Source: Chiloscyllium plagiosum
Taxonomy: Eukaryota
DNA: 52,649 nt
Direction: 5' to 3'
Assembly: GCF_004010195.1 (NCBI RefSeq)
Contig: NC_057753.1
Coordinates: 10,259,667 to 10,312,315 of the forward strand
The first letter of the stretch is position 1. Every line of letters starts with the position of its first letter. The position numbers and the translations under genes are program-made. This document shows, piece by piece, positions 1 through 52,649 of the stretch. The notes below the pieces were generated by a model. It saw nothing but the letters and a program-made list of their open reading frames with translations. It made no database searches and was not told where the DNA came from.

Positions 1-400
1 CCCTCCCTATTCTTTTTAAATGCTCTAAACCCTGGAACATCCAGCAACCATTCCTGCCCCTGAGAAACCCATGTCTCTGTTATGGTCACAACATCATAGC
101 ACCAGGTACTGATCCATGCTCTAAGTTTGTCACTTTTATTCCTGATACTCCTTGCGTTAAAGCAAACACACTTTAACTGATACCTTGGTTCCTTGCCAGG
201 AAAATCCTTCCCACTAGCTGGTCTACCTCTTGCTACTGCCTCATCTGCATCAACTCTCATCTCCGGTATACAGCTCAGGTTCCCACCCCCCTGCCATACT
301 AGTTTAAACCCTCTCGAACTACTCGCGCAAAACTTCCACCCAGGACATTGGTCCCCTTCCAGTTCAGATGCAACCCGTCCTTCTTGTACAGGTCTTGTAC
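1..400 (-). mobile_element. CR1-clade LINE fragment: ORF1 (SGNH esterase-type) C-terminus and start of ORF2 APE endonuclease
   Basis: Minus strand 299-400 reads DLYKKDGLHLNWKGTNVLGGSFARVVREGLN*. Minus strand ~176-1 reads LKCVCFNARSIRNKSDKLRAWISTWCYDVVTITETW, the N-terminal motifs of an APE endonuclease. Confidence 0.85.
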
Positions 401-599
401 AGGATTGGCTGTGCTAAAGTATGCATAATGTCCAGGGATGTGCAGGAAAAGTGCCTTAGGGTTACATGTAGAGCAAATGGGGTAGGGGAATGGGTGGGTT
501 ACCCTTGGGAGAGCCGGTGAAGCCGAGCGGCCTGCTTCCACACTGTGGGGAATTCTCTGAAGGGAAGGGGTTTTTGGAAAGTGCATTCTCCTACCCTTC

Positions 600-852
600 T
601 GCCGCAGGGCAACGCATGCGCAGTGTGGGGGCCCACTGACAGTCTTACCCCTCCCCCTTGACGTCACTTTTCCTCGCCCCGCCCTTCGTTTCTTTAAGAC
701 GTCACAACGCGGACGTCGCCCTGTCAGCTTCAAAGTGAATCTCCCTCCCTCTGGGCAACTCCTCATCCTGGTAGGGAGCCAGAGATGGGAGGAGGGGAAA
801 TTGTTCACTTGCAGCAACTGGAGTGAACAGACTCCCCAAACTCAGGTATGTG
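600..852 (+). promoter_or_regulatory. CpG-rich promoter-like segment with putative non-coding first exon (second copy ~2077-2329)
   Basis: NRF1-like ACGCATGCGCA (~612), full CRE TGACGTCA (659-666), GC box GCCCCGCCC (~676), further GACGTC sites, and a candidate donor CAG|GTATGT at ~846. Confidence 0.55.
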
Positions 853-1149
853 TCTTAATTATCCGGGTGAGGAGGAACAGAAGGATCGACTTTGGGAAGG
901 CGGAGGGGTAGATGGCTTTTCTGTTTTTATTTTTAAAATGCACCCGATTCCCACAAGTAACTGCAACATGCAATATTCCTCATTCCGCCTTGGTTTAACA
1001 TATTCAGCTTCCTTCCCTCATTCCCACCTCTCTTCTCCCCCCCCCCCCCCCGGCTCTAATGTTCAAGCTGACCCTCAAAAGATTGGTTTGTCCCTCCATT
1101 CTTTCCTGTTGTCTTTTGTGGGTTTTGAAAACTTTCCCAATCCTCTAAA

Positions 1150-1980
1150 TTTTAAGAGTTGGGAAGTTGTGTAGCTGCACCAGACATTGGTTAGGCCACT
1201 TTTGGAATATTGTGCAGTTTACAGTGTGGAAACAGGCCCTTCGGCCCAACAAGTCCACACTGACCCACCGAAGCGCAACCCACCCAGAAACCATTCCCCT
1301 ACATTTAATCCTTCACCTAACACTACAGGCAATTTAGCATGGCCAATTCACCTAACCTGCACATTTTTTTGGAATGGATTGTGGGAGGAAACCCACGCAG
1401 ACACGGGGAGAATGTGCAAACTCCACACACAGTTGCTTGAGGCGGGAATTGAACCTGGATCTCTGGTGCTGTGAGGCTGCAGTGCTAGCCACCGTGCCGC
1501 CCAGTTCTGGCCTCTCTGCTGGAGGAAGTATGTTGTGAAACTTGAAAGGGTTCAGAAAAGATTGACAAGGATATTGTCAGGGTTTGAGCTAAACAGGGTG
1601 GGGCTGTTTTCTCTTGAGCACTAGAGGCTGAGGGGTGACCCTACAAACTTTTATAAAATCATGAGGGGCATGCACAGGGTAAATAGATAAGGTCTTTTCC
1701 CTCAGTGGGTCATAGGTTCAGGGTGAAGGTGAGATTTAAAAGGAACCTAGGGGCAACTCCAGCAGGTGGTGGGTGCAAGGAATGAGTTGCCAGAGGAAGT
1801 GGTGATGGCTGGTACAATTACAACATTTAAAAGGCATCTGGATGAGTATATGAATGGGAAGGGTTTAGAGGGACATGGGCCAAGTGCTGGCAGATGGGAC
1901 TAGATTGATTTAGGATATCTGGTTGGCATGGACGAGTTGGACTGAAGGGACTATTTCTGTGCTGTATATCTGTGATTCTG
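1150..1980 (+). mobile_element. CR1 LINE 3' fragment interrupted by a SINE (duplicated at ~2630-3460)
   Basis: LVRPLLEYC motif plus the typical tail ggaatgagttgccagaggaagtggtg...gctgtatatctgtga. Confidence 0.85.
1219..1502 (-). mobile_element. tRNA-derived V-SINE (HE1-like)
   Basis: Reverse complement of the gggcggcacggtggc...gggcctgtttccacactgta family. Flanked by cagtt on both sides (candidate target-site duplication). Confidence 0.88.
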
Positions 1981-2697
1981 GCTTGCCACTAATGTTTGCC
2001 ACGTCTGCCTGCTTCCACACTGTGGGGAATTCTCTGAAGGGAAGGGGTTTTTGGAAAGTGCATTCTCCTACCCTTCTGCCGCAGGGCAACGCATGCGCAG
2101 TGAGGGGGCCCGCTGACAGTCTTGCCCCGCCCCCTTGACGTCACTTTTCCTCGCCCCGCCCTTCGTTTCTTTAAGACGTCACAACGCGGACGTCGCCCTG
2201 TCAGCTTCAAAGTGAATCTCCCTCCCTCTGGGCAACTCCTCATCCTGGTAGGGAGCCAGAGATGGGAGGAGGGGAAATTGTTCACTTGCAGCAACTGGAG
2301 TGAACAGACTCCCCAAACTCAGGTATGTGTCTTAATTATCCGGGTGAGGAGGAACAGAAGGATCGACTTTGGGAAGGCGGAGGGGTAGATGGCTTTTCTG
2401 TTTTTATTTTTAAAATGCACCCGATTCCCACAAGTAACTGCAACATGCAATATTCCTCATTCCGCCTTGGTTTAACATATTCAGCTTCCTTCCCTCATTC
2501 CCACCTCTCTTCTCCCCCCCCCCCACCCCCGGCTCTAATGTTCAAGCTGACCCTCAAAAGATTGGTTTGTCCCTCCATTCTTTCCTGTTGTCTTTTGTGG
2601 GTTTTGAAAACTTTCCCAATCCTCTAAATTTTAAGAGTTGGGAAGTTGTGTAGCTGCACCAGACATTGGTTAGGCCACTTTTGGAATATTGTGCAGT

Positions 2698-2981
2698 TTA
2701 CAGTGTGGAAACAGGCCCTTCGGCCCAACAAGTCCACACCGACCCACCGAAGCGCAACCCACCCAGAAACCATTCCCCTACATTTAATCCTTCACCTAAC
2801 ACTACAGGCAATTTAGCATGGCCAATTCACCTAACCTGCACATTTTTTTGGAATGGATTGTGGGAGGAAACCCACGCAGACACGGGGAGAATGTGCAAAC
2901 TCCACACACAGTTGCTTGAGGCGGGAATTGAACCTGGATCTCTGGTGCTGTGAGGCTGCAGTGCTAGCCACCGTGCCGCCC
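2698..2981 (-). mobile_element. tRNA-derived V-SINE (HE1-like), duplicate of 1219-1502
   Basis: Near-identical to 1219-1502 and inside the tandem duplication. Confidence 0.88.
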
Positions 2982-3584
2982 AGTTCTGGCCTCTCTGCTG
3001 GAGGAAGTATGTTGTGAAACTTGAAAGGGTTCAGAAAAGATTGACAAGGATATTGTCAGGGTTTGAGCTAAACAGGGTGGGGCTGTTTTCTCTTGAGCAC
3101 TAGAGGCTGAGGGGTGACCCTACAAACTTTTATAAAATCATGAGGGGCATGCACAGGGTAAATAGATAAGGTCTTTTCCCTCAGTGGGTCATAGGTTCAG
3201 GGTGAAGGTGAGATTTAAAAGGAACCTAGGGGCAACTCCAGCAGGTGGTGGGTGCAAGGAATGAGTTGCCAGAGGAAGTGGTGATGGCTGGTACAATTAC
3301 AACATTTAAAAGGCATCTGGATGAGTATATGAATGGGAAGGGTTTAGAGGGACATGGGCCAAGTGCTGGCAGATGGGACTAGATTGATTTAGGATATCTG
3401 GTTGGCATGGACGAGTTGGACTGAAGGGACTATTTCTGTGCTGTATATCTGTGATTCTGGCTTGCCACTAATGTTTGCCACGTCTTTTATGTTCAGTTTC
3501 TCTCTGGTGTTGGAGTTAATGACTTGATGTCTCATTTTGCTCCCCACATCCTGGGGACATTAACCATTTCCTTTCTGGATGTTC

Positions 3585-4150
3585 TGATGATCCGGGTCAT
3601 CGGGTTTCTGCGATTGGTCAATAAACACATTTGGAAATGACTTTGTCAATCACACAAGCAATAGTTTATTCTTTGATACGGCCGGGTCGGTAGACTCTGA
3701 TCAGCCCAGAAGGATGAGTACTCCGAGACCACCAAAAGAATCAGCCAACTTTTACAGAGTTTGCATAGAGCTTATGTACATTGTTTATAGTCAGACATGG
3801 AACATGATCACAAATTCACAACCAATCAGATCCCACGATGTCCTCATCCACTATTGACTTAGTCTATCACAATTTCTTGTAAACAACCTGTTCTTGGAAT
3901 TGTATTTGTCCTGTCCGGTGGTTAGGGCTAAGCCGTTACTTCTGCGATTAATGGTTAAGTTCACATTGTTACTTCTGCATTTGCCATTTTTTTTCACCAG
4001 GTTTAAGTCAGTCTGTGGTTTCTTGTTCTGAGTCACCAGTATCTGCCTGACTCAGGTCAGACCAAGTTAGCCAAGCAGAAGCCATTTTGTGCAGCTCCTT
4101 CAGCCATTTTGTCCTACCTCCCAGATGCCCACATTCTCATTCCTCCCTTT
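3585..4150 (-). mobile_element. Retroviral 3' LTR with polypurine tract
   Basis: Minus strand has PPT AAAGGGAGGAA (4150-4140) immediately followed by TGAGAATG (4139), an inverted CCAAT (3822-3826), TATAAA (3789-3784), AATAAA (3670-3665) and a candidate end ...GATCATCA at 3585. It lies just downstream of env. Confidence 0.75.
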
Positions 4151-4367
4151 GATCGCACCGTGATCACTGAAAGGGAAGGCTAATCCAGACAAATGCCCTT
4201 CAAGGTGGTCCTGCCATCAACATCCTCTAGAGCAGCACCACCATCTTCGCAGCTCATCTGGTCATATTTATCATTGCCGTCATCAAATGTGGGTGAGCCA
4301 TCGGATCACAAAAGGAGCATCTTCTGGGGCAAATCTATATCACTAAGGGACCTCATAAGCTTAGCAA

Positions 4368-4960
4368 TTAAATACCTAACAATAGCAATACTGACAAACA
4401 GAGGAAAATTATTCTGACATACATAGCTAAATTGATAAGCCAATTGTACCAAGAGCCCGATCCCCAGTTTCCCCAACTGGTCCCTTCCAGGAACACCTTG
4501 TACCTTAGTAATATTGTCAGTGAGATTGGGAATGCCCATAATGCACTTATCTTGGACAATAGTGCAGTCTCCGCCTTCCCGGGCTAGTAGATAGTCTAAG
4601 GCATATCGATTCTGCATAGAGTAAAGACTCAGATCTGATAATCCCAGTTTAATCTGTTCCAGAGCCTCTTTAGTCTTATTTCCAAAAATGGTCAGGCTGC
4701 AAAAGAGTGAATTGTGGTTCTTTTGACTTATCACCCCTGCTGATTCTTCCAACCTCAGGGTACTTGGGAATCCCCAGTCTATCGAGTGTCCTTCCAGTTG
4801 GAGCAAGGCTGGCTGAGACCGACCGCTGCATCCTCCTCAGATGGAGGTTCCATCGACTTGTCCACTGACCAGGACAAGGTACTGTTGTGGGAACAAGGGC
4901 TCTGATAGTGAACATCTTATGGGGAACATCTTTGCCATCAATAATACAGATGGTGGTGGT
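4368..4960 (-). pseudogene. env: Endogenous retrovirus envelope remnant (SU C-terminus and TM), frameshifted
   Basis: Furin site RRMQR/S, heptad region, immunosuppressive domain QNRYALDYLLAREGG, CX6C motif CTIVQDKC, and in another frame a Trp-rich plus hydrophobic anchor WGNWGSGSWYNWLINLAMYVRIIFLCLSVLLLLGI. Confidence 0.9.
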
Positions 4961-4974
4961 GGGGGGGAAGAGGA

Positions 4975-5395
4975 GTGTGTGCACTTTGATCTTGAGCTGT
5001 TTAAAAAGCAGCCACTTTTTTTCTGCCTTTTTGCTGGGGGGATCTGAAGCTGTAACAAAGTTGGGTCACAATAAAGGTTACCTGAACTTACTCATTGGAA
5101 GCTTTGAGCCCCAAGAGGTTTTTGTTTTAAAGCTGCTCATTTCTTTCAGCCTCCTGCAGTAAGTTTCCAATGTCATGTATCAGATGGAGTAGTGAATGAG
5201 TAGCTAGTAAAAGCTGCTCACTTCTTTCAGCCTCCTGCAGTAAGTTTCCAATGTCGTGTATCAGATGGAGTAGTGAATGAGTAGCTAGTATCGTTAGAAA
5301 TTGTAAACCTTTCAGGAGTGCAGAGTGCATTGTTTCATCAGCATTGTAAAGTTTACTGGCAGCACCGGGAGCTGTGGGCTGTGTTCACTAAAAAC
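4975..5395 (+). other. Orphan zinc-finger-gene 3'UTR module with AATAAA (5070-5075)
   Basis: Homologous to the sequence downstream of the ZF ORFs at 12086-12400 (-), 35228-35580 (+) and 47285-47529 (+), sharing ctgaagctgtaa...caataaa.gttacctgaa. Confidence 0.8.
5129..5290 (+). repeat. 81-bp tandem duplication (2 copies)
   Basis: aaagctgctca...gagtagctagta at 5129-5209 and 5210-5290, with 2 visible mismatches. Confidence 0.95.
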
Positions 5396-5397
5396 GA

Positions 5398-5780
5398 TGT
5401 GGAGGTGCCAGTGTTGGATTCTGGTGGGTAAAGTTTAAAAATCTGACAACACCAGGTAATAGTCCAATAGATTTGTTTGGAAACAGCTTTCGGAGCGCTG
5501 TTCCTTCATCAGGTGGTTGTGGAGAATAAAATCATGGTCACAATTTATATTCAAAGGAGTCCATTGTCACAGAGCTGTGATACATTAAGCAATTTTAGAT
5601 TAAGTCTTTCATCTTTTAGAATGGGTTTCTGCTCTTTGGTATGTTATTCCCAGGACGTGTTTTAAATAGCATTCTCAACACTGTAATTTAAATGCAGAGC
5701 TTTTCTAACAAAAATGTCAGTCTGACTCAACATTGGGACCCAGACAGAATTCACAGCTATTGTTAGAAACGTTCTGCATT
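5398..5780 (-). mobile_element. Penelope-like terminal repeat with hammerhead motif
   Basis: Homologous to the 3' terminal region of the Penelope element at 38100-38553. Minus strand 5512-5488 reads CTGATGA-AGGAACAGCGCTCC-GAAA. Confidence 0.75.
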
Positions 5781-5789
5781 GAAATGACA

Positions 5790-6560
5790 TTTACCACCAC
5801 CACCCATGGCGCCTCTGTGCATTCTCGCCCACAGTGCCCCCAGTCCATTGCCCTCCATGATCCACAGCATTCTGTCCATTCTATCTCTCCCTCAACATCC
5901 GCTCCATTCTCTCTCATGCCACCCTCTGCACCCTTGTCCATTTTCTGTCTCTTGTTCCCCTCCCTCAGCCCACTCCTGTCCATTGTCTTTCCCTGCAGCC
6001 ACCCCCCCCCCCCCCCCCAATAGAAGTCATTTCTCGAACCCTCTTTGATCGCTGTATTAAACTGATGAAGGCAGAGAGGATGGATGCTGACAACTCGACC
6101 TGGGAGACAGGAGAGGTGAGAAATGGGTTATATTTAAAATTGAGAATAGGTAAAATAATACATTCAGAAAATCGTTAAAGTCGGAAAGCAAGTTCAATTT
6201 TTTAAAAGAGCTGATGAAATCTTTCTGAAACTTGCACTATAATATATGCAGTTCGACCACAGCTCAGGACAGGCTGGAAGGGGTGAATGGCCTATTCCTA
6301 GTCTTGTGAAATTGCTTCTGACTATGTAGAAATAGAGTCATAGAGTTGTACAGCATGGAAACAAACCCTTCAGTCCACGCCAACCAGATATCCTAAATTA
6401 ACCTAGTGACCCATTTGCCAGAATTTGGCCCCTGTCTCTCTAACCCTTCCTTATTCATATCCCCATCCAGATGCCTTTTAAATGCTGTAATTGTACCAGT
6501 CTCCACCACTTCCTCTGGCAGCTCATTCCATACACGCACCACCCTCTGCGTGAAAAGGTT
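5790..6560 (+). repeat. Segmental paralog (inverted) of 20945-21900
   Basis: The segments aaaattgagaatag...ccacagctcaggacaggctggaaggggtgaatggcctattcct, the adjacent CR1 tail and the degenerate minisatellite recur reverse-complemented at ~21 kb. Confidence 0.85.
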
Positions 6561-6589
6561 GCCCCCCCCCCCTCCACCACCACCACCAT

Positions 6590-6850
6590 CCCTCTCTCCC
6601 TCCCAGGATGAAGAGTTGCCCAGAGGGAGGTGGTTTCAGTCTGAAACTCAGAAGATCATTTCTGCACAGTGACATCAACAATGGAGCAAGAGGGTGGGGT
6701 GAAGTGTCTGGGTAATAGGCCAGGGAAGGGCAGGGCCATGCTGAAGGCGGGCCCCAATACTGTGCCTGCTGCGCATGGCTAGCCTGCACTGCCTTGCAGA
6801 GTTTGCAAAAATCCCTTCCTTTCAGAGAATCTCCACAGTGTGGAAGTGGG
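6590..6850 (-). promoter_or_regulatory. Diverged inverted paralog of the promoter-like segment at 530-790
   Basis: Reverse complement contains cttccacactgtggagattctctgaaaggaaggg and cctccctctgggcaactcttcatcctgg, matching 535-570 and 744-775. Confidence 0.7.
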
Positions 6851-7059
6851 TCACTCGGCTCAATGAGTCCACACTGACCCACCAAAGGGTAACTCACCCA
6901 CACCTGTTCCCCTACCCCTATTGCTCAATATTTACACCTGACTAATACACCTAACGTGCACATCTTTGGGCACTGAGTAATTTAGCACAACCATTCTGCC
7001 CTAACCTGCACATCCTTGGGTACTATGAGTAATTTAGCATGGTCAATACAATCTCATCT

Positions 7060-7560
7060 GGACAAAGTTAAAAATCAGACAACACCAGGTTAGAGTCCAA
7101 CAGGTCTATTTGGAAGGATTTACTATTTGGAGGGCTGTTCCTTCATCAGGTAATTGTGGAGAATAAGATCATAAGGCACAGAATTTATAGAAAAACCTGA
7201 CAGTGTCCTGCAACTGAAATTATATGTTGACAAACCAGGATTGTTGAGTCTTTCATCTTTTAGAATGGGTTGCAGGTATCATTAATGTAAATCCCAGAAC
7301 TTCCTGTAAGGCACCTTCGCGATAACACAAGGCTTTATAACAAACTGTGACATCTTAGCTCAGAAAATGCATTAAAAGAGTGTGGTCAGAGTCTGTCTGT
7401 ATTCCAATCTTGAATCAGGCTGGTTCTATTTCCAAAGTGTAATTTAAAAACATTACATGGATTGATTGTCTGCAGATTGTGCATTTTTTGAGCAAAGTAG
7501 AACGTATCCGCAAATATCATTCGGTCAATACAAATTGACCCCTTTGGACTTGTGTGTGCG
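7060..7560 (-). mobile_element. Penelope-like terminal repeat (degenerate hammerhead)
   Basis: caaagttaaaaatcagacaacaccagg...gttccttcatcagg, homologous to 5398-5780, 38100-38553 and 47775-48190. Confidence 0.75.
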
Positions 7561-7604
7561 CGCAAATGCTCATGAAAGAGAAAAAGTCTGTATCAGTGCT
7601 GTAT

Positions 7605-8720
7605 ATCTTTGTCTATTTGATAACAGATGCTTCATTTCCATTGATGTAAATATTGCTGTAAATCACAGCTGGCTTCTAATGGTTAGATCTAAGGGAGAGA
7701 GAATTCAAGTGCGGCACTATCAGAATCCTGGGAGAGCCCCTTTTCTGGTTTACTTCCTAATGAACCAACATTAAACACAAGCACTTATTTATTTCTAATT
7801 TTGTTTCATTTTATTTGCTTGGTTTCCTGCTATGACTACACTGTGTCTGGATGGTTGACAGCCTGGGAGATTGTGGGCTGGGTCTCAATGGCCTGAATGT
7901 TTTATTGTTCTGGAAAGAGTAATGACGGGTCAAAGCTTCAACAAAAATCCAGCAGAGCTCAGAACAGACCGACATCATACTCTGGGAACAGGGAGATCAA
8001 CAGAGGACAGAAATCAGGACCAGAAATCCAAGCTGACATCATACTATCCTGTCATCAGTGCTTTGATTAGCAGTGTCAACCCTCTATCTTTACCTAGCTT
8101 CACATTTGACCAAACCCTCAATATTCAGGATCCAATTTCTGCCATCCTGAAAGCAGGTCTCTGCAAGAAGTCTCAGATAATAATTATTCTCTTCAATGTG
8201 TGCAGTCAATTCATTCACTTTTTATGATCTTTAAAATCCAGTTTTGATTGCTGGTATGTTTACTTTCCTTGTTCCTTTTTATCATTCTCTGATGTTCATT
8301 TTCCACATCACTATAGTGCACACCAGCCCTGATTTTGATTCGCTATGTTAAATTGCCCAGAGTGTCCAGGGATGGGCAGGTTAGGTGGGTTAGCCAATGG
8401 GAAATGCAGGGTTATAGTCTCATACCAACAGAAGTAGGAGTAGGCCATTTGGCCCATCCAGCCTGCTCCACCATTCATTAAGATCTTTACATCGTCTCAG
8501 CTCCTCCTCCCTGCATTATCCCAACTACCCTTAATTCCCCGCTCATGCAAAAACCCATCCAACTGTGTCTTGAATATAATGAAGCTGCCTCTACTGCTTC
8601 CTTGGACAGACAATTCCATAGATTCACTACTCTCTGGGAAAAGTAGTTCCTCTCATCTGTGTCCTAAATCCAGTCCCCCAAATCTTTTGGCCTAGTCTAA
8701 TCCACCAGCAGAAATGACTG
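7605..8720 (+). repeat. Third copy of the ZF-intron segmental block (inverted to 31775-32990; direct to 50015-50415)
   Basis: Shared runs tatttgataacagatgc, gagatcaacagaggacagaaatcaggac and ccaccagcagaaatgactg in the same order. Includes a CR1 endonuclease fragment (~8040-8225, -). Confidence 0.85.
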
Positions 8721-8734
8721 CTTTCACTGAAGAT

Positions 8735-9530
8735 GATTAGAGTCCACCAAAATGGAAACAGACCGTTCGGCCCAACTCGTCCGTGCCAACGATATATCCG
8801 AAATCAATCTGTCCCCATTTGCCAGCATTTAGCCCATGTCTTCTCAAACCTTCCATTTATGTACACACCCATATGCCTTTTAAATATTGTAATTGTACCG
8901 GCCTCCACCACTTTCCCTGGCAGCTCATTCCATACACGACCACCCTCTGCATCAAAACATTGTCCCTTAGGTCCCTTTTAAATCTTTGTCCTCTCACCTC
9001 TAACTCATGCCCTTGAGTTTGGACTCCCCTACCCTGCGGAAAAGACATTGGGTATTCACCCTATCCATGCCCCTTATAAATGTCAATAAGGTTACCCCTC
9101 AGACTCTGATGCCTCAGAGAAAATTTCTCTGGCCTATTCAGCTTCTCCCTGTAGTTCAAGCCCTCCAACTCTGGCAACAGTCTTGTAAATCTTTACAACC
9201 CCTTTCAAAGTTTCGCAAGTTCGTTCTGACATCAGGGAGACTAGAACCGAATGCAGTATTCCAAAACTGGCCAAAACAAAGTACAGCCACAACATGATGT
9301 CCCATCTCGTATACTCAATGCTCTGACCAATAAAGGAAAGCATACCAAACATCATCTTCACTATCCTGTCTACCTGCAACTCCACTTTCAGGGAACTATG
9401 GACCTGCACTCAAAGGTCTCTTTGTTCTGTAACACTCCCCTTAACTGTGTCAGTCCTGCCTGGATTGCTTGACCAAAATGCAAACCTGATATTTCTCCAA
9501 ATTAAACTGCATCTGTCACTGCTCATCTCA
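8735..9530 (-). mobile_element. CR1 LINE 3' fragment
   Basis: Minus ORFs read QVHSSLKVELQVDRIVK...GMLSFIGQSIEY, plus the standard tail. Confidence 0.85.
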
Positions 9531-9603
9531 TCCAATCAATTCTAATTTATACTGAACTCTCTTTCCTCTCATTCCCTAGAAGCTAAAAATCTCCATCCAT
9601 TGT

Positions 9604-9937
9604 GGGCGGCACGGTGGCACAGTGGTTAGCACTGCTGCCTCACAGTGCCAGAGACCCGGGTTCAATTCCCGCCTCAGGCGACTGACTGTGTGGAGTTTGC
9701 ATGTTCTCCCCGTGTCTGCGTGGGTATCCTCCGGGTGCTCCGGTTTCCTCCCACAGTCCAAAGATGTGCGGGTCAGGTGAATTGGCCATGCTAAATTGCC
9801 CGTAGTGTTAGGTAAGGGGTAAATGTAGGGGTATGGATGGGTTGCACTTCGGCGGGGCGGTGTGGACTTGTTGGGCCGAAGGGCCTGTTTCCACACTGTA
9901 ATGTAATCTAATCTAAAAAATCTAATCTAATCTAATC
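9604..9937 (+). mobile_element. Full-length tRNA-derived V-SINE (HE1-like)
   Basis: A box TGGCACAGTGG, B box GGTTCAATTCC, body gtgtggagtttgca, and an (AATCT)n tail. Confidence 0.92.
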
Positions 9938-10199
9938 CCACACTCTCTCCCTCCATTTTCACTTTGCGTGAAAGTGGGAGAATAGGGTTGAGAAACTTAT
10001 CATCCACAACTGAATGGTCTGAACAGCCTAATTTCTGCTCCTATGTCACATGGTCTCTTGCTGTCCAGGACACAGTGAGGGAATGGGAACAGGATTAGGC
10101 CATTTGGTCTTTCGAGCCTGGACCAGCATTGAACAGATCATAACTGGATATGAATCTACCCCCATTTAGATGAATGGGCTGAGACTGTTTCACTGGAAG

Positions 10200-10392
10200 A
10201 AAGTGAGGGCTGTAGATGCTGGAGATCAGAGTCAAGAGTGTGGTGCTGGAAAAGCATAGCAGGTCAGGGAGCATCTGAGGAGCAGGAGAATCTTTTGATT
10301 CCTGATGAAGGTCTTATGCCCGAAACATCAATTCTGCTGCTCCTTGGATGCTGCCTGACCTGCTGTGCTTTTCCAGCACTACATTCTCGACA
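10200..10392. mobile_element. Palindromic Penelope-derived short element with hammerhead motif in the loop
   Basis: ~60-bp inverted arms (10231-10291 / 10331-10391) enclose CTGATGA-AGGTCTTATGCCC-GAAACATC (10302-10329). Confidence 0.8.
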
Positions 10393-10625
10393 CTAATTTA
10401 AGATATCTGGTTGGCATGGAGGGTTGGACCAAAGGATCTATTTCTGAGCTGTGGCTGTGGTAGCGAGTCTGCTTGAGGATGTGGCTGAAGAGCTTTAGGG
10501 CAGAGGAAAGGACTTAGTGAGTTCCTCTCTCACTGTACCTCCCCGTGATCTTTGTAGAGAGAGGAGGAGAACTCCTAGGTAGGTATACTTGGAAGAGGCT
10601 TCGCAGTAAGATTGAAATCAACTCA

Positions 10626-11077
10626 AAGTGAGGACTGCAGATGCTGGAGATCAGAGTCGAGAGTGTGGTGCTGGAAAAGCACAGTAGGTTCCGCCTAGGA
10701 ACCCTCCAACCACAAGGGATGAACTCAGATTTCTCCAGTTTCCTCATTTCCCCCTCCCCCCCAACCCTGTCTCAGTCAAATCCATCAAACTCAGCACCAC
10801 CTTCCTAACCTGCAATCTTCTTCCTGACCTCTCCGCCCAACCCCACTTCGGCCTATCATCCTCACCTTGACCTCGTTACACCTATCGCATTTCCAATGCC
10901 CCTCCCCCAAGTCCCTCCTCCCTACCTTTTATCTTAGCCTGCTGGACACACTTTCCTCATTCCTGAAAAAGGGCTTATGCCCGAAACGTCGATTCTCCTG
11001 TTTCTTGGATGCTGCCTGACCTGCTGCGCTTTTCCAGCACCACATTTTCAGCTCTGATCTCCAGCATCTGCAGTCCT
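10626..11077 (+). mobile_element. 5'-truncated Penelope element: inverted terminal piece, GIY-YIG C-terminus and terminal repeat
   Basis: 10689-10750 reads FRLGTLQPQGMNSDFSSFLIS. Hammerhead-like CTGAAAA-AGGGCTTATGCCC-GAAACGTC at 10963-10990. 10626-10687 is inverted to ~11020-11077. Confidence 0.8.
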
Positions 11078-11086
11078 CTTTTTCAT

Positions 11087-11205
11087 CCGGAGGAAACCCA
11101 TGCAGACATGGGGAGAATGTGCAAACTCAGACAGTTGCCCGAGGCAGATATCGAACCTGGATCCCTGGCGCTGTGAAGCAGCACTGCTAACCACTAAGCC
11201 ACCCA
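11087..11205 (-). mobile_element. HE1-like SINE 5' portion
   Basis: ccggaggaaacccatgcagac...gcagcactgctaaccact. Confidence 0.75.
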
Positions 11206-11308
11206 GTAAATACTTAAATTGTTTTTACTGGCCAAGCAGAGGCCAATAGCCAAGTTTGGAACCCGTGAGGGTGGTCTCAACCGGGACCTTGGGTGACCAC
11301 ACTATAGG

Positions 11309-11392
11309 AGAAAGTGAGGACTGCAGATGCTGGAGATCAGAGCTGAAAATGTGTTGCTGGAAAAGCGCAGCAGGTCAGGCAGCATCCAAGGA
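11309..11392 (-). mobile_element. Penelope-derived terminal piece running into the assembly gap
   Basis: gtgaggactgcagatgctggagatcagagctgaaaatgtg... is the near-perfect reverse complement of 11005-11077. Confidence 0.75.
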
Positions 11393-12085
11393 NNNNNNNN
11401 NNNNNNNNNNNNNNNNNNNNNNNNNNNNNNNNNNNNNNNNNNNNNNNNNNNNNNNNNNNNNNNNNNNNNNNNNNNNNNNNNNNNNNNNNNNNNNNNNNNN
11501 NNNNNNNNNNNNNNNNNNNNNNNNNNNNNNNNNNNNNNNNNNNNNNNNNNNNNNNNNNNNNNNNNNNNNNNNNNNNNNNNNNNNNNNNNNNNNNNNNNNN
11601 NNNNNNNNNNNNNNNNNNNNNNNNNNNNNNNNNNNNNNNNNNNNNNNNNNNNNNNNNNNNNNNNNNNNNNNNNNNNNNNNNNNNNNNNNNNNNNNNNNNN
11701 NNNNNNNNNNNNNNNNNNNNNNNNNNNNNNNNNNNNNNNNNNNNNNNNNNNNNNNNNNNNNNNNNNNNNNNNNNNNNNNNNNNNNNNNNNNNNNNNNNNN
11801 NNNNNNNNNNNNNNNNNNNNNNNNNNNNNNNNNNNNNNNNNNNNNNNNNNNNNNNNNNNNNNNNNNNNNNNNNNNNNNNNNNNNNNNNNNNNNNNNNNNN
11901 NNNNNNNNNNNNNNNNNNNNNNNNNNNNNNNNNNNNNNNNNNNNNNNNNNNNNNNNNNNNNNNNNNNNNNNNNNNNNNNNNNNNNNNNNNNNNNNNNNNN
12001 NNNNNNNNNNNNNNNNNNNNNNNNNNNNNNNNNNNNNNNNNNNNNNNNNNNNNNNNNNNNNNNNNNNNNNNNNNNNNNNNNNNNN
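11393..12085. other. Assembly gap (N run)
   Basis: Run of n characters. Confidence 1.
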
Positions 12086-12494
12086 AAACGACACAGTACC
12101 TGCACTCCTGAAATATTTGCAATTTCCAACGATACTAGCTACTCATTCACTGCTCCATCTGATACACAACATTGGAAACTTAGTGCAGCAGGCTGAAAGA
12201 AATCAACAGGTTTAAAACAAAAACCATTTGAAGCTCAAAGCCTTCAATGAGAGTCTGAGCCCGGCGGTAAGTTCAGGTAACCCTTTATTGTGACCCAACT
12301 TTATTACAGCTTCAGATTTCCCCCCAGCAAAAAGGCGTAGAAAAAGTAGCTTTATTTAAAAAAAAAAACAGCTCAAGGTCAAAGCGCTCACACTTTCCTC
12401 CTTAACTTGTAGGAAGTATTGCCTCACTCAGCAATTTCAACGTATACTCTGTATCTAAGTAGGTTTCTCCCTACTCATTTGCTGGGGAGAGATC

Positions 12495-12790
12495 AGAGGG
12501 GCAGTGTAGAGTCAACCATTGGCCAGACAGGGTAAAGGATGCAGCTGGGGCGACCGAGTGAATCATTTCCCACAACGGCAGTTTCCTTCCCTAAAACTGA
12601 CGTGAGTGAATCAGATGGGGTTTTTCTCACCACCACCCCTCCCACCCCAACTCCCCCCAAAAATGGCTTCATCATTAGACTCAGAACTCCAGATTACTAA
12701 CTGAATTCCAATTCCACCACCTGCCGCGGCAGGTTTCAAACCCGGGAGGCCCCGGAACTGGGTTAATACTCCAGTCGATAATGGCACTCA
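12495..12790 (-). mobile_element. Old Deu-type (SacSINE1-like) SINE in the ZF 3'UTR
   Basis: Minus strand gggtttgaaacctgccgcggcaggtggtggaattggaattcag...ttttagggaaggaaactgccg...ctggccaatggttgactctacactgcccctctg. Homologous to 34770-35033. The family name is from memory. Confidence 0.55.
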
Positions 12791-12825
12791 GCCGTCACTC
12801 CTTCAATCCCCCTGCTATGGCACGT

Positions 12826-13518
12826 GAACTTGCTGGTGCCTCTGCAGGTGGGAGAAGCAGGTGAATACCTTACTGCACCTGGGGCAGCTGGAGGGCCTAT
12901 CCATCATGTGGACCCGCTGGTGTTTTTGAAGTGCGATGGCCTGGGTAGAACATTTCCTGCACTCGGGACAACTAAAGGGCCTCTCCCCCGTGTGGGTCCG
13001 CTGGTGAGTCTAGATGTTGGAGGCCTGGGAAAAGCCCTTCCCGCACTTGGGCATCTGAAGGGCCTCTCCCCGGTGTGGGACCGCGAGTGTCTCAGCCGAG
13101 CAGAGGCCTGGGTAAAGCACTTCCCGCATTTGCAGCAGCTGAAGGGCTTCTCCCCCGTGTGGACCCGCCGGTGAATCAGCAGGGCAGAGGCCTGGGTAAA
13201 GGCCTTCCTGCACTCGGAGCAGCTAAGGGGCCTCTCCCCTGTGTGGATCCGTCGGTGGGTCAGCAGGTGGGAGGAATCACTGAAGGCCTTCCTGCACTCA
13301 GGGCAGGAGAGTGGCCTCTCCCCCTTGTGGATTCGCTGGTGCCTCAGCAGGGCGAAGGAATTGCTGAAGGCCTTCCCACACTCGGGGCAGCTGAAGGGCC
13401 TCTCCCCGGTGTGACTGTGCCGATGAGTCTCCAGAGCAGACGGGGCACGGAAGCCTTTCCCACAGTGGCCACACTTCCACGGTTTCTTCACGGGGCGGGA
13501 TTCCTCGGGTTTCTCCAT
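12826..13518 (-). pseudogene. C2H2 zinc-finger gene A, disrupted (5 in-frame fingers, then frameshift and stop)
   Basis: MEKPEESRPVKKPWKCGHCGKGF... with HTGERPF-type linkers. 1-nt deletion at ~13050 (tgccc-aagtgc), TAG at 13012-13010, then two further decayed fingers. Candidate acceptor tttttacag| at 13927 and AATAAA at 12289-12284. It could still encode a truncated 5-finger protein (stop at 12904). Confidence 0.85.
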
Positions 13519-13762
13519 GGCCAAAGCTTCAGCCGCACACAAACGCGGGTACTGCCCCTCCCTGCCGTGAATTCCTCTTTCCAGTCTGTATGACTGTTTC
13601 AGGCTCCACACTCAGTGCGCTGCAACGTAGGGTCTGTCATCTAGTCCCACTGATACTGAAAACGCACTCGAGCAGGAACCAAACGCTTTGCTCCTTCTCA
13701 CAGAATCACAATCAAAAACTGTTGCAGTCCCGATTTCCCAGTGTCACTGTCAGACATTGATG

Positions 13763-13888
13763 TGAAAGTGAGGACTGCAGATGCTGGAGAGTTAAGAGTT
13801 CAAAAGTGTGACGCTGGAAAAGCACTGTAGGTCAGGCAGCATCCGAGGAGCAGAAGAGTCAATGTTTCGGGCATAAGGCCTTCATCTG
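13763..13888 (-). mobile_element. Penelope-derived short element inside the putative 5'UTR of ZF gene A
   Basis: Same family as 10200-11077. Minus strand reads CAGATGA-AGGCCTTATGCCC-GAAACATT (mutated core). Confidence 0.75.
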
Positions 13889-14129
13889 TTGATTTTGAAA
13901 TTTCCATCTTCAGATCTTCAAATACTCTGTAAAAAGAGATTACAAAAGTCATTACACTCAGTGCAGGGTAACAATTCTGAACAAGCAATTCTACTTTCTG
14001 CGGAATATACTTTTTTTTTGTTATTCCACAAAATTGAAAGCACCATCCCACTTTCTCTCCCCCTCTGTTCTCACTCCGATCTAATTCTCCTCAAGATGCT
14101 GATTCAGGATCTTACAGATGCAACCAACA

Positions 14130-14870
14130 TAGAGATGTACAGCATGGAAACAGACCGTCCGGTCCAACCCGACCCCAGGGAAAAGACTTCGACTATTTAT
14201 CCTATACATGCCCCATAATTTTTTAAAACTCTATAAAGGTCACCCCTCAGCCTCCAACGCTCCAGGGAAAACAGCTCCAGTCTGTTCAGCCTCCCCCATA
14301 GCTCAAATCCTCCAACCCTGGCAACATCCTTGTAAATCTTTTCTGAACCCTTTTGAGTTTCACAACATCTTTCCGATAGGAAGGAGACCAGAATTGCATG
14401 CAATATTCCAACAGTGGCCTAACCAATGTCCTGTACAGCTGCAACATGACCTCCCAAGAGTTCAAAATTAACGTGAAAGAAGTCTTCAATAAGCATTTGG
14501 TACTTAAAGGTTGACAAGGCACTGATGAAATGCATCCAACGATCTTGAAGAAAGGGATGACAGAAATTGTGGAAGCACTAGCCATAATTTATCAATCTCC
14601 CATGGACTTGGAGGAGGTGTCAGAAGTCTGGAGAACTGCAAACATTGCAGCCTTGTTTAAGAAAGGTTGTAAAGATAATCTCAGCAATTATAGTGCAGCC
14701 AGTTTAAATTTGGTGGAGAAGCTTCCAGTAATACTTATTCTGATCAAAATTAGTAGTCACATGGAGAAAGGTGGATTGAGTAGGAAGAGTCTGCATGGGA
14801 TTTCTGACGGGGACACTGCATTTAACTAACTTGTTGGAGATTTTTGAAGACATTCCAGGCTTGACGAGGA
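14130..14870. mobile_element. Two CR1 fragments back to back (3' end on -, RT region on +)
   Basis: Minus: WEVMLQLYRTLVRPLLEYCMQFWSP. Plus: MHPTILKK...WRTANIAALFKKGCKDN. Confidence 0.8.
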
Positions 14871-15314
14871 TAACACTTCAGCTCTCCTCTTTGTTACCCA
14901 TCCTAGCTCTCTTGGGGAGCCTGGTACCCCTATAGCCTTGACATTATGCTGAATGGCATGTGTTTGAGGCGATTAAAGCACCAAAGTGTGACTTCAAATT
15001 ACTTGGCTACATTGGTGTCTCAGTTTTGCTATCCTATCTCTCCCACAACGGCTGACAGAACAGGCTGTATGCAGGAGTCTGCTAGGCACCACCTTCGTTA
15101 ATCAAAAGAGAAAGAGCCATTGATCCAGCACCTCAGTAAATCTTGAAATAGTCTTGGTTCCTATGCACATGTTGGGATGCATGCAAGGAGATGTTTATAT
15201 TTTGCTTCTGTACTTAGAATTCATAAATTGAAGCCAGCATACGTTTTAAAAATATTCAAGATTAAAAGTACAGAGGAGATCAATATTATACAACAATCCA
15301 ACAACACCATCCCA

Positions 15315-15400
15315 AGACAACATGCGCCTGACCCTCACAAAGATGGCGGCCAGTTGCCCGGGCAACCCGAGAGCTCCTTTGCCGGTGAAGTAAACACTGG
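15315..15400 (+). promoter_or_regulatory. Compact promoter-like motif cluster (YY1 site and RFX X-box)
   Basis: AAGATGGCGGC at 15340-15350, perfect palindrome GTTGCCCGGGCAAC at 15353-15366, and CATGCGC upstream. Confidence 0.55.
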
Positions 15401-15529
15401 ACCTGTGGGGCTTTTATTCATGGCCTTATGCCTCCCCTAGGTGTCTATAACCTCCCCAGTCTCCCTCCTCCCGCGGTTTCCAAACGTAAACAAAGGGATT
15501 TTAAAAAATGAATAGAAATAGGTAAAGTA

Positions 15530-17010
15530 AATTACGAAAAAAGTCTAGCACAAAATATCAAAAAGAACAGCAAAAACATCTATTCGCATGCCAAAGGGAA
15601 CAGTTGCTAAGGTAAATGTTGGTCCCTTGGAAGGTGAAACAGGTGAGTTAATGGGGGAACACTGAAATGACAGAGCTGCTAAATCAATACTTTTCCTCAG
15701 TTTTCACATTGGAGGCCAGCAATACCACTCCTACTGAACAGGCAAGTCAGAGGCTATAGAAAGAGTAGAATTTAAACAATCAACATTGATAGGTATATTA
15801 TTAGGATTGAAGGCAGACAAATCCCCTGGGCCTGATGGCCTACGTCCGAGAGTACTGAAGGAAGTGGAAGTAGAGATAGTGGATTCATTAGTTACAATAT
15901 TCCAAAATTCCCTGGACATGAGAAAGATTCATTGAGTTTATTTAAGACTGAGATAGGTAGGTTTTTGATTGTCAAGGTGATCAAGGGTTATGGGGAGAAA
16001 GCGGGAGAATGGAGTTGAGAAAGTTTTCAGCCATGATTGACTGGTGGAGTAGACTCAATGGGCTGAATGGCTTCATTTCTGCTCCTATATCTGATGATCT
16101 TATGATTCCAGTGGATTGGAAAAATGCTAATGTATTGCCAGTATTCAGAAAGGGAGGGAGGCAATATGTGGGAAATTGCAGACCAGTTAGTTTAATACCT
16201 GTTGTTGGGAAGGTGTTAGAGTCAATTTTCAAGGAAGCAATATCAGGACATTTAGAAAGTCAAAACTATCCATCAGAGTCAGCATGGTTTTATGAAGGGC
16301 AAATCAGGTTTGACTACGTTCTTTGAAGATGTAACAAGCGAAGTGGATAATGGGATCCTCAGCTGTAATATATCTGGCCTTCCAGAAGGCATTTGCGAAA
16401 GTGCCACACACAAGGTTATTTCACAAGGTTGGATCATATGGGATTAGGGGGTGATTTATCAGCTTGCATAGCTGTTGGGCAGAAGACAGACAGTCCGAAT
16501 CAACGGCTTTTTTTCTGGATGGTAAGATCTAACTAGCGAGGTGCCACAAGGTTGGGTCCTTGGACCCCATCTATTTACAATCCACATTAGTGACTTGGAT
16601 ACAAGGACAAAAGACTCTATACCAAATTTGTGAATGACAAAAATAGGCAGGACAGTAAATTGGAATGAGGAAATAAGAACCTTACAAATGGATCTAGATA
16701 GTTTAGGAGAGTGGGCCAAAGTGGCAGAAGAAGTTTAAGGTGGACAAGTGTGAGGTCATGCATTTTGGTCAAAAAAACAGGAAAGCGACCTATGGGGAGA
16801 GGCTTTGGGTTGCTCTGGTGCAGAGGAATCTGGGTATCCTCATTAATGAGTCACAGAAAACTAGCATGCAGGTACAGTAGATAATAAAGAAAGTGAATAC
16901 AATGTTGGCTTTTATAGCTAAAGGAACAGAATATAAAAGGTAAGGAAATGTTGCTGCAACTATACATGGCATTGCTGAGGCCACACCTGGAGGATTGTGC
17001 CCAGTTTTAA
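15530..17010 (+). mobile_element. CR1 LINE ORF2 fragment (RT region), decayed
   Basis: KSPGPDGLRPRVLKE, IPVDWKNANVLPVFRKGGRQ..GNCRPVSL and VPQGWVLGP motifs with frameshifts. Confidence 0.88.
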
Positions 17011-17024
17011 AGCCTTAATTCCCA

Positions 17025-19315
17025 TTATATGGTTATGGTAGGGGATTTAACTTTCCAAACGTAGGTTTGGACTCTCATAGGTTTAAGGGTTTAGATGGAG
17101 AGGAATTTAAGTGTGTACAAGAAACTTTTCTGATTCAGTATATGGATGTACCTACTAGAAAAGATGCAAAACTTGACCTACACTTGGGAAATAAGGCAGG
17201 GTAGCTGACTGAGGTGTCAGTGCAGGAGCACTTTAGGGCCAGCGACTATAATTCTAATACTTTTAAAATAGTCATGGAAAAGGATAGACCAGATCTAAAA
17301 GTTGAAGTTCTAAATTGGAGAAAGGCTCATTTTGACGGTATTAGGCAAGAACTTTCAAAAGCTGACTGGGGGCAGATGTTTGCAGGTAAAGGGACACATG
17401 GAAAATGGGGAGCCTTCAGAAATGAGCTAACGAGATTCCAGAGAAAGTATATTCCTGTTAGGCTGAAAGGAAAGCCTGTAAAGTGTAGGGAATGCTGGAT
17501 GACTAGAGAAATTGAGAGTTTGGTTCAAAAAAACAAGGAAGCATGTATCAGGTATAGACAGGATAGATCGGGTGAATCCTTTATAAGAGTATAAAGGTAC
17601 AAAGTATAAAGAAGTATACTTAAGATGGAAATCAGGAGGGCAAAAAGGGGACATGAGACAGCTTTGGCAAATAGGGTGAAGGAGAATCGAAAGGGTTTTT
17701 ACAAATACATTAAGGACAAAAGGGTAAGTAGGGATAGAATAGGGCACCTCAAAAATGAGCAAGGCAGCCAATGTGTGGAACTACAGGAGATGGGGGAAGA
17801 TACTAAATGAGTATTCTGCATCAATGTTTACTCTGGAGAAGGACATGGAAGATATAGAATGTAGGGAAGGGTCTGTTTCCATGCTGTACATCTCTATGAC
17901 ATCTTGAAAAATTACAGAGGAGATGGTGCTGGATTTCTCGAAACACATAAAGGTGGATGAATCCCAAGGACCAGATCAGGTGTACTTGAGAACTCTATGG
18001 GAAGCTAGGGAAGTGATTGCTGGGCCCCTTGCTGAGATATTTGTAGCATTGATAGTCACAGAAGAGGTGCCAAATGACTGGAGGTTGGTTAACGTCGTAC
18101 CATTATTTTAAAAAGATGGTAAGGAAAAGCCAGGGAATTATAGACCACTGAACCTAACATTGGTGGTGGGCAGGTTGTTGGAGGTAATCCTGAGGGACAG
18201 GATTTACATGTATTTGGAAAGGCAAGGACTGATTAGGGAGAGTTAGCATGGCTTTGTGCGTGGGAAATCATACCTCACAAACTTGATTGTTTTGAAGAAG
18301 TAACGAAGAGGATTCATGAGGGCAAAGTAGTGGATGTGATCTACATGGATTTCAGTAAGGCGTTTGACAGGGTTCCCCAAAGGAGACTGGTTAGCAAGGT
18401 TAGATCTCATGGAATGCAGGGAGAACTAGCCATTTGGATTCAGAACTGGCTCGACGGTAAAAGGTCATGGTGGAGGGTTGTTTTTCAGACTGAAGGCCTG
18501 TGACCAGTGGAGTGCCACAAGGATCAGTGCTGGGTCCACTACTCTCCATCATTTATACAAATGATTTGGATGTGAATGTAGGAGGTATAGTTGGTAAGTT
18601 TGCAGAGGACACCAAAATTGGAGATGTGGTGGACAGCGAGGAAGGTTACCACAGATTACAATGGGATCTTGATCAGATGGGCGAATGGGCTGAGGAGTGA
18701 CAGCTGGAGTTTAAATAAATGCAAGGTGCTGCGTTTTGGAAAAACAAATGAGAGCAGGACTTATATACTTAATGGTAAGATCCCAGGGAGTGTTTCTGAA
18801 CAGAGACCTTGGAGTGCAGGTTCATAGCTCCTTGAAAGTGGAGTCGCAGGTAGATAGGATAGTGAAGAAGTTGTATTGGTATGCTTTTCTTTATTGGTCA
18901 GAGTATTGAGTACAGGGGTTGGGAGGTCACGTTGCGGCTATTTTCCCTGGAGCATCGGAGGCTGAGGGGTTACCTTATAGAGGTTTATAAAAGAATGAGG
19001 AGAATGGATAGGATAAATAGGCAAAGTCTTTTCCCTGGGGTGGGGCAGTCCAGAACTAGAGGGCAGAGGTTTAGGCTGAGAAGAAACCTAAGGGGCAGAA
19101 GGTGGTACACATATGGAATGAGCTGTGAGAAGAAGTGGTGGAGGCTAGTATAATTGCAACATTTGAAAGACGTCTGGATGGTGTATGAATAGGAAGAGTA
19201 TGGAGGGATATGGACTGGGTGCTTGCAAGTGGGACTAGATTGGGGTTGGGATATCTGGTCGGCATGGACGGGTTGGACCGAAGGGTCTGTTTCCGTGCTG
19301 TACATCTCTATGACT
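17025..19315 (+). mobile_element. CR1 LINE ORF2 (endonuclease C-terminal half, RT and 3' tail), decayed
   Basis: [22 protein letters not shown] and KFAEDTKIG motifs; tail ...tccgtgctgtacatctctatgact. Confidence 0.92.
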
Positions 19316-19800
19316 TACTTTTCAGACACCTTTTTTAAAAGAGCAGTTTGTGTTTGGAATAAATGTCCAGAGGAAGTGGTGGATGCAGGTAGAGTTACAA
19401 CATTTGAAAGTCATTGGGAAAAGTATATGAATAGGGAAGGTTTAGAAGGATATGGGCCAAACACTGGCAGGTGGGACTAGTTTAGTTTGTGAACATAGTC
19501 AGCATGGACTAGGTGCACTGAAGGGTCTATTTCTGTGCTGTATACTCTGTAACTGTTCTGTACTGGTCTTAAAATCACTTTCTTGCCTTCTCCCATAAGC
19601 ATTCACTTCTTTGTTGTTCAATAATCTGATGAACTGAACCTTGAATATATTCAATGAACCCCCCTAACTGCAGGGAGACATTCCCACTTCTGAATTGAAT
19701 TCCTCTTGCTAATATACCACTTGCCTTGCTGATTGCTTGCTGCACCTGTCTGACAACTGGCAGTGACTGGTGTAGAAGGACGCTGAGCCCCTTTGTACAT

Positions 19801-19926
19801 CCTGATGAAAGGCCTGTGCCCGAAACATCGACTGTCCTGCTCTTTGGATGCTGCCTGACCTACTGTGTTTTTCCAGCACCACACTTTGGACTCTGATCTC
19901 CAGCATCTGCAGTTCTCACTTTCTCC
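19801..19926 (+). mobile_element. Penelope-derived short element beginning at its hammerhead motif
   Basis: CTGATGA-AAGGCCTGTGCCC-GAAACATC at 19802-19829. acatcc occurs at both junctions. Confidence 0.75.
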
Positions 19927-20035
19927 ACATCCCGATATATCACCATTTAAACAATGCGGCTCCTTTCTGCTTTTTCTTCACAGCAAAAGCTATAACTTTA
20001 CATTGTAGTACTGTATTTGCCATGTGTTTGCCAAT

Positions 20036-20332
20036 TGTGGTCCTCTCTAATCAGGGAGACCAAGTGTAAACTTGGGGAATGGTTCGCCAAGTATCGCAGG
20101 TGGGTCTGCAGAGGCCGACTGGACCTCGCAGTCACCACCCGTTTTACCCTTCACAAACCTTGCAAAAACCCATTTTAATTCCCCTTCCCACTCCCTTTCT
20201 GACATGACCATCTTTGGCCTCCTCCATTGCCGCAAAGAACCAAAGTGCACGTTGGAGGAACAATACCTCGCCTTCCGCCTGGGCAGCATCCAGCCCGGGG
20301 GACTCAACGTTGAGTTCTCCAATTTCAAATAA
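20036..20332 (+). mobile_element. Penelope-like GIY-YIG endonuclease fragment
   Basis: ..ETKCKLGE.F..; HFNSPSHSLSDMTIFGLLHC..LEEQYLAFRLGSIQPGGLNVEFSNFK*. Confidence 0.82.
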
Positions 20333-20429
20333 ACTCCCTTCCCATCCCCCAACTCCATTCCCAGCCTGTCCTCACGAATCCCCACTTCACCACCCTGTCC
20401 CCAGCATCCCCTTTGTCTGCAAACCAACT

Positions 20430-20685
20430 TTTAATGTTGGACGGAGAAAGGAAGTTGCAGTCTAGAATGAAGCTCAATCTTCATTCCCAAAGAGAGGAGC
20501 ACCAGCAGCTTCAGAAGCTCATGGTCCAACTTCCGCTTTCAGACAATGCGGTGGCTCTGATTGGCAGGAAGACCAATCTCCTTCCAGCTCTCCAGGGCTG
20601 CATATTGGTCCATTCAAAGCAGGTCGCGCGCCTTTTTTTTTGGACAGCGATGAGCATATGCGCACTGCATTGCTGACACCAGCAA
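20430..20685 (-). promoter_or_regulatory. ZF-type promoter/first-exon module, copy 1 (splice donor lost)
   Basis: Reverse complement aligns with 25885-26130 and 38600-38890: GTGCGCAT, two CCAAT boxes, GCGGAAGT, then ...agactgcaacttcctttctc. Confidence 0.7.
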
Positions 20686-21386
20686 ATACGTGCAGTATAC
20701 TCTGAGGGTACTGGTTTTACTGACAGACTTTAAGTGTCCACATGCCAATAGGAAAACAAAGGGTAGAGCCACAATTTTCTTCCCCGTGGCTTGAGATTTT
20801 ATTGCCTTTGCATTTTCTCTGGCTGCTCAACTTTTGTATGTCTTTTCCTCTTGTTGGGGTGGGGGAAGCGTGGAGTCCAGAACCGGAGGTCATAGGTTTA
20901 GGGTGAGAGGGGAAAGATTTCTGAGGGTCCTAAGGAGCAACCTTTTCTCACAGAGGGTGATATGTGTATGGAATGAGCTGCCGGAGGAAGTGGTGGAAGC
21001 TGGTACAATTACAATATTTAAAATGCATCTGGATGGGGATATGAATAGGAAGGAATTAAAGGGATATGGGCCAAATGCTGGCAAATGTATCACTAGATTA
21101 ATTTAGAATATGTGGTCAGCGTGGACCAAAAGGTTTGTTTCTGTGCTCTACAAATCTATGACTCTATTTCGCCATAGTCAGAACCAATTTCATGAGACGA
21201 GGAATAGGCCATTCACCCCTTCCAGCCTGTCCTGAGCTGTGGCCTAACTGCGCACATTTCAGTGCAAGTTCCAGGAAGATTTCAGCAGCTCTTAAAAATT
21301 GAACATGCTTTCAAACTTTAATGATGTTTCTGAATGTATCATTTTAGCTATTCTCAATTTTAAAGATCAGCCATTTCATCACCATC

Positions 21387-21480
21387 CTCTCTCGCTCTCT
21401 CTCGCTCGCTCGCTCTCGCTCTCTTTCTCTCTCTCGCTCGCTCTCTCACTCTTTCTCTCTCTCTCCCTCCCTCCCTCCTC
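21387..21480. repeat. (CT)n/(CTCG)n microsatellite
   Basis: Direct inspection. Confidence 0.9.
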
Positions 21481-21599
21481 CTGAGACGAAGAGCTTGATA
21501 CAATGATCAAAGAAGGCTCGAGGCATGAGAAAGGACAGGGGCTGATGGGGAGAAAAGAGAGAGAATGGATGTGGGTCAGAAGGTGGTGTGTCGAGAAGC

Positions 21600-21900
21600 A
21601 GAAAATGGACAGGGTGCAGAGGATGGGGTTAGAGAAAGACTGGGGGGTGGTAGGAAGAATGGTCAGGGGCGTTGTGGGCGGCGTGGGGAATGGACAGCGG
21701 ACGCTATGGATGGGGAGAAATTGACAGGTGGCACTCTGGTTTGGGGGAATGGAGAGGGGGTGCTGTGGGTGGCGGGAGTGAATGGACAGGGGAGCTGTGG
21801 GTGGCGGGATGGAATGGACAGGAGGCACTGTGGGTGGCAGGGTGGAAAGGCCAGAAGGCGCTGCGGGGGTGGGAAGAATGGACAGGGGGCACTGTGGGAA
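21600..21900 (+). repeat. Degenerate ~30-bp minisatellite (aatggacagggggc.ctgtgggtggcggg)
   Basis: aatggacag-like motif recurs about every 30 bp. An opposite-strand relative lies at 5790-5990. Confidence 0.75.
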
Positions 21901-23368
21901 TATTTGTGTCTTGGAGGGAGGGGCTGGTGGTTAAAGCATCCCACCCACTCCCAGCATCCCCTTCTCGACACACGCAGATTTTTGAGTCTGGGTGGGATGC
22001 TGTTCTGAGGGTCAGTATGGACTTGATGGGCCAAATAGCCTGCTCCCACACTGTAGGGATGCTATGCTTACCAGAGCTGACAAACCAGCAACTTCTGATT
22101 GGTGAAGTAAAAGACCATGAGCCAATCTCTAAGCAGTTTTCCATTTATTCACTTGATTTGCCCTTTCAACATCCCTTGAATTTAAGGTGTTCCATTGTAG
22201 TATTTTTCCATGAAAAGCAGAATCTAGTCTCATCTGAGTGCAGAACCAACTCAACTGACTGAACAAGTGTAACAACTCTTCTGTCTGCTCTTTAGATGTG
22301 ACATCCTCTCTCTCTCTGTTGACCCAACAGGATTACCAGGGCTGGAAGTACCACTCTTGGAATACGATTGCTGATCTACAGTTTGCTTGAGCTGCTTAAC
22401 ATAAGGATTTAAAAGCTGCTAGCCTGATCTCGCACAAAAACAGACTGCACAGGCACGGGTGAACAGAGGATAAATTTCATTTGGAATACATCACAAAATA
22501 ACAAGAGGTACCAATCCCACAACTCATGTATTACCCATGGAGGGAGGGGAAGTGAAGTGTTTTACTCTCAGACGTTAGAGGGAAGGACAAAGTTTCAGCC
22601 AGTGGGAAGTTAAAATGAAACCCTGTGCTTTTTCCTGTTGTAAAAAAACTCAAACTGCATGGACTTGGGGGAATAAAAAATGAAGAAAAGGGAACTTACA
22701 AAGTTTCCAACCCCACAACCCACACACATACAATTCCTACTGTCCCCCATCTGTCTAGGAGTAAACTCTGGAAAGGTAGTGGTGTTGATAGCGGGGAGGA
22801 TGGTCTCTGGCTACACTTTGATATCGATCAGCTGGTAAATTGGACAGAATGATGAAATTTAATCTGCAGGCGTTCTGGGGAATTTGAATAAGTGAAGGCA
22901 GTAAGCAAGAAATAGTAGGTCCCTATAGAGTGTTGAGGAACAATGTGACCTTGATAAAACGAAAGGGGGGGGGGGGTTGAGGAAGACAGAGATTTGTATT
23001 TTTTCACACAGAGGGTGGTGCGTGTGTGGAATGAGCTGTCAGAGGAAGTGGTGAAGGCTGGTACATTTAAAAGGCAACTGGATGGGTACACGAATGGGTA
23101 GGGTTTAGAAGAATAAGGCAAATGGAATAGATTAATTCAGCACATCTGGTCAGCATGGATGAGTTGGACAGAAGGATCTAGTTTCTGTGCTGAACAACTC
23201 TATGACCACCCACTTCATTTTGAAACCTTTCACTGCCACTTGCAACACCCTATTAGGGTTCAGAGAGTTCCAGGTCCTGACACCTCCTTCCTCACGTCTC
23301 CTGTGTATTTTACGTCAAAAATACCAGTTGTATGTTACTGGGTTAGTACTTTAAACACACATTCACAG

Positions 23369-23866
23369 GATATGAGAAAGGAAGGAATTGTAGCTGGAAA
23401 TCACAAAACAAGATCTGATAGAAACAATCAATTCATTGGCATGGGAATATCATCAGCATTTGAAACTCACATGAATTTTTTATTTCTCTTCTGTCCGGTC
23501 TGCTTCGAAAGGTTTCAAACATCAATGAGACTGAAGCACGCAGACCTGAGTGAGAGTGTCCCAGTGAACTGACTGTAGGAAGAGGTTTAACTGGTTACAC
23601 AGCCTGAAATACCAACACCCCATTCACAGCTGCAGGAGACAGAACACAGTATGTGTGTGAGTGATCTTTCAACTGATTGTCAAAGCTAGAGAGAGATAAG
23701 AATTCCGACGTGATGGAGAAACCATGGAAATGTGGGGACTATGGGAAGGGAATATGAATTGCTGCCCTTGCCTGAATGCCATTAGCGCGGACACACTGGG
23801 GAGAGACCTGCTGTGTGTGCGGGAAGGGATTCAGTCAGAATGGCCACTTGCAGTCACACCAGTGTT
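23369..23866 (+). pseudogene. C2H2 zinc-finger relic D (absent from the ORF track)
   Basis: ATG at 23713 reads MEKPWKCGDYGKGI*, followed by HTGERP and VCGKGFSQNGHLQSHQC in broken frames. Candidate acceptor ttcacag| at 23368. Truncated by a LINE. Confidence 0.8.
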
Positions 23867-23874
23867 AATTCATA

Positions 23875-25400
23875 GCTATGGTTGTTGAAGGTCAGTCATC
23901 TCAGCTACAGGACATCTCTGCAGGAGTTCCTTCGGGTAGTGTCTGAGGTCCAACCATATTCAGCTGCTTCATCAATGACATTCCTCCCTCATAATGTCAG
24001 AAGTGGAGATGTTTGCCAATAATTACACAATATTGAGCATTATTCACAACTCCTCACATACTGAATCAGTTCAGTTTCAAATACAACAAGATCTTAACAA
24101 TATTCAATCGGCTGATGAGAGGCAAGTAACATTCATGCCAAGCAATGACTCACCCTGTTTGAGGATGTGGGTGTATTACACCTTTAAGAGACTTAAAAGC
24201 TTGCAGAACTAACTGACATCATCAAGTGTTCTGATTAAGATAATAATGTAACATTTGGTCGAAAGGTAGATTAGCTGGGTTGCTTGGAAATGATAAAACA
24301 GATTTAAATTAGGCCAATCAGTTTATTTATACTCCCGAAAAATACCAAACTCCAATCAAGGTTGAATTTAGTACTGTATATTGAAAATCTTAAAAGCCAA
24401 TGACACAATCCAATGCTTTGGGGGCATAAGACCGGGGAAATTTGAACATGTGGGACGAGAACTGCCAAATCAACAACATTTGCAAACTATCTGGAGAATA
24501 CCGCTCTTAAAAGTACCTTTATCAATTTGTGACCTATGAAGCATAATTCCTAAGAAGAAGAAAATAAGACAAAGGAAGATCCAAATAGAAGATTCGACAG
24601 CTGGCTGGTTATAAAACGTGGATTATTTTGGTAAAGCTCAATTGGCAGGTTTTATCAGACTAGTATTATAGAAGGGAATGTAAAAGATAGGTTAGAGGAA
24701 GGCACTGTAAATAGTTCATAGTTAATTATTCTCTGTTATACCTCATCGGTGTTACTGCCACTAAATACCCCACTATCAACATCCTTGGGGTTTACCATTG
24801 AGCAGAAACTCAACTAGACTCACTACATATACACGGTGGCGACAAGAGCAGGTCAGAGGCCAGGAATACTGTGGCAAGTAACTCACCTCCTGACTCCCCA
24901 AAATCTGTCCATCTTCTGCAAGGCACAAGTCAGCAGTGCCTTGCATGGGTGGCACTGCTTGGGTGGGTGCAACTTCAACAGCACTCAAAAAGCTTGATAC
25001 CATCCAGGTCAAAGTAGCCTGCTTGATTGGCACCATATCCACATGCATCCACTCTCTCTGCCAATAACGTATGACCTACAAGATACACTGCAGAAAGTCA
25101 CCACAGATCCCTCAACAATACCTTCCAAACCAACAACCACTTCCATTTCGAAGGGCCAGGACAGCAGATGCTTGCAAGTACCCCCTCCAAACCACTCACC
25201 ATCTTGACTTGGAATATATTGCTGTTCCTTCAGTCTCGCTGGGTCAAATTCTTGGAATTCCCTCCCTCATGGCATTGTGGGTCACTATATAGCGTGAGGA
25301 CTGCAGCGGTTCAAGAAGGTAGTTCACCACTACCTTCTTGAGGGGAACTAAATGCTGGCCAGCCAGCAATGCCCATGTACCATGAGTAACTTTTAATAAA
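23875..25400 (+). mobile_element. CR1/L2-group LINE 3' part, split by an insertion at 24156-24740
   Basis: VVEGQSSQLQDISAGVPSGSV.GPTIFSCFIND and EMFANN (decayed FADD). Resumes at ~24745 with TINILG..IEQKLN. Confidence 0.75.
24156..24740 (+). mobile_element. Putative truncated LTR-like insertion
   Basis: Starts with TG, interrupts the LINE, and carries several CCAAT boxes (24313-24415) followed by a TATA-like cataaga. No CA end or target-site duplication identified. Confidence 0.4.
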
Positions 25401-25642
25401 TTATGGAAACAGATGGTTGGAATCTGCAAACTAAAAACAAATCAGCGTTAAGGAGGGACAGATGGAGGGCATTGCTTGGTCATTATTTGAGGACATATAA
25501 AGAGCGATGTATCAACACTGTAAATATAATTTATAGTTAAACAGCTGCAGTATTTCACTCCATGTATAAATCTAAAATCGATTAAAGATTGGTTCCCGGC
25601 ATGTACTTCACTGACACATGAACAGGAAGGTTAAAGAAGGCA

Positions 25643-25740
25643 GGTAAAAACAAGGACTGCAGATGCTGGAAACCAGAGTCTTGAATAGAGTAGTGCTGGA
25701 AAAGCACAGCAGGTCAGGCAGCATCCGAGGAGCAGGAAGA
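25643..25740 (-). mobile_element. Penelope-derived terminal piece
   Basis: ggactgcagatgctgga...gaaaagcacagcaggtcaggcagcatccgaggagcagga, reverse complement of the 45520-45615 type. Confidence 0.75.
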
Positions 25741-25799
25741 CACTTGCTTTCATTACTTTAATTGAGTGCGGCTGTGTGGTACTGGAGATAGAGGGTAAT

Positions 25800-26126
25800 G
25801 GCAGCTGTACCTCCCACAATCCCATGCGCTCCAGACACCACTCCATGGGCCGCAGGCAGTACCAATGAAAGCAGTGAGGGTGGTACAAGTGCGCATGTGT
25901 GAGATCGGTGTGGTCCTCGTCTCTTATCTTGATGGACGTGGGGATCAACCAATGGCAAGCCCTAGCGGACCTGCGAGTCCTGGTCTTCCTGCCAATCAGC
26001 GCCCTTCTATTGTCTGAGTGCGGACGTTGGACCACGAGCTCCTAAAGTTGCTGCTGCTCCCCTCTGAATGAAGATTGAGTTTCACCCCAGACTTCAACTT
26101 CCTTTCTCTGTCTAAAGTCTGTGAGT
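25800..26126 (+). promoter_or_regulatory. ZF-type promoter/first-exon module, copy 2 (probable exon 1 of ZF B)
   Basis: ZNF143-like CTCCCACAATCCC (~25811), GTGCGCATG, two CCAAT boxes, and donor CT|GTGAGT at 26121. Confidence 0.7.
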
Positions 26127-26454
26127 ACAGCACTTTCTTTTCTCATTTTGGGGTTCAGCAGTTGGTTTGTCGGAGCTGGAGGGAAAGGCAGTCAATCCAG
26201 GGGAAGGGACAGATTCTGGAACAGGTTGGTCTAGATCTGTGTTTATTAAAGACATTGACAGGCGTTGTTTCCTTAGCAAGACATACTTATTTGTCTGGCA
26301 AAAAGGATGGCCTCTTGGTCCGCTATCAGGACAGATGCGAGAATATTGAATCTGCCATGAGAAGCAGGGCGCTGGTCAGGGGTCAGATTCCCTCTGAGGG
26401 CTCTTTGTGAGAGCTTGTTGATTTGATTTGATTTATTGCCACATGTACCACAGT

Positions 26455-27590
26455 TAGGTTGGTGGAGTTGTGGATAGCGTGGAGGGCTATTGTAAGTTGC
26501 AACGAGATGTTGCCAAGATACCGAACTAGGCTGGTAAGTGGCAGATGGAGTTCAACCTGGAAATGTGTGAAGTCATTCACTTTGGAAGATCGAATTTGAA
26601 AGCAGAATAAGGTTAAAGGCAGGATTCTTGGCAATATGGAGGAACAGAGGGATCTTGGGGTCCATGTCCACAGATCCCTCAAAATTTCCACCAAGTTGAA
26701 AAGGTTGTTAAGAAGACATATGGTGTGTTGGCCTTCATGAGCAGGGGGATTGAGTTTAAGAGCTGTGAGGTTATGCTGCAGCTCTACAGAGTCCTGGTTG
26801 GACCACACTTTGAACATTTTTACAGTGCGCAAACAGGCCCTTCGGCCCAACAAGTCCACACCGACCCGCCGAAGCGCAACCGACCCATACCCCTACATTT
26901 ACCTCTTACCTAACACTACGGGCAATTTAACATGGCCAATTCACCTAACCTGCACATTTTTGGACTGTGGGAGGAAACCGGAGCACCCGGAGGAAACCCA
27001 CGCAGACACAGGGAGAACGTGCAAACTCCACACAGTCAGTCGCCTGAGGCGGGAATTGAACCCGGGTCTCTGGAGCTGTGAGGCAGCAGTGCTAACCACT
27101 GTGCCACCGTGCCGCCCATCTAATTTGTGTTCAGTTCTGGTCACCTCATTAGAGGTAAGATGTGAAAGCTCAGAGAGGGTGCAGAGGAGATTTACCATGA
27201 TGTTGCCTGGACTGGAGGGCATGTCTTATGAAGAAAGGTTGAGGGAGCTAGGGCTTTTCTCATTGGAGCAAAGAAGGATGAGAGGTGACTTGATAGAGGT
27301 GTATAAGATGTTGAGAGGCATAGATAGAGTGGCAGAAATGAGGGGACATATCTTTTAAGGTAATTGGAGGAAGGTTTAGGGGAGATGTCAGAGAGTGGTG
27401 GGTGAGTAGAACGCACTGCCAGCGGTGGTAGTAGAGTCAGATACGTTAGGGACATTTAAGCGACTCTTGGATGGGTACATGGAAGTTAGTACAATGAAGG
27501 GTATGGAGGTTAGTCTGATCTTAGAGTAGAATAAAAGGCCAGCACAACATCCAGTGCCAAAGGGGATGTATTTTGCTGTGCTATGTTTTA
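26455..27590 (+). mobile_element. CR1 LINE 3' fragment (second subfamily) with SINE insertion
   Basis: WQMEFNLEMCEVIHFG, LAFMSRGIEFKS and LPGLEGMSYEERLRELGLFSLEQRRMRGDLIEVYK. Confidence 0.88.
26819..27117 (-). mobile_element. Full-length HE1-like SINE
   Basis: Reverse complement is highly similar to 9604-9900. Confidence 0.92.
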
Positions 27591-27764
27591 TATACCCAAG
27601 TTCAGACAAAAGTTTTGTTTTGTGAGCAGTAAAGTCAGACCATAGCAAACAAGGACTTGGAGGTCACATGGTGCTTAGTCACAGTGAGGCATACAGAGTT
27701 ACAGCTACACAGGAGGTGCACAAAGGCAAGGCCAACATTAAATTTGAAATTGGAGAGCTCCATT

Positions 27765-28075
27765 CAGCAGTCTAATAATGGCAGGGAAGAAGCTATTCTT
27801 GAACCTGTTGGTGCATGTGTTCAAGCTTCTGTATCTTCTGCCTGATGGGAGAGAGTGTAGGAGATCATTACCGGGGTGGGAGGGGACTTTGATGTTGGCA
27901 GCCTTTCTGCGGCAACGAGAAGTGTGGATGGATTCCATGGATGGGAGGTCACCTTCCGTGATGGACTGTGTTGTGCACACAACCTTCTATAGTTTCTTCC
28001 GGTCCTGGGCAGAGCTGAATTTCCTAAGCCTCTTGAGGAAGAAAAGATATTGTTGTGCCTTCTTGACCATTGCAT
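27765..28075 (-). mobile_element. Rex1/Babar-type LINE 3' fragment
   Basis: RCRRKAANIK.PSHPGNDLLHSLPSGRRYRSLNT.TNRFKNSFFPAIIRLLN, the C-terminus characteristic of this clade. Confidence 0.8.
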
Positions 28076-28539
28076 GAGTAGGTTTAGATATTTAGCCTCT
28101 CCTTTCGCATTCTTTCTAACTCCTTTATTTGGTGCAGTCACACAGTCAGTCAGTTTCATACCTTGTGCTAAACGTTTTGAAGGGCTTCTTCAAAAGGATA
28201 GTATATTATGAAGGGCAAAGATAGTGCATATATGTAATCTTTAAACTTGATTACATTTTAATGAATAGAACAGCTTATTTGTGGTAAAAATGTGTAAACT
28301 TAACAGGCATTATGAAGGGTAAGAGTGCAGAGTATTTATTGCATACTAAAACAGGACTGAGTTTGGACGGCTTTGACAAGAAGAAGTCATGTCTGATTAA
28401 TCTGTTAGGATTCTTTGAGCACGTAAAGAGTAAGTTAGACAAAGGAAGAGCCAGTGGACATGACCGATTTGGATTTCCAGAAGGCCTTTGACAAGGTGCC
28501 ACACAGGAGGCTGCTAAATAAGATGAATCCCTAGTATTA

Positions 28540-28812
28540 GATTACATTAGATTCCCTATAGTGTGGAAACAGGCCCTTCAGCCCAACAAGTCCACACCGA
28601 CCCTCTGAAGAGTAACCCACCCAGTCCCATTTCCCTCTGACTAATGCACTTAACACTGGCCAAGTCACCTGACCTGCACATCATTGGACTGTGGGAGGAA
28701 ACCCACGCAGTCACCGGGAGAATATGCAAACTCCACACAGACAGTCGCCTGAGGCTGGAATCAAACCTGGGACCCTGGTGCTGTGAAGCAGCAGTGCTAA
28801 CCACTGAGCCAC
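28540..28812 (-). mobile_element. HE1-like SINE (older subfamily) within CR1 fragments
   Basis: agtgtggaaacaggccctt...gcagcagtgctaaccactgagcc. Confidence 0.82.
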
Positions 28813-29224
28813 TGGGGAGAAGGCAGGAGCATGGGGCTGAGAAACATGTCAGAGAAGGTTGAAAAATGATCCTGGGGTTGAAGGGCTTGACATATGAGGG
28901 GTGTTTGAGGACTCTGGGTCTGGATGAGGTGGAGTTTAGAAGGGTGGAGGGGGGAGGTTGAGCCTTACAGGGGAGTGAGAGGCCTGGATAGGGTGAGTGT
29001 GGAGAAGATGTTTCCACTTGTAGGAGAGATCCAGGATGCAAGTGCACAGCCTCAGAGTGAAGGGAGGGCCCTGAGGTGAGTTATTTCTTCAACCAGACAG
29101 TAGTTAATCTGTAACATTCACTGTGATGGGGGCAGGGGGGAGAGATGAGACTGTGGAGGGCAAGCCACAGTGCTTTTAAGACAGAGATGGATCAGTTTTG
29201 TTAGTGAGGGAAATCAATGGTTGA

Positions 29225-29536
29225 TTAGATTAGATTACCTACAACGTGGAAACAGGCCCTTTGGCCTAACAAGTCCACACCGACACTCCGAAGAGTAACC
29301 CACCCAGACCCACTTCCCTCTGACGAATGCTCCTAACACTACGGGCAATTTAGCATGGCCAATTCACCTGACCTGCACATCTTTGGGCTGTGGGAGGAAA
29401 CCCACGCAGACACAGGGAGAATATGCAAACTCCATACAGAGTCTGCCTGAGGCTGGAATCGAACCTGGGACCGGAATCGAACCTGGGACCCTGGTGCTGT
29501 GAGGCAGCAGTGCTAACCACTGAGGCACCGTGCCAC
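29225..29536 (-). mobile_element. HE1-like SINE with duplicated B-box segment
   Basis: SINE body; ggaatcgaacctgggacc occurs twice in tandem (~29455-29490). Confidence 0.82.
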
Positions 29537-30196
29537 TGTTACGGGGAGAAGGCAGGAGCATGGGGTTGAGAAACATATCAGCCATGATTGGATGATGGCA
29601 CAGACCCAATGGGCTGAATGGCCTACTTCTGCTCCTTTTTTATTATGCTTTACTGAAATATGATTGGTTATAATTCACATGCTGCGTCCCCAGGATGGGA
29701 AGGAGGTGAGTCTCGGTCTGTCAGTCAGACCCTGCAGGAGATTGGGGAGGGATATTACGTACAGCGGAGTGAGAATGGAGGGGAGATGGTGTGGGATGCT
29801 TTTAGTGAATGAGAGACGGCAGAGATGTTCCGGGACTAGAACAGTCTGTTCTGAACTTCTATCCTGCACTTCCTCTGGCAACTCATTCCACACGTGCACC
29901 ACTGTCTTGTGAAAATGTTGCCTCTTGGATCCCCTTTAAATCTCACTTTAAAGCTACATTCTCTAGTTTTGGACTCCACTACCCTGGGGAAATTTCAATC
30001 TTGTATTTTCTGATGAGAGTCGAGTCGCGGGGCGGTTTCAGGTAACCTGTGTTGCAGCTTCATTTCTCCAGAGCAATAAGGCACACCAAAAGCTTCAGGA
30101 TGTCTTAACTTAGACAGTTTCAACTTAGAGCACGCGCTCCCCCACCTTGATTGCTATTGGTCAGAGCCGCCCAGTTATCCCTTTTGTAATTGGCTC

Positions 30197-33100
30197 TCTG
30201 GTGGAGCATCTTGTACAGTTTCAGCTGACCTCAATGTATTTCCAATGAAGCTAATCGTTTCACTGAATGACAAAGAAATGGACAGGCTTGTGATCCGGCC
30301 CTGGACCTTTTAGATATTTCCCAGACTCTCTTCTCTCCCTCTGAGGCTTTTTCACATTGGTTCTTGTATTCAAGTAACACTTACCAGCTGCACCACGGTA
30401 ACTGCCAATTCATTGGATAACTGCCTGTCACTTCAGGAACCTTTTAAATTCCTCATTACAGGTGATCCAAAAGGATATTGATGTGGTTACACCTAATGTT
30501 GGAATTTTTCAGCTAACACGTTGTTGCTTCCCATATTTACTAGACACCTCTATCTTTATCCTTGGGTGTCTTCTAATGTCATCATTCACCTCACATTCCA
30601 ATGTCTGCCTAGTTCTGTCTCTGTGATTCATTCCTCTTTGTAATGAGTTGGGGGCTGCTTTTATTGTCTGAAACTGATTGGGATCTTTTCCTCTAATGCT
30701 TTAAATGATTTTTTTATTTGTGTATAGTTGGATCTGTAACTACTACGGAATCTATATCTATGATTATTTGAAGGATCTTAACTGAAAATTACTCTTACTA
30801 TTGTATCAGATTGATTAAATGATTCCAGAGACACAACAAATTGGTGTGAAATGTTCTTTTCTGTGTTTTAATGCGTAAACAAATGCAGTTGCACATTCTA
30901 TCCCAGTCTGTTACCTTGAATCCACAGAGTTACTGTTGTTTTATTTGTCAGGACTATGTTAAGCAAACATTTTTCCCCAAGGTCTCTAACTCCTGTCAGC
31001 TATGTTTTGCTACATTAGCCGTGGCTAGCCATCGGTGTCCTGCCCAGTCATGGGCAATTGGAACAGGAAAATACTTGGGCTATTCACCCTATCTGTGCCC
31101 CTCATCATTTTATAAACTTCTGGAATTGTCTGAAGACTGGTATCTGTGATGCTGCAGGACCACTGTGAGTACCTCAGCCTGATCTTTTGTGCTGATGTGC
31201 TGGGCTCTTCCATCAGTGAGGATGGGGATATTGGTAGGGCTGTCTCCTCCAATGAGTTAGTTAATTGTCCACTACCATTCACAACTGGATTGGGCAGGAC
31301 TGCAGAGCTTAGATCTGATCCATTGGTTGTATTATTATTCACAATTTATACTGATGATTTGGAGTTGGGGACCATGGGTCACAGGTCAAATTTTGCAGAT
31401 GACACTAAGATGAGTGGCAGAACAAAGTGTGCAGAGGACTGTGAAACTTTGCAGAGGAACAGAGATATTTTGAAGTCATCCATTTTGATAGGAGTAACAG
31501 TAATGAGTTGATGGTGAGAAGTTGCAGCATGCTGTTGTGCAGAGGGACATGGGAGTCCTTGTGCATGAATCACCGAGGGTCGGTCTGCAGGTCAAACAGG
31601 TGATTAGGAAGACAAATGGAATTTTGTCCTTCATTGCTGAAGGGATTAGGTTTAAAAGCAAGGAACTTGTGTAGGCCATTTGGACCATTAGGTCAACACT
31701 GACCCCTCCAAAGTGCGTGCCACACAGACTCCCCAAACCCCCACTCTTCCCCCACCCCACCCCCAAATCCTATCCAGTCATTTCTGCTGGTGGATGAGAC
31801 TAGGACCTGGGGTATTGACCTCCAGATTAGGGGGAGTAGAATTCGGACAGAGACGAGGAGGAACTGCGTTTCCCAGAGAGTAGTGAATCTGTGGAAGTCT
31901 CTGCCCAAGGAAGCAGTACAGGCAGCTTCATTAAGTATATTCAAGACACAGTTGGATGGGATTTTGCATGGAGGGGAATTAAGGGTAGCCGGGATAATGC
32001 AGGGAGGAGGAGCAGAGACGACAGATAGATCAGCCATGATCTTAATGAATGGCGGAGCAGGCTGGAAGGGCCAAATGGCCTACCCCTGCTTCTATTACTA
32101 TGCAACTATAACCCTGCATTTCCCATGGCTAACCCACCTAACCTGCACATCCCTGGACACTATGGGCAATTTCGCTTGGCCAATCCAAATCGAGGCTGGT
32201 GAGCAATGTAGTGATGTGGAAAATGACCATCAGAGAATGATAGAAAGGGACAAGGAGGATAAATGTACCAGCAATCAAAACTGGATTCAAAAGATCACAA
32301 AACGTGAAACTAAAGACTGTGTCTGAATGTGAGCTGCATTGTCACAAAAGTGAATGAATTGACTGCACACATTGAAGAGAATAATTATGATCTGAGACTC
32401 CTTACAGAGACATGGCTTCAGGATGACAAGGATTGGATCCTGAATATCGAGGCAGGAGGTATGTGGCATTCAAGTCGAATGGGAAGCTAGGTAAAGGTAG
32501 AGGGTTGGCACTGCTAATCAAAGCACTGATCACAGGGTAGTGTGGTGTCAGCTTGGATTTCAGATCCTGATTTCTCTGTCCTCTGTTGATCTACCTGTTC
32601 CCACAGAGTAAAATGTCATCTGTTCTCAGCTCTGCTGGATTTTTCCTGAAACCTTGGCCCCTCTTTTATACCTTCCAGAACAATAAAACATTCAGTCGAT
32701 CAAGGCCAAACCCCTAGTCTCCCAGCCTGTCAACCATCCAGACAGAGTGTGTTGTCAGAGCAGAGAATAAAACAAGAAAAATGAAACAAAATTAGAAATT
32801 AGTGCACAGTTGGTGCTGTGCTTAATGTTTGTTCATTAGGAAGTAACCAAAAATAGGAGTCTCCTAGGATTCTATAGTGCCCTAATTGAAGAATTCTCTC
32901 TCCCTTACATCTAAGTATTAGTACCCAGCTATGATTTATAACAATATTTACATCAATGAAAATAAAGCATCTGTTATCAAATAGACATATACAGTACGGA
33001 AATAGAGCTTTCGATCCAACACATCCATGCTGACAAGATATCCTATGTAAGTAAGTTCCATTTGTCAGCATTTGGCCCACATCCCTCCAAACCCTTCCTG

Positions 33101-34132
33101 TTCACATACCCATCCAGGTGCCTTTTAAATGTAATTGTAACAGCCACTTCCTCTGGCAGCTCATTCCATGCGCGCACTACCCTCTGTGTGAAAATGTTGA
33201 CCCTTCGGTCCCTTTTAAATCTGCCCCCCCCTCCCTGTAAACTGATGTCCTCTGTTTTTTACTCCCCCAACCTAGGGAAAAGACCTTGCCTATGTACCCT
33301 ATCTGTGCCACTCATGATTTTATATATGTCCATAAGGTCACCCCTCAGCCTCTGATGCTCCAGGGGAAACAGCCTCTCCTTATACCACAAACCCTCCAAC
33401 ACTGGCAATATCCTTATCAATCTGTCCTGCACCATTTCAAGTTTCACAATATCCTTCCTACCTGATAGCAGGGAGACCAGAATCGAATGCAATATTCCAA
33501 AAGTGTCCTGCTCAGCTGCAACATGACCTCCCAACTCCTATACCCAATGCATTCAATGGGCCAAATTGCTTCTTTCTGCACTGCAGGGATTTTATGATTT
33601 TGATTGATGTAAAGTGTTGATGTATGTTGCTTCATATGGTGTAAGTCTGATTATCACTGTTGTACAAGCTGCATGGCTATGGTTTTTCACCATCCAATAT
33701 AGTAATGGAGTTACATCCTGTATTTCTTGTAATCATTTTTATATAACAGGTCAGCAGGAAGTCATTCAGCAACTTTACTGGCTTTCTTTTCTCAAGCAGC
33801 CTTGACATTTCATTATCATGTCCTTGATTCAGCTCAGTTTCCAGCACCTTTTGGAAGCAGCTTGTTCCAGGTCATTGTCACCTAAATGATGGTTTCCTCC
33901 ATACACACTTAAGGCTATCTTGCTGTGTGAGGGTTTTCAGGTTTCTGTGTGCTGGATCATATGTGATCAGCAGGCATCTGGCAATCTACAAGAATTGCCA
34001 CCTTTGTTATGTCCATGTAACTGTACTGACAGTGATCACTTACTTTGTGATTTTTCTTTTGCAGGAAGACGTGCAGAAAGAAATCTGAAACCAAAAGATA
34101 CATCAATCTCTGACAGAGCCACTTGATTCATT
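30197..34132 (+). repeat. ~3.9-kb segmental duplication, inverted copy at 48631-51956
   Basis: Collinear reverse-complement matches throughout, e.g. agcatcttgtacagtttcagctgacctca, gactgcagagcttagatctgatccattggttgt and tttgcaggaagac. ORF 31025..31342 (-) is similar to ORF 50848..51081 (+). Confidence 0.92.
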
Positions 34133-34392
34133 GGGACTTGAATATCAGCAGTCATTCACAGCAAGAAGAAATGTTTGCTTTTGTCTGCTTGAGAGATTTT
34201 GGACACTGGTGTGGCAGGGAGAATACTGAGACACCCGAGTGAGGGAGATTGTGTGCTGACTGTGAAAAGTGCTTGAAACCAGTTACTCAGCTTGGGGGAT
34301 CAAAACCTCACCCCTCACAGTGTGGAGAGACTGTGTAACTGTTCTGTTTGTAATTTCAAACCCAGAGGGACACAAGGAAAGCTTCCCCCCCC

Positions 34393-34744
34393 ATGGGAAA
34401 ACCTGGAAATGTGGGGACTGTGAGAAAAGGTTCCCTTCCCTATGATGCTGGAAACCCATACACACGTTCACACTGGGGAGAGGCCATTCACCCGCTCCAT
34501 GTGCAGACTGGGATTCAGTGAGGTAGGCCATCTGCAGATATGCCTGTGGGTCCATGTGGAAGAGAAGCCGTTCAAGTGCTCAGTGTGCAGGAATGGGTTC
34601 ACTCCGTCGTCTCCACTGCTGATTCACCAGCGGGTCCACACCGGAGGGAGGCCGTTCACTTGCTCTCTGTGTGGGAAGGGCTTCAGCCGCTCCTCCCACC
34701 TGCGGAGGCACCAGCGAGTTCCCGTGCCATCACAGGGGGTTTGA
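34393..34744 (+). pseudogene. C2H2 zinc-finger pseudogene B (4 finger remnants)
   Basis: The start is homologous to gene C but has two 1-nt deletions in finger 1. Finger 2 has lost Cys/His, finger 3 is intact, finger 4 ends HQRVP. Acceptor tttgcag| at 34064 and AATAAA at 35327-35332. Confidence 0.88.
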
Positions 34745-34769
34745 AGGAGCAACGGCCGAGTGCCATTAT

Positions 34770-35032
34770 CAACTGGACTATTAATCCAGTTCCGGGGACT
34801 CCTGGGTTCGAATCTCACCGTGGCAGATGGCAGAATTGGAACTCAGTCTGAAATCTGGAGTTCAGAATCTCATGATCAAACTATTTTTGGGGAAAAAACA
34901 GCCCTAACTGATTCACTAATGTTTTAAGGAAGGAAACTGTCGTTGTGGGAAAGGATTCATTCAGTCGTCCCTGCAACTGGTCTGGCCTACAAGTGACCCC
35001 TGACCCATAGCAGTGCGCTTGAATCTACACTG

Positions 35033-35033
<1 letters not shown>
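34770..35033 (+). mobile_element. Old Deu-type (SacSINE1-like) SINE in the ZF 3'UTR, followed by (CA)n at 35034-35064
   Basis: gggttcgaatctcaccgtggcagatggcagaattgg...aaggaaggaaactg...ctggtctggcctaca; same position as in gene A. Confidence 0.55.
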
Positions 35034-35066
<33 letters not shown>

Positions 35067-35579
35067 CTCATCCCTGCAAATAAGCGGGGAGAATCTTACT
35101 TGGAGACAGGGTATGGGTTGAAATTGCTGAGTGAGGCAATACTCCCTCTGGGTTAAGGCTGTACCAAGGAACCAATTACAAAGGGACAACTCAGCTGACC
35201 AATAGTAAAGGAAGTGGGGTGCAGGGGAGTGTGTGTGCTTTGAGTTTGAGCTGTTTCAAAAAAAAAAGCTACTTTTTGTGCACCTTTTTGCTGGGGAGAT
35301 CTGAAGCTGTAACAAAGTTGGGTTGCAATAAAAGTTACCTGAACTTACTGTCGGACTCCAACATTGAAAGCCATGAGATCCAACAGGTTTTTGTTTTAAA
35401 GCGGCTCATTTCTTTCAGCCTCCAGGGCGAGGTTTCCAATGTTGTATATCAGAAGGAGCAGTCAATGTGTAGCCTGTATTATTACAAATTGTAAATTTTT
35501 CAGGACTGCAGGTTCTTCGTTTCATTGGCATTGTAAAGTTTACTGGCAGCAGCTGGAGGTGTGGGCGGTTTTCATTGGA

Positions 35580-38553
35580 AGCAAAATTAAAAATCTCACA
35601 GCACCAGGTTATAACAATAGGGGTCATCTCAGTTCAGATAATGCATTGAAGGTGTGCACATGGAGCGGGTGAATGGCCTCTCCCCAGTGTGAACGTGTGT
35701 GGGTTTCCAGCATCATAGGGAAGGGAACCTTTTCTCACAGTCCCCACATTTCCACTTTTAGAAATACAATCAGTCTGACCTAACATTGAAACACAGACAG
35801 ACTTTATTTCTAAAAGTGGGAGCTACAGAATCTTACAAGGATTTATGCAGTTTTTGAGCAATTCAGAATAGAATGGACTACTGCAAGGAAGTGTCCAAGC
35901 AACTGACCAGGAACACTACAGGCCAAAGAGCACACCCGTGAACTAATAACTTTGATCAAGACTTTCAATCCAGTCCTTCAGAGTTCCCAAGTGCCCTCAT
36001 CCCACATATTCTCACAAAGGTGACTGCTACTGCCTTCCAAAGATACACAAAGCCAACACACCAGGACGTCCCATAGTATCAGGCAATGGGACCCTGTGTG
36101 AGAACCTCTCTGGTTATGTTGAAGGCATCTTTAAACCCATTGTACAGGGGTCCCCCAGCTTCTGTCACGACACTACAGATTTCTTCCAGAAACTCAGCAC
36201 CCACGGACCAGTCGAATCAGGAACATTCTTTGTCACAATGGACGTGTCAGTACTCTACACCAGTATTCCCCACGATGATGGCATCACGGTAACAGCCTCA
36301 GTACTCAATACCAACAACTGCCAATCTCTGAGCACTATCCTACAACTCATCTGCTTCATCCTTGACCACAACATTTTCACCTTTAACAACCAGTTCTTCA
36401 TCCACATACACGGAACAGCCATAGAGACCAAATTTGCACCACAGTATACCAACATTTTCATACACAGGTTTGAACGAGACTTCTTTTCTGCATAGGTACT
36501 CCAACCAACACAATACACCAGATCTATTGACGACATTTCTTCCTCTGGACCCATGGCGAGGAATCACTGAAACAGCTACATAGTGATATCAATACGTTTC
36601 ATCCCAACATCACAATCACCATGGACTTGTCTTTAGTATCTCTCTCATTCTTGGACACGTGCATCCCCATCAAGAATGGGCATCTCAGCACTTCTCTGTA
36701 CTGCAAACCCATGCATAACCTGACAGTGCTACACTTCTCTAGCTTCCACCTGAAACATGTTAAAACAGCCATCCACTACAGACAAGCCCTTCACATACAT
36801 ACGATCTACTCAGGTGAGGAGGAATGTGACAGACACTCGGAAGTACACAAGCATGCTCTCATAAGAAAGGGGCACAATGCTCAACTCATCAACTGCCAGT
36901 TCCAATGTGTAATGACCTCCTTAGGAGACAGGCACGAGCTGCAACCAATATGGTACCCTTTGTTGTCCAGTACTTCTCGGGAGCCAAAAGACTGTCACAT
37001 TCTTCACAGCCTGCAAAATATTATCGATGACAATGAGCATCTCGCCAAGACCTTCCCTATGCCTCCACGGTGGTACAGTGGTTAGCACTGCTGTATCACA
37101 GCGCCGGAGACCCGGGTTCAATTCCCACCTCAAGCGACTGACTGTGTGGAGTTTGCACGTTCTCCCAGTGTCTGCGTGGGTTTCCTCCGGGTGCTCCGGT
37201 TTCCTCCCACAGTCCAAAGATGTGCAGGTCAGGTGAATTAGCCATGCTAAATTGCCCATAGTGTTAGGTAAGGGGTATGGGTGGGTTGCGCTTCGGCGGG
37301 TCGGTGGGGACTTGTTGGGCCAAAGGGCCTGTTTCCACACTGTAATGTAATCTAATCTAAAAAAAAATCTAATCTTCTCACCTTCAAACCACCAAACCTT
37401 AAATAGATAATTGTTTGCAGCAATCTGCCTGGCCTTCAGGACAACATGATACAACTCTGTCATGGCAGTCACTGCAAAACGTGTCAGAGTTTACCATCAT
37501 TACACATGGGGATACCACCCACCATGAATGCGGCAGTTACTCATGTGACTCTGCCAACGTTGTTTATCTCATACGCTGCAGGCACTGATGCGCTGAAGCA
37601 TGGTATATTGGCAAGACCGAGCAGAGGTGACGGCATCGGATGAATGGACACTGCACAACAATCACCAGGCAGGAGCGTTCACTCCCAATCGGGGACACTT
37701 CAGTAGTACGGGACATTCAGCCTCGGACCTTCAGGTGACCATCCTCCAATTCAGGACAGGTAAAAACGCAAAGTGGCCAAGTAGAGGCTGATGGCCAAGT
37801 TCGGGTACCCATGGGGATGGCCTCAACCAGTACCTTGGGTTCATGTCACACTACATGTGACCCGACTACATTATACACACTCTCATATACACACACACGT
37901 GCTCTTCCAGACCAACACATTCATGCAGACTCTCTCTTATACACAAGTGCTCTCTCATATGCTCACACACACCCTCTCACAGACTTCTACCCTATTACAC
38001 AGACACACACTCACACCTTTCTCCCCCCCCCACACACACACACACACACACACACAGTTTCCCCTGTGCACGCGTACACACACACACACACACGTTTGTG
38101 GGGTGAATTTGTATCTGCAGTATTACATGTTATTTTGTTCAAAAACTGCATAAATCCACGTAAGATTCTATAACTCCCACTTTAGGAATAGAATCAATCT
38201 GACCGAACTTTGGGACACAGACTTTAAGTTCGTACCTTCAATGCATTACTTGAGCTGAGATGACACCTATTGTTAAAAACTATCTTGAGAATGTAACTTT
38301 AAAAAAGTTCTGGGAGTTAAAAAATGTTCTGGGATTTTCATATGAAGGAACCGAAACTATCATGGTCATTCTAAAAGACGTAAGCTCAATTTGTTTAACA
38401 TTACATTCCATGACACTGTAATCCTGTTGCTATAAAGTCTATGTCTAATCATTCTGCTCCATTACCACCCGATGAAGAAACAGCGCTTCGAAAGCTAGTG
38501 GTTCCATACAAACCTGTTGGACTATAACCTGGCGTTGTGTGATTTTTACCTTT
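35580..38553 (+). mobile_element. Decayed Penelope-like retroelement (RT, GIY-YIG and terminal repeat) with rearranged inverted 5' end
   Basis: LPKIHKANTPGRPIVSG, TMDVSVLYTSIPH, GTAIETKFAP.Y.NIF, RSIDD; GIY-YIG ..NVVYLIRC..WYIGKT..HFS; hammerhead motif at 38464-38502; inverted terminal pieces at 35580-35870. Confidence 0.9.
37066..37373 (+). mobile_element. HE1-like SINE inserted in the Penelope ORF
   Basis: A and B boxes, body and (AATCT)n tail as at 9604. Confidence 0.9.
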
Positions 38554-38579
38554 GAAAATCTGTCAGTCATAACCAGCAT

Positions 38580-38883
38580 CTCCATACTGCGCATGCTCCT
38601 CGGTGTCAGCAACCACTACGCATGCTCGCGGGTGTCAGTAAAACACTGCGCATGGCCCTATTACAAACGACAGCGTCCCAAGACCTTGTTTTGATGGACC
38701 AATGGGACGCACTGGAGGACCGGATGGAGATTGGTCCTCCTGCCAATCGCAGCAAACCCATAGTCTGGATGCGGAAGTTGGACCATGAGCTTTTGAAGAT
38801 GGTGTTGCCCCTCTCTCTGTCTAAATTCAGGTTGAGCTTCACCCCAGACTGCAATTTTCTTCCTCTCTCCAACATCTGTGAGT
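38580..38883 (+). promoter_or_regulatory. ZF-type promoter/first-exon module, copy 3 (probable exon 1 of intact ZF C)
   Basis: Three tandem ACT(G/A)CGCATG NRF1-like units (38586, 38615, 38645), CCAAT boxes, ETS GCGGAAGT (38771-38778), YY1-like AAGATGGT, and donor CT|GTGAGT at 38878. Confidence 0.72.
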
Positions 38884-39429
38884 ACAGCACTCTCTTTTCT
38901 CAACCCCTTTTCCATTCCGGGGTTCGCTGTTGACTTGCAGGAACGGAAGGGAAACGGAGTGAATCCAGGGAGGGGTCGGACTCATGAAAGTTAGTCCAGG
39001 CCTGTGTCTCAATTGAAAAGCACAGGAGAATTGACATTTCGGGCAGGAGACTTTCAACAGGAATGATGTGTGGATGTACAAAAGGGCCTCAGCATCCTTC
39101 TACACCAGTCAGTGCCAGTTGTCAGACAGGTGCAACAAACAGTGAGCAAGGCAAGTGGTATATTAGCAAGAGGAATTGAGTTGAGAAGTGGGGATGTCTT
39201 CCTGCAGTTAGGGCGTCATTGAATATACCCAAGGCTGAGTTAATCTGATTTTTGAACAACAAAGAAGTGGATGGTTATGGGGGAAGGCATGAAAATGGTT
39301 TTAAGACCAATACAGATCAGTTACAAAAACAGACCCTTCAGTCCAACTAGTCCATGCTGATTATGTTCTCAAAATAAACTAGCCCCACCCTGTTTAGCCC
39401 ATATCCCTCTGAACCTTTCTTGTTGGAGT

Positions 39430-42400
39430 CAGATGTACAGCACAGAAACAGACCCTTTGGTCCAACTTGTCCATGCCGACCAGTTATTCCAATCTTGTCC
39501 TATTTGTCAGCACTTGGCCCATATCCCTCTAAATCCTTCCTAAATCCAGATTCCTTTTAAATGCTGTAATTATACTCGCCTTCACCACTTCCTCTGACTA
39601 GTCATTCCATACACACACCACTCTTTGTGTGAAAAAGCTGCCCCATGGGTCCGTTTTATGTCCACCCCCACCCCCACCCCCACCCCAAACCTATGCCCTC
39701 TAGTTCTGGACTCTCCCCATCGCAGGTAGAAGACTTTGTCTATTTACCCAACCATGCCCCTCTGTAAAGTCACCCCTCAGCCTTCGATGCTCCAGGGAAA
39801 ACAGTGCCAGCCTATGCAGCCTCACATGAGAGCGTAAGTCTTTCAAACTTGGCAACATCCTGGTAAATTGTTTTTGATCCCTTTCAAGTTTTACAACATC
39901 CTTCTGTTGGGAAGGAGACCAGAGTTGCATACAATATTCCAAACATGGCCTCACCAATGTCCTGCACAGCTGCAACATCACCTCCCAACTCCTTTACTCA
40001 ATGCTCTAACCAATAAAGGAAAGCATACCAAATGCTGCCTTCACTATCCTATCTATCTGCAACTCTATCTTCAAGGAGCTATGAACCTGCACTTCAAGGT
40101 CTCTTTGTTCAACAACACTCCCCAGGACCTTACCATATAGTGTATAGGTCCTACTCTGATTTGTTTTTCCAAAATTCAGCACATCACATTTATCCAAGTT
40201 AAATTTCATCATTCATGTACTTATCCAAATATCTTTCAAATGTTTTCACTGTACCTGCATCACTTCTTCCTCTGGACATTCGTTCCACACACAAATGACG
40301 CTCTATGGAAAACAAGTGGTGCCCCTCATGTTTTTTTAAAATCCTTTTCCTCTCTTCAAAATTTAGTCCCTTTTCTTGAATCCCCACCCCAGGGAAAGGA
40401 TGTCCGCTGTTCACATCTATATACCTCATAATTTTGTCATCCTCTAAAAGGTCACCACTCAACCTCCTCTGCTCCAGTGAGAAAAACCTCCAGCGTATTC
40501 ACCAAGATGTTAGGTGTATTCATATCCACTTATGATCTGTTCAATGCTGGTGCAGGCTCGAAAGGTTAAATGGCCTACTCCTGCTGCCAATTCTCACACT
40601 CCTAGTCCAGGACAGTAAGAGACCATTAAACACAGGAGCAGAAATTAGGCCTTTCAGCCATCGGGACTGCTCCGCCATTAAATCCTGGCTGATAAGTTTC
40701 TCAATCCCATTCACCCATTTTCTACCCATAACCCTCGATTCCACATGATACTCAAGAACCTATCTACCTCTGTTTTAAATATATTCAGTGACCTGGCCTC
40801 CACTGCCTTCTGTAGCAGTGAATTCCATATGTTCACCACTCTTTGGCTGAAAAGGTTTCTCCTTATACTTGTTCTAAATCACCTTCCCTTTACTCTAAAG
40901 CTGTGCCCTCAGGTCCTAATCTCTTCCCCCCACTCCCCCCACTCCCCAGGGAGACAGGATAGTGAAGAAGGCATTTGGTACGCTTTCCTTCATTGGTCAG
41001 AGCATTGAGTACAGGGTTTGGGAGGTCATGTCATGGCTGCACAGGACATAGGTTGGGCTACTTTTGGAATATTGTGTGCAATTCTGGTCACCCTCCTATG
41101 GAAGAATGTTGTGAAACTTGAAAGGGTTCAGAAAAGATTTACAAGGATATTTGCAGAGCTGTAGGGAGAGGCTGAATAGGCCAGAGATAATTTCCCTGGA
41201 GCATCGGGACCTGAGGAGTGACCTTATAGAAGTTTATAAGGAGTATGGATAGGGTGAATAGCCAAAATCTTTTCCCCAATGTAGGGGGAGTCAAAAACTA
41301 GAGTTTCGTGTGAGAGGGGAAAGATTTAAGATGGACCTGAGGGGCAATGTTTTCACGTACATTTATTGAATGAGCTGCCAGTGGAAGTGGTGGAGACTGC
41401 TACAAAATACAACATTTAAAAGGCACCTGGATGGCTATATGAATAGGAAGGATTTAGAGGGATGTGAGTCAAATGCTGGCAAGTGGACTAGTGTAGTTTA
41501 GGATATCTGGTCAGCGCAGATGAGTTGGACCGAAGGGATTGTTTCCGTGCTGTATGACTCTAATTGTCATCGGTGAAAGCAGAAGTGTCGTTGTGGAGAC
41601 TGGCCTTTCAGAGCAGCTTTCAAAGATGTTTTCCCTTCCTGGAGACAGAAGTTACTGTGAGATCTTTCAGTTGTGAGACAGCAACTGAGTGAGTGAGTGA
41701 GTACATCCTGGATTTTGGTGGAAAGTGGGAATTCATTGCACTGTGGGGATGAATTGCTTTAAGGTTTACCGGCAGTTAGTAAAGTGTGCTGAGCGGGGAG
41801 CTGAGTGTAAGGGTAGGTAGGTATTTTTATTTTAAACTAATTTTTTTCAGCCTCCAACATTTATTTCCAATGCTGTTCATCAGAAGGAGCGGTGGTATCG
41901 TTAGAAGCCTTACGAATTTCAGTACTGCAAGTATTGCATTGTTTAATCAGCATTGCAAAGGTTACTGGCAGCAGCGGGAGGTGTGGGCTGTCTTCACTAG
42001 AAATTATTAAGAAGTTGGATAACACACATACGAGAGTTGGACTTGTCTTTGGATTGGCAGAAGGTGGGAGGCTTTAGGGCAAACACAACTGCGGTAAATC
42101 ATAGAAGCCCTACAGTGTGGCAGCAGGCCATTCAGCCCATCGAGTCCATGCTGACCCCTCCGAAAAGCAAACACCCACCACCTTCACTATCCTGTCTACC
42201 TGCGACTCCACTGTCAAGAACTATGAACCTGCTATAGAGTCATGCAGCATGGAAACAGACCTTCGGTCTAACCAATCCATGCCGACAATAATCCCAAATT
42301 AAACTAGTCTCTCCTGCCTGCTCCTGGCCTGTATCCCTCCAAACATTTCCTATTCATGTACTTAAACAAATGTCTTTTAACTGTACCTGCATCCACCACT

Positions 42401-42915
42401 TTCTCAGCAAGTCTATTCCACATGTGAACCACCCTCTGTGTAAAATTAGTATTTGAATGGCAAGGATTGAAAGGTTAGAAAAGATTTACAAGGACATTTC
42501 CAGGGTTGGAGGGTTTGAGCTACAGGGAGAGGCAGCATAGATTGGGCTGTTTTCCCTGGAGCATTGGAGGCTTATAGAAGTTTATAAAATCATGAGGTCT
42601 TTTCCCTGGGGTAGGGGAGTCCAGAACTCGAAAGCAGAGGTTGAGGATGAGAGGGGAAAGATTTAAGATTATCTAAGGGGCAACTTTTTCACGCAGAGGG
42701 TGGTGCGTATGTTGAATGAGCTGCCAGAGGGAAGTGGTGGAGGCTGGTACAATGACAACATTGAAAAGGCCTCTGGATAGGTGTTTGAATAGGAAGGGTT
42801 TAGAGGGACATGGGCCAAGTGCTGGTAAATGCGGCTAGATTAATTTTGGATATCGGGTCGGCATGGGTGAGTTGAACCGAAGGATCTGTTTCCGTGCTGT
42901 ACATCTCTATGACAC
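39430..42915. mobile_element. Patchwork of CR1 3' fragments on both strands
   Basis: Repeated LVRP.LEYC, GDL.E.YK and standard tails (39430-40500 -, 40620-40920 -, 40950-41540 +, 42180-42440 -, 42470-42915 +). A partial ZF 3'UTR module lies at ~41845-42000. Confidence 0.8.
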
Positions 42916-43699
42916 TGAGGTTGAATAAGTCCTGATCTGATTTATATTTCCAAAATACAGCACCTTACATTTATCTGCCTTAAACTCCATCTGCCACTTT
43001 TCAGCACATTGGCCCATCTGGTCAAGATCCTGTTTTAATCAGAGGTAACCTTCTTCACTGTCCACTATCCTCCAAATTCGGTGTCATCTACAAACTTACC
43101 AACTATACCCACTATGTTCACATCCAAATCATTTATATAAATGATGAAAAGTAGTGGACTCAGCACCGATCCTTGTGGCACACCACTGGTCACAGGCCTC
43201 CAGTCTGAAAAGCAACCATCCACTACCCATCCTCTTTCCTATTTTACACCACAAGGGTTTAGAGGGACATGGGCCAAGTGCTGGTAAATGCGGCTAGATT
43301 AATTTTGGATATTGGGTCGGCATGGGTGAGTTGAACCGAAGGATCTGTTTCCGTGCTGTACATCTCTATGACACTGAGGTTGAATAAGTCCTGATCTGAT
43401 TTGCATTTCCAAAATACAGCACCTTACATTTATCTGCATTAAACTCCATCTGCCACTTTTCAGCACATTGGCCCATCTGGTCAAGATCCTGTTTTAATCA
43501 GAGGTAACCTTCTTCGCTGTCCACTATCCTCCAAATTCGGTGTCATCTGCAAACTTACTAACTATACCCACTATGTTCACATCCAAATCATTTATATAAA
43601 TGATGAAAAGTAGTGGACTCAGCACCGATCCTTGTGGCACACCACTGGTCACAGGCCTCCAGTCTGAAAAGCAACCATCCACTACCCATCCTCTTTCCT
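42794..43699 (+). repeat. 447-bp tandem duplication with 12-bp filler
   Basis: aagggtttagagggacatggg...catcctctttcct at 42794-43240 and 43253-43699; spacer attttacaccac. Confidence 0.95.
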
Positions 43700-45370
43700 C
43701 TACCTTCAAGCCAGTTCTGTATCCAGTTGACTAGTTCTCCCAGTATTTTATGAGATCTTGCTAACAATCTTCCACGCGGAACTTTGTTGAATGCCATATA
43801 GATGACACCCACCACTCTGCTTCATCGATCCTCTTTGTTACTTCTTCAAAAAACTCGGTCAAGTTTGTAGATATGATTTCCCATGCACAAAGCTATGCTG
43901 ACTATCCCTAATCAAACCTTGCCTTTTGAAATACATGGAGATCCTGTTTCACAGGATTCCCCCAACAACTTGCCTATCACCGGTGTCAGGTTCACTGGTC
44001 TATAGTTCCCTGGCTTTTCCTTACCACCTTTCTTAAATAGTGGCACCACATGAGCCAACCTCCAGTCTTCCAGAACCGCTCCTGTGACTATTGATGATAC
44101 AAATATCTCAGCGAGAGGCCCAGCAATCATTTCCCTAGTTTCCCTAGCTCAGGTCTTGGGGATTTATCCACTTTTCTGGTGTTTCAAGACATCCAGCACC
44201 ACCACCTCTGTAATATGGACATTTTCCAAGATGTCACCATCTATGTCCCTGAATTCTATATCTTCCATAGTAAACACACTGATGCAAAATACTCATTTAG
44301 TATCTTCCCCCATCTCCTCTGGCTCCACACATAGGCTGCCTTGCTGATCTTTAAAGGGCTGAAAATGTGTTGCTGGAAAAGCACAGCAGGTCAGGCAGCA
44401 TCCAAGGAGCAGGAGAATTGACGTTTCGGGCATAAGCCCTTCTTCAGGGCCCTTCTTTAAAGAGCCATATTCTCTTCCTAGTTACCCTTTTGTCCTTAAT
44501 GTATTTATAAAAACTCTTCTAATTCTCCTTAACCCTATTTGCCAAAGTTATTTCATGACCCCCTTTCACTCCTGATTTCCTTCTTAAGTATACTCCTACT
44601 GCCTTTATACTCTTCTAAGGATTTATTTAATTTCTCCTATCCATACTTGTCATATGCTTCCATCTTTTTATGAGCCAAAACCACAATTTTCTCTGGTCGT
44701 CCAGTATTCCCTACACCTACCAGCCTTTTCTTTCACCCTAACAGGAATATACTGTCTCTGAACTCTTGTTATCTCATTTCTGAAGGCTTCCCATTTTCCA
44801 GCCGTCCCTTTACCTGCGAACATTTGCCCCAAATCAGTTTTTGGATGTTCTTGCCTAATACCATCAAAATTAGCCTCCCTCCAATTTAGAACTTCGACTT
44901 TTAGACCCTTTGTCATCACTATTTTAAATACAGTACAATTATGGTCACTGACCGCAAAGTGCTCCTGCATTGACACCTCAGTCACCTGCCCTGCCTTATT
45001 TCTCAACAGTAGATCAGGTTTTGCATCTTCTGTAGTAGGAACATCCACACAATGACTCGGAAAATTTTCTTGTCCACGCTTAACAAATTCCTCTTGATCT
45101 AAACCCTGAACGCTGGCAGTCTCAATCAACGTTTGTAAAGTTAAAATCCCTTACCATGGCCATCCTATTATTCTTACAGATAACTGAAATCTCCTTACAA
45201 ATTTGTTTCTCAATTTCCTGCTGACTATTAGAGGGCCTATATTATAATCCCATTAAAGTAATTATCCCTTTCTTATTTCTCAGTTCCACCCAAATAACTC
45301 CTCTGGATATATTCCTAAGAATATCCTCCCTAAGTACAGCAGTAATACTATCCCTTATCATAACGCCACT
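43380..45370 (-). mobile_element. CR1 LINE ORF2 (endonuclease to RT), decayed
   Basis: Minus ORFs [30 protein letters not shown] and DWRLAHVVPLFKKGGKEKPGNYRPV. Same subfamily as 17025-19315. Confidence 0.92.
44358..44448 (-). mobile_element. Penelope-derived short insert with intact hammerhead core
   Basis: Minus strand 44447-44420 reads CTGAAGA-A-GGGC-TTAT-GCCC-GAAACGTC. ctttaaag is repeated on both sides. Confidence 0.8.
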
Positions 45371-45374
45371 CCCC

Positions 45375-45616
45375 CACCTATCACCTTCATCCCCTCCCCC
45401 ACTCACCTATTGTACTCTATGCTACTTTCTCCCCACAACCACCCTCCTCTCACTTATCTCTCCACCCTTCAGGCTCTCTGCCTTTATTCCTGATGATGGG
45501 CTTTTGCCCGAAACGTCGATTTTACTGTCCCTCTGATGCTGCCTGAACTGCTGTGCTCTTCCAGCACCACTAATCCAGAATCTGGTTTCCAGCATCTGCA
45601 GTCATTGTTTTTACCT
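45375..45616 (+). mobile_element. Penelope terminal repeat
   Basis: C-rich leader, hammerhead motif, and the end ...ccagcatctgcagtcattgtttttacc. Confidence 0.8.
45484..45523 (+). ncRNA. Minimal type I hammerhead ribozyme motif (Penelope-type)
   Basis: CTGATGA (45490-45496), one extra nucleotide, stem II GGGC-TTTT-GCCC, GAAAC, GTC cleavage triplet, and loopless palindromic stem III (ACGT). Stem I is weak. Confidence 0.7.
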
Positions 45617-46366
45617 AGTTTAATTTATCAGTCCTACCTTGTTCTCTGCTTTATTCCTTCCTGCCCTGACTGTTTGACTCACTCCCTTTCCCAACTGTAG
45701 GTTGATCTCTTTCCTCACTATTTTCCTGGGACCCATTCCCCAACTTGCTCATTCAGCAACTTTACTGGCTTTCTTTCTGCAAGCAGTCTTGATATTTTAT
45801 TTTCATTCCTTGTTTCAGCACCTTTGTCGGCAGCTTATTCCAGGTCATTGTCACCTAAATAAAATTTTCCTCCATACACACTTAAGGCCATTTGGCTGCA
45901 TGAGGGTTTTCAGGCTTCTCTGTCCTGGATAATGTGTGATCAGCAAGCAACTGGCTGCTGATTTACAGGAATTGCCATCAATGCTGTTTATTTAACTGTA
46001 CTGACAGTGATCACTTATTTTGTGAATTTGTTTTTGCAGGAAGACATGTAAAAAGAAATTTGAAAGCACTTGATACATCAATTTCTGACAGAGCCCCTTG
46101 ATTCATTGGGACTTGAATATCAGCAACCATTCCAATTGAGAAGAAATGTTTGCTTTTGGCTGCTTGAGAGATTTTGGACACTGGTGCGGCAGGAAAAATA
46201 CTGAGATAACTGAGTGAGAGAGATTCGGTGCGCTGACTGTGGAGAGTGCTTCAAACCATTTTGTCAGCTTGGGAGATCAAAATCTCCCCCCTCATGGTGG
46301 GGAGAGACCGTGTACCCATTCTGTTTGTAATTTCAAACCCAGACTGACACAAGGAAAGCTCTCCCC

Positions 46367-47266
46367 ATGGGGAAACCGTGGAAATGTGGGGACTGTGGGA
46401 AAGGATTCCCTTCCCCTTCGGTGCTGGAAATTCACAGACGTGTTCACACCGGGGAGAGGCCGTTTGTCTGCCACCGTTGCGGGAAAGGATTCATTCAGTT
46501 GTCTCAGCTGCAGACACACCAGCGTGTTCACACCGGGGAGAAGCCGTTCACCTGCTCAGTGTGCGGGAAGGGGTTCGCGAATTCTTCCAACCTGAGGGCA
46601 CACCAGCGGGTCCACACTGGAGAGAAGCCGTACACGTGCTTGGTGTGTGAGAAGGGATTTGCTCATTCATCTGCACTGCTGAGGCACCAGCGGGTCCACA
46701 CTGGGGAGAGGCCGTTCACTTGTTCAGAGTGCGGGAAGACTTTCCGTCGTACGAGCAACTTGCGGAGGCACGAGCGGGTCCACACGGGGGAGAGGCCCTT
46801 CAGGTGCCCCGAGTGCGGGCAGGGGTTCAGTCAGATGAGTGACCTGCGTAATCACGAGCGGATCCACACGGGGGAGAGGCCCTTCACCTGCCCAGAGTGC
46901 GGGAAGACCTTCGGTCGTGTCGGTAACCTGCGGATGCACCAGCGGGTCCACACTGGGGAGAGGCCATTCACCTGCACCAAGTGTGAGAAGGCCTTCCGTC
47001 ATGTGGGCGACCTGCGGAGGCACCAGCGGGTCCACGCTGGGGAGAGGCCATTCACCTGCATTGAGTGTGGGATTAGATTCCAACATGAACGCAACTTACA
47101 GAATCACGAGTGGGAGAGGCCATTCACCTGCCCAGAGTGCGAGAAGGGATTCATTGATTCTTCCGGCCTGCTGACCCACCAGCAGGTCCACACGGGGGAA
47201 GAGGCCGTTCACCTGCCCAGAGGGTGGGAAGGGATTCAGTCATGTGAGCAATTTACAGCAGTATGA
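46367..47266 (+). CDS. Poly-C2H2 zinc-finger protein C (9 canonical fingers plus 1 degenerate; no KRAB/SCAN seen)
   Basis: 299-aa ORF with CX2CX12HX3H repeats and TGE(R/K)PF linkers. Finger 9 lacks its second His (HEWERPF) and an 11th finger is out of frame. Acceptor tttgcag| at 46039 and AATAAA at 47311-47316. Confidence 0.93.
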   Translation: MGKPWKCGDCGKGFPSPSVLEIHRRVHTGERPFVCHRCGKGFIQLSQLQTHQRVHTGEKPFTCSVCGKGFANSSNLRAHQRVHTGEKPYTCLVCEKGFAHSSALLRHQRVHTGERPFTCSECGKTFRRTSNLRRHERVHTGERPFRCPECGQGFSQMSDLRNHERIHTGERPFTCPECGKTFGRVGNLRMHQRVHTGERPFTCTKCEKAFRHVGDLRRHQRVHAGERPFTCIECGIRFQHERNLQNHEWERPFTCPECEKGFIDSSGLLTHQQVHTGEEAVHLPRGWEGIQSCEQFTAV

Positions 47267-47529
47267 GTGGGTCCATACGGGTGACTGAAGCTGTAATGAG
47301 GTTGGGTCGCAATAAAGGTTACCTGAATTCACCATCAGACTTGGACTCTCATTGAGAGCTGAGAGATCCAATGGGTTTTTGCTTGAAAGCTGCTCATTTC
47401 TTTCAACCTCCAGCACTAAGTTTCTAATGTCATGTATCAGAAGGAGCAGTAAATGAGTAGCAGAATTGTGAGAAATTATAAATTTTTCAGGAGTGTGGGT
47501 TCATTGATTCATCAGCATTGTAAGGTTTA

Positions 47530-47552
47530 NNNNNNNNNNNNNNNNNNNNNNN
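47530..47552. other. Assembly gap (N run)
   Basis: Run of n characters. Confidence 1.
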
Positions 47553-47681
47553 GGATCATAACACACAGAATAAAAATTAAAACAGGATCATAACACACAG
47601 AATTAAAATTAAAAACAGGATCATAACACACAGAATTAAAATTAAAAACAGGATCATAACACACAGAATTAAAATTAAAAC
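47553..47681 (+). repeat. Minisatellite of ~32-33-bp unit (caggatcataacacacagaattaaaattaaaaa), at least 4 copies
   Basis: Direct inspection; abuts the gap, so the true copy number is unknown. Confidence 0.9.
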
Positions 47682-47774
47682 TTAAGTTTTTCATCTCTGC
47701 AGATACTGCATTGTTCCATCAGCATTATAAAGGTTACTGCCAGCAGCAGGAGGTGTAGGCTGTGTTCACGAGAA

Positions 47775-48190
47775 GCAAAGTTAAAAATCACACAAACGTT
47801 ATGGAATATAATCCAGTGTTGTTTGGAAGGACTAGCTTTCGGAGTGCTGCTCCTTCATCAGGTAGCCATGGAGCGCGATCACAAGACATTGTAATTTTTT
47901 GCTACAAATTCTGTGTCATACAACTGAATTGAACAAACCTAGATTGCTGTTAAGTCTTTCATCTTTTAGAATGGGCTGCAGGTTTCAGCTCATTAATAAG
48001 TAAATCACAGAACTACTTGTAAGGAATGTTCTCAATGTAACTTAAAGGTGACATCTCAGCTCAGACAATGTATTAAAGGTGTGAGGTCAGAGTCTGTCTG
48101 TATGCCAATCTTGAGTCAGACTGGTTCTACTTCTAAAGTAGGAATTTATAAAATATTACATGGATTGACTGCATCTGCAAAAATTCTGCA
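47775..48190 (-). mobile_element. Penelope terminal repeat with intact hammerhead core
   Basis: Minus strand 47861-47833 reads CTGATGA-A-GGAG-CAGCA-CTCC-GAAAGCTA. Homologous to 38100-38553. Confidence 0.8.
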
Positions 48191-48194
48191 AGTT

Positions 48195-48620
48195 CTGGCT
48201 TGAAGGTAGAAGACAGACGGTGGTGGTGGAGGGTGCTTTTCAGACTGGAGGCCTGTGACCAGAATCGGTGCTGGGTGCATTACTTTTCATCATTTATGTA
48301 AATAGTTTGGCTGTGAACATAGGTATAGTAAGTTTGCAGATGACATCAAAATTGGAGGCGTAGTGGACAGTGAAGAAGGTTACTTCTGCTTAAAACAGGA
48401 TCTTGGTCACATGGGCCAATTGGAGTGGTAGATGGAGTTTAATTTAGATAAATGAGGGGCACTACATTTTTGAAAAACAAATCTGAGCAGGACTTATACA
48501 CTTAATGGTAAGGTCCTAGGGAGTTTTGCTGAACAAAGAGACCTTGAAGTACAGATTCATAATTCCTTCAGAGTCGTAGGTAGAGAGGATAGAGGTGGTG
48601 TTTGGTACGCTTTCATTTAT
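48195..48620 (+). mobile_element. CR1 LINE RT fragment
   Basis: WLEGRRQTVVVEG and KFADDIKIGGVVDSEEG. Confidence 0.85.
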
Positions 48621-48630
48621 TTCCTTTCTG

Positions 48631-51600
48631 AATGAATCAAGTTGACATATCATTTGGTTTCAGATTTCTTTCCCCCTGTCTTCCTGCAAAGAATTTCACA
48701 AAATAAGTAATCATGGTCAGTACAGTCAAATAAATGTAATGGAGATGACAATTCCTGTAGATTGCTAGATGCCTACTGATCACAGGTATGATTTAAAACA
48801 ATATTTACATCAATGGAAATAAAGCATCTGTTATCAAATAGACTTATTCGACACACAAACCTGAAAACCCTCAGGCCGCTAGATAGCATTATGTGTGTAT
48901 GGAGGAAAACTTCATTTGGTGACAATGACCTGGAACAAGCTGCCTACAAAGGTGCTGGAAATGAAGCCGAATCAAGGATATGAAAATGAAACATCAAGAA
49001 TGCTTGAGAAAAGAAAGCCAGTAAAGTTGCTGAATGACTTCCTGCTGACCTATTAAATTAAAGCAATGACAAGAAATACAGCATGTAATTTCATTGCTAT
49101 ATTAGGTGAAAAATCATAGCTATGCAGCTTGTACAACAGTGAATATCAGACTTACACCATATGAAGCAACTTATATTCTATATAAATCTATATTTTACAT
49201 CAATTAAAATCAAAATCCCTGCAATGCAGAAAGAGGCCATTTGAGAAAGATTGAGAAGAATGTTGCCAGTGTTGGAGGGTTTATGAGAGACTGAATAGGA
49301 TGGGACTGTTGCCCTTGGACCATCAGAGGCTGACAGTGAACTTGTAGAGATTCATCAAATCATGAGTGGCACAGATAGGGGAAATAGGTAAGGTCTTTTC
49401 CCCAGGGTGGGGGAGTCCAAAAGAGGGCATAGGTAGAGGTTGAGAGGGGCAAGATCTAAAAGGCACCTAAAGGTCAAGGTTTTCACAGAGGGTGGTGTGT
49501 GTATGGAATGAGCTGGCAGAGGAAGTGGCTGGTACAATTACATTTAAAAGGCATCTGGGTGGGTATGTGAATAGGAAGGACTTGGAGGGATATGGGCAAA
49601 ATGCTGGAACTAGATTTACATAGGATATCTTGTCAGCTTGGATGTGTTAGATCAAAAGATCTATTTCCATGAAGTATATCTATGTACTTCATGGAGGGCG
49701 GCACGGTGGCACAGTGGTTAGCACTGCTGCCTCACAGCGCCTGTAGACCCGGGTTCAATTCCTGACTCAGGCGACTGACTGTGTGGAGTTTGCACATTCT
49801 CCCCGTGTCTGCGTGGGTTTCCTCCGGGTGCTCCGGTTTCCTCCCACAGTCCAAAGATGTGCGGGTCAGGTGAATTGGCCATGCTAAATTGCCCGTAGTG
49901 TTAGGTTAAAGGGGTAAAGGTAGGGGTATGGGTGGGTTGCGCTTCGGCGGGTCGGTGTGGACTTGTTGGGCCGAAGGGCCTGTTTCCACACTGTAAGTAA
50001 TCTAATCTAATCTATGTATATTTGATAACAGATGCTTTATTTTCATTGATGCAAATATTGTTATAAGTCATACCTGGATACTAATACTTAGAAAAATGAG
50101 AGAGAGCATTCTTCAATTAGCGTACCATAAGAATCTGGGAAGACCCCTATTTCTGGAGAGGTGGGGGGGGGGGTGGTCAAGGCTTCAGCAGATTTCCAGT
50201 AGAGCTGAGAACAGATGACATCTTTCTCCGTGGGGATAGGGAGATCAACAGAGGGCAGAGAAATCAGGACCTGAAATCCAAACTGACACCAGACTACCCT
50301 GTGATCAGTGCTTTAATTAGCAGTGCCAACCCTCTACCTTTACCTAGCTTCCCATTTGACTTGAATGGCATGTACCCCCTAGTCCTGGTCTCACCCACCA
50401 GCAGAAATGACTGGATAGGGTAGGGGGGGGGGATCTGTATGGCATGCTCTGAGGAGGAGCTGGTATGGACTTGACTGTCCGAATGGCCGATATAACCTCC
50501 CTGCTTTTAAACTCAATCCCTTTAATAATGATGGACAAAATTCCATTTGTCGTCTTAATTACCCATTGCACCTGCAGGGCAACCCTCTGATTCATGCACA
50601 AGGATACCCAGGTCCCTCTGCACAGCAGCATGCTGCAACATCTTACCATCAAGTCATTGTCCTTTTTACTGTTTTCCAACAAAAATGGATGACTTCACAT
50701 TTATTAACATAACTTTCCATCTGCCAGACCTTTGCCCACTCACTCAAAATATCCATGTTCCTCTGCACACTTTGCCACTCAACTTAGTGTCATCTGCAAA
50801 CTTTGACCTGTGACCTGTCCCCCAACTCCAAATCATCAGTATAAATTGTGAATAATAATACAACCAATGGATCAGATCTAAGCTCTGCAGTCCTGTCCAA
50901 TCCAGTTGTGAATGGTGGTGGGCAATTAACTAACTCATTGGAGGTGGCGGCTCCATCAATATCCCCATCCTCACTGATGGAAGAGCCCAGCACATCAGCA
51001 CAAAAGATCAGGCTGAAGCACTCGCAGCAATCTTCAGCCAGAAATGCCAAGTGGATGATCCATCTCAGCCTCTTCCAGTGATCCCCAGCATCACAGATAC
51101 CAGTCTTCAGACAATTCCAGAAGATTATAAAATGATGAGGGGCACAGATAGGGTGAATAGCCAAGGTCTTTCCCTGTTCTGACTGCCCATGACTGAGCAG
51201 GACACAGACAGCTAGCCATGGTTAATGCAGTGGGACATAGCTGACAGGAGTTAGACACCTTGGGGAAAAATGTTTGTTTAATATAATCCTGACAAGTAAA
51301 ACAGTAATAACTCTTGAATTAATTAATCAATCTGTTCTAATATTTAGGAGTAGGTTTTAGTTAAAATCCTTCAAATAATGATAGAAATAGATTCTTTAGT
51401 AGTTACAGATATACCCCCACACAAAAGAAAATTAAAGCATTAGAAGAAAAGATTCCAACCAGTTTCAGATAGTGAAAGCAGCCCTGTATCATTAGAGAGA
51501 GGAATGAATCATTGACACAGAAATGAGCAGATATTGGAATGTGAGGTGAATTAACACATTATAAGACACCAAAGAATTAAGAAAGAGGTGTCTAGTAAAT

Positions 51601-51956
51601 ATGGGAAGCAACAAATTATTAGCTAAAGAATTCTAACAGAAGGTGTAACCATAAATTTGATGGAAATAATCAATATTTGTTTGGATCGCCTGTAATGAGG
51701 AATTTAAAAGGTTCCTGAAGCGATGGGCAAGTATCCAATGAATTGGCAGTTAACATGGTGCAGCTGGTAAATGTTACTTGAATACAGGATCCATTGTGGA
51801 ACAGCTTCAAGGAGGGAGATAAGAGAGTCGGGGAAACATCACAAAGGTCCTGGGGTGGATCACAAGCCTGTCCATCTCTCTGTCGTTCAGTGAAACGATT
51901 AGCTTCATTGGAAATACACTGAGGTCAGCTGAAACTGTACAAGATGCTGCACTAGA
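48631..51956 (-). repeat. Inverted paralog of 30197-34132, ending in a truncated ZF exon start
   Basis: Minus strand ..ttctttgcag|gaagacagggggaaagaaatctgaaacc matches the exon starts at 34065 and 46040. Homology stops after ~55 bp at a CR1 fragment. Confidence 0.9.
49696..50013 (+). mobile_element. Full-length HE1-like SINE, inserted after the segmental duplication
   Basis: A and B boxes and (AATCT)n tail. Absent at the paralogous sites near 32990 and 7605. Confidence 0.92.
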
Positions 51957-51959
51957 ATC

Positions 51960-52649
51960 ATAGAGGATTTGAGCTGCAGGGAGAGGCTGAATATGCTGGG
52001 GCTGTTTTCCCTGGAGCATCAGAGGCTGAGGGGTCACCTCATGGATAGGGTAAATAGTCAAGGTCAGCAAGTCCAGAACTACAGGGCATAGGTATAGGGT
52101 GAGAGGGGAAAGGGACCCGAGGGGCAACTTTATCAAGCAGAGAGTGGTGAATGTATGGAATCAGCTGCCAGAGGAAGTGATGGAGGCTGATACAACTGCA
52201 GCATTTAAAAGACGGGTATATGAATATAGGAAGGGCTTATAGGGATATAGGCTAAGTGCTGGCAAATGGGACTAGATTAGGTTAGGATATTTGGTCAGTA
52301 TGGATGAGATAGACCAAAGGATCTATTTCTGTACTGTATATCTTTATGACTCGAATTGGAACTAGCTGGATGGGCACCATGGACCAGTTTAGACCGAAGG
52401 ACCTGGTGGGTCAAACCAGGGCAGGACGTACATGTCAATTGTTAGTGACCTAGAGGTGTAGGTGCATAGTTCTTTAAACGTGGACTCAGAGGTAGACAAC
52501 AGACAATAGAGAATAGGTGCAGGAGTAGGCCATTCTGCCCTTCGAGCCTGCACCACCATTCAATATGATCATGGCTGATCATCCTTAATCAGTATCCTGT
52601 TCCTGCCTTATCTCCATAACCCTTGATTCCACAATCCTTGAGAGCTCTA
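51960..52649. mobile_element. CR1 3' fragments
   Basis: Plus-strand tail at 51960-52350. Minus-strand tail of another subfamily from ~52505 to the window end. Confidence 0.8.

Follow-up and report, generated by a model that had tools for sequence, protein, structure and literature searches.

Kinship between shark endogenous retroviruses (ERVs) and filoviruses is known already. Nino Barreat and Katzourakis (2024) placed ERV ectodomains of Chiloscyllium, Scyliorhinus, Amblyraja, Leucoraja, and Rhincodon as sister to the GP2 of Ebola-, Cueva-, Marburg-, and Dianlovirus (posterior 0.83), with Tapajos virus joined to lizard elements (posterior 1) in the same Bayesian tree (PMC11521997); the main text of that report makes no mention of a fusion loop, fusion peptide, cysteine, disulfide, CX6CC motif, or furin. 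The avian gamma-type (alpha-like) Env of ALV/ASLV possesses a cysteine-flanked internal fusion peptide near the furin site, an HR1 glycan, and an immunosuppressive domain (ISD) (PMC3758190). Cysteine-flanked fusion peptides, called bird-specific in 2013 (PMC3758190), have since been reported from frogs (AnERV3/6), caecilians, and Mabuya (10.1101/2024.07.05.601823) as well as from some mammalian ERVs (10.1101/2024.03.17.585361), and since Mabuya envs are cited with a CX5-7C motif (PMC12813294), the combination of a loop with CXnC may have a precedent there. Chen et al. surveyed the envs of cartilaginous fish, with CXnC subtypes, and marked alpha-type fusion peptides in Fig. 3 and S1 Fig. (10.1101/2021.11.23.469661), figures that may already include the shark family described below. 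In the literature searched, outside which most subscription papers fall, neither the loop nor the lack of a third cysteine was found described for shark envs; the loop-with-CX6C anatomy of the shark clade thus appears to be undescribed.

The window, that is, the whole stretch of 52,649 nt analyzed from Chiloscyllium plagiosum, carries at nt 4960–3585 on the minus strand a truncated, dead 3′ remnant of a multi-copy shark ERV. The features of the remnant given below lie on the minus strand. The C-terminal remnant of the env SU (nt 4823–4960), in which 20 of 46 residues were identical to those of the intact relative P0005 (BLASTP, E 1e-7), includes a conserved V-P-C-P block (nt 4894–4862) and ends with the furin site RRMQR (nt 4837–4823). 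It is followed by the first-cysteine block of TM, QPCSNWKD (nt 4788–4811; Cys codon nt 4805–4803), the predicted first anchor of a fusion loop, which is read in a frame different from those of both neighbors. A decayed fusion segment together with the start of HR1 (nt 4672–4791) was recognized by tblastn of 14 relatives, by PDB alignments to filovirus GP2, and by motif counts; it contains the stretch WGFPSTL...FCSLTIFGNKT, with the HR1 cysteine at nt 4701–4699 and an N-x-T site at nt 4680–4672. Next come the ISD (nt 4614–4570), a CX6C motif without the third cysteine (nt 4566–4543), the membrane-proximal region with the membrane anchor in a shifted frame (nt 4487–4371), and the cytoplasmic tail, again in the ISD frame (nt 4389–4309). 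The relative P0009 matched nt 4487–4416 (tblastn, E 1.6e-4) in a frame other than that of its ISD match. A purine run at nt 4150–4140, the polypurine tract (PPT), stands immediately 5′ of the TG of a 555-nt 3′ LTR (nt 4139–3585, TG...CA), which has a TATA-like motif (nt 3789–3784) and an AATAAA (nt 3670–3665). The order characteristic of a retrovirus, env followed by PPT and by an LTR with TG...CA ends and promoter and poly(A) motifs, was therefore present. The furin site, the QPCSNWKD block in its shifted frame, the stretch around the fusion segment, the ISD, CX6C, PPT, and LTR were all found where the initial annotation had reported them. The LTR occurs as a single copy within the window, in which neither a 5′ LTR nor a target-site duplication was found, and none of the 98 further minus-strand frames matched a retroviral Pfam family; no gag or pol was found, a result that for pol applies above the ORF thresholds.

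Because the furin site, the Cys block, and HR1-ISD-CX6C lie in three frames, the anchor is shifted, and the tail is read in the ISD frame again, the remnant contains four frame changes. Two of these had been proposed initially and stood up; the other two, around the membrane-proximal region and anchor, had gone unnoticed. The fusion segment of the window copy was several codons shorter than in its closest relatives and had a best 11-residue Kyte-Doolittle mean of 0.43, versus 1.08 to 2.01 in relatives; such a short, weakly hydrophobic segment is as expected for a decayed copy. The window copy makes no functional protein and contributes only another host record.

Upstream, env is cut at about nt 4962 by an unrelated dispersed repeat that is not part of the ERV (nt 4962–5394), with copies about 80% alike at nt 12133–12394, 35216–35574, and 47285–47529; in another delimitation of this high-copy repeat, its copies lie at nt 12100–12394, 35216–35574, 41824–42003, and 47285–47529. 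An 81-nt tandem duplication is located inside it (nt 5129–5290). Depth jumped at nt 5002, and in one single-cell poly(A) RNA run reads piled up at nt 5002–5149, with a mean depth of about 2,850 at nt 5002–5075, and poly(A) loose ends were observed behind nt 5064–5091; this pile-up and the loose ends indicate that copies of the repeat end transcripts somewhere in the genome. Over the env region the mean depth was below 5 in one single-cell RNA run, of which about 2 in 100 reads were taken. The whole ERV element was covered by DNA contigs of three organisms, mostly at 80% to 95% identity, which marks it as a multi-copy family, the summed contig depths not being equal to copy numbers. Among the indel and junction rows listed from other copies, none fell at the breaks near nt 4790–4820. 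A head-to-tail duplication of about 1,478 nt with 99.5% identity (nt 530–2006 and 2007–3485), either a recent duplication or an assembly artefact, ends 100 nt from the LTR. The remnant lies beside a zinc-finger gene cluster, with C2H2 arrays of 84-nt period at nt 12818–13611 (minus strand), 34459–34731 (plus strand), and 46331–47284 (plus strand), two of them confirmed by Pfam. Assembly gaps (runs of N) occupy nt 11393–12085 and 47530–47552, 716 bases altogether, and long open frames at nt 11250–12215 were rejected as artefacts of an assembly gap. A search of Rfam gave no matches.

The TM frame, P0001, matched Pfam TLV_coat (E 1.4e-5, above the cutoff) and Ebola-like_HR1-HR2 (E 8.1e-5, below the cutoff). 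A HMMER search over 1.84 billion proteins returned 98 matches, of which the best 14 formed one family that was later widened by profile search. Members whose source is named belong to Hemiscyllium ocellatum (73% identical), Heterodontus, Pristiophorus, Mobula, Rhincodon, and Chiloscyllium. When the TM frame was run in word-index protein searches, 0 of 917 and 0 of 117 candidates matched, and no related loci were found in metagenome or viral contigs. The closest relative of the window copy, P0003, lacks one loop cysteine and diverges upstream of the fusion segment. The complete member nearest to the window copy, P0005, is extended at its N-terminus by about 170 residues, which most members lack; its residues 7–101 weakly match residues 4–94 at the N-terminus of P0020, an ordinary gamma-type env with CX6CC (23% identity, pairwise E 0.001), a likeness that may reflect exchange of a receptor-binding domain between env classes. 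Under the name erythropoietin receptor isoform X1, P0179 (XP_048473945, Rhincodon typus, 703 aa) falls in one 90% cluster with the member P0120; it is probably either an exonised env or a gene model joined to one. Two further envs, the alpha-like P0060 and, from the snake Ahaetulla prasina, P0076, possess loop cysteines and a CX7C motif without the third cysteine.

Thirty-five family sequences were examined, of which five had no HR1 block and two fell short of the post-furin region, leaving 28 to be scored. Both cysteines, the one past the furin site and the one at the start of HR1, were present in 25 of the 28 (17 of 20 after collapsing 90% clusters), the other three being without one of them. 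The post-furin cysteine stands seven residues past a furin-type site and is separated by 40 to 44 residues from the HR1 cysteine, and the segment between them is hydrophobic and glycine-rich in intact members. The proposal of a shark ERV lineage with an internal-fusion-loop envelope was thereby upheld. Blocks taken from intact relatives were scored over all six frames of the window, and the SU-terminal block, containing V-P-C-P, ranked 1 of 105,234, the Cys block 2 of 105,252, and the furin block 3 of 105,270; the three follow one another as expected over a span of about 100 nt, the Cys block lying within one codon of the relatives' position after the furin site. Since the relatives keep both cysteines and the top-ranked blocks stand in the right order, the joining of the first cysteine to the rest through two frameshifts, as originally assumed, is borne out. 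An alternative cysteine in frame with the TM ORF (the 4836 block), tried as the loop anchor, was rejected at rank 2,840. The motif L-x-C-x5-N-x-T in HR1, initially taken as a marker of this envelope class, proved useful only in part: a cysteine near the HR1 position was found in 2 of 65 other gamma-type matches, whereas N-x-T was found in 52 of the 65, so that the cysteine is diagnostic and the N-x-T is not. HR1 N-x-T is indeed described as common in non-mammalian gamma-type envs (PMC9967133). By analogy with the systems above, a disulfide-clamped internal fusion loop is predicted for the family, in which the two cysteines are likely to be bonded. An AlphaFold model of the intact member P0118 was poor (mean pLDDT 46), and Foldseek with it gave no match at E ≤ 0.001, the top row being Marburg GP2 (E 0.36); neither result was given weight.

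Against the PDB, the first 42 rows for the TM frame were filovirus GP sequences (best E 8.6e-11), followed at a distance by MLV p15E (1.9e-3), reptarenavirus GP2 (4N21 ectodomain, 0.022), and ASLV TM (0.27–0.29), the direct similarity to the last two being weak. With the family profile, E was 1e-21 for filovirus GP and 3e-12 for the best chain from a retrovirus; 4N21 came out at 8e-11 and ASLV TM at 9e-4. The nearest ESM Atlas clusters were TLV_coat/Avian_gp85 (0.96) and filovirus GP (0.90), values that serve as a lead only. Over HR1-ISD-CX6C, the family shares 36% to 37% identity with filovirus GP2 (Ebola, Sudan, Marburg, Mengla, and Lloviu) and has the same C-x6-N-x-T register; the HMM matches begin at HR1, and the fusion-loop sequences do not align. 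The loop cysteines are spaced by 45 residues in Marburg, Mengla, Sudan, and Lloviu and by 38 in Tapajos. In a tree of the HR1-ISD-CX6C core (93 rows, 78 columns), from which 22 redundant or short ids had been dropped before cutting and 13 that could not be cut, the shark family joined filovirus GP2 with 98/91 support; with cysteines masked (57 rows, 75 columns, after removal of 36 long-branch or redundant rows) the support was 96/87. In both trees, built without ALV, Mabuya, and reptarenavirus sequences, the family was sister to the four mammalian-filovirus GP2s, and the window copy paired with the Hemiscyllium protein, nested in the shark family (97/89 in the masked tree). The TM thus groups with filovirus GP2 and not with ordinary gamma-type TMs, the outcome on which the initial annotation had staked its reading, and of the shared origin that it had suggested, the filovirus part, which these trees cover, receives support from them. 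The family is most likely the published cartilaginous-fish clade, as judged from the same host group, the same tree position, the linkage to LTRs, and the same kind of best viral matches (Marburg 6BP2_B, Mengla, Tapajos, and Ebola GP) (PMC11521997).

If the locus were instead a gamma-type env of the ordinary kind, its fusion peptide at the N-terminus, the first cysteine would be a chance product of another frame. The two frame changes needed in the window copy and the high frequency of HR1 N-x-T in other gamma-type envs would fit this; the rank and place of the Cys block, the retention of both cysteines in the relatives, and the rarity of the HR1 cysteine elsewhere refute it. An Env of that kind, with a cysteine-free N-terminal fusion peptide, a CXXC in SU, and CX6CC, is not what the family displays. 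Nor is the region at all likely to be a filovirus glycoprotein gene that became endogenised, as opposed to a retroviral env, a reading that the leading place of filovirus GP2 among the PDB matches might invite and that is largely refuted, because the PPT and LTR stand directly downstream, the TM nests in the shark family and not among filoviruses, the family SU profile did not match Marburg GP1 (E 26), and published elements of the same kind lie in LTR-flanked retroelements (PMC11521997). Somewhat unlikely, yet far less so than either of these, is that the loop is real and its nearest kin are the GP of Tapajos virus and reptile alpha-like ERV envs with CXnC and no third cysteine, the grouping with Ebola and Marburg having arisen artefactually from the shortness of the alignment and the length of the filovirus branch. 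The GP of this snake filovirus (YP_010798909) has, as the shark family does, loop cysteines with a short furin-to-cysteine distance, four TM ectodomain cysteines, both SU cysteines discussed below, and no third cysteine, its motif being CX7C, and its SU C-terminal strand is similar to that of the family. By hhalign the family aligned with it at E 7e-23 over 190 columns, versus 3e-16 over 120 columns for Marburg, across the SU/TM border and thus further N-terminal than Marburg (BLASTP with P0006: 30% over 209 residues). AU tests on the 75 columns rejected none of the topologies, whether shark with Tapajos and reptile sequences (p 0.336), all loop-type sequences together (p 0.402), or filovirus with Tapajos and reptile sequences to the exclusion of shark (p 0.269). 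However, both free trees join shark with filovirus with starred support and leave Tapajos GP without a resolved place, the published tree likewise joins shark with filovirus and places Tapajos with lizard elements, and Tapajos GP was not among the matches of an SU-only family profile at E ≤ 50, so that the case for SU kinship with Tapajos consists of motifs recognized by eye and of the extension of the TM alignment. Sister relationship to Ebola and Marburg GP2 is the more probable placement, though the AU tests do not set it above the alternatives.

The assignment to the filovirus and alpharetrovirus class made in the initial annotation holds for the loop cysteines but not for the third cysteine of CX6CC, which was missing from all 23 members reaching the motif as well as from the window copy and was present in 65 of 65 other gamma-type matches; the family is therefore not simply of the filovirus GP2/alpharetrovirus TM class. 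The alpha-like Env, which shares with all 14 family SU sequences the lack of CXXC, has CX6CC and the covalent bonding of SU to TM as part of its definition, and filovirus GP2 has CX6CC and a GP1-GP2 disulfide, whereas the shark family has CX6C. It is the third TM cysteine that forms the SU-TM bond of gammaretroviruses and of ALV (10.1101/2023.10.07.561363). Nine ordinary gamma-type matches have C-[WY]-x-C at the corresponding place in SU, and none of the 14 family sequences has it, that part of SU being absent from the window copy. With the third TM cysteine missing and no CWxC in SU, the canonical SU-TM disulfide is likely to be absent, as it is in Tapajos virus GP. Could SU and TM instead be linked by a non-canonical inter-subunit disulfide? 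The SU cysteine count is odd in 7 of 11 members, which would make an unpaired SU cysteine available for such a bond and gives no support for a clean all-intra-SU pairing; moreover, the inter-subunit bond of ALV uses a lone N-terminal SU cysteine (10.1101/2023.10.07.561363), and the first SU strand of the family, apparently the same strand, carries a single cysteine in 13 of 14 sequences. On the other side, the TM ectodomain has exactly four cysteines in 10 of 10 complete members, all of which the predicted loop and the CX6C ring would take up, and in P0005, the complete member nearest to the window copy, the SU cysteines number 12, an even count. Shark and Tapajos sequences carry the V-P-C-P cysteine as well as that of the first strand, P0060 carries neither, and this joint presence or absence suggests that the lone N-terminal cysteine may pair with that of V-P-C-P. 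We therefore regard a non-canonical link as improbable and favor a non-covalent association of SU and TM, which is the least certain part of the reading.

Taken together, the locus is very probably a dead copy of a shark ERV whose env fused membranes in the filovirus/alpharetrovirus way, through a predicted clamped internal loop, and likely did so without the canonical SU-TM disulfide. By analogy with EBOV and ALV (PMC3758190; 10.1101/2023.10.07.561363), furin would cleave at the SU/TM junction. Bonded to each other, the post-furin and HR1 cysteines would then present the hydrophobic segment as a loop, which would insert in the target membrane before HR1 and HR2 refold into the six-helix bundle of a class I protein; meanwhile SU and TM would be held together non-covalently, with the lone N-terminal SU cysteine possibly paired within SU. 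More tentatively, the ERVs of sharks and rays may constitute a distinct env class that combines a clamped loop and an ISD with the absence of an SU-TM disulfide, its partner cysteine in SU forming a bond within that subunit instead; this class would be common to Tapajos GP and some reptile ERVs and would be the closest retroviral relative of Ebola and Marburg GP2.

The origin of GP2 from a retroviral env has depended on the short HR1-ISD-CX6C core and is moderately supported (the posterior of 0.83 cited above), and the conserved pair of loop cysteines provides a second character outside that core. The range of loop-type envelopes is extended to cartilaginous fish, and, with the third cysteine missing, loop-type fusion is set apart from the covalent SU-TM link, although the two traits are usually presented as belonging together. 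Intact natural open frames in public shark genomes make both the loop and the missing link structurally testable. If the proposed class is real, GP2 would have been captured by filoviruses in its entirety, loop included, and the covalent link between GP1 and GP2 would have arisen, or disappeared, on more than one occasion.
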